The notes under the pieces: model-generated
Databases searched by the model: none
Seen by the model: the letters and a program-made list of their open reading frames with translations, nothing else
Told to the model about the DNA's origin: nothing
In this document: piece after piece, positions 1-64,000 of the stretch
How the letters are laid out: every line of letters begins with the position of its first letter
How positions within the stretch are numbered: the stretch's first letter is position 1
From: Candidatus Thorarchaeota archaeon
GTDB lineage: Archaea; Asgardarchaeota; Thorarchaeia; Thorarchaeales; Thorarchaeaceae
Direction of reading: 5' to 3'
NCBI GenBank assembly: GCA_011364905.1
Contig: RDNZ01000001.1
Location: forward strand, 1-64,000
Length of the DNA stretch: 64,000 bases
Position numbers and translations under genes: made by a program

Positions 1-69
1 AAAACCGAAGCAGAGAGAGTTCCATTATCTCCGGAAGGTTTGCGAGATCTGCTACTTAGCGAAATGTAA
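1..69 (+). CDS. 3' end of a CDS truncated by the window edge (KTEAERVPLSPEGLRDLLLSEM*)
   Basis: Frame 1 is open from base 1 to TAA at 67-69; product unknown. Confidence 0.4.
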   Translation, partial: KTEAERVPLSPEGLRDLLLSEM

Positions 70-145
70 GGTTGCGTCTTGCAACTTGCATTGATAAGTC
101 AAGAAGGATATATATGAGAGTTTACAAACCTAGGTTCGGAGTGGG

Positions 146-2200
146 GTGTTATCGACGGACGAGAAAAGGCGGAAGTTCGAAGCTGCGAACTTCTTCAAAC
201 TCGGTCACTCATATGTCATGAGAGATTTCCTCGACAAGGCAGAAGTGGCATTCCAAAAGACCGTCAAACTCGATCCAGAACATGCATTGGCTTGGGCATA
301 CCTATGCAAAATTCACGAGAAACATGGAAGGAAGAATGAAGCAGAAGAGTACTACAAAAAAGCCCTCTTATTAGACAAAGGGATTGATTTCAAAAAGATC
401 ACATATGAGTGCCGATTGCTTGAGGACAAGCAAGCGATGACAAATATGATGCTCCAATACAAGGATGGCAAGATGACGACTGCTGATTTCATGTCCTATG
501 TTGAAAGCATACCCGCACGCTCAATTGCGCTTATTGGAAATGATTCAGCAGGTAGACATTTCTTCAGAAGAGCAGTCGACAAAGCAGTTACGGAGAGAAT
601 TCTTGCCTTTGAGTTCCGAGGTCTAGCGTCATTTCTAAGTCCACTAAACATCCCATTCGAGAGAATTGTACTCACTTTAGAGATGAACCTAGTACCAATG
701 TTCCTCACCACGAATAGTGTCGAAGACTTTTGTGAATTCATTGATTTCATACGTACCAAGATATCTAAGACGGAAGAAGAACGTGCTCTCCAAGGTCGGC
801 TTGAGTTTTGGCACACACTCTCGGTTAAATTCAAGCCATTTGCGGACACGACCAATGATTCTTTCGAACGTGCTGTTAGCTTGTTCAATATTGTTGAAAC
901 GCAAAAGAAGGCTGAAGGTAAACAGGCTTCATTCATTCCTCTGCTAAACGAGATAGTGACATTCATTATTACGTCGGTGGCTGAAGAAGGAAAGAAGGGG
1001 ACCAATAGACTACTTAGTGCGTTTAATGCTCCAATTCCCAGAGTAATAGAAATCCTAGAGGACAACTTAGTCGCTGCTTTTCTAACATCAAAGAACAGGC
1101 AACAAGTGATTGACCTGATGGTTTCACTTCAGAGTGAAATGGTAAGAAGAAAAAGGGCGAAGAAGCATATAGCGAGGGCAGATAATTGGCTCGACTTACT
1201 GAATCGCCTCCAAGTGGCAATGGAGAAATCAAGTGACGAGTTCGATCAGATCGTCAATCTGTTGGATGTGATTGTTGATACAAAAGCCAAGTTTCAACCC
1301 ATGGTAATTGCAGAGCAGTCTTTAAGAATGATTGAGAGAGATCTCTCACGGATTGAACGCTTTGATATCTTTCTATTGAGAGTTCTGCACTGGGATCTTT
1401 TCGAGAGTAAGCGAGTCGACAAACGAGTTATCCGCAAGTGGCTAGCTGCAATAAAACGAGCATACTTCAAGCTGCAGCTAATGAGTAAGAACCACGAGTT
1501 GAAGCTGAATGAATCAGAGAGGGTTCGTCTTCGAGAGATTGCAGAGAGTATGCTCATATTCTCGATAGCGAGCAGGACGAGCGACCTGATAGAAAAAATG
1601 GCCATGTCTGGAATGCGAAACCTCAATGTCATCGATGTGTTTTTGCCTGAGGAATACCTCTCATTCTCAATTCCTGCTTTCCGCGTTATGGATGACTTCT
1701 TGAAGAATCCTCTTGGACTGGCATTGATGATTGAACACAGGAACCCACAAATGAAGTTCGATTTGGGTTTCTGGTCTCTCTCCTTGACAATTACCCTTAC
1801 TCAACTCCCTCCAGTGCTATTCGTTGATAGTCATTATGTAGATTTTATTGTTCCCGAGTACCTGAAGACTTTAGCTCTCGCAATGAAGGTGAACCTACCA
1901 GTCCTCAGTAGAATTCATAGATTGGCGAATATGAGCATCAAGCCTCAAGACATCATGATACGAATCTTCAAAGGTCTTTCAGACCATTCTGCGGTTCAGC
2001 TGACACGAGAACAGGTTATCGAGGCTCTTCGATATGGGGGGTGGGACATAAGCCTTTGTGACTTGATTATCAAGGAAGAGAAGTACTGCATATATTGTTC
2101 CTATGCACTTCCAAAGGATGCAACTCAATGTCCAAACTGCGATAGACCTGTTGAGGACATTGATCTATCTGACCTTACCATTGATGATGTGGACCTATGA
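146..2200 (+). CDS. TPR-containing helical protein with an internal duplication (126-aa period) and C-terminal zinc ribbon
   Basis: N-terminal TPR pair (AEVAFQKTVKLDPEHALAWAYLCKIHEKHGRKNEAEEYYKKAL); C-terminal CIYC-x10-CPNC; acidic tail. Confidence 0.8.
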   Translation: MLSTDEKRRKFEAANFFKLGHSYVMRDFLDKAEVAFQKTVKLDPEHALAWAYLCKIHEKHGRKNEAEEYYKKALLLDKGIDFKKITYECRLLEDKQAMTNMMLQYKDGKMTTADFMSYVESIPARSIALIGNDSAGRHFFRRAVDKAVTERILAFEFRGLASFLSPLNIPFERIVLTLEMNLVPMFLTTNSVEDFCEFIDFIRTKISKTEEERALQGRLEFWHTLSVKFKPFADTTNDSFERAVSLFNIVETQKKAEGKQASFIPLLNEIVTFIITSVAEEGKKGTNRLLSAFNAPIPRVIEILEDNLVAAFLTSKNRQQVIDLMVSLQSEMVRRKRAKKHIARADNWLDLLNRLQVAMEKSSDEFDQIVNLLDVIVDTKAKFQPMVIAEQSLRMIERDLSRIERFDIFLLRVLHWDLFESKRVDKRVIRKWLAAIKRAYFKLQLMSKNHELKLNESERVRLREIAESMLIFSIASRTSDLIEKMAMSGMRNLNVIDVFLPEEYLSFSIPAFRVMDDFLKNPLGLALMIEHRNPQMKFDLGFWSLSLTITLTQLPPVLFVDSHYVDFIVPEYLKTLALAMKVNLPVLSRIHRLANMSIKPQDIMIRIFKGLSDHSAVQLTREQVIEALRYGGWDISLCDLIIKEEKYCIYCSYALPKDATQCPNCDRPVEDIDLSDLTIDDVDL

Positions 2201-2272
2201 AGAGGATAACTGATATAGTACGTATGGATATATTCAATTAGACTGAAAAAACACAATTAGAGAGATAGTGAA

Positions 2273-2887
2273 ATGAACTTCGGTGCTCCTGGTGATAGAA
2301 CCTATAAACTAGTCCTCATAGGAGATGGGGCTGTAGGCAAAACAAGCATCAGAGAGCGCTATCTAGGGAAAGGATTCAAGCGGAGCCAACTAGCGACCAT
2401 TGGCGTGGACTTTGCCCAGAAGTATACTACCTACAATGGAGTGAATGTCAGACACATCATCTGGGATCTGGCAGGACAACCATCTTACGCAAGTGTCCGG
2501 AGACACTACTATCAAGGCAGCAGTGCCATTCTTCTTGTCTATTCGGTAGTTGAGAGGGAGTCTTTTGACAATGCGAGCAAATGGCTTGTTGAGGCTCATA
2601 AACATCTTAGAGGAGCGGAATGGAGCGGTTGGGAGTGGTTCCCGACTGCGATTATCGGAAACAAAATAGATCTCCGAGAGTCTGGCCAATTTGAGGATGT
2701 AGTATCTACTGAGGAAGGCAGAGAGTTCTCAGACCACTTTAGTGAAACACTCAAGGCACCTGTGTTGTATAAAGAAACATCTGCGCTGACAGGTGCGAAC
2801 ATCGATGCGACTTTCTCCGAACTCACTGGACTCATGTTCCAGGCAGATGAGAACAGGCTACCCCGCCGTGTTGATTCATCAAACTGA
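2273..2887 (+). CDS. Rab-like small GTPase (Ras superfamily)
   Basis: G1 GDGAVGKT, G2 TIGVDF, G3 WDLAGQ, YYQG, G4 NKID, G5 ETSA; no C-terminal Cys. Confidence 0.95.
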   Translation: MNFGAPGDRTYKLVLIGDGAVGKTSIRERYLGKGFKRSQLATIGVDFAQKYTTYNGVNVRHIIWDLAGQPSYASVRRHYYQGSSAILLVYSVVERESFDNASKWLVEAHKHLRGAEWSGWEWFPTAIIGNKIDLRESGQFEDVVSTEEGREFSDHFSETLKAPVLYKETSALTGANIDATFSELTGLMFQADENRLPRRVDSSN

Positions 2888-2942
2888 AGTTGATATTCCG
2901 CATTTGCACAATAGCAAGTGCGAGGAGTTTGTTCTTCTGTTT

Positions 2943-4757
2943 CTATAGTGTCGCCTCAAGCTGCTTGATGAAGTCCTTAAACTGATTGATGCCTTTCTGC
3001 CAGAACTCCTCTTTTGTAATGTCAAATCCCATTTCTGCTGCAAGCTGTCGTGGACTTTTGCTTGATCCGGAAGACAGCAGAGCTTTGAACTTCGGAACAA
3101 ACTCCTTACCAAGTTCCTTGTATAGTCTGTATAGTGCATATACAAAGAGCTGAGCATAGACATACGGGTAGTTGTAGTATCGATAGTTGGCCATGTAGAA
3201 GTGCAGTTTGAATGTCCACCACCACTTCATCTCTGGAAGCCACTCCACAGCATCACCATACATCTTTGTACGAGCTTTCACCCAGTAATCTGATATCGTT
3301 TCACCGTCAAGGAATTTCCCTTTCTGGATTGCTTCATATAGCATGGTTTCAAACCAAGTACGCGTGGAGACCTGAAATGCAGTGTCTCCAAATTCATCGC
3401 AGACGGTGACCAAGATTGTGCGCCGTTCATCTTCTGAGGCAATCTCTGAGAGAAGCTTGTCAGTTAGGAGCAACTCACCAAAGATTGATGCTGTTTCAGC
3501 AACACAACTGCCCAACTCATAGTTACTTGGTTTCTGAGCTCGAGTGCCGTGATATACATGAAGGGCATGGCCGAGTTCGTGAGCCTGCGTAAAGACATCT
3601 GAGATTACTCCATTGAAGCTCTGAAGAATATAGGCGCTCTTCCCCGCGTGCCATGTCATGCAGTATGCTCCTGATCTTTTCCCAGTCCGAACAACAGCAT
3701 CGATATGTCGGTTATCAAACATCTCTTCTATCCATTTTCCACTCTCATCATCAAACTGGGTGTAGGCATCAACCACAAGTTTTCGAGATTCTTCCCATGT
3801 GTATTTCTTCTCGGAACTACCGGGCAAGGGAGCCATAATATCCCAGTTTCCAAGCTTTCTTAGACCCATGGCTTTTGCTTTGAGTTTGAGATAGTTCTGA
3901 TAAACAGGAGCATTCTTCTCAATGGTGTTCATTAGGGCAGTGATTGTTTCTTCGTCAACATCGTTAGAAATGAAACTCTGTGTCATTGGAGATGGATATT
4001 TTCTCAATTTGCACATAGTTAGATGGTCTGAGAAGATCGCTCGAAGGGCAGAAGACCATACAATCTCGTCCTTGCCGAGATTGCTGTACACTACTTCATG
4101 GACACGACGCCTTAGGTCACGATTTGGATTGTCATATAAGCTGATAATTTCACCATAAGGAAGAGTCTTTTTTTCGCCATCTATCTCAATGTCATATTTC
4201 TGGGAAGCGAGCCAGTCTCCTTGTAGGATCGACCAAGCCCGTACACCATTTCTGTCCTTAGCTATGACGACCTGTTCTTCTTCTTCAGACATCAAATAAG
4301 GAACAGCGCGCAGCATTTTTTCGAGCTTGTGTTTGTATTCCGAAAGGACAGGGGCATTCACAATGTCAGGATTCTTTGTCAGCAGTTCACCCAACTCGAT
4401 ATCGACAAATGCTGCGGCTTGCTGCAAACTGGAATATGCATTTCTAAATTTGTCGTGGAGCCTCTTAGAGACCTCCTGATTCATATCGGCGTCATACATA
4501 ATGCGAGAGTAGACAATGGCGCCTTCAAACTCCAAGTCCATCTTGTCGAGTTCCTCTAGTATCTCGAGTACTTGCGCTGGAGTGAAGGAGGTTATCTTCC
4601 CTCTGTTTTTGTCACGGAAGCGTTCCATTGCTTGAACAGCAGCTGTCAATCTTTCCTCAATATACGCAGGGTCATCAAATTCAACCAACTGAGAAAGGTC
4701 CCAGCTCATTTTCTCTGACTCGGTCATCGTCTTATCATCGACTAGCGAGGATTCCAT
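2943..4757 (-). CDS. pepF: Oligoendopeptidase F (peptidase M3B)
   Basis: N-terminal WDLS, GKRSGAYC, zinc motif HELGHALH, AETASIFGE, HFY..YYNYPY. Confidence 0.92.
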   Translation of the reverse strand: MESSLVDDKTMTESEKMSWDLSQLVEFDDPAYIEERLTAAVQAMERFRDKNRGKITSFTPAQVLEILEELDKMDLEFEGAIVYSRIMYDADMNQEVSKRLHDKFRNAYSSLQQAAAFVDIELGELLTKNPDIVNAPVLSEYKHKLEKMLRAVPYLMSEEEEQVVIAKDRNGVRAWSILQGDWLASQKYDIEIDGEKKTLPYGEIISLYDNPNRDLRRRVHEVVYSNLGKDEIVWSSALRAIFSDHLTMCKLRKYPSPMTQSFISNDVDEETITALMNTIEKNAPVYQNYLKLKAKAMGLRKLGNWDIMAPLPGSSEKKYTWEESRKLVVDAYTQFDDESGKWIEEMFDNRHIDAVVRTGKRSGAYCMTWHAGKSAYILQSFNGVISDVFTQAHELGHALHVYHGTRAQKPSNYELGSCVAETASIFGELLLTDKLLSEIASEDERRTILVTVCDEFGDTAFQVSTRTWFETMLYEAIQKGKFLDGETISDYWVKARTKMYGDAVEWLPEMKWWWTFKLHFYMANYRYYNYPYVYAQLFVYALYRLYKELGKEFVPKFKALLSSGSSKSPRQLAAEMGFDITKEEFWQKGINQFKDFIKQLEATL

Positions 4758-4862
4758 TTATCTTAAGAGTACTATGTCGTGGGCATATCACAGTTGAGCA
4801 AGTTCATACAGGAAGGAACTTGTTTAGATGATTTTCAACGCTTTGTTCTATCTTTGTGTTGA

Positions 4863-6728
4863 CTACACTATTCGCTTCAGCCACTCGACAACTTCACTAT
4901 ATGCTTTAATCCTGTTTTTCAGTTTGGCAAGACCATGCCCCTCATCCGCAAAACGCATCAACCTTACTGGTAGTTCCTTAGCTTTGAGTTTCTCATATAT
5001 CTGAACTGATTCCGATAGGGGGACTCGTTCATCATTGTCACCTTGAATTATGAACAACGGAGCTGATATTCTGTCAATCTTGTGGATTGGGCTTATCTTC
5101 ACTAGGGCATCCATGTCATGTTCGAGGCTGCCATACTCTGCCTCTCGAAGAGACCTTCTCCAAGCTGCGGTGTTCTTTAGAAATGTGACAAAGTTTGAAA
5201 CGCCAACAATGTCTACACCAGCTTTCCAGAGTTCAGGGTGTTCAGTCATGGCTGACAGGACTGCGAATCCTCCATAACTGCCGCCATACACGACAAGTCT
5301 ATCCCCATCAATTTCATTATCACTTTCCTTAAGATAAAGAGCAAGGTGCTTGATATCTCTGATTGAGTCAAGTCTTTTCTCTACATTGTCCAAATCGAGA
5401 TACTTGCGCCCATAGCCATCACTTCCTCGAATGTTCGGCGTGATCACAGCAAATCCAGCAGAGAGATAGAATTGTATCACCGGATTGAAATCTGGTCGAA
5501 TCTGAGCCTCGGGTCCTCCGTGTATCATAAGAATTGCGGGCCAACCGTTTTCTGGAATCCCACCCAGTGGCATGTATTTGAAATATGGAACGCTAAGTTG
5601 ATCAAATGAATTGAACCTATGAAGTGTTGGTTCCACAAAGGTGCTAGGGTCTAAACCAGCAAGACTGACATCGACTGCCCTCCAGTTTGTCATGTCTTTG
5701 ATATCTAGTATCCAAATACTTGTTGGTTGATTTCCCGAACTCATTGTTACTGCAAGCAGATGTTCATCATTGGAAAGCACGAGACCCTTGCTATGGCTCC
5801 ATGTACGTGCATCACCTGTTGGAACAACTCCTCTCAACGGGAATGCAAGGGTTTCAAAGTCACTGAAATTCTGATCAGAGAATTTCGCTCTGTGTAATGT
5901 GCTGTAACCCTCTTGATTCTCCAAAAAATATGTCCAGGTCGAGTCCTTCGTGAAGGTATGGTTCTCAATATCAAATTTAGTAAGATCTGCAAGTCTGTCC
6001 AATGGATGATATCTTCCATGCGTCGAGAGGATTGCGAGTCTAGTTGAATCTGAGTTGTGATCAGTAATCACCAGGATGTGCTCAGAATCAATTAATCGTA
6101 CGACTTCCCATCTGGTCGGAGTACCCCGGCAGATTGCCGCTGTTAGATTTGCGAGTTCCCCACTAAGCAAATCGAGAATTAGAAGCTGCTGATCCAAGTT
6201 CCCGTAGAACTGCGTCATGAGGATTTTGGTGTCACTAACCATAGCACCAGAAACCGCGATTAGTCCCTTATCAGGTTCAAAGATCAATTCTGGCCAGTTT
6301 TGATTGAGAGGAATCTTCCATCTATAGACATCAAGTCTAGCTTTGTCAGTTATGTTTGCACTGAAGTACACGTAAGAGTCCGATGCAAAAGTTATCCTGT
6401 GCTTCACTTCAAGATTTGATGTGAGCCACTCCACGCTCCTATCATTGTCAATAATCCCAATCTGAAAGTTCTCATCTCCATTGCGGTCACGGGTGAAGAC
6501 TAGAGTGCCATCAGAGAGATATCTTGGATCCGTACACCTATCCTCTTCATTTGTGAGCTGAACACGAGGAAGACTCTTTCCCTTTTCTATATCGCAGGTG
6601 TAGATTTGGTACAACCCTGTAGAATTGGATGTGAATGCTATTCGTTTTCCATCGGGATGCCATGTTGCGCCTCCTGCGGTTTCTACAGCAAGGTAGTCTT
6701 CAAATTTGATCTCCGAAGTCATACTCAA
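4863..6728 (-). CDS. S9 family peptidase (acylaminoacyl/dipeptidyl aminopeptidase)
   Basis: N-terminal beta-propeller; IHGGPE, NIRGSDGYG, nucleophile GGSYGG, GDNDERVP, DEGHG. Confidence 0.93.
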   Translation of the reverse strand: MSMTSEIKFEDYLAVETAGGATWHPDGKRIAFTSNSTGLYQIYTCDIEKGKSLPRVQLTNEEDRCTDPRYLSDGTLVFTRDRNGDENFQIGIIDNDRSVEWLTSNLEVKHRITFASDSYVYFSANITDKARLDVYRWKIPLNQNWPELIFEPDKGLIAVSGAMVSDTKILMTQFYGNLDQQLLILDLLSGELANLTAAICRGTPTRWEVVRLIDSEHILVITDHNSDSTRLAILSTHGRYHPLDRLADLTKFDIENHTFTKDSTWTYFLENQEGYSTLHRAKFSDQNFSDFETLAFPLRGVVPTGDARTWSHSKGLVLSNDEHLLAVTMSSGNQPTSIWILDIKDMTNWRAVDVSLAGLDPSTFVEPTLHRFNSFDQLSVPYFKYMPLGGIPENGWPAILMIHGGPEAQIRPDFNPVIQFYLSAGFAVITPNIRGSDGYGRKYLDLDNVEKRLDSIRDIKHLALYLKESDNEIDGDRLVVYGGSYGGFAVLSAMTEHPELWKAGVDIVGVSNFVTFLKNTAAWRRSLREAEYGSLEHDMDALVKISPIHKIDRISAPLFIIQGDNDERVPLSESVQIYEKLKAKELPVRLMRFADEGHGLAKLKNRIKAYSEVVEWLKRIV

Positions 6729-6821
6729 CAGGGAAAAGCCTGCGTTTTGAGTATTTCTTTAGGTCGATATTCAATCTCTTTCTAGAAGCTTCACTATAGA
6801 AGAAGGGTACCTTTGGTAGTT

Positions 6822-7643
6822 CTAACTTTCACTGATGCTGTGAAGAGAGTAGTCACGCAGCTCCTCAAGATGTTGAATCAGTGCTTGCCTGTGTTTGCTA
6901 CCCATTAATTCGTCATTTAGGGTTTTGAGATTGTTTTCGACATGCCGATGTAGTTCAGCAGCACTAAAAGATTCGATATCGAAACTCCATTCTCTAAATC
7001 CTAGTAAATATCTAATATTACGTTCAATCAACTCAGAGTTCACTAGTAGCGGATCGTGACCAGTAACAAGGTATCGCCAGTCCAAATTAAGATATGACTT
7101 CAAAGTCCTCACATACTCATCGAAGTTTGCGTGATTCAGGTAAGGTATTGGACTTTCAACATTGTCGCCGACGAAGAGAACTCCATCTCGTTCATCAATA
7201 CAGGTGGAGGAGTCTCGTGTATGTCCTGGACTGTGAATGAACTTCACTTGCTCGCCATTAAAGCTGAAAGTCTCCTGAAATGTTTGATTGGGTGGAACAA
7301 GTTGAACATTTCCTTTCTGGTGGTCAGCATATTTCGTGAGAGAAGTTTTTCCTTCATTTAGGACCCTCTCTTTGCAGAAAACATGTCCTACTATTGTTGC
7401 ACCCTCGAAGGCACTATTTCCCCAGTAGTGATCGTAGTCCGCGTGTGAGTTGAACACCACAACTGGAGTTTGAGCATAGCCCTCTTCTCTAATCAACTGC
7501 TTCACGACTTCCATTGAGTCGTTCCCGAGGAAGGTGTCTAGCACAAACACATGTTCATCTCCAAAAATAATGTAGACGTTAGTGTAGAATGGATCATTGA
7601 AAGAAACAAGCGCTCCTCTTGAGCCAATTCTTTTTATAGGCAT
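6822..7643 (-). CDS. MBL-fold metallo-hydrolase
   Basis: NSHADYDHYWGN, PGHT, LFVGD, TGH motifs. Confidence 0.88.
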   Translation of the reverse strand: MPIKRIGSRGALVSFNDPFYTNVYIIFGDEHVFVLDTFLGNDSMEVVKQLIREEGYAQTPVVVFNSHADYDHYWGNSAFEGATIVGHVFCKERVLNEGKTSLTKYADHQKGNVQLVPPNQTFQETFSFNGEQVKFIHSPGHTRDSSTCIDERDGVLFVGDNVESPIPYLNHANFDEYVRTLKSYLNLDWRYLVTGHDPLLVNSELIERNIRYLLGFREWSFDIESFSAAELHRHVENNLKTLNDELMGSKHRQALIQHLEELRDYSLHSISES

Positions 7644-7904
7644 AGTCCTTCAATCCGTTAGAATGGTTAACTTTCTAATTCTGCAAACCTGGCTGTTTTG
7701 ATGCTGAATACAAGGCGTTTTCCAGTCATGTTGAGCCAATCTACTGGCATAATAACTTTTACAATGAAGTATCCGAGTTTCATTTCGATTATATCGAACT
7801 ATATTGAATGAAACCCATCCTTTAGCCTCAGTGATTCGAACTCCAGCAACTTCGGGAAATCCCTTTTCTATTGCCAAAAGTATTGATAAGAATCATTATA
7901 CAAT

Positions 7905-9332
7905 CTATTCTGACGAGCTGTATTTCTTCTTAAGCTGGTCGTAAGCGAGTTCTAGTTTCTCAAGATCCTCAGGGGCTTCATATGTGTAGTCGTGAAGAAG
8001 AGATGTTACTCTTTCATTAGCTCTCGCAAGTATAGTCTTGGAACCCGACTCCAGCCATTTGTCAGGCATCAACCTACAAAGAACATCGGATGGCATAAAG
8101 TGTTCAGACCTGAACCTCTTTGATGTGTGTTTCTGCCCAAGGTAGTTGCCGCCCGGTCCGACAATTTCCAGCAGATTAGCAACAACATCCAAATCTTCCA
8201 TGTCGATCCCTCGTGTTAGCCGATATGCTGAGCCACAAATTTCATTGTCAATGACAAGTTTCTCGAGAGACTGACAATTAAGCTGGCCCAGCATACCGGG
8301 GCCAGAAACAACATTAATCCGAGCGAGTCCGCCCAACATAATTCCAAGGGCTGACTCGAATCCACTTTGAGAGTCCTCGATTTTCGAATCACTTGCGCCA
8401 AGATATCCGTGAGTAGGTATTCCATAATGTTTACCCATCTCCGCCAAGGCACAAGCCACAACTAATGCCTCTACAGCACCAAATCTGGGAGTAGCATGTT
8501 TCATGTCGAAAGACCCGGGTGCCCCACCATAGATCACTGGAGTGCCAGGATTGGCTAGTTGAGCTATGACTATACCACTGAGGGTTTCGACATTTGACTG
8601 CACTATTGTCCCATTAAGCGTAACAGGGCTGGTTGCACCCATCAGAGGAGCTGGAACTATCTCTGCTGGGATTCCTACCGATGCACAATCAAGCAAGTTT
8701 TGGCATGACAAATCGCTCCAGACAAGGGGAGATAAAGGGCAGCAATCGAAGATAGCTATGGGCTTTTCAGTCAAGGTTTTAGAATCTCCAACAATTGATA
8801 CTAGGAGCTTCTCCATGTCCTGCACTCCTTCCTTCCGAAAGGCGCCTGTTACAATTGGTTTTGGAGAATACTTCAGAGAGAGAAAGAGTCTATGAAAATC
8901 AGAGATCGTTTCAGGAACATCAGAAGCGATGAGCGCAGTGCTTTGAAGTTTAATATGCTCAAGTGTATCGACTAGCTGGATTAGTGCAACAACATCCTTT
9001 GATGTCCCTTTGCGTATCGTACCTGCGTTCCAATCTTTGTAGTAAACAGCTGATGAACCAGGGTTAAAGACGAAATTGTCAGAGCCAATCTTAAACGACT
9101 TCTTCCCATCTCTTGTATATAGATCAAAGGATCTGGGAACCTTTTGAAGAACCTCTTCTACTAGTGATGACGGAACTTTGACAGATTGCTCCTCAACAAC
9201 ACATCCAGATTCAGAAAGTAATTCCAATGCATTCTGATTCCCCACTTTAACTCCAGTAGTTTCTAAGACCTGCATTGACACTGAGTGGATTGCTTGGATG
9301 CTTTCCTTTGATAAGAACTCAAGAGTAGTCAT
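7905..9332 (-). CDS. Trimethylamine methyltransferase (MttB) superfamily protein, non-pyrrolysine type
   Basis: GATSPVTLNG, PGTPVIYG, SDSKIEDSQSGFE, GPGML...SLEKLVIDNEI, VGPGGNYL; no in-frame TAG. Confidence 0.9.
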   Translation of the reverse strand: MTTLEFLSKESIQAIHSVSMQVLETTGVKVGNQNALELLSESGCVVEEQSVKVPSSLVEEVLQKVPRSFDLYTRDGKKSFKIGSDNFVFNPGSSAVYYKDWNAGTIRKGTSKDVVALIQLVDTLEHIKLQSTALIASDVPETISDFHRLFLSLKYSPKPIVTGAFRKEGVQDMEKLLVSIVGDSKTLTEKPIAIFDCCPLSPLVWSDLSCQNLLDCASVGIPAEIVPAPLMGATSPVTLNGTIVQSNVETLSGIVIAQLANPGTPVIYGGAPGSFDMKHATPRFGAVEALVVACALAEMGKHYGIPTHGYLGASDSKIEDSQSGFESALGIMLGGLARINVVSGPGMLGQLNCQSLEKLVIDNEICGSAYRLTRGIDMEDLDVVANLLEIVGPGGNYLGQKHTSKRFRSEHFMPSDVLCRLMPDKWLESGSKTILARANERVTSLLHDYTYEAPEDLEKLELAYDQLKKKYSSSE

Positions 9333-9429
9333 CGTGGTTCACTCAGAATCTCCTAAACTTAAGTGTGCATGCTTGCGAGATAGGCAAACGTAAAAGGATA
9401 GGAGTTCCGAGAAATCAAGAGGCGATCAT

Positions 9430-9903
9430 ATGGCAATTGATGAGGGGAAAGGTTTCACTCAACCTAGAACCGGACCGAAATCTTTCACTGAATACTCATT
9501 TGGCGCACTTCTTGTGTTCGTCGGATTACTAGGATCAATGCTAGCAACATTTGGCTCAGTTTCTGTTTATGTAATGTTTTGGGGACTTGCTTCGCTCTTG
9601 CCTGGATTCAGTTCCCTATATGGCTCAGTAGTCATAGCGGTATTGATGATTCCTTTTGGTATAGCCCAAGGATACTATGCTTGGAAACTACATACTCAAG
9701 ACTTCAGGGCATTTCAGACAGTCAATATCATTTGTGTATTAATAATCGCTCTTTCAATCGTTTCGGCAATACTATCTGGATTTTTTGCTCTACTCACTCT
9801 GCAAATTACAGTAGGGCAGGTTGTATTGAATGCCATTGTGATTTTCTTTCTACTGAGACCGGAAGTACAAGCGGAATTCACTTGGAGCACTGTACAGTAT
9901 TGA
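9430..9903 (+). CDS. Small 4-TM membrane protein
   Basis: Four hydrophobic segments; ends FFLLRPEVQAEF, similar in layout to the neighbouring gene. Confidence 0.75.
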   Translation: MAIDEGKGFTQPRTGPKSFTEYSFGALLVFVGLLGSMLATFGSVSVYVMFWGLASLLPGFSSLYGSVVIAVLMIPFGIAQGYYAWKLHTQDFRAFQTVNIICVLIIALSIVSAILSGFFALLTLQITVGQVVLNAIVIFFLLRPEVQAEFTWSTVQY

Positions 9904-10024
9904 TTGGACTTTCTCCAGATAAGCTGCTTAGAAGTCCATCTACATTCTTTGCTGGTAAGGGCTGAGCAAACCTCGACGATCTTATCACAGTAGTATAAAT
10001 CGCTCCTACAATGATTTTTTGGAC

Positions 10025-10052
10025 GCAAGCGGAGTACTCTGCAGCCGCTTGC
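10025..10052. other. Intergenic GC-rich hairpin
   Basis: GCAAGCGG-N12-CCGCTTGC, perfect 8-bp inverted repeat. Confidence 0.5.
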
Positions 10053-10134
10053 TGATTCGGCAATTGTCGATTTGTTTCAATTGTAGCACGAATATATATT
10101 AGCAACTAAGTTCGAGTCCATTATAACTCTCTAT

Positions 10135-10551
10135 TTGGAGGGAAAAAAAATAGCGGAAATTCCAACACCTACAACAGGTTATACAGGATCATCCAGCGAC
10201 AGACCTTTAGGAGTAACAATCATTGTAATTCTTGAAGTTCTTGGTGCGCTTGCCTACCTATTCACAGGGGCTATGGCCATTCTCGCTGGAGCGATGGTTG
10301 GCTCAATAATTCCGGGTTTGGGTGCATTCGCTGTAGCTATTGGAGCTATAGTGCTCATCTTCGGAATTCTCTATTTGCTCTTGGCATGGGGTCTATGGAC
10401 TCTGAAGTCATGGGCCTGGATGGCTGCAGTAATCCTGAATATCATTGGATTGATCCTTGGAATACTCCAGTTCAACTGGATTGGCGTCATAATCAGCTTG
10501 ATTATTGTGATATACCTTCAACAAGGTGATATCAAAAGCCGATTCAGATAG
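10135..10551 (+). CDS. Small 4-TM membrane protein (RPxGVTI family)
   Basis: RPLGVTIIVIL, AWGLWTLKSWAW, C-terminal YLQQGDIKSRF; start uncertain (TTG 10135 or ATA 10150). Confidence 0.82.
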   Translation: MEGKKIAEIPTPTTGYTGSSSDRPLGVTIIVILEVLGALAYLFTGAMAILAGAMVGSIIPGLGAFAVAIGAIVLIFGILYLLLAWGLWTLKSWAWMAAVILNIIGLILGILQFNWIGVIISLIIVIYLQQGDIKSRFR

Positions 10552-10577
10552 GAAAACTGTAATCAATGAGAGTTTTC

Positions 10578-10614
10578 TCCGGATTCTTTTGAATCCGGAT
10601 GCTCTTCTTTTTTT
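10578..10614 (+). terminator. Hairpin plus T-tract terminator
   Basis: TCCGGATTC-TTTT-GAATCCGGA followed by CTCTTCTTTTTTT, 26 nt after the stop codon. Confidence 0.65.
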
Positions 10615-10666
10615 ATTTAAAGACGCTATTTTAGATAAACATCGTATCAGGATTGTTGAAACAGTA

Positions 10667-11533
10667 ATGACACATTTACCTATAATAATCGTACATGGCG
10701 GCGCTGGGAACTGGAAAGATGATCGAATCCCAGTTGGAGTAGAACATGTCCAGAACGCAGCGAAGTCAGGATTCCAGGCACTTGCAGAGGGGGGTTCTGC
10801 AATCGATGCTGCAGAAACATGCACAATGTACATGGAAAGTTGCGGGGGTCTCAATGCAGGGAAAGGTGCTCGACCCAACCAAGATGGCTTGTTGGAATTA
10901 GATGCTATGATCGTGGATGGCAAGAATCTTCAGTTTGGATCGGTCGCCGCTATAATCGGAATACAGAATCCCATATCTCTGGCACGATACATCATGGAGA
11001 AAACAGAGTACAACTTCTTTGCAGGAGAGAATGCAAAGAGAGTGTATGAAATGATGATCAAGGAAGGATTCAGAAAAGAGATTGAGAAAGGAGTTGTGAA
11101 GGCACCGAAAATTTCTCCAGCGGGGGACACAGTCGGTTGTGTGGTTGTTGATGAGGAAGGTAACATAGCTGCGACCTCTTCTACCGGAGGCATTTCAAAG
11201 AAGCTCCCTGGCAGAGTGGGAGATAGTCCGATTATGGGTTCCGGAGCGTATGCAAATGAAACATGCGGCGCTACAGCAACAGGCTATGGAGAGCACATAA
11301 TGAGAGTTGTCTTAAGTAGAATGACAGTGCTTTATGTTGAAGAAGGCTTAGACACCCAATCTGCTGCTCAGAAGGGCATAGACATGTTCCAAAACAAGAC
11401 AGGTAGCGAGGCTGGAATCATTGTGGCAGATAAAAATGGGCATTTTGGATTCGCCACAAACGCAAAAGCAATGCCGACCGCAATAATTCAACAGAAACTA
11501 AGCAACCTTGTGACACATACTTGCTTGAAGTGA
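10667..11533 (+). CDS. iaaA: Isoaspartyl peptidase/L-asparaginase (type 2, Ntn hydrolase)
   Basis: IIVHGGAG, LELDAMIVDG, autoproteolysis site GD/TVG, TSSTGG, GRVGDSP, ATGYGE; start moved to ATG 10667. Confidence 0.92.
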   Translation: MTHLPIIIVHGGAGNWKDDRIPVGVEHVQNAAKSGFQALAEGGSAIDAAETCTMYMESCGGLNAGKGARPNQDGLLELDAMIVDGKNLQFGSVAAIIGIQNPISLARYIMEKTEYNFFAGENAKRVYEMMIKEGFRKEIEKGVVKAPKISPAGDTVGCVVVDEEGNIAATSSTGGISKKLPGRVGDSPIMGSGAYANETCGATATGYGEHIMRVVLSRMTVLYVEEGLDTQSAAQKGIDMFQNKTGSEAGIIVADKNGHFGFATNAKAMPTAIIQQKLSNLVTHTCLK

Positions 11534-11919
11534 AGCCAATTTTTCCTTAATAAGGCGGTTCTATCAACGCGGCGTAGAACTTGTCCTTTTTGTTCTAAAG
11601 CAAATGCGGGACTAGAATCAAATTACATGGAGGGAGAGTAAGTATCCTCTTTGTATGGATTGAATCCGCGATGCCCATGATCCAGCTAAATAAATCTAAC
11701 GAATATAGTTGCTACGAAACCACTCCTTATATTCAATCTAATATGAAACTTACACACGTTGTTAGCATCGCTAGCACAGACCCGGAAAAGGCATAGGAAT
11801 CGCGCATTGAAGCTCACAATCCACAGCTTTCTCGTATTCAGTGCATCCATTCTCGTGTTGGAAAAATTCTCGCAGCTTTTTCTGGGTCGCCAATTTTTGA
11901 ACTATTCATGCTTGCAGAA

Positions 11920-12375
11920 TCAAACATAGCTGCTTTCGTCAGGACCCTTGCCTATTAGCTGTTCTAGAACCATATCATAATCGTTGTATGATCTAAGTCC
12001 GGGAATTTTTCCAAGGGGTTTACCATCTTTGAAAGCAATGACCATCGGGACTGATTGCACACCGAACTGCGACGTTGTTCGCCGGTTTAGGTCAATATCA
12101 ATCTGGGCGAAGAAAACCTTGCCTTGATAGTCTTGGGCAAGCGCTGAAAAAATAGGCGCCAGAGTCTTGCAAGGACTACACCACTGACCAAAGAAGTCAA
12201 CAATCGCGAACTTCGTCTTCTGAATAGTAGACCAGAAATTAGCATCTGTCAAGAGGTTGACTCGTCCATTAGCCATTGGTTCCATTTCCTTAGGCTTTTC
12301 GGCTTCTCGCGCTCGCTCCATCAAGATCTTCATCTTTCTGCGGCGAATCTCCTCTAATTCATCATCATTCAGCAC
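11920..12375 (-). CDS. trxA: Thioredoxin with N-terminal DDELEEIRRRK helix
   Basis: WCSPCK active site; GVQSVP cis-Pro loop. Confidence 0.9.
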   Translation of the reverse strand: MLNDDELEEIRRRKMKILMERAREAEKPKEMEPMANGRVNLLTDANFWSTIQKTKFAIVDFFGQWCSPCKTLAPIFSALAQDYQGKVFFAQIDIDLNRRTTSQFGVQSVPMVIAFKDGKPLGKIPGLRSYNDYDMVLEQLIGKGPDESSYV

Positions 12376-12588
12376 GAGAACACCTCTGATGGTTGTGAGT
12401 TTTTGCGATTTGTTCTCTTAAAACGTTTGTGCAAACTGCATGCACAACCGAATTGTGGAGTGAGTATTCACATGCTCTTGGCTTGTAGAACAAAGCCGCA
12501 TGGATTGAAATGGTCTTGAAGTCATGAACTTTACCCGCTTAGGTCTGTTTATATTCCGCTTACACATCGCCAACTTCGTGAGCTATTC

Positions 12589-13521
12589 ATGAGTGAGAAA
12601 CCGCCAAAAGGATCTCTCAAATACTATGGCATACTCATCATAGCAATGGCGTTCTGGGGAGGAAGCTGGCCCTCAGCCAAAATCATAGTGGGAATCTCAC
12701 CGCCAATGACTATAGGCTTCTTCCGATTCCTGTCAGCAAGTATTCTTTTCTCGATTCTTCTATTTGTCACAGAGCCTGAGCCAAGACGTATATTCCGAAA
12801 GTCAAATTTCAAAATTCTTTTCCTTGTCGGATTTACCGGCATTTTTGGCTATGGAGTTCTTTTTCTAACTGGAATGCGTTTCACAACGGCAACTCAAGGT
12901 GCAATCATCGCAGGATTCAATCCCGCAACAGTCAGCATAGTCGCACACCTCTACCATAAAGAACGACTCGCGAGGAGGTGGCAATATATTGGATTCCTTG
13001 TTGCTTTTCTAGGTGTCGTATTCGTTGTAGGAGTTCAAGCCTTACTGGAATTCAACTTGAATTATCTCATTGGCAATTTGATAATTCTCGGCGCGATGTT
13101 CACATGGGGCCTTTACTCATCCATAGGGAAAGAGGCGATGAAGAAGCTCTCTCCTCTTGAAGTGACTGCAGGTGGTTCAATCATTGGCACTGTTCTGTTT
13201 GGAATGGGCGCATTGACAGAAGAAGTCTGGACTCTCCCTGCGCTGGTAAATCCAGTTTTCTGGTTGAACATTCTCTATCTTGGTACTTGCGTGACATTCA
13301 TTGGTTTCTTATTCTATTTTACAGGCATCAAAGAACTTGGCGCGACACGGGCAGGGGGTTTCATCAATCTTGTACCCGTTTTCGGAACCATCTTTTCATT
13401 TCTAATACTAAATGAGATCATATACTGGACATATGGAGTGGGTCTGATTCTTGTGGTGATTGGAATTATTATCATCAATTATCCAATAAGGAGCGAAACA
13501 GCTATTGCGGAACAAACTTAA
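12589..13521 (+). CDS. DMT/EamA family transporter
   Basis: About 10 TM helices; FWGGSW..AK, FFRF, GATRAGGFINLVPVF. Confidence 0.92.
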   Translation: MSEKPPKGSLKYYGILIIAMAFWGGSWPSAKIIVGISPPMTIGFFRFLSASILFSILLFVTEPEPRRIFRKSNFKILFLVGFTGIFGYGVLFLTGMRFTTATQGAIIAGFNPATVSIVAHLYHKERLARRWQYIGFLVAFLGVVFVVGVQALLEFNLNYLIGNLIILGAMFTWGLYSSIGKEAMKKLSPLEVTAGGSIIGTVLFGMGALTEEVWTLPALVNPVFWLNILYLGTCVTFIGFLFYFTGIKELGATRAGGFINLVPVFGTIFSFLILNEIIYWTYGVGLILVVIGIIIINYPIRSETAIAEQT

Positions 13522-13574
13522 CACCGTTGAATCCTGCAAAGACCCAAATTCAAACACCATGAAGGGTAGCAACT

Positions 13575-15089
13575 ATGGAAGCATATGACGATCTGATGAA
13601 GAGGAGGAAGGAGTATATAGTCCTCGGCAGTGCCTACTCAATAGTCCAATGGGATTACGAAACCTATATGCCACCGAAAGGATTGATGTTGAAGAGTGAG
13701 CAATTATCACTATTGCAGCAGATTCTTCATCGAATGGGCACCAATCCAGAGATTGGAAAACTGCTTGATGAGCTAGAAAAGAATCGGAAGAAACTGAGTG
13801 ATGTTCAGAAACGAAATGTCTTCTTAGTTCGTAGGGAGTATGACAAAGAAACCAAGATACCAGAGGACTTAGTTGCTAGAATTGGAAAACAGACTCCAAT
13901 TAGCTTAGAAACTTGGAAGAAAGCAAAAGCATCAAACAATTGGAAACTCTTCGAACCTGAACTGCAGAAGACAGTTGAACTTTCAAGAGAGAGAGCAGAA
14001 ATTGAGATGCAAGTTAAGGGTATTCCGAATCTCTACGACAGCATGCTTGATGAGTATGAACGCGGCATAACATCCTCGGAGATTACCAAGGAATTCAGCG
14101 AGTTGAGAGCACGACTAGTGCCGCTTGCAAAGAAATGTGCTGAAGCCTCAAAAGACTTTGACTCATCCTTTCTGAGCATGGAAATACCAATCAATATCCA
14201 ACGAAAAATAGCAGCTGACTTGACTACAGTTCTGGGATACGATACAGTCAGCGATGAAGCCGGTGGTAGAATTGATGAGGTAGAACATCCGTTCACAACA
14301 GGATACTATGATGATGTGAGAATCACTGTGAAGTATCATGAGAACAACGTAGCTTCTGCAATCTATGCGATTCTTCACGAGTCCGGTCATGCTCTCTATG
14401 AACAGGACCTGAATCCTGACTGGAAGTATACACCTGTTGGTGTGGCTGCATCATTCGGGATTCATGAATCTCAATCAAGATTCACCGAGAATATGATTGG
14501 TCGGTCGCCTGAGTTTCTTACATTTTACCTTCCACGACTGAAGAAGTTCACAAACGGAGCTTTCCCGAGAGTAGATGATAGAACCTTCATCAAGGCTATG
14601 AACTTGGTCAAGCCATCTCTCATCAGAATTGAGGCTGATGAAGTGACCTACTCATTGCACATCATTGTCAGGTTTGAGATTGAACGTGATCTTTTCTCAG
14701 ACAAAATCACAGTCTCTGAATTACCACAAGTCTGGAACGAGAAGTACAGCGAATATCTGGGAATAGACGTCCCAGACGATACGAATGGCGTACTTCAAGA
14801 CACACACTGGGCTAGTGGATACTTTGGATATTTCCCAAGCTATGCGTTAGGAAACATTTACGATGGAATGTTTCTTGAGAAAATGAGAAAAGATATGCCA
14901 GACTGGCTTGAGGGCGTCGCTAAAGGAGAGATTGCCCCTGTCATCAATTGGTTGAAAGATAATGTTCATGTCGAAGCATCGATGTATGATCCCGCTGATT
15001 TGGTGAAAAGGGTCACAGGCAAGAGCCTCACAGCCAAGCCATTCTTAGATTATGTTGAAGCAAAATACTCAAAGTTATGGGGATTCTGA
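13575..15089 (+). CDS. Carboxypeptidase M32 (Taq-type)
   Basis: HPFT, DVRIT, HESGHALYEQ, HESQSRF, IRIEADE, GVLQDTHW, GYFPSYALG. Confidence 0.96.
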   Translation: MEAYDDLMKRRKEYIVLGSAYSIVQWDYETYMPPKGLMLKSEQLSLLQQILHRMGTNPEIGKLLDELEKNRKKLSDVQKRNVFLVRREYDKETKIPEDLVARIGKQTPISLETWKKAKASNNWKLFEPELQKTVELSRERAEIEMQVKGIPNLYDSMLDEYERGITSSEITKEFSELRARLVPLAKKCAEASKDFDSSFLSMEIPINIQRKIAADLTTVLGYDTVSDEAGGRIDEVEHPFTTGYYDDVRITVKYHENNVASAIYAILHESGHALYEQDLNPDWKYTPVGVAASFGIHESQSRFTENMIGRSPEFLTFYLPRLKKFTNGAFPRVDDRTFIKAMNLVKPSLIRIEADEVTYSLHIIVRFEIERDLFSDKITVSELPQVWNEKYSEYLGIDVPDDTNGVLQDTHWASGYFGYFPSYALGNIYDGMFLEKMRKDMPDWLEGVAKGEIAPVINWLKDNVHVEASMYDPADLVKRVTGKSLTAKPFLDYVEAKYSKLWGF

Positions 15090-15098
15090 TTAACTAAC

Positions 15099-15134
15099 AA
15101 GGCGTTCGCAATTGAACGCCTTCTCTCACTTTTT
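15099..15134 (+). terminator. Hairpin plus pyrimidine-tract terminator
   Basis: AAGGCGTTC-GCAATT-GAACGCCTT then CTCTCACTTTTT, directly after the M32 stop. Confidence 0.65.
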
Positions 15135-15188
15135 GCTAAGAGTTATCTTTGTTCATGCCAAACTTGAAAGTGAGGGTAACAACGAAAA

Positions 15189-15704
15189 ATGTCATCTGAT
15201 GAAACGGAGTCTGCAGGGTCGTACAACTATTGGCGGCCATTATTCGCAGTCATTAATTTCGGCGGTCTATTGTGGTATGGGGTAGGTCGGATGAGTCCCA
15301 CCGCCGGACTATGGGATTTCATTTTTGTCTTTGTTGGCTGTTATTTCACCTTGAAGTTTATCCGATATCTAACAAAGGCATATCAGCTGAAACAAACAAG
15401 GATTCAACCAAGTACCATGATGGGGTTTCCGAGCAAGGGGATCTACGCAAGAATCAGACAACCAGTAGCTTCTGCATTTATTTACATGAATCTGGCTTAT
15501 GTCTGCTTTTATAGGACATTCGCAATGATTCCAGTGGTTGTTGTTTTCATAGCCCTTTGGTACATGCTTGCTCGGTACGAGGATCAAATGCTGCTCTCGA
15601 AATTCGGAGATGAATACGAGGAGTACATGAAATCTACCGCCTTAGTCAGAGGGGGTTCTGATGAACAACAAAGACTGGCTTCATCAGGTTATGACATGTA
15701 CTAG
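15189..15704 (+). CDS. ICMT/PEMT-family membrane methyltransferase-like protein
   Basis: GIYARIRQP (canonical RHP is altered), EDQMLLSKFGDEYEEYMK. Confidence 0.78.
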   Translation: MSSDETESAGSYNYWRPLFAVINFGGLLWYGVGRMSPTAGLWDFIFVFVGCYFTLKFIRYLTKAYQLKQTRIQPSTMMGFPSKGIYARIRQPVASAFIYMNLAYVCFYRTFAMIPVVVVFIALWYMLARYEDQMLLSKFGDEYEEYMKSTALVRGGSDEQQRLASSGYDMY

Positions 15705-15710
15705 CTCATT

Positions 15711-16466
15711 CTACGCCTTGATTTGAGGTGCAGGCAGTGTTATCTTCGATATCTCATAAGAGGCGCTTAGAAACTCAACATGGCCACTGATTAAGTTTAC
15801 ATCCCCTCCGAGGTCATCTAGATGGAACTGAGCTATGCTAGTTTCCCCTCCGCCTATGGTTCCAAGTCGCTGCATTCGAAATGAGTCTGTTGAGGTGTTA
15901 ATATCTGCTGGCAAGTCAAGGTCAACAACGACCATGTCAATCTGATGACTACTTCGGTTATTCACAATTACTTCAAGAGTCAATTCATCTCTCGAACGTT
16001 GTAAAAACGACTGAACTTTGACGCCAAACTCCTCAACAATGGCTTGTTTCTTGTCTCTTTTTTCTTCGACAGCTGGCTTACTTGCACGTGGTCCCTGTAC
16101 TGCAGGTCTCTGTTCTCTGGTTCTAGTATCTCGAGTTGCCACCTGACGCATCGGCTGTGGTTTCTGGCCCCCCATTATCCAACTTAGAAAGCTTGGAACT
16201 TCATAGACGACATATACAAGCCCAGCGACGATCATTGCTGTCCATATGAGCGTAAAGAGAAATCGGTCCCGGAAAATGGGATCCTCGAATACTCTCCAGA
16301 CCGGCTCAAATATCCCTCTAACAATTGGACCAAGAATAGGACCAAGGAAGTCCTCAAGCTCTTGCCAGAATTCCATACTAAATGTAGTGAGATGCTGAAT
16401 CCCGACTGCAAGACCTATCGTGCCTAGTATGGATAACGTTTTGATGCCTCCAACCATGATTCCCAT
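15711..16466 (-). CDS. Membrane-anchored protein with C-terminal Ig-like beta-sandwich
   Basis: N-terminal hydrophobic helices, charged/Pro linker, beta-rich domain (LTLEVIVNN...LGTIGGGET..AQFHL). Confidence 0.7.
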   Translation of the reverse strand: MGIMVGGIKTLSILGTIGLAVGIQHLTTFSMEFWQELEDFLGPILGPIVRGIFEPVWRVFEDPIFRDRFLFTLIWTAMIVAGLVYVVYEVPSFLSWIMGGQKPQPMRQVATRDTRTREQRPAVQGPRASKPAVEEKRDKKQAIVEEFGVKVQSFLQRSRDELTLEVIVNNRSSHQIDMVVVDLDLPADINTSTDSFRMQRLGTIGGGETSIAQFHLDDLGGDVNLISGHVEFLSASYEISKITLPAPQIKA

Positions 16467-16534
16467 CTTACTCGCATTAAGTAATCGTTTCTATGGTTGG
16501 ATTTACTCTCGAAGCGTTATTAATCTTGCAACCT

Positions 16535-17347
16535 CTATTTTGGAAGTGAGAAAACCTCTCGGAATGTGCTACTCTTGTAGCATGCTTTGATACACTTTCC
16601 ACAGACATCCTTCTCAATGCCCTTGGATCCTAGAAAACCTATGTATTTCCTGCAATTCTCTCTATAATCCGGCAAGATATCTCGATTCTTGATGAAGCTG
16701 CATACTTCCTCGCAAGCTCTACAATTACCACATTTAGATTCGGACTTTTCTCCCCACTTCAAAGGATATGGAACAATAATACTTGCAAACCTTATCGCAC
16801 AACTGTACTTCTCATGAATCATTAACTGATTTTTCCCTCTCCATCCAACCCCTGAGTTCTCAGCAACAACTCGATGCGATATGACCATTCCGAAGTAGTC
16901 CTTCACATGAGAAACTTTGCTTGCCATTCCCCCGATGGTCGCTGCGAGAGGTATTCCATTGAACTCCTCAGCAATGTCCTTTGATGTCTGATTAAGAAGT
17001 TGATTGAGTCGATCGTATTCCTGGGCATATTTATTCCAAAGTTCGTAATCTGGCTGCTTATTGATTTTGGAGTCTATGCATTCCATGATTGGATCACGAT
17101 AAGCAATTCCGATACTAATCATTGAGCCTTCATTTAGCAATATATCAAGTTGAGACCCAACTGTTGTTTGGAGTCTTTGTTGTTGGATAGGCATTAGCTC
17201 ATTAAAGACTGACCTAAAACTCGTAAATCCTATGTCCCCTTCTTCCCCCTGCGACACCAGTAATTGATTAAAGAATGCCTTGATTTCTTTTGTGCGGTTC
17301 ATTGTCGCGCTAGGATCTGTCATCAGCTTTGAACCTCTTAGGGGCAA
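16535..17347 (-). CDS. Epoxyqueuosine reductase (QueG)/reductive dehalogenase-like Fe-S protein
   Basis: ISHRVVAENSGVGWRGKNQL, IRFASII, CGNCRACEEVC and CGKCIKAC; true start probably ~17323 or 17302. Confidence 0.8.
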   Translation of the reverse strand: MPLRGSKLMTDPSATMNRTKEIKAFFNQLLVSQGEEGDIGFTSFRSVFNELMPIQQQRLQTTVGSQLDILLNEGSMISIGIAYRDPIMECIDSKINKQPDYELWNKYAQEYDRLNQLLNQTSKDIAEEFNGIPLAATIGGMASKVSHVKDYFGMVISHRVVAENSGVGWRGKNQLMIHEKYSCAIRFASIIVPYPLKWGEKSESKCGNCRACEEVCSFIKNRDILPDYRENCRKYIGFLGSKGIEKDVCGKCIKACYKSSTFREVFSLPK

Positions 17348-17511
17348 TCAAGAATACACTATGTTTTGGCCTTATTGAAAAGTGCATTCATTGGGCAGAG
17401 ATGAATGTTTAGACTTTCATAATTTCTTTATCAGATAAGCCGAGAGACAAAAGGATACACCCAAAAGATGATGAGTTATGGAATAGCCAAACAATGAGTC
17501 AGTGATAGTCG

Positions 17512-18393
17512 ATGCTTAGGTATGAAGGTGGCATTTGGAGACCCCCAAGCGAAGCAAGAAGCCTCATTCTCCAGGCAACAGTTGGTTGTTCCCATAATGC
17601 GTGCATTTTTTGTGTTTCCTACAAGAATAAGAAATACAGAGTGCGAGGTGCGGCAAATGTCAAATCTGACTTGGATTCGCTTCCTCAAGACTACAAGCGA
17701 ATGGTTCGTCGTGTCTTTTTGGCTGATGGGAATGCATTGGCTATGACCACTAATGACCTCATTGATACACTAGATGTAGTCAAATCAGAACTACCGTATC
17801 TGGAACGTGTTGGCGTCTATGGCTACGCAAAGGACGTTCGTGACAAGTCTTTGGGTGACCTGATAAAGCTCAAAGATGCTGGACTGGGGATTGTTTATCT
17901 TGGACTTGAAACGGGAGATGATGCACTACTCCGTTGGTGTCAAAAGGGAGTGAATTCGCAAGAAAACATAGCAGCCTCCAAGAAAATTCGCGAAGCGGGT
18001 ATCCCCTTGTCGCTGACAGTCATACTCGGACTTGGAGGTCTCGAAAACTCTGAGCGACATGCCAAGGCAACTGCAGAAGTTCTAAACAAAATCGATCCCG
18101 AATATATCGGCGCTCTTACTTTGATGACTCCTCCTGGAACACGGATAAGTGAGATGGTTCAAAATGGGGAGTTTGAGCCAATGGATCCGATGGATATTCT
18201 AAAGGAGTTGAAAACCCTGGTCGAGAATCTCGACCTGTCGAGTTGTGTGTTTCGAACTAATCATGCCTCAAATTATCTCCCGATTAGAGGAACGCTAAAT
18301 CGGGATAAAGAAGATATTTTGAAGGTTCTATCGAGTGTATTAGAAACAGAGGATTCTTCCAGTCTTCGACCTAGCTATTTACGAGGATTATGA
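17512..18393 (+). CDS. Radical SAM protein
   Basis: RPPSEA, GCSHNACIFC (CxxxCxxC), VFLADGNAL, YLGLETG, FRTNHASNY. Confidence 0.92.
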   Translation: MLRYEGGIWRPPSEARSLILQATVGCSHNACIFCVSYKNKKYRVRGAANVKSDLDSLPQDYKRMVRRVFLADGNALAMTTNDLIDTLDVVKSELPYLERVGVYGYAKDVRDKSLGDLIKLKDAGLGIVYLGLETGDDALLRWCQKGVNSQENIAASKKIREAGIPLSLTVILGLGGLENSERHAKATAEVLNKIDPEYIGALTLMTPPGTRISEMVQNGEFEPMDPMDILKELKTLVENLDLSSCVFRTNHASNYLPIRGTLNRDKEDILKVLSSVLETEDSSSLRPSYLRGL

Positions 18394-18508
18394 ACACAAC
18401 GGATACAGAAATAATGAATAACTATCTCGCCCCTAAAAACGAAGACATGCTCCAGTTTCAGACCAAATAAAAAGAGTGGCGTCAACAAATTCAAGTAAAA
18501 GAGTGAAT

Positions 18509-18539
18509 TCATCCCGTCTTGAATCAGTCAACGGGATGA
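18509..18539 (-). terminator. Hairpin downstream of the dsrEFH-DUF22 operon
   Basis: TCATCCCGT-N13-ACGGGATGA inverted repeat, followed on the minus strand by CTCTTTT. Confidence 0.6.
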
Positions 18540-18555
18540 TTTCTTAGTTCCACTA

Positions 18556-18957
18556 TTACTTTCTAGGCACTATCAAAACTTGTCCAAGAAGGTCTCCCTT
18601 AAGGACTGAGGCTTTTATCCTGGATTGAAACACAGACATGTCCGCTGTTCTATCCTCGTCAGGCCGTTTGAACTCTTGAGAGCCAATGCACGATAGGTGC
18701 CCCATGCCATTAACACCATAGAAGGACTGAACGATTACTGAATTGGCTGATATCTTAATTGGACTGATTGGCACAAACTTAGACTCTCCCTCTGCAAATG
18801 CAACCTTATCATTTGCCACAACAGGCACCAATCTCACGTTTGACCAGTCCAAAGATAGCGTTCTTTCGTCCATTCCCTCAACTGCTGTCCTCACACGGTC
18901 CATTCCCATGCTGTCTAGTTCTCGACTACAGCTAATAACATAGATTTTCTCCGACAT
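18556..18957 (-). CDS. DUF22-like protein
   Basis: PVVA...GESKFVPISPIKISANSVI...GHL...KGDLLGQV pattern recalled for the archaeal DUF22 family. Confidence 0.65.
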   Translation of the reverse strand: MSEKIYVISCSRELDSMGMDRVRTAVEGMDERTLSLDWSNVRLVPVVANDKVAFAEGESKFVPISPIKISANSVIVQSFYGVNGMGHLSCIGSQEFKRPDEDRTADMSVFQSRIKASVLKGDLLGQVLIVPRK

Positions 18958-18980
18958 TGATCTTCACCTTTACATTATCA

Positions 18981-19280
18981 TTAAAATGAGATGACTTTAT
19001 CGTATCTCTCCATGAGTAGGTCAATTATCTCAGGATAATCCACTTGGTGCACATCACCGACCAATCTTGCTCCAATCCCTCGCTCTTCTACGTGGTGTCT
19101 TGAGGCGTAAACCTTGGCATTGAGGTCTTCAATCTCAGCAGAGTGGGGGCAGCCTTTGTCAGCAAGGTAGACTCCGTCCTGTACTAGGAGTAGATCTGTG
19201 TCAATGCCTTGATCCTTCAATGCAATTACGACTTCTCTTACACTTGTGCATTCATTTGATAACCAAATTAGATATTTCAT
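18981..19280 (-). CDS. dsrH: DsrH/TusB family sulfur relay protein
   Basis: LLLVQDGVY, VEERGI, VDYPEIIDL; third gene of a DsrE-F-H triplet. Confidence 0.85.
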   Translation of the reverse strand: MKYLIWLSNECTSVREVVIALKDQGIDTDLLLVQDGVYLADKGCPHSAEIEDLNAKVYASRHHVEERGIGARLVGDVHQVDYPEIIDLLMERYDKVISF

Positions 19281-19292
19281 TATGATTTCCTC

Positions 19293-19643
19293 TTAAAATG
19301 TTATAACAATCTCATTCTCAACGAACGCCTTTGCAACGTCACTCTCTTCAAGGACTTCTACATTATCAAAAATCTCATCAGGAGATATGTTTCGTTCATC
19401 GATAGATTTTTTGCTTGCACAGATTCGGCCATCGAAGCTCTCGAATGTCGACTTGAACATCCGGATATGCATTATATCTTGGTTTTTCATAAGACCGTAA
19501 ACGCCATCACCAATGAAGAGCAGTTGAGGCTGATGGTCCATTCCAAACATGCCAACTGCTGCACGCCATCCCTCTGCAGAAACAATCTTTCCAAATGGTC
19601 TGTTTGTCACAAGCACTAAAACTGGTCTTTCTGTAAATTCCAT
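19293..19643 (-). CDS. dsrF: DsrF/TusC family protein
   Basis: RPFG, LLFIGDGVYGLMKNQ, SIDERNI. Confidence 0.82.
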   Translation of the reverse strand: MEFTERPVLVLVTNRPFGKIVSAEGWRAAVGMFGMDHQPQLLFIGDGVYGLMKNQDIMHIRMFKSTFESFDGRICASKKSIDERNISPDEIFDNVEVLEESDVAKAFVENEIVITF

Positions 19644-19655
19644 TTGTTATCACCC

Positions 19656-20021
19656 TTAGATTGACAACGTAACGAACCTGTCAACTTCGCCCACTATCTC
19701 AGCAAACTCTGTCAGTCCAGTCACTTCAACGCCAGGAATGAAGTCTACGCCTGTCTGGTCGAAACCTCTTGCTGAAGTGCAAAGTCCACAGCACTGGAAC
19801 TCTACTCCTTCATCAGCGAGTTCCTGAAATTTCTCATTCATCGGTCTATCAGGATCAGGATCCTGATTCAGCTTCGCATTGTTGACACCATCCATGAAGA
19901 GGAACGCTTTCACCCCATAGCCTTTGGCTAACGCAGCTTTACAAAGGTCATAGAATGTGTGACTGTTCTGGAAGGTGTATGGTCCAGTTGTCAATAGAAT
20001 GCCAAGTGTCTTTTTCTCCAT
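19656..20021 (-). CDS. dsrE: DsrE/TusD family sulfurtransferase
   Basis: TTGPY, FLFMDGVNNA, CCGLCTSARG (active Cys), GLTEFAE. Confidence 0.88.
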   Translation of the reverse strand: MEKKTLGILLTTGPYTFQNSHTFYDLCKAALAKGYGVKAFLFMDGVNNAKLNQDPDPDRPMNEKFQELADEGVEFQCCGLCTSARGFDQTGVDFIPGVEVTGLTEFAEIVGEVDRFVTLSI

Positions 20022-20102
20022 TTGTCATCATCTCTAAGACAGTTCGCTGGCAAAAAGCTCCACTAAAAAAGGTAACTCAGTGTCCATAGATGCAATCTTG
20101 TT

Positions 20103-20654
20103 TTACACACTAGAAGACGATTTTCTTCTTTCTAGGAGATATCGAACAAGACCTTTGAAGAGATTGACCATTGGTACGCTCTTTTGGTAATTGACGTACT
20201 CCGCTTCAAACTTCCCGACATTCGTTTTTTCTTCACTGACTATTCCAAAGGCAATCACTGGCAATTGAATAATCATAAACAGGATACTCAACCAGTACTG
20301 AGAAACAAAAGCCAAACCAATTGTCATGATTATCCATCCCATTGAGAATGGATGACGAACAACTCTATAGATTCCCTGTTGAACCAGCACTTTTGTAAAG
20401 ACCCAACTCTTATTCTCTTCAGGCGCACCGTGTTGTTTGAGGGCGGACTTCGAGAGACTAAAAAGCAGAAACGCTAGGATAAGAAATATCCAACCAATCC
20501 ACCTTACAATTACAACTCCCGAGAAATCATAGTAGAACATGAATACTAAGATCTGCAAAATGAATAGGATTCCACATAGTTCTGATGCTAACTGAGAAAA
20601 GGTGGATTGTTTTCTTCCAATAGTCGTTGAGTCTTGTTTTTCTTTCAGTATCAT
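20103..20654 (-). CDS. ICMT/PEMT-family membrane methyltransferase
   Basis: LVQQGIYRVVRHP, SEE...KFEAEYVNYQKSVP; start uncertain (ORF extends to 20747). Confidence 0.82.
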   Translation of the reverse strand: MILKEKQDSTTIGRKQSTFSQLASELCGILFILQILVFMFYYDFSGVVIVRWIGWIFLILAFLLFSLSKSALKQHGAPEENKSWVFTKVLVQQGIYRVVRHPFSMGWIIMTIGLAFVSQYWLSILFMIIQLPVIAFGIVSEEKTNVGKFEAEYVNYQKSVPMVNLFKGLVRYLLERRKSSSSV

Positions 20655-20830
20655 GAGCGGTTTCACTATGATCATTTGGCAGGTAATAAACGCAGTCTCA
20701 AACAACCAACTGGAGTAATAATCAATATAAAATTCAATGAGTGGCATTCGTATCAGGTGTTTTCGGTAACCTTGAATAACTTAATGTACCAGATAGTGAT
20801 AACTCTCTGGTTATTGGAGGCAGCCAAAAG

Positions 20831-21901
20831 GTGGAAGATCTCACCGTCATTTACACAGACAAGGAAGGCAAAACTCGTGAGATCGAGTTTGATGATGAAG
20901 AACCTATTCTAGATATGTCGAGAAAAGGCGTGACATCAATTGACCTTGAATCGGTGATTGCGATTCCGGGTTTACAGGAGCTTGACCTGGGTGGGAATGC
21001 AATACAAGAGATTGACCTCACACAACTAGGCCAGTGTACAACTCTGCAAAGACTTAGTTTCTTCAAAAACGAGCTTGGCTCAATCGATCTAAAGCCGCTG
21101 GCTCAATGTCATGGATTAGAGGAACTAAACCTCGGTAGCAACCAGTTGGGAAAAATCAACTTGAATCCACTGGCGTCTACTCCAAACCTAAAGAAACTTC
21201 GGCTCTTTAACAACGGAATAAAGGAGTTGGATCTCTCGCCCTTAGAGGGATGCGTCAATCTCGAGACCCTCGATACTGAGAACAATGGCATAGAATCAAT
21301 AGATTTGAAACCACTAGCAAGCTGCAGTAATCTCCAACAACTTAACCTAATGTACAACAAATTCTCTGAGATAGACCTTACACCGCTTGCCAATTGTACG
21401 AAACTGAAATTCGTATATCTCCATCATAACCAGCTCCAATCGATTGATCTTTCACCATTTGCTAATTGTACTGAATTAAGAATTCTAAGACTTGGAGGGA
21501 ATCAAATAGAGAATATCGACCTCACGCCACTTGCCTCATGTACTGAGTTGCGACGATTAGGTCTTGCGATGAATGGTCTTGTTGTTCTAGACTTAAAACC
21601 ACTAGCAAGTGCAGAGAATCTTTCAAGTCTAGACATTGCTGGAAATAGACTTTCAAAGCTCGACTTGTCCCCGTTAGAGAGTTGTGAGGAGTTGACAGAG
21701 TTCTATGTCTTCAGCGATCATCCGGTTGAGAATGAGATAGATAGTTTGGACGTTTCTGCGCTGTTCAATTGCTCAGAGCTCGAAGACTTCGGTGTTAGTG
21801 AGGAAACTGAATTAACAGCAAGAAGGAAACTACATGATGAAGAGGATATCCCTTTGGCAATTGATGAACTGATAGAGAATAACAGGATATCTTGGGTCTA
21901 A
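20831..21901 (+). CDS. Cytoplasmic leucine-rich repeat protein (~12 x 24 aa)
   Basis: Repeated IDLxPLAxCxxLxxLxLxxNxLxx; no signal peptide or TM segment. Confidence 0.93.
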   Translation: MEDLTVIYTDKEGKTREIEFDDEEPILDMSRKGVTSIDLESVIAIPGLQELDLGGNAIQEIDLTQLGQCTTLQRLSFFKNELGSIDLKPLAQCHGLEELNLGSNQLGKINLNPLASTPNLKKLRLFNNGIKELDLSPLEGCVNLETLDTENNGIESIDLKPLASCSNLQQLNLMYNKFSEIDLTPLANCTKLKFVYLHHNQLQSIDLSPFANCTELRILRLGGNQIENIDLTPLASCTELRRLGLAMNGLVVLDLKPLASAENLSSLDIAGNRLSKLDLSPLESCEELTEFYVFSDHPVENEIDSLDVSALFNCSELEDFGVSEETELTARRKLHDEEDIPLAIDELIENNRISWV

Positions 21902-21989
21902 ACTCATGTTTCGCGCGCAAGTATGGTGGATTTATATGACAGATTTTCTTAGAAAAAGCAAGCTTGTCATGCAAAATAGAGGACGTCCG

Positions 21990-22226
21990 ATGTCATCGAG
22001 GGAGCAGGAACTCGCAAAACTGGCGAGAATGTATTCAAAGTACCTAAACGGGCCGCTTGGTCACGGAGTGATGGATCATCTGAGTGAGGGAGAGAGTTTC
22101 ACGATCCGTTCTCAGAATGAAACGCTTGAAATAATGAAGCTTGAAGGAAAGGCGGTAGTTAAGGTTCTAGAAGAGCAGAGAACCAAAGCTCCAAATGATG
22201 TAGGACGATTACCAAATCTTCACTGA
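21990..22226 (+). CDS. Small hypothetical protein
   Basis: ATG preceded by GAGG; protein-like composition; fills the gap between real genes. Confidence 0.6.
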   Translation: MSSREQELAKLARMYSKYLNGPLGHGVMDHLSEGESFTIRSQNETLEIMKLEGKAVVKVLEEQRTKAPNDVGRLPNLH

Positions 22227-22285
22227 GTTTCTACAGCCAAATCAAAGCGAATATAACTAGTTCTTACAGATGCAAAATCAAGGAA

Positions 22286-22942
22286 GTGCCTGAAATGGTA
22301 GTAGAAATGGATGATGCTACTAGAGAACAAGTTCACGAGTTATTCACAAGAATAGAGCATGAGGTCAAGGTCCATCTGTTTATTGAGGAAAAAAGTTGTC
22401 TCTACTGCAGTGATGTAAAAGACATGATGGAACAACTTGCTGAGCTCTCCGACAAGATCTCTATCATTGAGCATAGAGACGCCTTAGATTCGGATATTGC
22501 AAAAGAAATGGGAGTAGAATATCACCCAGCCGTTGTCCTCCACAGCAAGGAAAAATACAAGATTAAGTTCTATGGGATTCCAGCGGGGCATGAGTTTGGT
22601 GCGTTAGTTGGCTCTATTATTGATGTTTCAACGGGAACTGCACCATTACCACCAGATGTTATTGAGGACATCGCTTCCATTGACAAGCCAATCAATATCA
22701 AGGTCTTCGTTACACCTCAATGCCCATACTGCCCTGATATGACTCGGCTGGCAAATCAAGCTGCAATCGTTAATCCTCTCATATCATCCGAAATGATTGA
22801 ATCGCTTGAGTTCCAACAGCTGACTACCAAGTATGAGGTCTTCGGAGTCCCAAAGGTAATCATAAACGAAACAACAACTATCGAAGGACTTCCCCCCGTA
22901 CAGATGTTCATAGATAAGCTATTCGAAGCGATTGACGCTTAG
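22286..22942 (+). CDS. Protein disulfide oxidoreductase (double thioredoxin fold, PDO/AhpF-N-like)
   Basis: CLYC and CPYC motifs, FYGIPAGHEFGAL, VFGVPK. Confidence 0.92.
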   Translation: MPEMVVEMDDATREQVHELFTRIEHEVKVHLFIEEKSCLYCSDVKDMMEQLAELSDKISIIEHRDALDSDIAKEMGVEYHPAVVLHSKEKYKIKFYGIPAGHEFGALVGSIIDVSTGTAPLPPDVIEDIASIDKPINIKVFVTPQCPYCPDMTRLANQAAIVNPLISSEMIESLEFQQLTTKYEVFGVPKVIINETTTIEGLPPVQMFIDKLFEAIDA

Positions 22943-22983
22943 CATCTTCTATACCCGTTCTATGGAAAGCAAAGGGTGATCAT

Positions 22984-23268
22984 ATGGGAAAGCAGTCCTA
23001 TGTAATAATGTTGAGACCGGCTAACAACTATGGAACAGAGGGCACTGAAGAAAAGATATCTGAACATTTTCAATATCTCCAGAGCCTTTTGAAGGATGGA
23101 ATTCTGACAATGGCAGGAAGGTTCTCAGAGGTGCTCATTGGACTCGTGATGATCGAGGCCGACTCGAGAAAGGCTGCTCATGAGATAATGAAGAATGATC
23201 CTGCAGTCAAAGCGGGTGTTTTTCATGCAGAGTTGTATCCATGGAGCATAGCTTTGCACGCCAAGTAG
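22984..23268 (+). CDS. YciI-family protein
   Basis: EHFQYLQSL..G.L.MAG, NDPAVKAGVF.AELYPW. Confidence 0.85.
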   Translation: MGKQSYVIMLRPANNYGTEGTEEKISEHFQYLQSLLKDGILTMAGRFSEVLIGLVMIEADSRKAAHEIMKNDPAVKAGVFHAELYPWSIALHAK

Positions 23269-23274
23269 TACACT

Positions 23275-24210
23275 TCACTCTTCCTGGCAGGTGAAGCTGA
23301 ATTCATTCTCATTCACATACTTGTATGCTTGATAGGCTGCTTGTACACCTTCAGCAACTCCCGTGATTGCTTGTTTGAATTCACCCTCAACCACATCACC
23401 GGCTGCATAAACAGCCTCTATATTGGTTCGACTTGATCGGTCTATGACAATCTCTCCCTTCTTATTCAGAGTGACGCCAAGTTTCTTTGCGAGTTCTGAA
23501 TATGGAATACCACCAATTGCGATAAAGATGCCATCCAAAGATAATGTGTCAGACCCATTATGAGTATTATCGAGGTTTACACCGGTGACTCGGTCAGTAC
23601 CAAGTATTCCTGTTACATTGGTTTCATTAATGACCTCAATCTTCGGTTCTCTCTCAACGCGTCGAGCATTTACAGGTTCGGGCCTAATCTTTTTCCCTCT
23701 GTAAATGATGTAAACCTTGGGACAATACTTCGCTAGAAGTAGAGCCTCTTTAATCGCGCTATCGCTTCCTCCAACAACTCCAACAATCTTGTCTTTATAC
23801 AATGGGGCATCACATAGGGCACAGTAGCTGACCCCTTTATTTCTCAACTCATCATGACCTGGCACCTCTAGCTCCCGATCCTTCATACCGGTAGCAAAGA
23901 GGACGGTCTTCGCGAGATAGGTCTTGTTTTCTGTGACGACATAGAAGAAGTTCTGTTTGGATCGAAAAACATCGGTAACCGTTCCAGATTCAACATATAC
24001 AGGGTAGTCAAGGGCATGTTCCTTGATCTTGTCAGCAAGTTGCTGCCCCGTGAGTTGAATGTATCCAGGGTAGTTGGCCACGTCATCTGTGAGTGTAATA
24101 GTTCCACCTTCTACATTACCTATCACAGCCACTTTGAGATCCAGCCTTGCAGCATACATGGCAGCACCATAGCCAGTCACACCAGAACCAATTACAACTA
24201 GATCGTACAT
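23275..24210 (-). CDS. trxB: Thioredoxin-disulfide reductase
   Basis: GSGVTG, GVSYCALCD, VVGGSDSA, YAAGDV, KQAITGVAEG. Confidence 0.92.
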   Translation of the reverse strand: MYDLVVIGSGVTGYGAAMYAARLDLKVAVIGNVEGGTITLTDDVANYPGYIQLTGQQLADKIKEHALDYPVYVESGTVTDVFRSKQNFFYVVTENKTYLAKTVLFATGMKDRELEVPGHDELRNKGVSYCALCDAPLYKDKIVGVVGGSDSAIKEALLLAKYCPKVYIIYRGKKIRPEPVNARRVEREPKIEVINETNVTGILGTDRVTGVNLDNTHNGSDTLSLDGIFIAIGGIPYSELAKKLGVTLNKKGEIVIDRSSRTNIEAVYAAGDVVEGEFKQAITGVAEGVQAAYQAYKYVNENEFSFTCQEE

Positions 24211-24214
24211 TGAA

Positions 24215-24457
24215 TCACACTCCCAACTTGCGTTTTATGTGACGTTCAGTCCGTCGGTCAAAACCTACAAAGAAATCGCCATCGATTTTGGTCACAGGGA
24301 TTGCCATCTGACCGCTCAACTGGCGAAGTTCCTCCAGTATTTCGGGACTTTCGAGTATGCACTTCTCATCGATATCGACATTAATACTTGCCAGGAATTC
24401 CTTCAGCTTTTCAGAGTGAGGGCATTTCGGTGCGGTGTATACAACTGCTTTTGTCAT
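24215..24457 (-). CDS. Glutaredoxin/NrdH-like protein (monothiol CPHS)
   Basis: VYTAPKCPHS, SGQMAIPV, VGFD; start at ATG 24457. Confidence 0.85.
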   Translation of the reverse strand: MTKAVVYTAPKCPHSEKLKEFLASINVDIDEKCILESPEILEELRQLSGQMAIPVTKIDGDFFVGFDRRTERHIKRKLGV

Positions 24458-24614
24458 GTGTGAACTACTTCCTGAATTCCAGAACTGCTGCAGCAAAGAT
24501 TTCTCACTAACTGATATAAATTATGAAGTGGCAAAACAATAGAAGTCCTCTTTGAGAACACCCTTAAGGAAGCGACAAATGTTATGGCCAGTTGAAATCT
24601 GGAGTGTACCAGAC

Positions 24615-25091
24615 ATGAATAAGGAAGAGACTCTTGCCTTCATCGATAAACAAATCGATCTTGAAAATAGAATTGTGAAGATTGTTGAGGAAAATGTTTC
24701 TCATCTTGGGAACGTGTTTGTTAAGGACCTCCTTCTGGCTATCTCTATGGACTCCAAGAAGCATGCTTTCTTACTTGGAACACTACGAAAGGCGGTGGAA
24801 GGTCCAACTCCATTCATAAGCGAGAAGGAACGAGATAAGATTGCTCGAGGCATCGATGCGCACATCAAGATGGAGGAGCAGGCTGTTAAGACCTACGGGG
24901 AGCTTGCAGAGAAGAGTGATAGTGACCAAGTCAAAACCATCGCCTTGATGATTCGTGAGGATGAGTTCCGTCACCACGCGTTATTGAAAGAACTTCACAA
25001 GACAGTTATTGAACCAGAAACACTCACGGAAGATGACATCTGGGATGTACTATGGAAGGACACTCCTTGGAAAGGAAGCCCTGGCGGCTAG
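24615..25091 (+). CDS. Ferritin-like four-helix bundle protein
   Basis: QIDLE...DSKKH...HIKME...DEFRHH ExxH-type pattern; start at ATG 24615. Confidence 0.82.
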   Translation: MNKEETLAFIDKQIDLENRIVKIVEENVSHLGNVFVKDLLLAISMDSKKHAFLLGTLRKAVEGPTPFISEKERDKIARGIDAHIKMEEQAVKTYGELAEKSDSDQVKTIALMIREDEFRHHALLKELHKTVIEPETLTEDDIWDVLWKDTPWKGSPGG

Positions 25092-25320
25092 TCTGACAGT
25101 CTATATTGTGCATATCCATGGCATAATTGATTTCCTCAGTCGTTTCGCTTTCCATTCAAAAACGAATCTCTTTAGGTTAGCTTGTCGAAAGCTTGTAGAA
25201 TGAATCGCAGGCATTCCAGATACAGATTTAGCTGCGAGTTTAACTTTTGGCCTTAGGCTAACGCTTATGTTGGAGATTTTAATTGCCAAAACCACTTGTA
25301 GAAATCGGAGAGATACGAAA

Positions 25321-27222
25321 ATGACAGTTGAAGATGTCATGAGGAATGATAAAGGCCCAGCTCTAATGCTTGCTAATGAGGCTGTCGTTAGAGGCGCGCT
25401 AGAAGCCGATGTGAAAGTTGTGGCATTCTACCCCGGGTCACCAACATCAGAGATTCTAGACACATTTGGAGAGCTCAAGGATCACTTTGGGAACTATAAG
25501 ATGCACATCTCATCTAATGAAAAGGTAGCTTTGGAAACTGCTGCGGGTGCATCTATGGCTGGGCAGCGTTCCTTCGCATCGATGAAAAGCGTCGGAATGA
25601 ATGTAGCAAGTGATTCCATGTTTTCCATTGGATACACTGGACTAAATGCAGGATGTGTCTGCCTTATTGCAGATGACCCACATGCTCATTCATCCCAGTC
25701 TGAAGAAGACGGACGCTTCTATGGAGAGGCTGCGTATGTTCCAATGTTGGAACCTAGTACAGCACAAGAAGCTCTAGACATGACCAAATGGGCATTCGAG
25801 GTATCTGAGAAGCACAAGACGTTAGTCATCATCAGAACGACAACACGGGTGAATCATCAAAGAGGCATGGTTACTCTTGGAGAGCTGAACAGGACTCCAT
25901 TCAAGAAGAACAAGTGGAAAGATATCAAAGGTCCATACTATACTGTCGGTTCTGTTGCTCGAGCGCTCAAAGCCAAACTGTTGGAGAAGAAAGAAGCTCT
26001 CAGGAAAGATTTCGAGAAGACCAAATTTAACAAGGTTGTACCAGGAAGCGGCAATGTGGGCATACTCACAGCAGGAGTCTGCTCTCTTTATGTTGCTGAG
26101 GCAAAGCAGAATCTTGGGCTTGACCTGCCAGTCTTCAAGTTGGGTACACTTTTTCCGTTACCAGAGAAAAAACTCTCCGAATTTATCAAATCGTTGTCCA
26201 CTCTCATCGTTGTAGAAGAACTCACACCATATCTTGAAACCCGTATTGCAGCTATCGCACACACTGCAAATCCAAGTTTAAACATAATTGGCAAAAGAAG
26301 CGGGCATTTCTCTGAGATGCTTGAGTATAATGTACCTATTGTAGAGAAAGTCCTTGCGAAGGTAATGGACAAGAAGATCAGCTTGGATTATGATGCAGTC
26401 CTGAAGAAGGCTGAAAAACTCAAGAAGATTCTTCCCGAGAGACCTCCGATTTTCTGCCCAGGGTGCCCGCACAGAGGAACACTGTGGGCATTCCGTCAGG
26501 CCCTTCAACAGTTAAGGATACGCGACAAAATTGTCTTCAATAATGACATAGGTTGTTACTCAATGGCATTTCTCCCGCCCAACGAGTTCTCTGACTCCAT
26601 GTTGGCCATGGGGGCGTCTCTGGGCGTTTCAGCGGGAATGGAATTGGCATTAGAAGACAAAGTCATCGCCATGGTGGGTGACAGCACCCTCTATCATGCA
26701 GCCCTACCAGGTATAGTCAATCTGATACATCACCACTCCAATGTCACGTTATTCGTCATGGACAACTCAGTTACTGCAATGACTGGTCAGCAGTTCAATC
26801 CGAACTCGCCGTTTGAAGCTGGTGGGACTCCTGCTCGAAAGATCAACATGGAGAAGATGTTTGAAGCACTAGGCGCTGATAAGGTTGTGCTAGTTGATCC
26901 TTATGAAACGCGAGATTGTGTCGGACCAATGAAAGAAGCGATTCAATCTGATGGCTTTTCAGTGATTATTTCTCGTCGTGATTGTGCCCTCTATGGAGAC
27001 CGCGAGAAGAAGAAACGCGGTGAGAAAATTGTACCAAGTGAAAATGTCAAAGACACATGTCGTGCCATCCATTCATGTATACGGGAATTCTATTGCCCTG
27101 CAATAACCATTGATGAATCAGACAGCAAAATGGTGATTCACCAAGATCTATGTGATGGATGCCTTGAGTGTAGACAGGTCTGTCCTGTTGACTCTCCTCG
27201 TCATATGGAGGTGAAGCAATGA
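25321..27222 (+). CDS. iorA: Indolepyruvate:ferredoxin oxidoreductase alpha subunit
   Basis: YPGSPTSEI, NEKVALE, MKSVGMNVASD, RPPIFCPGCPHR, DIGCY, GDST, C-terminal ferredoxin domain. Confidence 0.95.
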   Translation: MTVEDVMRNDKGPALMLANEAVVRGALEADVKVVAFYPGSPTSEILDTFGELKDHFGNYKMHISSNEKVALETAAGASMAGQRSFASMKSVGMNVASDSMFSIGYTGLNAGCVCLIADDPHAHSSQSEEDGRFYGEAAYVPMLEPSTAQEALDMTKWAFEVSEKHKTLVIIRTTTRVNHQRGMVTLGELNRTPFKKNKWKDIKGPYYTVGSVARALKAKLLEKKEALRKDFEKTKFNKVVPGSGNVGILTAGVCSLYVAEAKQNLGLDLPVFKLGTLFPLPEKKLSEFIKSLSTLIVVEELTPYLETRIAAIAHTANPSLNIIGKRSGHFSEMLEYNVPIVEKVLAKVMDKKISLDYDAVLKKAEKLKKILPERPPIFCPGCPHRGTLWAFRQALQQLRIRDKIVFNNDIGCYSMAFLPPNEFSDSMLAMGASLGVSAGMELALEDKVIAMVGDSTLYHAALPGIVNLIHHHSNVTLFVMDNSVTAMTGQQFNPNSPFEAGGTPARKINMEKMFEALGADKVVLVDPYETRDCVGPMKEAIQSDGFSVIISRRDCALYGDREKKKRGEKIVPSENVKDTCRAIHSCIREFYCPAITIDESDSKMVIHQDLCDGCLECRQVCPVDSPRHMEVKQ

Positions 27223-27854
27223 AAAAACCCAATGGTACTTTCAATATCATGTTTGCAGGTGTTGGTGGTCAGGGATTAATGCTTCTGTCATCTATTCTCG
27301 GGAAAGCAGCTGTTGACACTGGCCTCAAGGTGATGACAGGAGAGCAACATGGTCTTTCACAAAGACAGGGCTCAATCTATGTACACTTCAGAGTCGGAAA
27401 CCCAATCTCTCCTCTCATTCCGTATGGGAAAGCGGACATGATGATTGCCATGGAAGCAACTGAAGCTTTGAGGTACATCGAATATCTCAAGGAGGATGGT
27501 GTGGTCATTATGAGTAATCGAATCATGCCATCAGTGAATGAAACAGAACAAGTAGCCTTGGACAAGGAAAAGCAGACAAAGTATCTCACGGTTGAAGAGA
27601 TTGAAAAACAGATTCGAAAAGTCACTAAGAACGTTATCTTGCTTGACTCTCTCGAATTAGCCATTCAAGCTGGCAATGCAAGGACAGAGAACTCAGTCCT
27701 CATAGGTGCCACGGCTGCGTGTAAGGATTTTCCTATTCCTGCGGAGGAGGTCAGGAAAGCAGTACTTGCACTTGTGCCTCCGAAAACTGTTAAGGCCAAC
27801 TCGAAGGCATTTGACTTGGGACGAGAAGCAGGTAGTACATGTCTTGGGACCTGA
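27219..27854 (+). CDS. iorB: Indolepyruvate:ferredoxin oxidoreductase beta subunit
   Basis: GVGGQG, EQHGLSQRQGS, EALRY, ANSKAF; ATGA overlap with iorA. Confidence 0.95.
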   Translation: MKKPNGTFNIMFAGVGGQGLMLLSSILGKAAVDTGLKVMTGEQHGLSQRQGSIYVHFRVGNPISPLIPYGKADMMIAMEATEALRYIEYLKEDGVVIMSNRIMPSVNETEQVALDKEKQTKYLTVEEIEKQIRKVTKNVILLDSLELAIQAGNARTENSVLIGATAACKDFPIPAEEVRKAVLALVPPKTVKANSKAFDLGREAGSTCLGT

Positions 27855-28057
27855 TTTGGATTCATATGATTTGTTATTGAACATTGAAAACTTCCAAGGC
27901 TCCATGTCTGAGGAATACTCCAAGAATTTTGGTCTGAGGCAAGCTCTCCCCCTAGGTTAATTGCTATTTGAAGTGCATGACTTCTCAAATTAATTCTGCC
28001 TCACTCCATAGAGTTTTTAACTATTTCAACATTCGAAAGAAAGGAGGAGTCTTTACT

Positions 28058-29062
28058 ATGGTTAAGATTTACGATGCCATTATCATAGGCGGAGGTCCTG
28101 CAGGGACGTCAGCTGCTCTTCACTTAGCATACCATAAACGGAATGTTTTGGTGCTGGACCGAGGAACAAGTCCAATGCACTTCCACACCAACTCGATTCT
28201 CAACTTCTCTGGTTCAGTCTATCATGAGGGTAGAAGTCTTCTGAGAAACATTCAGGGGGAGGCTCGTGCAGCTGGAGCAAAGTATCTTGCGGCGGATGTT
28301 GTCAAAATCGAAGGGGGCTATCCAGATTTTACCATATTCACGGAGCCGAGTTACAGGACAGATGACAAGAACGAGTATCATGCAAAGACACTCTTGTTCG
28401 CAACTGGAACCTCAAGAAAACACCCAAAGGTGGATGGCAAGTGGCGATCATGGTTGCCAGTAGCAAATGTCGGGAATGGGGCATTTTATTGCCCGGACTG
28501 TGAAGCGCCGTTATGCAAGGACAAGAATGTACTGATTGTCAATGCAGGAACGGTTGGGAGTGCCATCCATGTGGCTAATGCCCTATCAAGATTCACCGAT
28601 AAACTTCAGATTCTGATGACTGAAGATTCCTTTGTGCCTTTTGAACATCAAGATCTTTCGAAACTTGAGCAGTCTTCGTACAAATGGACCTCTGGCAAAA
28701 TCAAGTCAATTGCTTTTCCCCGTCCAGGACTTGTTCAGTCAGTGACTCTTACTGATGGGCGAAGAATCAAAGCCAATGTCTTCTTTGTAGCCTATGTCGA
28801 TATTCCCAGGTCCGACCTAGCACAGCAAGTTGGTGTTGAAATTGATGGAAAAGGGAATATCGTGACTGACCATAGGGGGAAGACAAATGTCGAAGGTGTA
28901 TGGGCAGCAGGAGATGTGAGGGCAATAACCCAACAAGTAGCCATGGCTGTAGGAACCGGGAATTACGCAGCGTTAATGATGAATCAGTTTCTTGGAAATG
29001 CATATGAACATGAACAGGAGTTTGACCACCCAGATTACAGGAGAGCTCTTTACATCGAATAG
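28058..29062 (+). CDS. TrxB-like NAD(P)/FAD-dependent oxidoreductase
   Basis: IIGGGPAG, FATG, YCPDCE, GVWAAGDV; NAD(P)-binding loop atypical (NAGTVGSA); start at ATG 28058 after GGAGG. Confidence 0.88.
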   Translation: MVKIYDAIIIGGGPAGTSAALHLAYHKRNVLVLDRGTSPMHFHTNSILNFSGSVYHEGRSLLRNIQGEARAAGAKYLAADVVKIEGGYPDFTIFTEPSYRTDDKNEYHAKTLLFATGTSRKHPKVDGKWRSWLPVANVGNGAFYCPDCEAPLCKDKNVLIVNAGTVGSAIHVANALSRFTDKLQILMTEDSFVPFEHQDLSKLEQSSYKWTSGKIKSIAFPRPGLVQSVTLTDGRRIKANVFFVAYVDIPRSDLAQQVGVEIDGKGNIVTDHRGKTNVEGVWAAGDVRAITQQVAMAVGTGNYAALMMNQFLGNAYEHEQEFDHPDYRRALYIE

Positions 29063-29162
29063 AGGGCTTGATTGTTGTTTGTATAGAAACTATTTTAGAG
29101 ATAGGCTTATATGATTAAATAACTATAGTTAATTATATCCCATTAAAAGGAGATGAAGTTGC

Positions 29163-29645
29163 GTGAGCGGATCGGAAGCAGAAATAATTGCATTGATGAA
29201 AGAGCAGGTCGAAGTTGAACAGGCAACTTTGAATCGATTAGTTAAACTTGAAGAAGATTCGAGTGAACCAGCAGTCAGACTCGCCTTCATGGAGTTGCGA
29301 CTGGACACCTGGAAACATATCAAGTTTCTTGAAGGGATGATCGAACATCTGACAGCGACACCCTGTGACGAGTGGTCTGCAAAAGTCGCTCGTTATGCCA
29401 ACAGAATCAAGCTCGAGAGGCAGATTCGCGAGCTAATCGATGATGAGAATGAAATGCGAAGTCTACTGAACTCGTCTCTAAAGAAGACCAACGATCCAGT
29501 AGTCCAGCTTTTAGTAGAACACCTTAGAGACGAGGAAAACAACCATCTCAAGTACCTCTCAAAATGGGCTAAGTTTGTTCAACAAGCCCCACTGCAATCA
29601 AAAAAGGGTAAGAAGGCAACAGATATAGTCTGTCATGCAGACTAG
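29163..29645 (+). CDS. Ferritin-like protein, paralogous in pattern to 24615
   Basis: EQVEVE...DTWKH...DDE...DEENNH. Confidence 0.75.
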   Translation: MSGSEAEIIALMKEQVEVEQATLNRLVKLEEDSSEPAVRLAFMELRLDTWKHIKFLEGMIEHLTATPCDEWSAKVARYANRIKLERQIRELIDDENEMRSLLNSSLKKTNDPVVQLLVEHLRDEENNHLKYLSKWAKFVQQAPLQSKKGKKATDIVCHAD

Positions 29646-29675
29646 ATAAATTAACCAAGAAGGAGATAAAACTCA

Positions 29676-30149
29676 ATGCCAACTTTGAAAGATGTGATGG
29701 CTAATGCACCATCCTGCAATGATGCGATAGAGGATATAGAACCTGCCTATCGCGGAGGTTTCATTCGTCAAAAAGATGAGTACAAGTTGAATGAAGAGGC
29801 TGTCGAGAAGCTAAAGAAGCTGATAGACGACTATACCATTGTAATTATGTTCGCAAATTGGTGCGGCGATTCGCGGCGAGCACTTCCAACGCTCGCGCTT
29901 CTTGAAGAGGCGCTAGGCACGTCATTCATGGCTTTGGGAGGAATGACAAAGCCTGCCTGGGGCTCGGGTAAGCTTTGGGAAGTCCCTCCTACGCCAAACG
30001 AAGTTGAAACTTTTGGAGTCACTAGCAGCCCAACGATTATAATCTTTGACAAGAGCGGAGAAGAGGTTGGCAGAATAAAGACACGACAGAGAATGACTCC
30101 AACCCTTGAAGAAGAAATCCTCAAAATAATAGAAGACTCTCGGAAGTAA
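29676..30149 (+). CDS. Thioredoxin-like protein (WCGDS type)
   Basis: NWCGDSRRALP, GVTSSPTIII, EEVGRI. Confidence 0.85.
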   Translation: MPTLKDVMANAPSCNDAIEDIEPAYRGGFIRQKDEYKLNEEAVEKLKKLIDDYTIVIMFANWCGDSRRALPTLALLEEALGTSFMALGGMTKPAWGSGKLWEVPPTPNEVETFGVTSSPTIIIFDKSGEEVGRIKTRQRMTPTLEEEILKIIEDSRK

Positions 30150-30292
30150 CTAAGAGTCCTACTATGGACTTCAGTTAAGTTCAGGCATTACACTCTCTGC
30201 GAAAAGCTGAAGTCCACGTTTGCTTGGCAGGTCCTCGAATCTAAGTGTGAAGTATGTGATTCCAAGGTAGCAGCATCTACTCTCTCATTTTG

Positions 30293-30697
30293 TTAATGCT
30301 GGCACTCATGACAGTTAGCGAATCCAGTTCGTTCGCAGATCGCTACTACATGACCTCCATGTTTCTGCCCCCAATTCTGCATTGCTTCAAGAGCTGGTCC
30401 GAGGTCTCTTCCTTTTTCCGTCAATGTGTACCAGACTGCTGGGGGAATACTGCTAGCGTCGACCTCACGGGTTAAAATTCCACTCTCTTGTAGCTCGTGT
30501 AGCCGTTGTGTCAACACTTTGGGACTGACCCAACTGAGTTCCCTGTGAAGTTCATTGAATCTCAAACCGATTGATGATTCCGGTTTCAGCAAGACCTGAA
30601 TTATGAGAATCGACCACTTTTTGCCTAGTATCCTAGCTGCCGCAAAAACTGGGCACATTTCTACCTCTTCTTTTGTCCGCATTCTGAAAAGAGTCAC
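30293..30697 (-). CDS. HxlR (MarR/DUF24) family transcriptional regulator with Cys-rich tail
   Basis: CPVFAAARILGKKW, RFNEL, SPKVLTQRLHEL, PPAVWYTLTEKG; C-terminal CERTGFANCHEC. Confidence 0.92.
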   Translation of the reverse strand: MTLFRMRTKEEVEMCPVFAAARILGKKWSILIIQVLLKPESSIGLRFNELHRELSWVSPKVLTQRLHELQESGILTREVDASSIPPAVWYTLTEKGRDLGPALEAMQNWGQKHGGHVVAICERTGFANCHECQH

Positions 30698-30711
30698 TTC
30701 CCGCTTGGTAA

Positions 30712-30732
30712 CTACTATCCTTATAATAGTAG
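30712..30732. promoter_or_regulatory. Candidate HxlR operator in the divergent promoter
   Basis: Inverted repeat CTACTAT-N7-ATAGTAG in the 53-bp gap, overlapping TATA-like elements. Confidence 0.55.
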
Positions 30733-30750
30733 GGCTATAAATAATTAACT

Positions 30751-31518
30751 ATGGTAAAGACAGAGGTTTCAACAGTGGCAACAGTGAAACGACTTATGAT
30801 ACACATTGACGAAGAGTTATGCACGGGATGTGGAAACTGCGTTCCGAGCTGTGCTGAAGGAGCACTCAAGATAATCGATGGAAAAGCAAAGGTTGTTTCT
30901 GAATCATTTTGCGATGGACTAGGGGCATGCTTAGGCGAGTGTCCAGAAGGCGCCCTCACCCTAAAAGAGGTAGAAACCATCCCGTTTGATGAATCAGCTG
31001 CTAACGAGAATTTACGAAAAACAAGACTGGCCACTCAGGATGTGAATTGTGCTGGTAGTGAGAGGTACACCTATTCACAAGAAGATACAGCAGTTCATGA
31101 AGGATCTAGTCACCTGCTTCCTGAAACCACTCTGAATCCCAAACAGTCAGAACTGGCACAATGGCCAATCAAACTGAAACTACTGAGTTCGCAACATCCT
31201 GCACTTAGGGAAGCAAGTGTTCTTGTTGTGGCAGACTGCGCAGCGCTTGCATACACATCTATGCATGATGATTTTCTCAAAGGGAAAGCTGTAATCTTGG
31301 CTTGTCCAAAATTCGAAGATTATCAGCCAAATCTAATGAAACTCACCGAGATGTTCCGAGTCAATAAGGTCAAAGATATCTCAGTTGTCCACATGGAGGT
31401 GCCTTGCTGTCATGGACTTGTGAGGATAGTGGCACAAGCCATACTCAACACAGGTACGAATATACCATTGAGAGTTTTTGAAATAGGAGTCAAAGGAAAT
31501 ATCAAGACCGTTTCTTAG
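30751..31518 (+). CDS. 4Fe-4S dicluster protein (MEVPCC family)
   Basis: CTGCGNCVPSC, CDGLGACLGECP, QWPIKL, ADC, CPK, MEVPCC. Confidence 0.9.
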   Translation: MVKTEVSTVATVKRLMIHIDEELCTGCGNCVPSCAEGALKIIDGKAKVVSESFCDGLGACLGECPEGALTLKEVETIPFDESAANENLRKTRLATQDVNCAGSERYTYSQEDTAVHEGSSHLLPETTLNPKQSELAQWPIKLKLLSSQHPALREASVLVVADCAALAYTSMHDDFLKGKAVILACPKFEDYQPNLMKLTEMFRVNKVKDISVVHMEVPCCHGLVRIVAQAILNTGTNIPLRVFEIGVKGNIKTVS

Positions 31519-31536
31519 ATTTGCTCTGGCGATTTT

Positions 31537-32730
31537 ATGGCAAGTAATCGGAAGAATGTCCTGAGAAAGTTGATCGAAAGAATAGATGCTGGAGAGGACT
31601 ACACAGAGATTAAAGGATACTTTCAGAAGAATCTTGGTCCCGTTAATCCTTTGGAAGTAGATTACCACAAAGAGGAGTGGATGAAGGATGGGATTTCGGA
31701 AGAGAATTTCGAGGTGCTAAAAAGAATAAGTCTGGAAGTATTCAGGGAGTCAATCCAGAATGAAAAACCTATTGCACCGAAAGGCCACCCCCTTTACACA
31801 CTAATGGCTGAACATGCCTTAATTATGGAGTATGTGAATGAGCTACAACGCCTTGTCGCCTCAATATCATCAGGCGAGAGAGAAGCAACCTCTGAATTTC
31901 TGGATAGAATTAGGCAACTTATTGGATACCTGGAGGATTCGCAAACACACTATCTGCGTGAGGAAAATGCTCTCTTTCCGATGATAGAGAAACATGGACT
32001 TACTGGACCAACTGCTGCAATGTGGAGTGAACACCAGGATATTCATGTACTTGAAAAGGAAATTTCCGAACTGAATTCCCAAACCGATAGCAAACTCATC
32101 AAGTTTCTGGGAAAAATGTCTGAACCAACTATGGACCTGGTAAACCTACTAGCCAGCCACTTCAACAAGGAGAATACCATTCTCTTTCCGGCCTCCCTCA
32201 GGCTACTCAAGGAAGTAGAATGGGATGCAGTGGCCCAAGATTTCGACGACATCGGATACAGCAGTTATGCGATAAAACCCGCTAGAGGAGCAGCTACTGT
32301 CGAGGAGAAACAGGCATCTGTTTCAACTAACGACGTTGTGTTTGGTAGTGGTAGACTTTCTATTAGCATTCTCGAAGCAATGTTCAATCATTTGCCAATT
32401 GACATAACCTTTGTTGACGCCCACGATCGCGTGCAATTCTTCAGTGAGTCACCTGATCGTATCTTTGTTCGATCTCGAGCTGTTATCGGAAGAAGTGTAC
32501 AGCTCTGTCATCCCAAGAAGAGTCTGCATGTCGTTGAGAAGATTCTACAAGACTTTAGAGAAGGCACGAGAAACTCTGCAGAGTTTTGGATTGATCTTAA
32601 GGGAAAGAAAATCCACATACGCTACTTTGCTGTTCGTGATTCTAATAGCGAATACTTGGGTTGCTTAGAAGTCAGCCAAGACATAACCGAGATCTTGAAG
32701 ATAACGGGGGAAAAACGACTATTGGATTAA
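31537..32730 (+). CDS. DUF438 / hemerythrin / PAS-domain protein
   Basis: GHPLYTLMAEH, HYLREENALFP, MWSEH, KENTILFP, LPIDITFVD, CHPKKS, YFAVRD. Confidence 0.92.
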   Translation: MASNRKNVLRKLIERIDAGEDYTEIKGYFQKNLGPVNPLEVDYHKEEWMKDGISEENFEVLKRISLEVFRESIQNEKPIAPKGHPLYTLMAEHALIMEYVNELQRLVASISSGEREATSEFLDRIRQLIGYLEDSQTHYLREENALFPMIEKHGLTGPTAAMWSEHQDIHVLEKEISELNSQTDSKLIKFLGKMSEPTMDLVNLLASHFNKENTILFPASLRLLKEVEWDAVAQDFDDIGYSSYAIKPARGAATVEEKQASVSTNDVVFGSGRLSISILEAMFNHLPIDITFVDAHDRVQFFSESPDRIFVRSRAVIGRSVQLCHPKKSLHVVEKILQDFREGTRNSAEFWIDLKGKKIHIRYFAVRDSNSEYLGCLEVSQDITEILKITGEKRLLD

Positions 32731-32733
32731 AGG

Positions 32734-33618
32734 CTATTCTCTCGGCCATTCGGGGACCATTGAGTAGTAAGATGTTTTCATTTCACTAGAAAGAACCGCA
32801 ACAGGCATGTGAGGAGTGTCAAAACGGATGGCCACATTTCCTTGGTTATCTGCGAGGATAAGTCCAGCCTCACCAGTAGTCTTCTGACGCAACTCAGACA
32901 TCACGGTTTCAGCTGCTTGGTCAACCGTCAGACCTTGCTCGACATGAAACACAGCCATTCTCCCCATTGTGATGCGCAGGATCTGTTCTCCTTTCCCGGT
33001 ACAACTCACACCAGCAATATCGTTCGCATATACGCCAGCGCCGATAATGGGTGAGTCGCCAACACGACCAGGTAGCTTTCCAGGCCATCCGCTTGTGGAT
33101 GATCCTGCGGCGATTCTGCCCTTACTGTCAACTGCCAATGCTCCCACAGTGTCACATTCCCGAGCAATGGGTGCTACATCAGTCCTCTGTTTCTCCTCTT
33201 CTTTTCGGTAGCCTTCAGCTAACATCTGTTCGTACAGCTTGTTTGCACCGGAACCAACAATCTGCGAGTTTGAGGTTCTCTCAAGAACATACCTTGCAAG
33301 TGAAACAGGATGAGCAATATCTTGAACAGCCATCACCGCTCCGCTTTGTAAGCGGTTGCCATCCATTATCATTGCATCAAGCTCGACCTCACCATCTCTA
33401 TTCTTGCTGGCTCCCAATCCTGCAGTGAAGAGATTAGTTTCCTCAAGCACCCAGATCGCAGTCTCTACGGCATCGAGAACTGAACCACCCCTCTCTAATA
33501 CGCTCATTCCCCTCTCTGCTGCTTCCTTGACGGATGTCAGAATGTCTTCGTGATACTTGTCATCGAATACAGTTGCACCGCCATGAACGACAACCACAGG
33601 TAGTTTCACTAGAAGCAC
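32734..33618 (-). CDS. iaaA: Second isoaspartyl peptidase/L-asparaginase (type 2)
   Basis: VVVHGGA, ELDAMIMDG, CD/TVGA, STSG, GRVGDSP, CTGKGE. Confidence 0.92.
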   Translation of the reverse strand: MLLVKLPVVVVHGGATVFDDKYHEDILTSVKEAAERGMSVLERGGSVLDAVETAIWVLEETNLFTAGLGASKNRDGEVELDAMIMDGNRLQSGAVMAVQDIAHPVSLARYVLERTSNSQIVGSGANKLYEQMLAEGYRKEEEKQRTDVAPIARECDTVGALAVDSKGRIAAGSSTSGWPGKLPGRVGDSPIIGAGVYANDIAGVSCTGKGEQILRITMGRMAVFHVEQGLTVDQAAETVMSELRQKTTGEAGLILADNQGNVAIRFDTPHMPVAVLSSEMKTSYYSMVPEWPRE

Positions 33619-33673
33619 CTAACTCAGAGCATTCTAAAGGAGGACAAAAACATATCGAGATAGCCTTGCCTCG

Positions 33674-34573
33674 TTATAGTCCTAACCTGTGAAGTTCCTC
33701 TTCGAATATCAATTGTCTATCTTCAAGGGCGACTCTCCGTCCTGCAAATACTCCAAGATCGAGAGACCCAGCTCGCGCCTGCTCATCCAGTCTAGCAATC
33801 TCATCCTTAATTTCAGCTAGCCGTTCACGAATTACATCGACTCGCGATTTTGCACCCATCTCTGCGTCTGATGTAGGTGATTGAACTGAGATGATTTCGC
33901 CATCTCGGATTCTGTAAATTCTATCACATTGCCTTGCAATCGATGGGTCGTGCGTCACCATTAGCACAGTCTTGCCAAACTCCTTGTTGACTTTGTGAAG
34001 ATACTCAACGACTATAGCACCGGTCTCGGTATCGAGATCACCCGTGGGCTCATCGCACAACAAGACTTTGGGATCATTCGCTATAGCTGCGGCAATTGCG
34101 ACACGTTGGCGTTCTCCTCCAGACAACTCATCGGGTTTATGCTTCATACGGTCTCCCAGACCGACGATTCCAAGTAACTCCTCTACTCGAGCCTTTCTGG
34201 TAGCTCCATCAGCTTTTGCGGCAAGCATAGGCAGTTCGACATTCTCATAGGCTGTGAGTGTTGGGATCAGATTGAGTTCTTGAAAGATATGGCCCACGAT
34301 TTCTCTACGTAGAGCCACAAGTTGAGTTGGATTTGCATTGGTAACATCATATCCAGCAACCACCGTGCTTCCAGCTGTTGCCTTTGTGATTCCACCAAGG
34401 ATATTGAGAAGCGTGGTCTTTCCTGAACCACTAGCTCCAACTATGGCGACCATCTCACCTTTATCGACCTGCATCGAGAGACCCCGAAGGGCTTGGACCT
34501 CAACGCTCCCTATTCGGAAAACCTTCACGAGATCATCTGCTTGAATATACGCTTTATTACTCATCTTTGTCAC
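33674..34573 (-). CDS. ABC transporter ATP-binding protein (LolD/MacB type) with C-terminal coiled coil
   Basis: GASGSGKT, LSGGERQR, DEPTGDLD, VTHD; about 55-aa helical extension. Confidence 0.95.
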   Translation of the reverse strand: MTKMSNKAYIQADDLVKVFRIGSVEVQALRGLSMQVDKGEMVAIVGASGSGKTTLLNILGGITKATAGSTVVAGYDVTNANPTQLVALRREIVGHIFQELNLIPTLTAYENVELPMLAAKADGATRKARVEELLGIVGLGDRMKHKPDELSGGERQRVAIAAAIANDPKVLLCDEPTGDLDTETGAIVVEYLHKVNKEFGKTVLMVTHDPSIARQCDRIYRIRDGEIISVQSPTSDAEMGAKSRVDVIRERLAEIKDEIARLDEQARAGSLDLGVFAGRRVALEDRQLIFEEELHRLGL

Positions 34574-37360
34574 CTATTCCCTTAACACCTCAACTTTAGA
34601 TTCGGGCCGGCGAGAAGCCAGCCATACAGGAATTATCGCAGCAAGCAGGATAACTCCAATGAGAGTCATGTTTGTGAGGAATGCTCCTCCTCCCAGAACG
34701 ATCCTGTATCGTATCAGACCAGTAGCATTCTGGTTCTGTTGTGCCGCCTGACCAAGAGTCTGTGCTATTCCAACGACTCCACCCAGAATCAATGCAAACA
34801 GCACTGTGACCATCACTTCAGCAAGCAAGGTCTTGAACAGCTGCCATTTACTGAACCCTCGAACGGACAAGAGGGCAATCTCGGCATCTTTTTCCCTCAA
34901 AGTGAGGATAACAACAAGTCCCACGCCAGCCATGGCGAGTATAATGGCAAAACTGATGGCAAGATACTGAATCTTTGTGACACCACTTCTGAGGGGACTC
35001 GACTCATAGTCAGCAATCTCTGATGTAACGGAATATGTGGAATAAGCATTAGGAATACCTTGAAGGAATTGCTCTTGAAGAACAGTACCGTTCACACCTG
35101 GAGCTGTGTCGACCAGAACATTAGCAGTTGATGTGTATATCAGCATACTCCTATTTAGAAACGATTCCGATACAATGGAGATATAGTTCCCACCTGTAGT
35201 AAAAGTGTATCCAGCAATTGCTATTTCAATTATGGACTGGTAGCCTATTAGACCTACAATTGTTAGATCAAATTTGCCACCTCCAAACGGTCCATCTACT
35301 GTGATTGTGTCCCCAACCTTTAGATCTAAAGTCTTGGCAACGTCTCGTGATATTATAATACCGTCATCACCCAGATTTGCCAACATGTCAGCGAAACTTG
35401 TAGTAAACCATTCAGGTTCCCAATATCCGACATCAGCCCACTTGTCTGGTCGTATACCAAGAGTATCTATCGTATTGGATCCAGCTTTGAGATCAAGCTG
35501 GTACTCTGGAGTCACTGCCACGACCCCATTGTATGTTTCTGCCTCACTAAGGGCTTGCGTCATATTCGCTCCGGCATCCAATTGAATGCGGACATCCGCA
35601 CCTACGTTATATCGAGCAGTCCGCTCTGTGTAGTCAAATGTTGAGTAGAGACTGCCTGTGGCAAACACCCCATAGGATACAATAAGTGCAATAATGAAGA
35701 CGAGCGAAGCAGTCCGAGCTGGATTACGTTTCACATTCCTCGTGGCTAGATTTCCGAATGCCCCGAAGAATCTACGACCTGCCTGAACAACGGCTTCTTG
35801 GAATCTGAGTGATCCCTTCATAAAGACTCGAGTGGCACCATAGAGGAATAGGAGTGGCCCAATGTAGTTTAGGACACCGTCGATTGCCGCCCAGGCCACG
35901 AATAGAAGTGCGAGTGCGAAGTTTCCGAAATTGAGCGACCCAAGCAGACCACTAACATCAATCCCCAGTAACCAAACTATAAGTTTGTATGAACCGAGAA
36001 TCAGGGACACAGTTGGGAGAAGCTTCTTGTATTCAGACACATCTTCAACATAGATATACTGTTTCAAAGCATCAAGAATTTCCAGCTTTGAGGCTCGGCC
36101 TGCAGGTCTCCAAACAGAGAACAAACCGAGAAACATGCCCACAATAATTGACAGGATGATGGCGGTAATATTGCTTAGAACAGCTGAAACGATGTTAACA
36201 TCTGTCAATCCCAGAACAAAGTAGGCTGCACCTGTTCCCAGAAAGATTGCAATGGCTCCAGCGATTCCCCCAACTAAGGTCCCTTCAACCAAGAACATCC
36301 TTTTGATAGTGGGTCGTTTGTACCCTTTTGTGAGCAGGAGTCCAATCTCTCGTCGACGGAAGTTGTACCCTACATCACTCACCATTGTCCCGCTGAAATA
36401 TGCCAGCAAAAACACTGGAAGTGATATTGAGATGAACTGCAGATTCATTCCTAGCTGAGTGAACTGATAAGTGCTCAAAGGTGTCTGTAGATTGGAGATG
36501 ACAGTTCCATCATAAGAAGTAGCACGAATACTGATAGTATTCTGAAGAGCGGTCAATCTTGTTAATGATGCTCCAATGTCATATGGGTCCAAGTATCTGG
36601 AGCGATCAATACGAATCTGTATGACATTGCGAACACTAACATGATTGTGATAAGGTACTTCAGATGCTTCTTGCAGTACTGAGTCCGCGAATTGACTCCA
36701 ATCAGCAAGCATCAGATTGTAGGAGGATGAACCAAAAAGGGCGAGTGCTCCTGTACCACCTCCACCGGTTATCAAGTCAAAGATAGAAAATTGGCGTCGC
36801 TGATAAATGGAACTCCTTGTGGTTTGCGGCAGACTGACCAATCCAGCAACTGTAAGATTACGGTGGATAGTCGTTGGAAATGGTAAACTGGACACAGTAA
36901 TCTCCACATCAACAACCTGATCTAGGGAGAAAAGCGATTCATTTGCAGACCCTCTTACAATATAGGTTTCATTTGGTCCGAGGGTTGGGCGTCCAGAGAT
37001 CAGTTGCATTCCGGTTGTTAGAGGAGATGTCATATCAATTGCAGCAAGTGTCATGTTAACGTGGGTGTTGTTGAACTCAAAAGTGAATTGTGAAGAGTGA
37101 GTAACGTTAGTGACCCCATCAATCTCCAGGATGCTTGTTTGTAAGTTCTGAATATCTGACTCGGTCCAATTAGAGGATGTGCTTTCAACAGCAAAATCGA
37201 AAAGATGTTGTTCAACGCTTGCATCTAGTGCATCACGCGAAAGAACATCCGCCGCAACGTTTGTAGCTGCGAAGAAGGTAGTGGCTAGCAAGACTCCTAT
37301 CGTCAAAGCAATGAATAATCGATAACTACGAGCGACGCGCTTGAAAGCATACCTGAACAT
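34574..37360 (-). CDS. FtsX/MacB-family permease (duplicated architecture)
   Basis: RRREIGLLLTKG and REKDAEIALLSVRG motifs; two large extracellular domains. Confidence 0.92.
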   Translation of the reverse strand: MFRYAFKRVARSYRLFIALTIGVLLATTFFAATNVAADVLSRDALDASVEQHLFDFAVESTSSNWTESDIQNLQTSILEIDGVTNVTHSSQFTFEFNNTHVNMTLAAIDMTSPLTTGMQLISGRPTLGPNETYIVRGSANESLFSLDQVVDVEITVSSLPFPTTIHRNLTVAGLVSLPQTTRSSIYQRRQFSIFDLITGGGGTGALALFGSSSYNLMLADWSQFADSVLQEASEVPYHNHVSVRNVIQIRIDRSRYLDPYDIGASLTRLTALQNTISIRATSYDGTVISNLQTPLSTYQFTQLGMNLQFISISLPVFLLAYFSGTMVSDVGYNFRRREIGLLLTKGYKRPTIKRMFLVEGTLVGGIAGAIAIFLGTGAAYFVLGLTDVNIVSAVLSNITAIILSIIVGMFLGLFSVWRPAGRASKLEILDALKQYIYVEDVSEYKKLLPTVSLILGSYKLIVWLLGIDVSGLLGSLNFGNFALALLFVAWAAIDGVLNYIGPLLFLYGATRVFMKGSLRFQEAVVQAGRRFFGAFGNLATRNVKRNPARTASLVFIIALIVSYGVFATGSLYSTFDYTERTARYNVGADVRIQLDAGANMTQALSEAETYNGVVAVTPEYQLDLKAGSNTIDTLGIRPDKWADVGYWEPEWFTTSFADMLANLGDDGIIISRDVAKTLDLKVGDTITVDGPFGGGKFDLTIVGLIGYQSIIEIAIAGYTFTTGGNYISIVSESFLNRSMLIYTSTANVLVDTAPGVNGTVLQEQFLQGIPNAYSTYSVTSEIADYESSPLRSGVTKIQYLAISFAIILAMAGVGLVVILTLREKDAEIALLSVRGFSKWQLFKTLLAEVMVTVLFALILGGVVGIAQTLGQAAQQNQNATGLIRYRIVLGGGAFLTNMTLIGVILLAAIIPVWLASRRPESKVEVLRE

Positions 37361-37547
37361 TACTTCTGTCTCCAATAATTTCTAGGTTCGAATCATTTGC
37401 TTATAAGTTGTTTGATATTTGTCAAAAATCAAACATAACTCCAATATTGAATTCGAACAAAGAGAAACCCGCCACGATTTGTTGTCGTTCATATCAGAAT
37501 CGGTCCTTATAAAACTCGTGTTTATATCATATATGATATATTTTTGT

Positions 37548-38057
37548 TCATGGTCCTTTGCGTCTATCGTAGACGAGTGCCATAACAATAACCACAGCCA
37601 TGAATCCGATGCTCGACCCAACAACGATTGGTAGCGTGGCATCTTCTGGGATGGTCGGTGGTGGATTGGACTCGTAGACGATGTCACGAAACGCTGATGT
37701 TCTTGTGTTATTTGCAAGATCGTACGCACGAATTCTGACATTGAAGGTGCCGTCATTCGGAAAAGCCGGAACCGAGCCAGTATAGAAACTCCCATTGAAG
37801 CTCATTAGGCTGTTGAGAGTCATATTTGGACCAAATACCTCTACAGTGACATTTCTCACACCTGTTTCATCATCTGTGACATTCGCCCAAACACCGAAAC
37901 CCTGACCAAGCTCAGGTTGTCCCTCGAATCCCCATCCATAGACGTTTGGCGGTCTTGTATCTGCAGCGGTTACTGGTTGAGTAAATGAAAATAGGAAAAT
38001 CACGGCGATGGCTAATGCAAAGAGAATCATTGTTTGAGGGCGAGCCATTGTAATCAT
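37548..38057 (-). CDS. Secreted Ig-like protein with C-terminal membrane anchor
   Basis: Signal peptide, DTRPP...NVTDDETGV.NV...RAYDLANN, TM helix followed by RRK. Confidence 0.82.
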   Translation of the reverse strand: MITMARPQTMILFALAIAVIFLFSFTQPVTAADTRPPNVYGWGFEGQPELGQGFGVWANVTDDETGVRNVTVEVFGPNMTLNSLMSFNGSFYTGSVPAFPNDGTFNVRIRAYDLANNTRTSAFRDIVYESNPPPTIPEDATLPIVVGSSIGFMAVVIVMALVYDRRKGP

Positions 38058-38196
38058 CGAGTTTGAATCTGTTTTCCTTAATTAGGTAGTTCATTCACGC
38101 ACTAGGTTCAACCTACAATGCCTCTAGCGTATGCTGTAGAGGATAAGACGGCGCTATCAAGCGCCATCCCTATTGACTGACAATTCCTAACTTATC

Positions 38197-38787
38197 CTAC
38201 ATGAATTGGGATAGGAGTACAATTGCGAAAAGGACTATGATCAGTATGAAGCATAATAGCAATCTACAACCGCAGCTGCTGCCCTTGAAGAAGATTCGGT
38301 CAACGACAATGGCCGATGCCACAGCGTGCTTCCAGTCCATATAGTCTCCAACTTGAACCCTGAACTGGTCACGTACAGCGAGAATCTTCTTGTCAAGTTT
38401 GAAAGCAAAAATGCCTCCACTGCTTATGGCCTCAAATCCCCAAGCCAGAAACCCACCCTGAGCTTTCACTTCCTCATCACGATAGTACATCTTGAAGTTC
38501 TTTCTGAAGGCAATCCAAGGCCTGGTAAGCTTCACGAGTCTGTTGCCATCTTGGTCCTCCAACCAGAAAGTCTTGTCGAAGAACCCGCCTTTCGCAGTCA
38601 GAATTCTGTTCCCTTGCATATCTTCTATATGAATAGTAGACCTAAGGAAACTCAACCAAGTCTGACGAGCGATTCCTACCTGCTCTCCAGTAGTTTCATC
38701 AAAAATTTCATAGACTGGCCGTGCAGCCAGTATTTTCTGTTGAACTTTATAGTTATGACGTCCTGAATCACTGGGTGTTACTTCCAA
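38197..38787 (-). CDS. LURP-one-related (LOR)/scramblase-like tubby C-terminal-fold protein with tail anchor
   Basis: YKVQQKI...YEIFD...DKKILAVRDQFRV...AVASAIVVD, followed by SSCGC and a hydrophobic C-terminal helix. Confidence 0.78.
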   Translation of the reverse strand: MEVTPSDSGRHNYKVQQKILAARPVYEIFDETTGEQVGIARQTWLSFLRSTIHIEDMQGNRILTAKGGFFDKTFWLEDQDGNRLVKLTRPWIAFRKNFKMYYRDEEVKAQGGFLAWGFEAISSGGIFAFKLDKKILAVRDQFRVQVGDYMDWKHAVASAIVVDRIFFKGSSCGCRLLLCFILIIVLFAIVLLSQFM

Positions 38788-38852
38788 ACAAAAACCCCCA
38801 AACCAGTCCTAGCACAAACCCCCTAATAAGAAGTAGGGAATTGTTTGGACAC

Positions 38853-39491
38853 TTACTCGAGTGTAGGACCTCTATCATAGACACTGAACCACTGGCCGCA
38901 TGACGTACAGGTAATCCCCCGCTGATCATCTACTCTACCTGGACCAACCATCATCGAGTGACCGCAATGTGGACAGTTGACCTGCCTATCATGCACAGAA
39001 GCAAGTTGTTCTACCTTCTCGTGCTCTCTCTCAAACTCGTTTGCAATGTTTTTTCCCAGATAGCCCCCAATGAACGCGAGAAGAATGAAAAGTCCAGCGT
39101 ATACCAAAAAGCTGTAGAAAAGAGTGGAGGTGTATGCCAAAAAGAGAATTACAAAGAACGGATCAAAGACATACGACATAAAGACCAATAGCAGTCCTTG
39201 GCCCGCAAAACTCAGACAAGTCTGTTTGGGTCTAATGTCCCAAAGCGCAGCCGCAAAGATGCTGTTCAAGGCCCCCATCAAAACTATGAATGCAATAGCC
39301 ACTACTATCATTATTGACAGGACATCAGTGAAATTTGTGAAGAGCATAGCCCAAAAGAGATTCTCAAACAACCACAAGAGACCTATGGACATGATTGCGA
39401 AAGGAATGCCCTGCAAAAAGTATCGCAAGACAGTGTTCTGATCCTTGAACCGGTTGCCATAGTTATCGTAACTCACCCATCTGTCTTCCAT
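38853..39491 (-). CDS. 4-TM membrane protein with C-terminal zinc ribbon
   Basis: Four hydrophobic segments; CPHC-x16-CTSC; start at ATG 39491 after GGAG. Confidence 0.8.
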   Translation of the reverse strand: MEDRWVSYDNYGNRFKDQNTVLRYFLQGIPFAIMSIGLLWLFENLFWAMLFTNFTDVLSIMIVVAIAFIVLMGALNSIFAAALWDIRPKQTCLSFAGQGLLLVFMSYVFDPFFVILFLAYTSTLFYSFLVYAGLFILLAFIGGYLGKNIANEFEREHEKVEQLASVHDRQVNCPHCGHSMMVGPGRVDDQRGITCTSCGQWFSVYDRGPTLE

Positions 39492-39699
39492 CCAATTAAC
39501 TCCTACAAACAAGTTGGAGCACAAGCAACCTAAAAGCTCTTCGTCTGCGCCAATTTTGCTCTTGGGAAGAAAAAGGCAGGCGGAGTTCTGTGCGAGTAAT
39601 GCGGTGTATTGCCGCGCCATCTTTGCGTTTATCTCTGCGAAACTTTTTCAAACTGCATCCTTCTCTTTTCTTCTTTTGGTTCTCTCTGCGTCAACGTTT

Positions 39700-41754
39700 T
39701 CATGATTTCTTCTTTCTGATAGCTATAACTACAAGTGCTAGAGCAACCACTGCTCCAAATCCTACTGCTAACACAAGTAAGCCTAATTCATAGGGGTTAT
39801 CCTGTCCTGATGTCCCAACTAATCTAAGCATAACGGTATCAGAACTAGTGTGTCCATTCAGATCTGAAACAACAAGAGTCACATTATGAGAAGGACCGTT
39901 TATCACATTGATTGCAAATGTGAGGAAACCATTCCTCCATGTGCCTTGTCGGATTAACTCACCATTATGATACAACCAGTATTGGGCAGGGAAAACATCC
40001 CAAACACTCCATGTTACATTGACAACAGTGACACTGATGTCAAAATAGACATTATCTGGGTGACTAATATTTGGACTATACACATCTGCATCTGGCCACC
40101 TGTCTTGACTTCCTGCACTTCCAGGAATTGTGTAGGGATGATAACCTGATTCATAGTCATAATCACTCCAAAGGTTGCCTGTGTTCATACCATTATCCCA
40201 TTGATTCAGGAAGCCATTATCGATGGCATTTCCACCATGATTCCAACCGAAGACATTGAAGCATATTGTGTTGTTGGTTGAGCCAGCATAGATCTCCAAC
40301 CCCACACCAAGATTGTAAGCGATATTATTACTAAGGATCTCAGAATTATTCCCAAGATACAAGATTCCCCAATCATCCCCATCGATTATTTCATTATGGA
40401 CAATTCTTGAATTCCATATAGGTGCAGCCAGAATTCCCATGGAGTTAGAAGGCTGGACATAATCATCAGATGTATCCACTATTCGATTATCTACGATTAG
40501 CAATCTTGACCCAGAGAGACGAATTCCACAATAGCAAGACGTGATGGTATTCTCAAGAACTAGGCAATCGTAGCCTGACACCTCGATACCGGTGAAAGTT
40601 ACACCTGAAAGATGGTTTCTCTGTACAACTGAATCATAACAAGATGCCAAGTAGATCAATTTTGAGCCGCCGCTAGCATCCCCAAAGACAGTGTTATTCT
40701 GAACCGTGCAATCATGTGAGTAGTAGAGGGCAATCCCAAATCCATGCCCCACATGAACTATGCATCTTGATATCTGAGTGTTGTTTGAATAGTGAACAAT
40801 AATGCCTTGAGCAGTACCTTGGGATACAAGATCTTCTACACTACAGAAATCGGAATAAAGAATCTGGACACCATACGAAACATTCTCTATGGTTCCATTC
40901 TGGACAATGATGTTCTCGCACTGCATCAGGATTACCTGAGCGTAATCATCTGCATTGACTGTCATATTAATGGCATCCTCAAGGTAGAGAATAGGTTTGC
41001 CATTTGCACTATTTCCAGTAATAGTATAATCAAAGGTTGGTTCGTAAAGTATGTGGACATTAAGCGTAATTCCACCGTTGACAAAGATATTATCTATTAC
41101 AGTCATATTAGGGCTCCAACCGACTTGTAGGACCGCTGTATCAAAGAAGCAGTTTTTCACAATCGAGTCTTCGCAATAACTCAAGTCGACACGCATTGGA
41201 AAAGTGGTTGCTTGACTCTCAAAGAAATCGCATCCTGTAATATTGACGTCGTTCGAATGTTGGATTGAAGCTGCTGCCCAATCCATAACCATGATGTTGA
41301 AACCACTAATTGTGAGATGATCACTATATTCCACTTTGATGCCGCGATATTCACTGTATATCTCACATTCTTCGAGTGTCCCATTATCAGCATGAAACAG
41401 ATCTATGGTATAATTCAATGCAGTAGGTTGGAGAAAACAATCTCTAATGATAAAATGAACATCAACATATCTGATTTCGATCGGAACTTGTGGACTCGTA
41501 ATGTTCAAACCTTCGATGGTGAATGGGTTGGATTCCGTTCCGTTACCCGGCCAACCTTGATCAATAAAGTCTTGATTCCCACTGATGAAGATTGGTGCAT
41601 GCGGCGTATACGATGTTTGGAAAATACGGGTTGAGTCCGACATTTTGGTTGGCTCCTTAACTCCATCAAGCACGACTGAATTACTTGCTGTGAGAATGAG
41701 AAGTGCAATCATGAGAGATATCACAGAAGAATTCAACATCTTATGCAGCTTCAA
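39700..41754 (-). CDS. Surface right-handed beta-helix (NosD/CASH-type) protein with C-terminal TM anchor
   Basis: HAPIFISGN...GNGTESNPFTIEG, parallel beta-helix repeats, GNLWSDY, Ig-like domain, TM helix followed by RKKKS. Confidence 0.9.
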   Translation of the reverse strand: MKLHKMLNSSVISLMIALLILTASNSVVLDGVKEPTKMSDSTRIFQTSYTPHAPIFISGNQDFIDQGWPGNGTESNPFTIEGLNITSPQVPIEIRYVDVHFIIRDCFLQPTALNYTIDLFHADNGTLEECEIYSEYRGIKVEYSDHLTISGFNIMVMDWAAASIQHSNDVNITGCDFFESQATTFPMRVDLSYCEDSIVKNCFFDTAVLQVGWSPNMTVIDNIFVNGGITLNVHILYEPTFDYTITGNSANGKPILYLEDAINMTVNADDYAQVILMQCENIIVQNGTIENVSYGVQILYSDFCSVEDLVSQGTAQGIIVHYSNNTQISRCIVHVGHGFGIALYYSHDCTVQNNTVFGDASGGSKLIYLASCYDSVVQRNHLSGVTFTGIEVSGYDCLVLENTITSCYCGIRLSGSRLLIVDNRIVDTSDDYVQPSNSMGILAAPIWNSRIVHNEIIDGDDWGILYLGNNSEILSNNIAYNLGVGLEIYAGSTNNTICFNVFGWNHGGNAIDNGFLNQWDNGMNTGNLWSDYDYESGYHPYTIPGSAGSQDRWPDADVYSPNISHPDNVYFDISVTVVNVTWSVWDVFPAQYWLYHNGELIRQGTWRNGFLTFAINVINGPSHNVTLVVSDLNGHTSSDTVMLRLVGTSGQDNPYELGLLVLAVGFGAVVALALVVIAIRKKKS

Positions 41755-41870
41755 TGTTCACCCCACCAAGATAGTCCGATGAAGAAATGCTCTTCTTAAA
41801 TCTCTTGTTTGAATGCTTTTGCTAAAACTGAAAACACAGGTGCAGCCTGATGTAATCCACCACTGAATGT

Positions 41871-42112
41871 AAAATGAAGAGGTGGGCACGGCTCTGTGCA
41901 AGCAACGCGGTGCATTGCCGCGCCACCACCTAATGTTTTGTGCGCCACGTTCCGAAGAACCCATTTTGAGGTTTATCGCAAGATACACTCCGCACGCCAA
42001 AGAGTGTAATCGGCTCGCACATTGAATATGCCGTGCCCTTGTTTGGATATGTCTTGGGAGCATTCGCAGTTATACCTTGTGGTCGGAGAAACTCCCAAAG
42101 AACTCTGGGTCG
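41871..42112 (-). ncRNA. Putative structured non-coding RNA of unknown family (~240 nt)
   Basis: Nested helices forming a four-way junction, a C(UUCG)G tetraloop, several G.U pairs that work only on the minus strand, an upstream TATA-like motif and a 3' U-rich tract; boundaries approximate. Confidence 0.65.
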
Positions 42113-42124
42113 TGCTGGTAGTGA

Positions 42125-42317
42125 TAGTCCACATTAAGATACCACAATCTCGCATAAAAAGACTATGCGCATGTCTGACTCATTTCGATTCGAGTCGTGT
42201 GCATCTCACCCTCAGCATCTTACGTTTTTGTGCCCGCAATCGCAACCTTTAATCGGTGTACAACATCCTGATTCTCTAAGGCCAAAGTAGAGAGAGAAAG
42301 ACCTTAATGTGGGACTA
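42125..42317. promoter_or_regulatory. Divergent promoter region bounded by an inverted CTTAATGTGG(G)ACTA motif pair
   Basis: Minus strand ATCTTAATGTGGACTA (42140-42125) and plus strand ACCTTAATGTGGGACTA (42301-42317). Confidence 0.55.
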
Positions 42318-42395
42318 GGCGCGAATGTCCTCTCTGAACCGGGTTTATGTTTCAAGACTTGGCCAGACCAGTAAGACAGTTGGAGACATGACTAT

Positions 42396-44216
42396 ATGCG
42401 TGTGTATTTAGACGCGAACTTCTTCATATCGGGTTTCTCGGACCGCCCAAAAGATGTAGCAGTTGTAAAGAAAGCCGCAGACGAAGCGGAGATGGAACTT
42501 TGGATCACAAGACAAGTGTTTCAGGAGCTCAGGTGGTATCTAAGAAGAGAAGCTGAGAAGATTGTGCAGATAGATGAAACTCTCTCGAAAGATATCAAAG
42601 CTTTCATGGAAAGCATAAATCGTCCAGAGTCATCGCTGCCACAGCCAAATGATATGTCTCTTGTCTTAGGCGCTATGCGTAGCAAAGGTTCAAAGATTGT
42701 GACTAGTGACCTGAAGTTGTTGAATACAATTCAGGATCTGAATGTTGACGTTGAAGGCATTGTTGGATCCGCGTTTGTACTGGAACTTATGGAGTCAGTT
42801 TCGGATGAAAAGCTAAAGGAGGATCTCTCAGCAATCAGAGACCGCATATATTCGGAGGAAGTAAGATACAGCATCTCTCGCCAGGAAACATATGATCCTG
42901 TGACTAGAATCCGTATCATTGAGGACCATGCCCTTCGAGTGCTCAGGACTGTAAAACGGCCAGCTGAGGGTTTCGACAGAAAGCTCTCAAAGGGACAGCC
43001 TCTGTTTGTTCTCGACTTCCTAGAAGACATCAAGGCTGATGTCCCCAATATGTTCGAGGACTTTAGAGAAGGAAAGTATGATACTCTAGCTCATGAGATT
43101 GAGGCAGTGCAGAATGAGATTGAGAGGCTGCTCATTGTATCAACACTGACGGAAGACAGTGAAACACATGGTCAACTAGTCAGGCATGCTTCAGACCTCA
43201 CACTGTTCCTATATTACTTGGAGATGATTTGCCATCTGTATCGAGGGACCCGCCAGGGTATTGAAGATGCCTTAACAATCAGCGACGAAGCATTTAGGCT
43301 TTTGATGTTTGCAGAAGTAAGCAATGATGAGCTTAAGGCATCAGTCTTCTTTGTACGAATTGTTCTTGCTCTCATACGAGAAGATTACGAAGAGATTGAT
43401 TACTATTACAGCCTCTATGATAGCATGATCAACCGCATTGGGTTAACCGATATGCTAGAAACCTCTGAAGGGCTCTATATTACGATGCAGATCCTTAGGA
43501 AGTTTATGGGTGGTTTCAGTCTGACAAAGAACAAACTGCAATACCCGGAAGTAACCATGTCCATGCTCAATGACCTGACAAAATACGCAATCCAGTTCGA
43601 CGACCACGATAATGCATGGCAGTTAGCAGTGACAGCGTATAAAATTGGAGTAGCATACAACAAAGAGGACGGCGCATTGGGATCGTTCCTCATGCTATAC
43701 AAGGTTTCATCGTCATCACATGATAGATTCAAACCAGCTCTTGAAAAAATAGCAGAGCATGCACTGAAGGCATTTGTCAAGAAGGGCTGGGATACAACAC
43801 AAATCACCCCAATTCTGAACGAGGTTCAAGGACAGCTCCCGCAAGTCAGCGGGATGACCACAGATGGACCAGTGGACCAAAAAGAGTTGAACGAAGAACT
43901 CACTGGCTGGATGGATGTTCTGTCACTTGAAACAATTGATGGCGTCGAAATGCTTGTTGTCAGAAATGACAAACTACAAGCACGTATTGCCATTGCAGTT
44001 GGGAACCGTCAGGAACTTTGTGCACTGAAAACAGGACACAAGGTTGCGCTAACAAATGGAAATTTCGAAGTGTCAAATGCGAAACCTGAAGTAGTCAAAC
44101 AATACTCTATAGTATTGACAATCACACCCAGCGAAAGCGCAGAGATTTCCTATGAAGGCGAGTATGGATTCAGCTATCTCAAAGTAACTGAGGAAACTGC
44201 CAAATTAAAGACATAA
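42396..44216 (+). CDS. Large PIN-domain protein (PIN + helical solenoid + beta-rich C-terminal domain)
   Basis: VYLDAN (D6), FQEL (E44), PNDMSL (D86), IVTSD (D105): PIN acidic residues intact. Confidence 0.85.
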   Translation: MRVYLDANFFISGFSDRPKDVAVVKKAADEAEMELWITRQVFQELRWYLRREAEKIVQIDETLSKDIKAFMESINRPESSLPQPNDMSLVLGAMRSKGSKIVTSDLKLLNTIQDLNVDVEGIVGSAFVLELMESVSDEKLKEDLSAIRDRIYSEEVRYSISRQETYDPVTRIRIIEDHALRVLRTVKRPAEGFDRKLSKGQPLFVLDFLEDIKADVPNMFEDFREGKYDTLAHEIEAVQNEIERLLIVSTLTEDSETHGQLVRHASDLTLFLYYLEMICHLYRGTRQGIEDALTISDEAFRLLMFAEVSNDELKASVFFVRIVLALIREDYEEIDYYYSLYDSMINRIGLTDMLETSEGLYITMQILRKFMGGFSLTKNKLQYPEVTMSMLNDLTKYAIQFDDHDNAWQLAVTAYKIGVAYNKEDGALGSFLMLYKVSSSSHDRFKPALEKIAEHALKAFVKKGWDTTQITPILNEVQGQLPQVSGMTTDGPVDQKELNEELTGWMDVLSLETIDGVEMLVVRNDKLQARIAIAVGNRQELCALKTGHKVALTNGNFEVSNAKPEVVKQYSIVLTITPSESAEISYEGEYGFSYLKVTEETAKLKT

Positions 44217-44234
44217 AGGCGGATTTGAAAGAAA

Positions 44235-44678
44235 TTGAACATACTGACATGGGTAATCCTTGTAGTTGCAGTTTTGCTGTCTTCAGCCTTCAACTACATA
44301 CTCAACAGGGCACCCGGAGCAGATCCAGAGGATTTTCAAGTAGGTCCTCCTCAACTGGGTATCACATGTGATTGCTCGTTGAATGTTATCATCATTGGAG
44401 CCATCATGGTTCTAGCACTCAGTTCAGTATCGGATTTGTTTGCGACGCGCTTGGAGCTTTACTCTGTTGGAATAATCTCTTTTGGTGCAATAACTGCCGC
44501 GGGTCTTATAGGTCGCCGCCGTAGACACAAGGAATGGGCGGAACTCAGAAGAACTATTGAGAGAGCAGTCCCTGCTTCTTCATTCTACGGATTAGGACGA
44601 GCTCCAATCGACATTGCATTTGAGGATGATGACGAAGTTGATGACGACGATGATGACTTCGACTATGGGGAGTTCTAA
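44235..44678 (+). CDS. Membrane protein with highly acidic C-terminus
   Basis: Three hydrophobic helices, RRRRH, EDDDEVDDDDDDFD tail; 18 nt after the PIN gene. Confidence 0.72.
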   Translation: MNILTWVILVVAVLLSSAFNYILNRAPGADPEDFQVGPPQLGITCDCSLNVIIIGAIMVLALSSVSDLFATRLELYSVGIISFGAITAAGLIGRRRRHKEWAELRRTIERAVPASSFYGLGRAPIDIAFEDDDEVDDDDDDFDYGEF

Positions 44679-45073
44679 TTCTCACTTCCCCTTTTTGGTA
44701 CAATCTTATCATCCTTGATATTTGGAAACTTCAAAGCGAGTAGTCTACTTGCTTGATGTTTTATAGCCTCGAACGAGTGTTCTTCACCTGGTTCTACAAT
44801 CACAACGTCACCATTCTTCAATTCGTGCCGTTCTTTTCCGATGTACAAATCAAGGTCGCTCAAGGCAATGAAAACTTCCTCCAAGCGCTCATGGGCATGA
44901 GGTGAACTTCTCCCTTCGCCTTCAATATCGACCAGAATCACGCCACAGGAGTCAAGAGATTCACGAAAGCGGAGGTCCGCAACATACGCTGCTTTGTAGC
45001 CAGCTCGTTCAGCTCTTTCTGCATCCTCAGCTCTATAGATACGAACCATTTCAATCGATATCAGAGAAAACAT
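44675..45073 (-). CDS. Cupin-domain protein
   Basis: PHAHERLEEVF, GDVVIVEPGEEH; start probably ~45049. Confidence 0.88.
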   Translation of the reverse strand: MFSLISIEMVRIYRAEDAERAERAGYKAAYVADLRFRESLDSCGVILVDIEGEGRSSPHAHERLEEVFIALSDLDLYIGKERHELKNGDVVIVEPGEEHSFEAIKHQASRLLALKFPNIKDDKIVPKRGSEN

Positions 45074-45238
45074 TGTTAGAGAAATACTTTGCCGCTGAGG
45101 AGATGAGGAAGTCGAGGGAAAAGTGAAGATATGTGGATTTCTTCAATTGCGCCAAGATTGAATCTTTTTATGCCTGTGTCGCTTTTCGTCTTAAACCAGA
45201 AGGTATTAGTTGCTGGAAATCAATGCTATATTCTGAGA

Positions 45239-46345
45239 ATGACCACTCCCGAAGTAACAAAGAACCGGATGATCTTCAAAGTTCTTATTATCGGCAATGA
45301 TTTGCCACTGCAAACTGGTTTTCTTAGCAGAGCCTCCGGTAATCGCGTATCTTGTCAGATGTACAACACTATAGGTTTGAGCCTCGGAGTGGCAAGACAT
45401 GATTATCCTAGTGGGCAAAGCGTGATTCTCCAACTTTGGTCAATCCCATGCTCTGAAAGGTTGGATAGACTCTCCCGAAATTTCACCAGAGGCCACAGCG
45501 CTATTATTGTCATAATCCGGCCTGACGAAGTTGAATCTATACCGCGAATGTTTGATCATCTCTCTCTTAGCCCGAAAACCCCATTGATTGTTGTTGTTGT
45601 AGGTTCAGTCAGAGAAGCTGAGGACTGCTCTTACCGGCTAGAAGCATTTCTTGGGAGGGATTCTCCTGTCGAAGCAATGCAGACTACTGAAGAAATCACA
45701 GATAGTATAGCGACAGGGTTATTGACTCGGAATTCACGAGAGTGTAAGCTTCCAATGATTGTGGCTCTTGACGAAGAAGTCTGTCCGCTGTATGAACCGA
45801 CACTCCCTGCGATAGCAGCTCCGCCGAACACCCCTGAGGAGATCAATGAGATTCGAACAATTGCTATTGAGCTCGGACTTCGTGTTGTTGAAGAATCGTG
45901 TGCGGTAGAGATGGATGAAGGCGTGGCTTGGATTAGTATGAAGACAGGCACCATTAAGTTGAAACCAGGAATCTGTAGATATTGCTCTAACTCCTGCAAG
46001 AGGCAATCCAATATATGCATTGTAGGAACGGATGTGGGGTGGTCGACACTTAGCCTGGGTTCAAAAGCGCTTCTTACAATCGCAAAGATCTATGCTCTTA
46101 CAGCAAGAATGCTTCCTACGCGTGTCATGAAGCAACTTGAGAGGTCTACAGTTTGCCTTCGTTTCAACCCAAGTCCTGCAATATCAATTAAAAATGTGCC
46201 AGATCGAATTCTGAGTGGCTTCAAATATCCTGCATCAGGCAAATCTCTCCTTGATGCTGCAAAAGAGCGAGTTAAACAAGGACTACTCTCAAAAGACGTT
46301 TATATCCTACTAAAAAAGAAGCTACACAATCTGGAATCATCATAA
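45239..46345 (+). CDS. Degenerate Ras/Rab-fold protein (pseudo-GTPase) with C-terminal Cys cluster
   Basis: FKVLIIG...TIGLSLG...LQLW...FTRGHSAIIVI...PLIVV scaffold with G1/G3/G4 lost; CRYCSNSC-x6-C. Confidence 0.72.
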   Translation: MTTPEVTKNRMIFKVLIIGNDLPLQTGFLSRASGNRVSCQMYNTIGLSLGVARHDYPSGQSVILQLWSIPCSERLDRLSRNFTRGHSAIIVIIRPDEVESIPRMFDHLSLSPKTPLIVVVVGSVREAEDCSYRLEAFLGRDSPVEAMQTTEEITDSIATGLLTRNSRECKLPMIVALDEEVCPLYEPTLPAIAAPPNTPEEINEIRTIAIELGLRVVEESCAVEMDEGVAWISMKTGTIKLKPGICRYCSNSCKRQSNICIVGTDVGWSTLSLGSKALLTIAKIYALTARMLPTRVMKQLERSTVCLRFNPSPAISIKNVPDRILSGFKYPASGKSLLDAAKERVKQGLLSKDVYILLKKKLHNLESS

Positions 46346-46368
46346 AGTCCCTGAACGAGGAAAGCACT

Positions 46369-46872
46369 ATGCCATCTAGAACAATCTCTGTCATTGGAGG
46401 GTCTGATAGTAACTCAAGCAATTTGGAACTGGCTGAGCGCCTTGGAGCAGAGATTGCTAAGAGCGGTGCGATTCTCGTATGCGGCGGCCTTGGCGGAATC
46501 ATGGAAGCAGCATGCAAAGGTGCGAAGTTGGCAGGAGGGCAAACGCTAGGAATCATTCCATCTGACACCAAAGAGCATGCCAATGAGTTTGTTGACATAG
46601 CAATTCCAACAGGAATTGGGTATGCGAGAAACTTCCTAGTTGCAAAAGCTGGTGATGCAGTAATAGCTCTAGATGGATCAGCTGGCACACTCAGTGAAAT
46701 TGCCATTGCCTGGTTCTCAAACAAACCAATAGTATCACTCGTTCCAACAGGAGGTTGGGCTGCTAGGCTGGCTGGAGAAAAACTCGATGAGAGACGAGAT
46801 GATGCCATTCATTCTGCAAGTTCTCCTGAAGAAGCAGTAAAGATAGTGTTTCAAGTAATGAATTGGAAATAG
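46369..46872 (+). CDS. TIGR00725 family SLOG/LOG-like protein
   Basis: VCGGLGGIMEAACKGA, GIIP, TGIGYARN, GSAGTLSEIA. Confidence 0.92.
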   Translation: MPSRTISVIGGSDSNSSNLELAERLGAEIAKSGAILVCGGLGGIMEAACKGAKLAGGQTLGIIPSDTKEHANEFVDIAIPTGIGYARNFLVAKAGDAVIALDGSAGTLSEIAIAWFSNKPIVSLVPTGGWAARLAGEKLDERRDDAIHSASSPEEAVKIVFQVMNWK

Positions 46873-46888
46873 GTTGTGAACGGAAAAC

Positions 46889-47731
46889 TTGGATGTTGTT
46901 CAATCCATACTTAATGGAAAAGCAAACGTAGACGCTGAAGAAATAGTTCATATGCTAAGCATGCTAAAAGACGAATACCGAAACAAACGGAACGTTGTTG
47001 AGATACCATCAAGTAATCTCATCTTTGTGGGAGACCTCCATGGAGAACTTGATTCAGTTTTCCAAGTGCAAAGGCTTTTCTCGAAGTATAAAACTCATTC
47101 TTTCATCTTTCTTGGTGACTATGGAGACAGAGGGCCAGCTCAGATTGAAACAGTAAACACAGTGATGGCTCTTGCCCTAAGTGAACCAGAGAGAGTGCTT
47201 CTCCTGCGCGGGAATCATGAGTCAGATGAGGTAGCTCAACGATATGGTTTCTATACTGAGGTCACCCGCCAATACTCGTTCGAACTTTATAACAAGTATT
47301 TGGAAATGTTCCAAGTGCTCCCAATGGCAGCCATCAGCCCGGGATTCATATTTGCATGTCATGGCGGGATTCCTGAGAATGTGACATCAGTTCAGGACAT
47401 TCAAAAATGCAATAGAATGGATTCAAACTTCCCTGATGATATCATCTTCCAAATAGCGTGGAATGATCCAAAGGACGCTGATTTTAGGTTTGCAGCAAAC
47501 TCTCGTGGAATGAATGTCAGATCATTCGGACGTCTTGCCTTTGAGGAATTCACTAGGAATTTGGATGTTCAATTGATGGTTAGAGCGCACGAGGTTTTTC
47601 CAGAGGGTGTCAGAACTTTTTTTGATGGACGTCTCTATAGCGTTTTCAGTGCGACATACAGAGGTTTGGCTTCTCCCAAGGTGCTACGTGTGGGGTCTAA
47701 CCTTCAGACAGAGGTAATTCCGTTAATGTAA
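46889..47731 (+). CDS. PPP-family serine/threonine protein phosphatase
   Basis: GDLHG, GDYGDRG, LRGNHE, HGGI, WNDP, SRG...FG, RAHE, SVFSA. Confidence 0.94.
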   Translation: MDVVQSILNGKANVDAEEIVHMLSMLKDEYRNKRNVVEIPSSNLIFVGDLHGELDSVFQVQRLFSKYKTHSFIFLGDYGDRGPAQIETVNTVMALALSEPERVLLLRGNHESDEVAQRYGFYTEVTRQYSFELYNKYLEMFQVLPMAAISPGFIFACHGGIPENVTSVQDIQKCNRMDSNFPDDIIFQIAWNDPKDADFRFAANSRGMNVRSFGRLAFEEFTRNLDVQLMVRAHEVFPEGVRTFFDGRLYSVFSATYRGLASPKVLRVGSNLQTEVIPLM

Positions 47732-47849
47732 TCACACAGTGAGTTCAATAGTGGGACTATGATGTAGTTTTTTAGGGACAGCTGCAAAGGCAACTTCATA
47801 AGGTGTTAGAGTTCGCCGGTACAAAGCCTTTATTGAGAGACGAGTTAAA

Positions 47850-48932
47850 ATGCCAAAAGTAGCCGTTGTCAAAACTTCACCTAAGACAATCTTTGATGAC
47901 ATTGCTAGAGCAATGGACCTTGCTGAGTACGATAAATTCGTTTCCAAGGATGTTGCCACCACAATAAAGCTAAATCTTTCGTGGAGCAAACTCTATCCAG
48001 CCTGCTCCACCAACCCCTATATTCTTGATGGGCTTCTTAGGAAATTACTGTCTGATGGATTTGACAACGGGAAAATTCAGGCTGTTGAAAACGAAACTGT
48101 TGTTACAAACATCTATGCAGGAGTGAAAAACAATAATTGGTACCCAGTTATGAAGAAGCACAAGATCAAGTTTCTACCTCTCATTAAGGCCACCTATGTC
48201 AATGTTGATCTGCCTCAAAAAACACTGGTTATGGAGGATATTTTTGGAGAAACAATAGCTCCCAAGGAGATTTTTGGTACTAATATCATTCACCTGCCAA
48301 CCATAAAGACCCATGGTCACACCCAAATGACTGGTGCAATGAAAGACTCCTTTGGCCTCTATCTAACAAAGAACAGGCATCTTGCTCACCTGAAGATTCA
48401 CGAGATCCTGGTTGACCTGCTTTTGATGCAACAAACAATCTCGCACTCAGAGTTCGTATTGACTGATGGAACTGTTATGGGTGATGGACCAGGTCCTAGG
48501 ACGATGGTCCCGAAAATTGGAAATCTACTGATTGCAACATCAGATATGGTTGCAGCAGACACAGTGCAGACAAGGCTAATGGGTATAGACCAGAATTGTG
48601 TCCACAAACTCCAGATTGCAAACAGTCTTGGACTTGGTGAATCTGATCCAGAGCGAATTGAAATAGTGGGTGACTATGAGTCTTGGAAAGACCTCCCTAA
48701 CTTTCATATGAAACCAGGAAAGAGCCCCGTCGTCGCTTTCAATCGGGGATTTTTGAGGTTCCCTGGAATGGAAACATTCTTGTTCAGGTCTCCATTAATG
48801 TGGCTCCCGACTCAGCTCAGTGGTTTATACCATGATGGTATCTGGCTTCCTCTCAAAGGGAGGAAATGGGTCAAATGGTTCCTTGAAGAAACCGAGTGGG
48901 GTAAGCTATGGAGCTCATATTCAGAAAAGTAG
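47850..48932 (+). CDS. DUF362 domain protein
   Basis: IKLNLSW...ST.P, LPTIKTHGHT.MTGAMKD.FG, DGT...GPGP, DMVAAD. Confidence 0.88.
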   Translation: MPKVAVVKTSPKTIFDDIARAMDLAEYDKFVSKDVATTIKLNLSWSKLYPACSTNPYILDGLLRKLLSDGFDNGKIQAVENETVVTNIYAGVKNNNWYPVMKKHKIKFLPLIKATYVNVDLPQKTLVMEDIFGETIAPKEIFGTNIIHLPTIKTHGHTQMTGAMKDSFGLYLTKNRHLAHLKIHEILVDLLLMQQTISHSEFVLTDGTVMGDGPGPRTMVPKIGNLLIATSDMVAADTVQTRLMGIDQNCVHKLQIANSLGLGESDPERIEIVGDYESWKDLPNFHMKPGKSPVVAFNRGFLRFPGMETFLFRSPLMWLPTQLSGLYHDGIWLPLKGRKWVKWFLEETEWGKLWSSYSEK

Positions 48933-48949
48933 GTTGTTAGGAGACTTCA

Positions 48950-49909
48950 ATGATGGGATATTATGAATATTTGAGACTGATGCGTCCGCACCAGTGGTAC
49001 AAGAATGTACTTGTGTTCCTCCCGGTTGTGTTTGGAACACAAAAATTCTTCCCGGTTTGGCTGAACGATGTTGTAGGGAGCATGCCAGTTCTTTTTCTCG
49101 GATTTGCAGTTTTATGCGCTGTATCCAGTGCAGGGTACATATTCAATGACATTGTTGATGAAGAAAAGGACGCCGCTCACCCGGAGAAGCGAGACCGCCC
49201 ACTACCTTCTGGTCAAGCATCAAGATCCACTGCTCTGATTCTGGCAACAGTACTAATGTCTGTCGGACTCATAATAGCATGGCTGCAAGATATTGCATTT
49301 CTTCTGATGATATTGCTATACATAGTCAATAGTCAACTATACAACTGGAAACTCAGAAATTATGCGATTATAGATGTCTGCGTGATTGCCGTGGGTTTCA
49401 TTATAAGAGCAGTATCTGGAACATTTCTCATCAATAAACCGTTCACATCATGGTTAGTCATTGGAGTGTTCTTCTTTGCTCTTGTCTTAGGATTTGGAAA
49501 ACGCAAGAATGAACTCCAACTACTTGGAGCAGATGCAGCACTGCACAAACCAGTATTCAAGCAGTACACTGAAACGATGTTAGATCAAGGCATTGCGATG
49601 GCAGCAACATGGGTTGTTGCGTTTTATGCGCTGTATTGCTACGAGAACTATCAAGCAACCACGGAGTCTCAACCAGTAATCATAACTGTGCCCATAGTCG
49701 CAGGCTTGGTTCTTCGATATGTTCACCTCGTCTACAAAGGAAGTGATGTAGGAAGGAAGCCCCATCTTGCCATCAAGGACAAGGGAATTCTTGCCGGAGC
49801 AATTCTCTTCATTGCGACTTTGCTTGTTACATTGTTCTTCTATCAAGGAATCTATGATTATCTATTCAACCTCTTTCCACCGTTGTTCCCACCCATAATC
49901 CAGCCATAA
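48950..49909 (+). CDS. UbiA-family polyprenyl-phosphate phosphoribosyltransferase (DPPR synthase-like)
   Basis: LMRPHQWYKNVLVF, YIFNDIVDEEKDAAHPEKRDRPLPSG, GFIIRA..G, GKRKNEL. Confidence 0.9.
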   Translation: MMGYYEYLRLMRPHQWYKNVLVFLPVVFGTQKFFPVWLNDVVGSMPVLFLGFAVLCAVSSAGYIFNDIVDEEKDAAHPEKRDRPLPSGQASRSTALILATVLMSVGLIIAWLQDIAFLLMILLYIVNSQLYNWKLRNYAIIDVCVIAVGFIIRAVSGTFLINKPFTSWLVIGVFFFALVLGFGKRKNELQLLGADAALHKPVFKQYTETMLDQGIAMAATWVVAFYALYCYENYQATTESQPVIITVPIVAGLVLRYVHLVYKGSDVGRKPHLAIKDKGILAGAILFIATLLVTLFFYQGIYDYLFNLFPPLFPPIIQP

Positions 49910-49910
49910 G

Positions 49911-50600
49911 GTGAACATCTTGAGCTCCAGACTTTCCGCCTTCGACTTACATATGCATACCATACATTCGAAGGACGGGATGCAGAACCCCCACACACTA
50001 TTCAAGCTCATGAAGAAAAAGGGACTTAGAGGACTGGCTCCTACAGAGCACTGGAGAGCTCCAACCCTCAAAGTGATTGAACGCGATGGAAGATTCATCA
50101 TTCCGGCATGCGAGTACAAGACAACCGATTATGGTGAGGTCATCGGTCTCTTCCTTAATGAACACATTGAGAATAGAAGCTTCCAGGAGATTGCAGAAGA
50201 TATACATGATTGCAATGGCTTGGTCGTACTTCCACATCCCAGAGACCCACTGCGTAAGTACACAGCAATCAGACGTGGACTTCCAGATGAAATAATCGAG
50301 AAGCATGTCGATCTAATAGAGGGCATCAACTCAAGATGCATTATAGACCTTTTCAACAAGAATGCTCAGAAATTGGCCAAACGGCTGAAGAAACCCATGA
50401 CAGCTGGAAGCGATGGTCACACATTCTTGGAGATTGGCCATGCCAAGACTTGGTTGCAGGACATCGAAACATCAGATGATATTTATGAGGAGTTGAAGCG
50501 TGGACGTACTCAGATTACAGGATACCCATCGTTTTTCATGCTACATATCCCCACAATGCTATGGCAGAGAGTAAGGAGGATTGCCTATGACAGCTGGTGA
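49911..50600 (+). CDS. PHP-domain phosphoesterase
   Basis: DLHMHTIHSKDG, TEH, PHP, AGSDGH. Confidence 0.9.
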   Translation: MNILSSRLSAFDLHMHTIHSKDGMQNPHTLFKLMKKKGLRGLAPTEHWRAPTLKVIERDGRFIIPACEYKTTDYGEVIGLFLNEHIENRSFQEIAEDIHDCNGLVVLPHPRDPLRKYTAIRRGLPDEIIEKHVDLIEGINSRCIIDLFNKNAQKLAKRLKKPMTAGSDGHTFLEIGHAKTWLQDIETSDDIYEELKRGRTQITGYPSFFMLHIPTMLWQRVRRIAYDSW

Positions 50601-51621
50601 TGAAATCTCTTCTAAGAATGAAAGATCAATGATTAGTGCCCAAAGGGTCATCGTATTTGTAATTGTCAGCGTGTTGGTCTTTGCAGCTGTAGGACTCTAC
50701 GGACAGTTGGATGCTGTTGCAGCAGCTTTGGCATCCATTCCCTGGTGGTGGGTTCTACCAGCCATGATGGCTTTGTCGTTTTTCAACTACTTAATGCGGT
50801 ATGTGAAGTGGCAATATTTCCTACACAGGATTGATGTCAACTTAACTAACAGAGATAGTTTTAGCGTGTTTCTTGCAGGTTTCACATTAACAACAACACC
50901 AGGCAAGATTGGTGAAGCAATCAAGGGTTATTTCATTCGAGATATCGATGGTACACCTATAGCTAGAACAGTACCTGTTGTTGTTTCAGAACGCGTAACA
51001 GACCTCCTTGCACTTGTATTATTGGCAATGATTGGATTTGGCATTGGTGTAAACACAGGAGACCAGCTTTTGACCGTACTCATGTTGGGCGGGGTCATCC
51101 TTGTAGCAGCAATCGTTCTGAGTCAGAAAACCTTCTACCGAAAAGTCCTCAAACGCTTGACATCAATTGGACCCTTGAAGCGGTTCAAGGATCATATTGA
51201 TGATGTGGAATTCACAATGACCCAGACATTGGGTCCAAAACCGCTGACCTTGAGTACATCTGTAAGTATCCCAGGTTGGTTCATGGAATGCTTGGAGTTG
51301 TGGCTTTTATTGAGTCTGCTTTCGGGTGCAGGAATTCCATCCCTCTCCGCCGCATCTCTGATTCTCTTACTTCAGGCAACTTTTGTTCATGCGACAGCCT
51401 CAATCATAGGCGCAGTTTCCTTTCTTCCTGGCGGCGTTGGGACCTATGAGGTCACATCAGTATTGCTGATTACACTGCTACTTGGATTTACTCCCGACCT
51501 TGCTAGTGCAGCCACAATCCTGATCAGAGTGGTGACACTGTGGTTTAGCGTCATTGTAGGATTCATTGCCTTTGGTATAGTGACACGTAGGACAAGTAAA
51601 CGCCACAAGACTAGCGAGTGA
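50587..51621 (+). CDS. UPF0104 / lysylphosphatidylglycerol-synthase TM-domain protein (flippase-like)
   Basis: RYVKWQYFL, TTPGKIGE.IK, SERVTD, PGGVGTYE, LIRVVTLWF. Confidence 0.9.
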   Translation: MTAGDEISSKNERSMISAQRVIVFVIVSVLVFAAVGLYGQLDAVAAALASIPWWWVLPAMMALSFFNYLMRYVKWQYFLHRIDVNLTNRDSFSVFLAGFTLTTTPGKIGEAIKGYFIRDIDGTPIARTVPVVVSERVTDLLALVLLAMIGFGIGVNTGDQLLTVLMLGGVILVAAIVLSQKTFYRKVLKRLTSIGPLKRFKDHIDDVEFTMTQTLGPKPLTLSTSVSIPGWFMECLELWLLLSLLSGAGIPSLSAASLILLLQATFVHATASIIGAVSFLPGGVGTYEVTSVLLITLLLGFTPDLASAATILIRVVTLWFSVIVGFIAFGIVTRRTSKRHKTSE

Positions 51622-52699
51622 TTTGGTAGCTCCTCACAAGCTCTAACATCTCTCTTGCACTGCTTTTCTGCTCGAAGTGTGTCCGAACTGGATCTATCAT
51701 CTTATCGAGATAAGTCACCATTGTGTTCTTCAGGTCCAGGGGATGAAGGTCTCCTGCAACATATGCGTCTTCCAGGTCTTTGTAACTGGTAAAATCGATG
51801 TCGCCCCCAAATTTCTGTTTCCGCTCAACGGTTATACTTTCAAAGCCACGAAAGATAATATGCTTTGCATAATCTAATAGAGGATTCCCTTCAACCTCCT
51901 TTGGCGGACAGAATGCGGCCATTATTTTCGTGCGAATCTCATCTTTTGTGTCGTGGACAAAGATGCTGGATTCAGGCTTACTCTTACTCATCTTTGAAGA
52001 GATTTGAACGTCAAATCCTTTCTCCTCATCATAGCCCTCAGGTTCAGCAGCACCTTCAAGGTTCATGAGCATATGATGACTGATGACTACGGGCTTCCAC
52101 CACCCAAGCTTCGGTCCTACCTCTCGTGCAAGCATATTTGCCCTTCGCTGGTCAAGCCCTAATTGTGTGATGTCTGCTTCAAGATGGAATATATCAGCAA
52201 CTTGCATCATGGGATAGAAGTATTGAGCGACCTCTTTCATCTCGCCTTCTCTTCTACCCATAATTGTGAGTGCGCGAGTAGCTCTGGCTACGGTTGTATT
52301 TTTAGCGATTTTAACAACCCGAGACCAGTAATCCACAGAGTCCATCGCCTCGGAGGCCCACAGAAACTCAACTTTGTCTGTAGGAACGCCCCCAGCTTTC
52401 CAAACCTCAATGAAATACTCCCCAATGTGCCGGATTTTTTCTAGGTCTCCATCCATTTTATTGTTTATCCAAGCAAACCAATCTGCAAGCCATATTTTGA
52501 ACTTGACTCCTGCTTTTATGAGATCCTTCAGAAGAAGTGCTCGAAACACACCGAACGCAAGATGAGCCATCCCAGATGGTTCGAACCCGTCATAAGCTAT
52601 TGGATTCTTTTTTTCTTCCAAGAGTTGCCTAAGCTCAGGTAGTGTTACGACTTCTTCGCCCACGCTAGTGATTAACTTGATTCTTTCATCGAGGTTCAT
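51611..52699 (-). CDS. tyrS: Tyrosine--tRNA ligase (archaeal/eukaryote type)
   Basis: YDGFEPSG.AHLAFG, ADWFA, YPMMQVADIF, LGLDQR, KMSKS, LHPLDLK. Confidence 0.97.
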   Translation of the reverse strand: MNLDERIKLITSVGEEVVTLPELRQLLEEKKNPIAYDGFEPSGMAHLAFGVFRALLLKDLIKAGVKFKIWLADWFAWINNKMDGDLEKIRHIGEYFIEVWKAGGVPTDKVEFLWASEAMDSVDYWSRVVKIAKNTTVARATRALTIMGRREGEMKEVAQYFYPMMQVADIFHLEADITQLGLDQRRANMLAREVGPKLGWWKPVVISHHMLMNLEGAAEPEGYDEEKGFDVQISSKMSKSKPESSIFVHDTKDEIRTKIMAAFCPPKEVEGNPLLDYAKHIIFRGFESITVERKQKFGGDIDFTSYKDLEDAYVAGDLHPLDLKNTMVTYLDKMIDPVRTHFEQKSSAREMLELVRSYQITR

Positions 52700-52804
52700 G
52701 CCGTCAGCATTGGACGATTCTCACTTAACTGTTCTCCAAAACAGGCAAGTAAACGCTAGAATCTGAATCTCATTCGACCATTGCAAAGCACAAAATAGTA
52801 GAAG

Positions 52805-52827
52805 CCAGTTGGAAAGCATCCAACTGG
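52805..52827 (-). terminator. Hairpin downstream of the giant surface-protein operon
   Basis: CCAGTTGGA-AAGCA-TCCAACTGG perfect 9-bp stem 13 nt after the stop; minus-strand TTCTACTATTTT follows. Confidence 0.6.
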
Positions 52828-52840
52828 TTCATTGATTTGA

Positions 52841-55800
52841 TTAGTCCAAGTCAATCCCTAGACTGCTTAAGAGGGCATCGAGGTCCGCCTTTGAGAGACT
52901 CTTTGCTTCTTCTAGAATGACATCAATCTCATCAATAGCCATTCCTTTCTTAATGAGCTTCTGTCGTAGATCCTCCAACTCCTCAGGTCTCTGTTCGAGA
53001 GGTATCTCCTCGGGAGCAGGTTTGCCCTCTGGTGGTTTGGCCAGCACATCAGCTCGACGAGCTTTTTCTTGCTCAATTACCTCCTTTAAGAATCCAGGAC
53101 GCTCACTTGCTCTCATTCTTGCCAAGTCTGCCCTAAAGGCATCCATCTCTAGAGCACCTAAGCCTGTAAGAGCTGCAAGTTCTTCGAGCAATTCATTAAC
53201 TTCAGGTACAGTGGTAACAATTGGATAATCGATAACCTCGTCTGGCGTCTTTACAAGCCTCAACGGGTGTATCTCCTCGTTCACTATCTCCCTCGCCAAT
53301 CCCTGTCTGGTTGGAGCGCTAGGTGGTTTAGGTATTCTCCCTTTGCTAAGAGCACGCATCATTCTGTTCATGTCTCTGATCTGCTTGGGAACACTCCAAA
53401 CCCTTACATAGACTACGATGAACAAAGCTACAAAGACCAGGGCAAATCCTCCCACAATGGTCAAGAATCGCTGAGCTTCCGCTTCTGCGCTTCTATCTGA
53501 CTTAATGTTGAGGACCAATTGTCCAGATGCGTAAGTATCCTTCTGGAAGTTGATTGTTATTGAGAATGTCCCAACTTCATCTACTCTAAAGAAGAGGGTA
53601 TAGATTCCATTTTCATCACGCTTCAAATTCTCCAGGTAGGTTATGTTGCCTTGGCTAAATACGGGTGATATGCTAGCATCAGGAATTCCAACAAGGTGGT
53701 CAAGGTCGTAGTATGTGATCTGAACCTCAATTCTTGCTCCTGGGCGTGTGTAGATAGTGTTGTTGGTAATGGTCAATGTCGTTGCTATGGGTCTAATTGT
53801 CAATTCAAGGTGTTTAGGAGCAATCGAGTATTTCCCTGTTCCAAAGTCTATGTCAAAGCTGTATGATCCATATGGAAGATCACTAGGAATATTCATTGAG
53901 TATGAACCATTTTCTAGGAGCTGGAGTGGAATATTGAACAGCTGAGTTGAGTAAGCAATACCATTTACATCAGTTACGGATGAATTATCTAAACGATTGA
54001 TAACGTTGTACAGAATACTGGATTGTTCATTAATAGGAACAGAGTACAGCTCTGGTCCCAATATATCTGCGGGAGTAACATAGATTTCAATCTTTGCGGT
54101 TACAACTCGAGAGGTGTAGTTGGTAAGATCAAATCGGACCACTAGATCATACAATCCTGGGTTCTCGACATTGATTGGTACATTAACCTCGTAAGATCCG
54201 TTTATATGTTGGATAACAACCAGATCTCCCCCTTCCCAACTGGCTAGCACATTGGCACCATAGATCAACGAGTTATGCTGAGTATCATTGTAGTAGAATA
54301 GAAATGATTTCGTGTCACCCCAATATCCGCTCTGTAGGATTGGGACTGCAGTTGCTTGAGTTGGTATAGGTAAGATAGTGATGACTATAGACTTGTATGC
54401 CGTAGCGTATCCCATTTTGTCTGCCGTCATCCGGAGGTATATGGATTGGCTCGCAAGTGAACTGACATCAATGAAAGCACTGTATGATCCATTTAGTAGA
54501 TCAGTGAAGGTACCACTCAAACTACCCAATGTGTATGATACTGTAGCACCAGAAACAAGTGCTGCATGGAAAGTATCATTGTATACCGCCGTCAAGGACA
54601 ATGAGTCGCCGAAAAAGACGTATCGGATCGTAGTTCCGTCTGACGACGCAATTGTTGTTGGAATTGGGACGATACGTATGTCAATGTTGGTCTCTATGAA
54701 CTGAACATTTGTGGTTACAGCTCTGATTGTCAATGGGAAGACACCAACAGCGAATCCGGTAACATCTACCGATCCAGTGTACCAACCTGGGACACCAGTG
54801 GGCGTAAGGCCAGTTACTGTTCCATTCCATTCCATTGTCACACTCGCACCAGTGACGGGTAAGTCAGTGACTGTGCTTCTCAAGTATAGATCGAAATCGA
54901 TTACATTGTCTATAACTGCGTCATAGGTTGACTGCAAAGGTACTATCTGACCAGGAGCTTTTGAAACCACGAGAGTGAATGATTTCTGTCTGGTTTGGTA
55001 AAACTCCCTTGATGCTGTAATCTGTGGATTGTAAATGCCAAAATCTGCATCTGACGTATCAAGCAGCAAGTAGTAAGAGCCGTCCCCAGCATCAACAAAG
55101 TCGTAGATTGTGCTAGCCCAAAGTAGGGTTGCATTGAATCCCTCTAGATAACTCAAGTAGAAGGGTTCTTGGACTCGGAAACTAATGTTTAGAACTTCTC
55201 CCCAATCTCCATAGTAAGTGGATTGAGTCAAGACAATTTGTACAAGTTGCGCACCAGGTTGTACCGCGACTTGCGCTTCAGCGACTTGATAGAAGTTCTT
55301 TGTGGCTGTCACGGTGATTGAATATTGTTGAGCAACCAGTCCGGTAGTGTTCAAGGTGAGCGAATACAACCCATTGCCATTCTCAACCCATTGATATGCA
55401 TTGCCAGTTATATCGGTCCAATCACACTGTATTACTGCGCCTTCTAGAATCGTTCCGTGGTCCAAATCTTCTAGGGTAAGGGCTATGTTAATTGGAACTC
55501 CAACTGCTGTTGAACCAGCTGGTGGTGCCTCAGCAAGAAGCGATGTATGGACTGCTCTGACCAGTGCGGGAACATTCAATGCACTTCGGTCTGAATAGAA
55601 TGGGGAACCAGTCCATGTTATTGTGATATTGAAGTACACAGTCCCTGGTGAGCTGAAAAGAGTTGTATTCAATGTTATTTGATAGACTCCGTTACCAAGA
55701 CTGCTTACATGATAATCAGGCGAAGACCAACTACTACAGAATAATGTAACAGTTGCACCTTCGATTCCATCACCTGTGAGAAAATCAATGTATTCGAGGT

Positions 55801-58800
55801 TCATTGTGATATTGTCAAAGTATGGGGTTTCCTCCACAAGTGGAAATAGAATCACAGTTGAACGATAAGTCGTTGATGCTTGCGTAGTTGCAGTTCTATC
55901 AGCATAGAAGGGTGAACCTGATGTCCAATCTATACTTAGTTGAATAGCATGACTTGTTACCAAACTAAACGCATCTAGAATGGTTGAATTGAAACTAATC
56001 TCGTAGTATGTTCCGAAATTCACAAGAGTATAGTCACCGGATGCTATCACAGTCTGACTGACTCCATGGCTCAAGGTTATGTCACTCTTGTCAATTGTGA
56101 TAAATGACTTATCTAAGAAGTCTTCAAACACAAACCTGAAGGATACATTCTCGAGGAATGGAGTGCTACCGGGAGTCTTCGTTATTCGAATTTGCGTCGG
56201 TCGTTCTATAATATTAGCAGACAGTGTTCGTCGCGATGATAGATAATAGGGCGCTCCTGAGAAGGATGTTGTTACATTGAGTTGAAATGTACCCGGTGGT
56301 CCGAGAGCCGCGGTGTCAATTTCAACCAGATAATCGCCATTACCATTGTCTGTGATCCAATAGTCCACGCCCAAGGTCAAAGTGAGAGGATCGCTTGTCA
56401 CCATGACTGATGCGCTAGTGATACCGATACCTGAGCTATCATCGGTGAATGTAATGACAAATGTAATGTTTGACTGATATGGTGCATTGTCTGGACTCTC
56501 ATAGCTCAACTGTGTTGACCTTTCTAGAACAGTGAAGGCGAAGTACTCGAAGTTGTCACTTACATAATTAGGTCCAGTGTATGCTATGCTTGCATTGATG
56601 TAGTGAACCCCAGGCGGACCAAACGCTGAGGAGTTCAAGACTACAGTGAAGTGACCATCAGACACTGGTGTTACATGATAGAAAGCAGCACCAATGTTCA
56701 GAGTGAGAGTACCAGTCATTGCAGTCGTTGTTCCTGAGATTATGTCGGTGTAGACGAACTGAATGGTGACATTGTTACCCCATTGCGCCGGAGTAAATGG
56801 TAGGTGCGTCAACTGAGAACTTCTAAGCAAAACCATGACTAAGAATTGCTGGTTTTGTACGTCAGCATAGAATGGTGTGCCACTCCAAGTCAGGTTGAGG
56901 TGAAGTGCGACTTGACCCACGCCACTTAGAGAGGAAGTATTGATGACTACTGTAAACTCATTAGTACCAGGATCAAAGGAGTAGGACCAATCAACTCCAG
57001 GCTCATTGATTTCGATATTCAATGATGCAGAGTCTGCAATCCGTTCTGTTCGGATGGAATCAACGAATGAAAACACAAGACTTGCGTCCTCACCATAGGC
57101 AGTCGGTGAAACGGGTGAATAATCAATGTACGTGGGGCGTTCAAGAACCATAAGGAAAACACTGATTGTTTGATTCTCATATAGCGGGAGGACTCCGGCA
57201 CTCCACAGAAAGCCGATATTCACTTGGAACAATCCTACACCTTCGAGATTTGTGCTGTTAAGATGGAACTCATAGAGTACAGTAGCTCCCTGATTAACGA
57301 TTTCAATGTGGAAATCGTCTCCAGTAACTGGATTCACGCCAATGGGTGTGAAGGAAAGTGACACAGCGCCAGTTACGTTTGAGATGTAGGTTGAGTTGAC
57401 CACATCATAGAACACAGCTGAGAATGTGAAGTTGTCCAGATAGTACGTGGCAACGGGAGCTGTTTCTAAATACAAGTCGGTTTCTGTGCCTATCAATCTA
57501 AACGTAGTGTCAAGAGTTCGAGATTGGAACTTTAGTACTGGTCCCGTCCAACTGATTTGGATAGAGATGTTTTTCCAACCGACAGTTGACCACTGTAAAG
57601 TTGGAACTGTGATATTATAATGACCTGAACCCAGATCGCTCACAGAATAGACCAGTATGGGCAAATCAGAGGGCGTGACTAGAATATGAACATAGCCAGA
57701 GCTATTATCTATACCTAAGTTTAAGTCTGAGTCAAGATAGTTGACTAGAATATATGCATCAACTCCATGCGGAGTCTGAAGTATTGGATCCTCAAGCGTA
57801 AACAGAGTTGAATGTGATCTAACTTGTACACTTATTGAAATCGTATGATTCTGCATCTTTGTACCAGAGAAGCTCACAGAAACTGAGGATGTTCCTAGCG
57901 GAGTGGAATCAGTTGTGAATATAGTGAGTCTATACAGTCCTACCGAAATCTCATTGATACTATAAGTACCGGACCAATCGCAGAGGATTGAATTGTTTAG
58001 ACCAGTGAGGGGTGTATTGTGGTCTGCATCAGTCCACTCGAAAGTCAATGAACCAGACTCGCCAACTGGAATTGCAACAACATTTTGCAGGTAGGTCACC
58101 TTTGTGTATAGTTCCCTGACTTCAACATAGAGCAGATACCGCTGGGGTAGAATATATGGTGCACTTCCTGTGATCTCTACAACATATTCTCCCATTGCAA
58201 CAAAGGTTGTATTGAGCCAGAACTTGTAGCTCCCTGGTGATCCTGCTACAGGCGTAACGCTATAGTAGCTAGACCAATTACAGTCGACAGTTCCCGAAAC
58301 AATTCGTGAACCGAGATAGTCCTCAAATCCTATCGTGAAAGAGCTGTTATATCCAGAGGGGATTGATAGTCCTGGCGAAACGGGTGCTTCAAGCATCAAA
58401 TTTGCATCGAAGTTGAGGTTTATTGTCAATACATCATGAACTGCATCGAAATAAGGATGAGTCCAGTCAAGATTCAGAGTGTACTGTCCTTTCTGAGGCA
58501 AGTCACCAGTATCAAGTGTAGCGATGTACTCACCATTGCCAGCTGTTCCGAAATACTCTGTACCAGTGGTCCAGTTATAGCTCATCTGCCCATCTGAAAC
58601 GGTCACTCCAGGAATATCAGTATCATTGATTTGAATTCTAATGAGAAACAGATCAGGATAGGTCACATTTGTTGTCCAGGTTACAATGGCATCCTTTGGA
58701 TTCAACAAGGTAGATTCGGATGCATGTATAATACTGAATGAACGACGGAAGAATCCAGTCTTGTTCCATGCAGAGCCTGATAGACTGTTGGAGCAAAATG

Positions 58801-60520
58801 CCTGAACAATCCACTCTCCAGCAGATGCATTGGCACCAAAGGTCAAGCTTCCAGAATTCGCATACCCAGTACTGTTTACTGTAGCCATCTCTGAGAACCA
58901 AGCTCCACCTGATGGTGAAAACACGGTTATATTGACTTGGACTCCTGCGAATTGAGCGCCAATGTCTACTGCAAAGAAGGCCGTATCAGATGCCCTGAGG
59001 TTCATCGTCTGAGCTGTAGTGCCGCTTCCAATATTGGTCATCAGCAAATCAGTGATCATGTTTGCGCCTTTACTTTTAACAAGCCAATATCCCCACCGGT
59101 CTGCATAGGGATAGGCAGTAACATTCGCAAACCAATCTGGACCATGTCCCTCATCCCATGAAGAGATGTTCACATTGGTTCGTAAGGGTGAGCCCACATA
59201 GTAAACATCCCGATTTTCAGGCAGAGAGATGTTGTAATAGTATCGATTATCATATCCCTCAGGAATGTCGGCGTAGAACCAAGTCAGGTACTCAACCAGT
59301 GAGGCATTCGTTGCCACAAAATTCTCTCCAAAGGATGTAGGGTCTTGAGTTGTAACCGTGGTTGATTCGCTTCTAGCATAGAGATTCGTTTCAACTGTAA
59401 ATTCAACCCATATGTTTCTGTTCGGGACTGGTGTTGATGGTGTGGGTGTCCAAGAGAAGGTCACATCAACAGGACTTGTGGTCCAAACTGACGTAGGATT
59501 CTGTGTGACATTACCAAGTCCAGGTACAGACGAGCCGCCGCTGATGAAATCATTAACATCGAGCCCGTTCATTTGCATGTTGAGATCGCTTGGGTCGGCC
59601 TTGGTCTTTAGATATAGCTCGAAGTTGTCAACACGTGCGTAGGGATTAAGGTCGGGATTATAGTTCACAGTCTGCTGGCTGTAAAGACCTACTGTAACAA
59701 GTACGCCATCTGACAGGTCGAAAATAGATAGGTCTGGGAGAGTAATCAATCCACTATCGTACCAAGTTTGGGCTTGATCAATATCAGGGAATGACTTTTG
59801 CCAAACACGCTGAGTGTAATCGTTCGTTTCAATTGAAACAAAGATAGCTACAAATCCATCTGCGCCCCAGTCAGAGTCAACCCAATAGTCCAGTCTAAAG
59901 CCTGCCCAAACAACGTCACCACGATTCACAGAGAAGGTTTGCTGAGCCCAGGCTCTCTCCCCTTCAGATGGGTCTCCACCGCCTGCGATCTCAAACTGAA
60001 CACAGTCATCTCCAGCACCATGTCCGTTGGCTAACCAGCTCGCCGATGGAGCTGCTCCTCCACCAATGCTCACCTGATTGAGAGACCAGCTAGATGGGCT
60101 GTTTTCCATATCGGGATCTTGGACCCATGTTCGATTCTCTGTAAGGTCAGATATTCCGGTAAATAGCTCATAGCCTTCCCAGTCAGTACCCATAGGAATC
60201 GAAACGGACTCACTATTGGTACTACTATTGCTTGAGAAGTATCTCATCTGATTGCTGGTGAAGGTATCGCTTCTATTTCCATACTCTTGTGCTGGCAATC
60301 CAGATGATGTACCAGACCACGTGGTCCAGCCTTGTTCAGCATTCAAATAGCCCGTTTCAGTAGGATTGGACATCGGAGAAGAGATTGTATCTTCCGGATT
60401 GGCCATACCATTGGTCGTTTTGCCGCTTTGTCCTTGTTGCAAACCAATATTCGCTGTAGCACTGAACACCATCAAGAATGTGATGAGTATCAATAGGGAT
60501 AGTCTATATCTTGTGTTCAT
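52841..60520 (-). CDS. Giant (2559 aa) single-pass cell-surface protein with many ~100-aa Ig-like repeats and a ~185-aa cytoplasmic tail
   Basis: Signal peptide; recurrent GNG.Y...(D/N)T..L..G.Y and G.P.Y..R motifs; many NxS/T sequons; TM FLTIVGGFALVFVALFIVVYV; charged helical tail. Confidence 0.9.
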   Translation of the reverse strand: MNTRYRLSLLILITFLMVFSATANIGLQQGQSGKTTNGMANPEDTISSPMSNPTETGYLNAEQGWTTWSGTSSGLPAQEYGNRSDTFTSNQMRYFSSNSSTNSESVSIPMGTDWEGYELFTGISDLTENRTWVQDPDMENSPSSWSLNQVSIGGGAAPSASWLANGHGAGDDCVQFEIAGGGDPSEGERAWAQQTFSVNRGDVVWAGFRLDYWVDSDWGADGFVAIFVSIETNDYTQRVWQKSFPDIDQAQTWYDSGLITLPDLSIFDLSDGVLVTVGLYSQQTVNYNPDLNPYARVDNFELYLKTKADPSDLNMQMNGLDVNDFISGGSSVPGLGNVTQNPTSVWTTSPVDVTFSWTPTPSTPVPNRNIWVEFTVETNLYARSESTTVTTQDPTSFGENFVATNASLVEYLTWFYADIPEGYDNRYYYNISLPENRDVYYVGSPLRTNVNISSWDEGHGPDWFANVTAYPYADRWGYWLVKSKGANMITDLLMTNIGSGTTAQTMNLRASDTAFFAVDIGAQFAGVQVNITVFSPSGGAWFSEMATVNSTGYANSGSLTFGANASAGEWIVQAFCSNSLSGSAWNKTGFFRRSFSIIHASESTLLNPKDAIVTWTTNVTYPDLFLIRIQINDTDIPGVTVSDGQMSYNWTTGTEYFGTAGNGEYIATLDTGDLPQKGQYTLNLDWTHPYFDAVHDVLTINLNFDANLMLEAPVSPGLSIPSGYNSSFTIGFEDYLGSRIVSGTVDCNWSSYYSVTPVAGSPGSYKFWLNTTFVAMGEYVVEITGSAPYILPQRYLLYVEVRELYTKVTYLQNVVAIPVGESGSLTFEWTDADHNTPLTGLNNSILCDWSGTYSINEISVGLYRLTIFTTDSTPLGTSSVSVSFSGTKMQNHTISISVQVRSHSTLFTLEDPILQTPHGVDAYILVNYLDSDLNLGIDNSSGYVHILVTPSDLPILVYSVSDLGSGHYNITVPTLQWSTVGWKNISIQISWTGPVLKFQSRTLDTTFRLIGTETDLYLETAPVATYYLDNFTFSAVFYDVVNSTYISNVTGAVSLSFTPIGVNPVTGDDFHIEIVNQGATVLYEFHLNSTNLEGVGLFQVNIGFLWSAGVLPLYENQTISVFLMVLERPTYIDYSPVSPTAYGEDASLVFSFVDSIRTERIADSASLNIEINEPGVDWSYSFDPGTNEFTVVINTSSLSGVGQVALHLNLTWSGTPFYADVQNQQFLVMVLLRSSQLTHLPFTPAQWGNNVTIQFVYTDIISGTTTAMTGTLTLNIGAAFYHVTPVSDGHFTVVLNSSAFGPPGVHYINASIAYTGPNYVSDNFEYFAFTVLERSTQLSYESPDNAPYQSNITFVITFTDDSSGIGITSASVMVTSDPLTLTLGVDYWITDNGNGDYLVEIDTAALGPPGTFQLNVTTSFSGAPYYLSSRRTLSANIIERPTQIRITKTPGSTPFLENVSFRFVFEDFLDKSFITIDKSDITLSHGVSQTVIASGDYTLVNFGTYYEISFNSTILDAFSLVTSHAIQLSIDWTSGSPFYADRTATTQASTTYRSTVILFPLVEETPYFDNITMNLEYIDFLTGDGIEGATVTLFCSSWSSPDYHVSSLGNGVYQITLNTTLFSSPGTVYFNITITWTGSPFYSDRSALNVPALVRAVHTSLLAEAPPAGSTAVGVPINIALTLEDLDHGTILEGAVIQCDWTDITGNAYQWVENGNGLYSLTLNTTGLVAQQYSITVTATKNFYQVAEAQVAVQPGAQLVQIVLTQSTYYGDWGEVLNISFRVQEPFYLSYLEGFNATLLWASTIYDFVDAGDGSYYLLLDTSDADFGIYNPQITASREFYQTRQKSFTLVVSKAPGQIVPLQSTYDAVIDNVIDFDLYLRSTVTDLPVTGASVTMEWNGTVTGLTPTGVPGWYTGSVDVTGFAVGVFPLTIRAVTTNVQFIETNIDIRIVPIPTTIASSDGTTIRYVFFGDSLSLTAVYNDTFHAALVSGATVSYTLGSLSGTFTDLLNGSYSAFIDVSSLASQSIYLRMTADKMGYATAYKSIVITILPIPTQATAVPILQSGYWGDTKSFLFYYNDTQHNSLIYGANVLASWEGGDLVVIQHINGSYEVNVPINVENPGLYDLVVRFDLTNYTSRVVTAKIEIYVTPADILGPELYSVPINEQSSILYNVINRLDNSSVTDVNGIAYSTQLFNIPLQLLENGSYSMNIPSDLPYGSYSFDIDFGTGKYSIAPKHLELTIRPIATTLTITNNTIYTRPGARIEVQITYYDLDHLVGIPDASISPVFSQGNITYLENLKRDENGIYTLFFRVDEVGTFSITINFQKDTYASGQLVLNIKSDRSAEAEAQRFLTIVGGFALVFVALFIVVYVRVWSVPKQIRDMNRMMRALSKGRIPKPPSAPTRQGLAREIVNEEIHPLRLVKTPDEVIDYPIVTTVPEVNELLEELAALTGLGALEMDAFRADLARMRASERPGFLKEVIEQEKARRADVLAKPPEGKPAPEEIPLEQRPEELEDLRQKLIKKGMAIDEIDVILEEAKSLSKADLDALLSSLGIDLD

Positions 60521-63500
60521 TCTTCCATCCCTCCAATCTCTTTTAGCAATGCATCTATTTCAGCCTTAGACAGGTTTCGGGCTTGTTCTATCATGAGATC
60601 AGCCTCTGTTTCTTCAATGCCCATTTTCAATAGACGCTCTTTCAAGTGAAGTAGTTCATCTTCTGAAAGACGCTCCTCAGCAACTTCAGCAGGGACTCCT
60701 TCCTCAGCAACCATCTCAGCTTCCGCAAGTTCTCTCGCCCGACGTGCACGCTCCTGTTTGAGAACCTCATTGATGAATCCAGCTCTCTCACTTGGCCGCA
60801 TCTTGTCAAGGTCTTGACGTAGAGTATCAATGTCATCAGGAGTCAAACCGACAACAGTGGCAAGCTGATCTAGAAGCAGTTCGACATCCATTACTGTGAC
60901 ATCAACTGTTGACAGCGCCACATCTTCCTCTGTCTTCTGGATTCTAATTGGCTTCAAATCATCATTCATCATTGCGAGAAGCATTTGGCGTCTCTGAGGA
61001 ACATCAGCAGGTTTCGGTATTTTGCCTTTTGACAGAGACCCTATCATTCTCCTAATGATTCGTAGCAGCTTTGGCACAGATAACACTCTGAAGTATAGTG
61101 CGCCTAAGGCAGCGAATAATACAAGAAGCATTGTGCCATTTCGGAACCATGCGACAAGTGCCTCTTGCTCAGGTGAGAAGCGAGTATAAACGTCAAGATT
61201 GACCTCTCCATCTGCATAGTTAACCCTGCTTAGAATGATTTTCAAGCTGTAGAGGGCTAACACGGGAGCACGAAATGCGATTGCATATGTTCCATTGTGG
61301 TAGTCGATATCAAGTTCTTCCACATGAACCAAATTTGCTGTTTGCACATTGTTGCTTGATCGGATTGTAATATCAGCATCCGTGATTGGTAAAGAGTGAT
61401 CACTGTCGAGATATGTGACATTTACGAAGAAGACACGACCGACATAGATAAATTCGGGCAAAGCAGAAGATACTAGCTCCGTCGCAATCCTGCGTATTTT
61501 CAAGGAAACATCAATCTCTCCTCTCGAGTAGTTTCCTCGAGATATGAAAATCCTGATTGTATAATTCTCGTCGCGATATTGTAGTGTTTGACCTAGATTC
61601 GCCTCCGTTGGACCGAAGACGTATGATCCGTTATTCAAATTGGTTAATTGAACGGCACCAAACTCCCAATATGCAGTAGCAAGACCGTCAGCTATCCAGT
61701 TTGCATGAAGGTCATCCCAATAACCAAATGTCATCGAGTAATCATCACCTACAGCAAACTCTGCTTCCGTTTTTCCGGTTAGCACGGTCCGAATTGGATT
61801 GACAAGCAGTTTCACCAATCCTGAAGCAAACCGAAAGTTCTCCTTTCGGAAGGAGATGGCTATGTTATGGGGAACAGTTCCTGCCTGAACAAGAGAAGTG
61901 TTAACCGTAAGTGAGTATGTACCATTGCCATAATCGAATAGCGAACCCTTGAACTGCTCTAATGTGTAGTTAGTAATCGCACCCGGTATTCCCTCGTCAG
62001 CATGGATATCATGGAAGACAAGAACAAATGTGACTTCCTCCCCATAATATCCACTAAGAGTGGCGTCAGTCACAATAACAATATCAGTATCGACAACTTC
62101 AACATTCAAAGTGAATTGGATTGATGAAGGCCTATAACCGTCCTTGTCACTCGAGATTATAACAGTCCATTCTTGGACACTAAGATCTGTGGTGTCAATA
62201 AGAGCACTGTAATACCCAGGCGTACCTAATTCGGTTAAATTCCCGACAAGCGGCCCTACACCATATGAGAGACGGGCACCGAGAACAGGTGTGTTTAGAT
62301 CTGTATTATTCAGATAAACAGTGATATTGGCAATATCACGGAAGTTCACAGTAACGACAAAATCTGAAACAGCTACAAGACTAGTGGAAAGCTCAGTGAT
62401 TTCAATTGTAAGTTGCATTGATACACTCTTGTAGTTGTCCGAGCTAGCTTGAATGAGAATCTGATGGGTACCTACAGAGGCTCCTGTAACAATAAAGTCC
62501 ACAACGTATTTTCCATCCGATGCAGACCACGGAATCTGTCCAGAACCTCCAACCCAACTATAGGTGACCTGACCATTCGTAATTGGTGAGCTGTCAGAGT
62601 ATATGAGATAATCCACTTGGAGATGGACACTCAATCCGTTGACGGTCGAAAGAGGATTGATCGATCCGGCAATTTTTGATGCAATCTTGCCAATTCGAAT
62701 TTGGAAATCTCTTTGCCTGCTCTCATAATTGAGGAGGACGGATCTCACTGTGACTGTGTGTTCACCAGCGACTATCTGCCAAGATTGCACGGTAACATTG
62801 TATATACCAGATCCAATATGAGTCATGTCGACTGTTATAGTTGAAATAGTCAGATTGACATATGCGCCAACAATGGGAGCTCCAGTTCTAGCATCTGTAA
62901 CATTGGCTTGGAAATTAATAGAGTCGCCCCAGGAGGGACTAGTAGGATTAAAGTCTAGCTCAATCTGAACTGGTACAGCTGAAAGGAGAATATCCGCGAG
63001 AATTGTATGATTTTGGTGCAAATACTTTGAGGCACTTACTGAGAATGAATACAAACCAGCATCCATTCCAGATGTTTGAATCGTCATTTCATAGACGCCG
63101 GTGTCAATTTCATGAATTGTTGCTATTGTTGGGTAAGTAGCGTTCCAATCACTCAAAACCGTCGCGCCTGGAATACCAACTCCAAATTCAATTGCAGTGT
63201 AGGTGATGTTGGCGTGGATTACATCTCCCAAGTAGTATGTTACACCTTGAGGCAGGGTGAAGCTAAGAGTCGTTGATACAGAATTAACAACCGCTGAAAA
63301 GCTTAGATTTGTTACATTTGTGTAATATGGAGAACCATACCAAGTCATATTGGCTGTGAAGAAATACCTGCCCAAACCAGACAATGTTGTGGTGTCTACC
63401 AGAATCTGATAAGTGCCATCACCATTGTCAATGATCCAATGCGTGAAACTTGTGGAATTTGCTGACTCTAATGAAACATCTGCCCCGGGGATTCCATTCC

Positions 63501-64000
63501 CGGTGAGATAGTCCTTGAAGTCAAGCAAGGCGCTGATATTGAAAAAGTAATACGCTGGTGGAGTTGATAGGACTGAGGCTTGAGTATACCGAGTGGAAAT
63601 TGTGACTTGAGTGGTTGTCGTGGAATTCTCATAATATGGCGTCATGTCGCCCCAGTGGAATTGAATAGTAATTGGGTACGCATCTTCTAGCTCTGAGGAT
63701 AGAAGTGTAGAATTGAAGGATATCAAATAGAATCCATCTTGTCCAGTGAGTGTATACTGAGAGTCGAGGATTACTGTGCCTCCTCCATGTGTGATGGTAA
63801 GAACAGATTTTGTCAGAGATATTCTAGTGCTATTCACATCATCCATAACGCTAATCTGGAATTCTACATTGCTCAGGAACGGAGTCGTTAAAGGCGAACG
63901 GGTCACCGACAGCGTTGCGTATCGTCTCACCACATCTATTTGGACATTCGTTATCCTACTCTGATAATATGGTGCGCCTGTTTTGCTTGCTGAGATTGCA
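60517..64000 (-). CDS. Second giant Ig-repeat single-pass protein, paralogous, 5' end outside the window
   Basis: Frame stays open to the window edge (AISASKTGAPYYQSRITNVQID upstream of 63933); same repeats, TM helix and homologous tail; ATGA overlap with the downstream paralog. Confidence 0.9.
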   Translation of the reverse strand, partial: AISASKTGAPYYQSRITNVQIDVVRRYATLSVTRSPLTTPFLSNVEFQISVMDDVNSTRISLTKSVLTITHGGGTVILDSQYTLTGQDGFYLISFNSTLLSSELEDAYPITIQFHWGDMTPYYENSTTTTQVTISTRYTQASVLSTPPAYYFFNISALLDFKDYLTGNGIPGADVSLESANSTSFTHWIIDNGDGTYQILVDTTTLSGLGRYFFTANMTWYGSPYYTNVTNLSFSAVVNSVSTTLSFTLPQGVTYYLGDVIHANITYTAIEFGVGIPGATVLSDWNATYPTIATIHEIDTGVYEMTIQTSGMDAGLYSFSVSASKYLHQNHTILADILLSAVPVQIELDFNPTSPSWGDSINFQANVTDARTGAPIVGAYVNLTISTITVDMTHIGSGIYNVTVQSWQIVAGEHTVTVRSVLLNYESRQRDFQIRIGKIASKIAGSINPLSTVNGLSVHLQVDYLIYSDSSPITNGQVTYSWVGGSGQIPWSASDGKYVVDFIVTGASVGTHQILIQASSDNYKSVSMQLTIEITELSTSLVAVSDFVVTVNFRDIANITVYLNNTDLNTPVLGARLSYGVGPLVGNLTELGTPGYYSALIDTTDLSVQEWTVIISSDKDGYRPSSIQFTLNVEVVDTDIVIVTDATLSGYYGEEVTFVLVFHDIHADEGIPGAITNYTLEQFKGSLFDYGNGTYSLTVNTSLVQAGTVPHNIAISFRKENFRFASGLVKLLVNPIRTVLTGKTEAEFAVGDDYSMTFGYWDDLHANWIADGLATAYWEFGAVQLTNLNNGSYVFGPTEANLGQTLQYRDENYTIRIFISRGNYSRGEIDVSLKIRRIATELVSSALPEFIYVGRVFFVNVTYLDSDHSLPITDADITIRSSNNVQTANLVHVEELDIDYHNGTYAIAFRAPVLALYSLKIILSRVNYADGEVNLDVYTRFSPEQEALVAWFRNGTMLLVLFAALGALYFRVLSVPKLLRIIRRMIGSLSKGKIPKPADVPQRRQMLLAMMNDDLKPIRIQKTEEDVALSTVDVTVMDVELLLDQLATVVGLTPDDIDTLRQDLDKMRPSERAGFINEVLKQERARRARELAEAEMVAEEGVPAEVAEERLSEDELLHLKERLLKMGIEETEADLMIEQARNLSKAEIDALLKEIGGMEE

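Follow-up and report, generated by a model that had tools for sequence, protein, structure and literature searches.

What occupies the 640-nt gap between two diverging genes on contig RDNZ01000001.1 of Candidatus Thorarchaeota, where a gene for a NosD/beta-helix surface protein and one for a protein with an N-terminal PIN domain run away from each other? A preliminary description of this locus, which lies within the 64,000-nt stretch of DNA that we analysed as a whole (the window), placed in the gap an orphan structured RNA of about 240 nt and assigned it to an undescribed class of Asgard non-coding RNA (ncRNA). To our knowledge, few conserved structured archaeal RNAs exist in the record beyond rRNA, tRNA, RNase P, SRP and guide RNAs, and we found none described in the literature for the Asgard archaea, the closest known relatives of eukaryotes.

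The gap contains a structured RNA, although its conserved unit is shorter than first proposed, at about 160-170 nt. On the minus strand, the segment 41880-42042 has a minimum free energy (MFE) of -67.2 kcal/mol with a z-score of -3.57, and none of 200 shuffled sequences folded as well, so that the comparison with shuffles suggested in the preliminary description favours a genuine fold. For the full 242-nt span, the minus strand has a z-score of -2.30, and the plus strand one of only -0.62. The minus-strand polarity originally assigned to the RNA is also borne out: the consensus fold contains five G-U pairs, the covariance model described below matches the minus strand, and a promoter-like motif points the same way.

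Conservation and covariation in relatives, which the preliminary description had named as a further check, support the fold. A covariance model was trained on 27 homologues, and an alignment of 67 members was fitted to it, a procedure that favours structure; in this alignment, 97.2% of the cells form standard pairs, compared with 80.4% in shuffles, and double changes affecting both sides occur in 32 of the 43 pairs. When the 3' partners are slid by 1-3 columns, pairing falls to 33-44% and the covariation score drops from 0.586 to 0.10 or less. An independent MAFFT/RNAalifold run recovered identical helices, with 25 of 44 pairs compensated. This unusually strong covariation makes the fold trustworthy. 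The window sequence, when constrained to the consensus fold, is 3.9 kcal/mol less stable than in its MFE structure. A mutual-information scan of all column pairs revealed nothing beyond the nested helices, except for possible one-pair extensions of P1 and P4, and no reading frame is conserved across the RNA homologues. The helices and the other features discussed below are listed in Table 1.

Table 1. Positions of the RNA gene, its structural elements and its neighbours in the window.
Feature	Position	Strand	Remarks
RNA core	42038-41880	minus	Conserved unit of about 160-170 nt
P1	42038-42030 with 41892-41884	minus	9-bp end helix; double changes in 6/9 pairs; three outermost G-C pairs invariant
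Asymmetric internal loop	between P1 and P2	minus	5-nt bulge on the 3' side, between the P2 and P1 strands
P2	42018-42013 with 41903-41898	minus	5/5 modelled pairs covary; 5' strand extendable to 42021 in the window
P3 hairpin	42011-41982	minus	Double changes in 8/10 pairs
P4 hairpin	41978-41953	minus	2-bp base, internal loop, 4-bp tip; 5/6 pairs covary
P5	41951-41942 with 41913-41904	minus	9-bp stem; 8/9 pairs covary
Tail	41883-41871	minus	Unpaired ACC (41883-41881), then a pyrimidine/U-rich tract
BRE/TATA-like promoter motif	42084-42069	minus	Ends 30 nt before the first G of P1
Imperfect inverted repeat (5' hairpin of the preliminary description)	42099-42053	minus	Brackets the promoter motif; this genus only
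606-aa protein gene	42396-44216	plus	N-terminal PIN domain; one flank of the gap
NosD/beta-helix surface protein gene	39700-41754	minus	Other flank of the gap
Decayed direct copy of the last ~47 nt of the RNA	39620-39574	minus	Beyond the NosD-like gene; 88% identity over 33 nt
p190	38057-37548	minus	MacB-type cluster
FtsX/MacB permease	37375-34574	minus	MacB-type cluster
ABC ATPase	34573-33674	minus	MacB-type cluster

In the consensus fold, P1 and P2 are placed in series, or stacked, and lead to a four-way junction of P2, P3, P4 and P5, whose linkers of 1, 3, 1 and 0 nt are nearly invariant. Several elements drawn in the preliminary description hold on the 67 homologues, with many compensatory changes, namely P1, the core of P2, the first arm, which corresponds to the P3 hairpin, and the four-way junction itself. 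The other two arms had to be redrawn. Instead of forming an ACCU/AGGU arm, the ACCU at 41972-41969 pairs locally with GGGU (41962-41959), and a GUUC-UUCG-GAAC hairpin is not kept in other genera. Similarly, the proposed arm of GGCGCGG with CCGCGUU is replaced by a helix in which CCGCGUU (41910-41904) covaries with AACGUGG (41951-41945; consensus AACGYGR), while GGCGCGG is invariant. A pseudoknot suggested between GUGCG and CGCAC breaks down in several genera, since its 3' partner varies against a constant P3 loop and the GC of CGCAC covaries instead with a partner close by.

The loops show their own patterns of conservation. The G-rich, 9-nt loop of P3 (42000-41992) is invariant in 27/27 sequences and almost so in 67, the loop of P4 consists of 6 nt and is A-rich (41968-41963), and the 28-nt loop of P5 (41941-41914) is G-rich and near-invariant. 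In genomes G066 (locus L101), G012 (L111) and G011 (L116), the P5 loop carries insertions of one or two extra hairpins, 25-65 nt in size, between its GG tracts.

Does this fold belong to a known RNA? Searching Rfam 15 returned no family at gathering score anywhere in the whole window, and its E-value mode gave only chance matches (E of at least 0.45), none of them on the RNA core; the same was true of two divergent members. The Rfam comparison that the preliminary description had proposed thus produced no confident match to any family. ARAGORN detected no tRNA or tmRNA in the window, as opposed to 23 tRNAs elsewhere in the genome, and a full-text search of the literature found no description of such an RNA. 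Specific candidates were considered individually. A divergent archaeal RNase P RNA (RF00373) was rejected, given that an RNase P RNA of about 340 nt is present in 79/87 genomes, at other loci among the matches listed, and that none lies in the window. The same reasoning applies to a divergent archaeal SRP RNA (RF01857), as an SRP RNA of about 310 nt occurs in 78/87 genomes, again at other loci among the matches listed. For 5S rRNA (RF00001), a 120-nt copy was located elsewhere in 5/5 relatives tested, and its three-way junction differs from the four-way junction found here. A C/D box sRNA was dismissed since UGAUGA and CUGA are both missing from the window core and the sole C/D match is on the other strand and at chance level (sR14, E = 8), and an H/ACA sRNA was dismissed since no ACA is found three nt from the 3' end. 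The RNA is therefore a new family without a catalogued relative, confined to Thorarchaeota.

This confinement emerges from its distribution. A BLAST search with the region found it in 63/87 genomes of the class, almost always as one copy each, and the covariance model extended this to one full-length copy in 68/87 genomes, including 21/24 of the high-quality genomes and 16/17 genera; the word "orphan" used for it earlier is consequently not appropriate. In a sample of 151 genomes covering the phylum, the covariance model detected the RNA in 24/26 genomes of its family and in none of the 125 genomes from the other 26 Asgard families sampled. All carriers belong to one family, labelled Candidatus Thorarchaeota, so that the claim of an undescribed Asgard class stands as regards novelty and is narrowed as regards spread. 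Across 185,579 species, an exact 19-mer from the most conserved loop was found in 42 places, 39 of them in archaeal metagenome-assembled genomes (MAGs) mostly labelled Candidatus Thorarchaeota, and all nine of the archaeal sites that were re-checked match the covariance model in full. The three bacterial sites have no covariance-model match and were attributed to chance. Viral carriers of the conserved loop were likewise rejected: at least 118 matches to a 15-mer in IMG/VR were all assigned to chance, with no model match among the 80 loci listed and searched. Within the class, the RNA was not found in the fairly complete genomes G010, G026, G022 and G032, which means that it is not indispensable. 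The closed genome G010, which belongs to the same genus as G011 and G012, is without any copy of the RNA.

We then consider where the gene begins and ends. At more than 40 loci from many genera, the BRE/TATA-like motif is found 22-39 nt ahead of the first G of P1, and the 5' ends of the tRNA genes of the same genome are preceded, at a distance of about 27-35 nt, by TATA-like boxes that resemble it. The usual archaeal spacing between TATA box and start site places the start of transcription at about 42044-42048. From this spacing we infer a 5' leader that would measure 0-16 nt, depending on the genus. The 5' hairpin of the preliminary description exists, and compensatory changes within its genus (g1) support it. 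Since the promoter-like motif found throughout the family sits in its loop, the hairpin probably lies outside the conserved RNA. Different repeats surround the motif in genus g9, and none do in g16, g2, g15 and g13. The hairpin is thus probably either a DNA operator or a genus-specific, transcribed feature, and not part of the family core. Farther upstream, the divergent promoter region at 42100-42200, and its equivalent in the genus, forms a genus-conserved block made of a T-rich TATA-like box, a long AT-rich palindrome and a second TATA-like box; the PIN-domain gene probably has its promoter and operator in this block. The element CTTAAT, initially regarded as the TATA-like signal of the RNA, forms a second TATA-like block besides the family-wide motif; it is kept within the genus only and could drive either the RNA or the diverging gene.

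The 3' end is equally distinctive. After P1, the unpaired ACC is invariant, and of 66 members, 52 have a U directly behind it and 14 a C, with no purine at this position. In the first 12 nt of the tail, 83% of the bases are pyrimidines against a background of 50%, and a run of at least four T is present in the tail of 58% of members, compared with 5% in the background. The pyrimidine/U-rich tract that follows ACC is a probable terminator. Together with the lack of an Rfam match, the strong covariation and the promoter-like motif, this tail upholds the original proposal of an undescribed, stand-alone ncRNA.

Both ends of the RNA recall those of tRNA genes. The P1 end helix starts with GGGC and closes with GCCC, resembling a tRNA acceptor stem, and since the tRNA genes of the genome finish with GCCC-A-CCA and then a T-rich tract, the RNA terminus copies a tRNA end minus its final A. 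It is not a plain tRNA copy, given that the base after ACC is never A even though the tRNA genes here encode CCA. The likeness to tRNA genes comprises the TATA-like box about 30 nt upstream, the G-C-rich end helix that starts with GGGC, the unpaired A followed by CC, the T-rich tail, a four-helix junction and an insert-flanking copy of the 3' end of the gene. In other respects the RNA is unlike tRNA: it is about 160 nt long; it has a 9-bp end helix and a second helix before the junction; its junction linkers of 1, 3, 1 and 0 nt contrast with those of 2, 1, 4-5 and 0 nt in tRNA; it lacks D-loop, T-loop and 7-nt anticodon-loop signatures; ARAGORN finds nothing; and its gene never encodes the last base of CCA. 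At the level of the RNA molecule, what is shared with tRNA is limited to the acceptor-like helix and the A-CC tail. No other RNA in the genome convincingly combines a 9-bp helix with ACC. As in the precursors of 4.5S RNA and tmRNA, which are bacterial non-tRNA substrates of RNase P, the paired ends and the 3' NCC tail could direct 5' maturation. Unlike tmRNA and 4.5S RNA, with which it has no sequence or structural homology, the RNA is without a T-arm, a G3-U70 pair and a tag reading frame.

Taken together, our findings point to a stand-alone gene for a stable, structured, trans-acting ncRNA of Thorarchaeota, a reading to which we assign a probability of about 0.6. The RNA would be transcribed from its own promoter and would terminate at the U-rich tract. 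Its tRNA-like terminus may make the short 5' leader a substrate of RNase P and may protect or mark, and thereby stabilise, the 3' end. The four-way junction would gather the three conserved loops into one binding surface for a protein or ligand partner, and the RNA would act in trans within a ribonucleoprotein (RNP). The transcript ends, the processing and the action in trans are thus put forward from features of the sequence.

In another possible role, the RNA would sense or bind the 3' ends of tRNAs, with the invariant UGGUGG of the P5 loop pairing with NCCA ends or with the ACC tail of the RNA itself. Pairing with tRNA NCCA ends is a known property of the T-box bulge and of loop L15 of RNase P, and the P5 loop is complementary to the CC-A-CCA ends of the Ala, Val, Ile and Met tRNA genes of this genome as well as to the RNA's own tail. 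Both partners are invariant, which fits such pairing and at the same time leaves no covariation to support it; moreover, the U or C after ACC does not covary with the loop, G012 is without a full GGUGG at that place, and Rfam gives no T-box match. We therefore consider this role very unlikely.

The stand-alone reading must also be weighed against the genes that surround the RNA. Clustering of the open reading frames (ORFs) around the 67 loci identified a conserved downstream pair on the same strand, formed by p190 and then an FtsX/MacB permease. The first is a secreted, membrane-anchored protein of about 170-190 aa with no Pfam family and many N-glycosylation sequons, and the second is a duplicated FtsX/MacB protein (MacB_PCD) of about 930 aa in relatives and 933 aa in the window. 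Along the minus strand of the window, the order is RNA, NosD-like gene, 255-aa ORF, 196-aa ORF, p190, permease and ABC ATPase. The permease is located downstream on the strand of the RNA in 49 of the 51 genomes that have both on one contig, at distances that range from 8 nt to 8 kb. The upstream neighbour varies between the PIN-domain protein and an FG-GAP protein; the downstream neighbourhood is kept across 16 genera. This link to the MacB-type cluster represents the strongest functional hint, and the stand-alone reading leaves it unexplained.

Such a constant, same-strand association is what would be expected of a cis-acting leader or riboswitch, in which the mRNA of the MacB-type cluster would begin with the RNA and a ligand would control read-through at the U-rich tract. 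The conservation is aptamer-like, with covarying stems and an invariant junction and loops, and the absence of a run of four T from the tail of 42% of members makes read-through plausible. Genomes G026 and G022 are without both RNA and permease, but this joint absence carries little weight because it is expected for neighbours in fragmented genome bins. The yybP-ykoY Mn2+ and czcD NiCo riboswitch aptamers offer the closest parallel for this interpretation, with their covarying helices, conserved junction and distal loops, and fixed place upstream of a transporter cluster; they differ from the RNA in that the latter has no Rfam match, tolerates insertions, possesses a tRNA-like terminus and is followed by genes with their own promoter-like motif. 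This motif is TATA-like, is known as a sequence motif only, and is conserved in many genera between the RNA end and the start codon of p190 or the permease, 20-35 nt before that codon, together with an upstream palindrome that may be an operator. In addition, whole genes amounting to 0.5-8 kb have been inserted between the RNA and the cluster while the RNA remains undecayed, with a full model score. The two are uncoupled in G034 and G011, where the transporter is 8-10 kb away on the opposite strand and the RNA keeps its full score, and in G010 and G032 the permease is present but the 7 kb upstream of it contain no copy of the RNA. On balance, a leader or riboswitch appears quite unlikely.

The same neighbourhood, stable across 16 genera despite the changing upstream neighbour, could instead reflect a trans-acting RNA whose function is tied to the transporter, either in a membrane-associated RNP comparable to OLE-OapA or as a regulator of the cluster mRNA. 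Nonetheless, no RNA-binding domain was found in p190 or the permease, both of them extracellular or membrane proteins, a search for antisense targets of the three conserved loops found no complementary sequence elsewhere in the genome, and the synteny could be explained by shared ancestry of gene order alone. Hence, we view this tie as unlikely. Other large orphan ncRNAs offer a comparison: like OLE, ROOL, GOLLD and raiA, the RNA is a lineage-restricted, strongly covarying ncRNA, and like OLE it is encoded beside membrane-protein genes, but it is much smaller, archaeal and without homology to any of them.

On the other side of the gap, the PIN-domain protein was considered as a partner of the RNA and rejected, as its position next to the RNA is largely limited to one genus, it lacks a solved relative and it belongs to no named family. 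Its only domain assignment is a weak N-terminal PIN match, and it shows 82-92% identity within the genus. Its nearest Atlas clusters are unnamed archaeal proteins of about 630 aa, mostly from Thermoplasmatota.

The downstream side of the RNA gene offers a different kind of evidence. In the window, the 3' end of the RNA and its decayed copy bracket a 2.26-kb single-gene insert that carries the NosD-like gene (39574-41926). Likewise, in G045 (L057, contig C16), a 25-nt copy of the 3' end brackets a 1.39-kb insert with a gene for a 439-aa leucine-rich-repeat protein, and in G016 (L107, C227), a 48-nt copy with 98% identity brackets a 0.49-kb insert encoding a HicA/HicB-like toxin-antitoxin pair. 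Comparable copies occur in G048 and G050. The larger inserts behind the RNA (G018, G076 and G047) contain ordinary cellular genes, and no integrase was seen in the inserts examined. Attachment sites with an insert pattern of this kind are known for tRNA and tmRNA genes, and in the window, G045 and G016 there is an intact RNA gene on one side of the insert and a direct copy of its 3' end on the other. Judged by these copies, the RNA gene is a previously unnoticed insertion site for gene cassettes. Under the stand-alone reading, the conserved 3' end would work as a recombination site, as in tRNA genes, and this would explain the adjoining cassettes.

The cassettes also raise the question of whether the locus is a DNA-level element, that is, a recombination or cassette-boundary site, and not an RNA at all. 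Copies of the 3' end do bracket cassettes in at least three genomes, as such an element would require, but the duplication is limited to the 3' 25-48 nt, whereas covariation extends over the full 160 nt. Only one strand preserves the G-U pairs, the opposite strand folds no better than shuffles, and the promoter and terminator signals run in the same direction as the fold. A purely DNA-level element is accordingly extremely unlikely.

The annotated ATG of the 255-aa ORF, at 39620, falls inside the decayed copy. Relatives of this ORF align only from about residue 40, and therefore its real start is probably further downstream. A small ORF that begins at a GUG in the P5 loop was rejected as a coding sequence, as no frame is conserved and its likeness to the start of the 255-aa ORF reflects the duplicated RNA end.

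A bolder proposal would merge several of these ideas into a new class of archaeal RNP RNA that borrowed its layout and terminus from tRNA, is matured by RNase P and 3'-end enzymes, uses its G-rich loops to capture NCCA ends or to form a G-quadruplex-like pocket, and works with the adjacent MacB-type exporter as the Asgard counterpart of OLE; we regard this combination as decidedly unlikely. With the stand-alone ncRNA as the preferred reading, the tRNA-like ends point to how the RNA is made, and identification of its partner could reveal a lineage-specific RNP or a new coupling between an RNA and a membrane transporter. Annotation of Thorarchaeota genomes and mining of metatranscriptomes can already draw on the covariance model.

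Some minor observations concern the other RNA genes of these genomes. Genome G000, which is 81% complete, contains 23 tRNA genes that encode the 3' CCA, a tRNA-Sec gene is present on contig C16, and neither an RNase P RNA nor an SRP RNA was found in it. The rRNA search of G058 yielded a 23S rRNA fragment only, with no 16S match. Two genomes of the genus, G052 and G040, have two RNase P RNA matches each; for instance, those at G052:C7:28603-31574 are 2.3 kb apart, and the second has the lower score.
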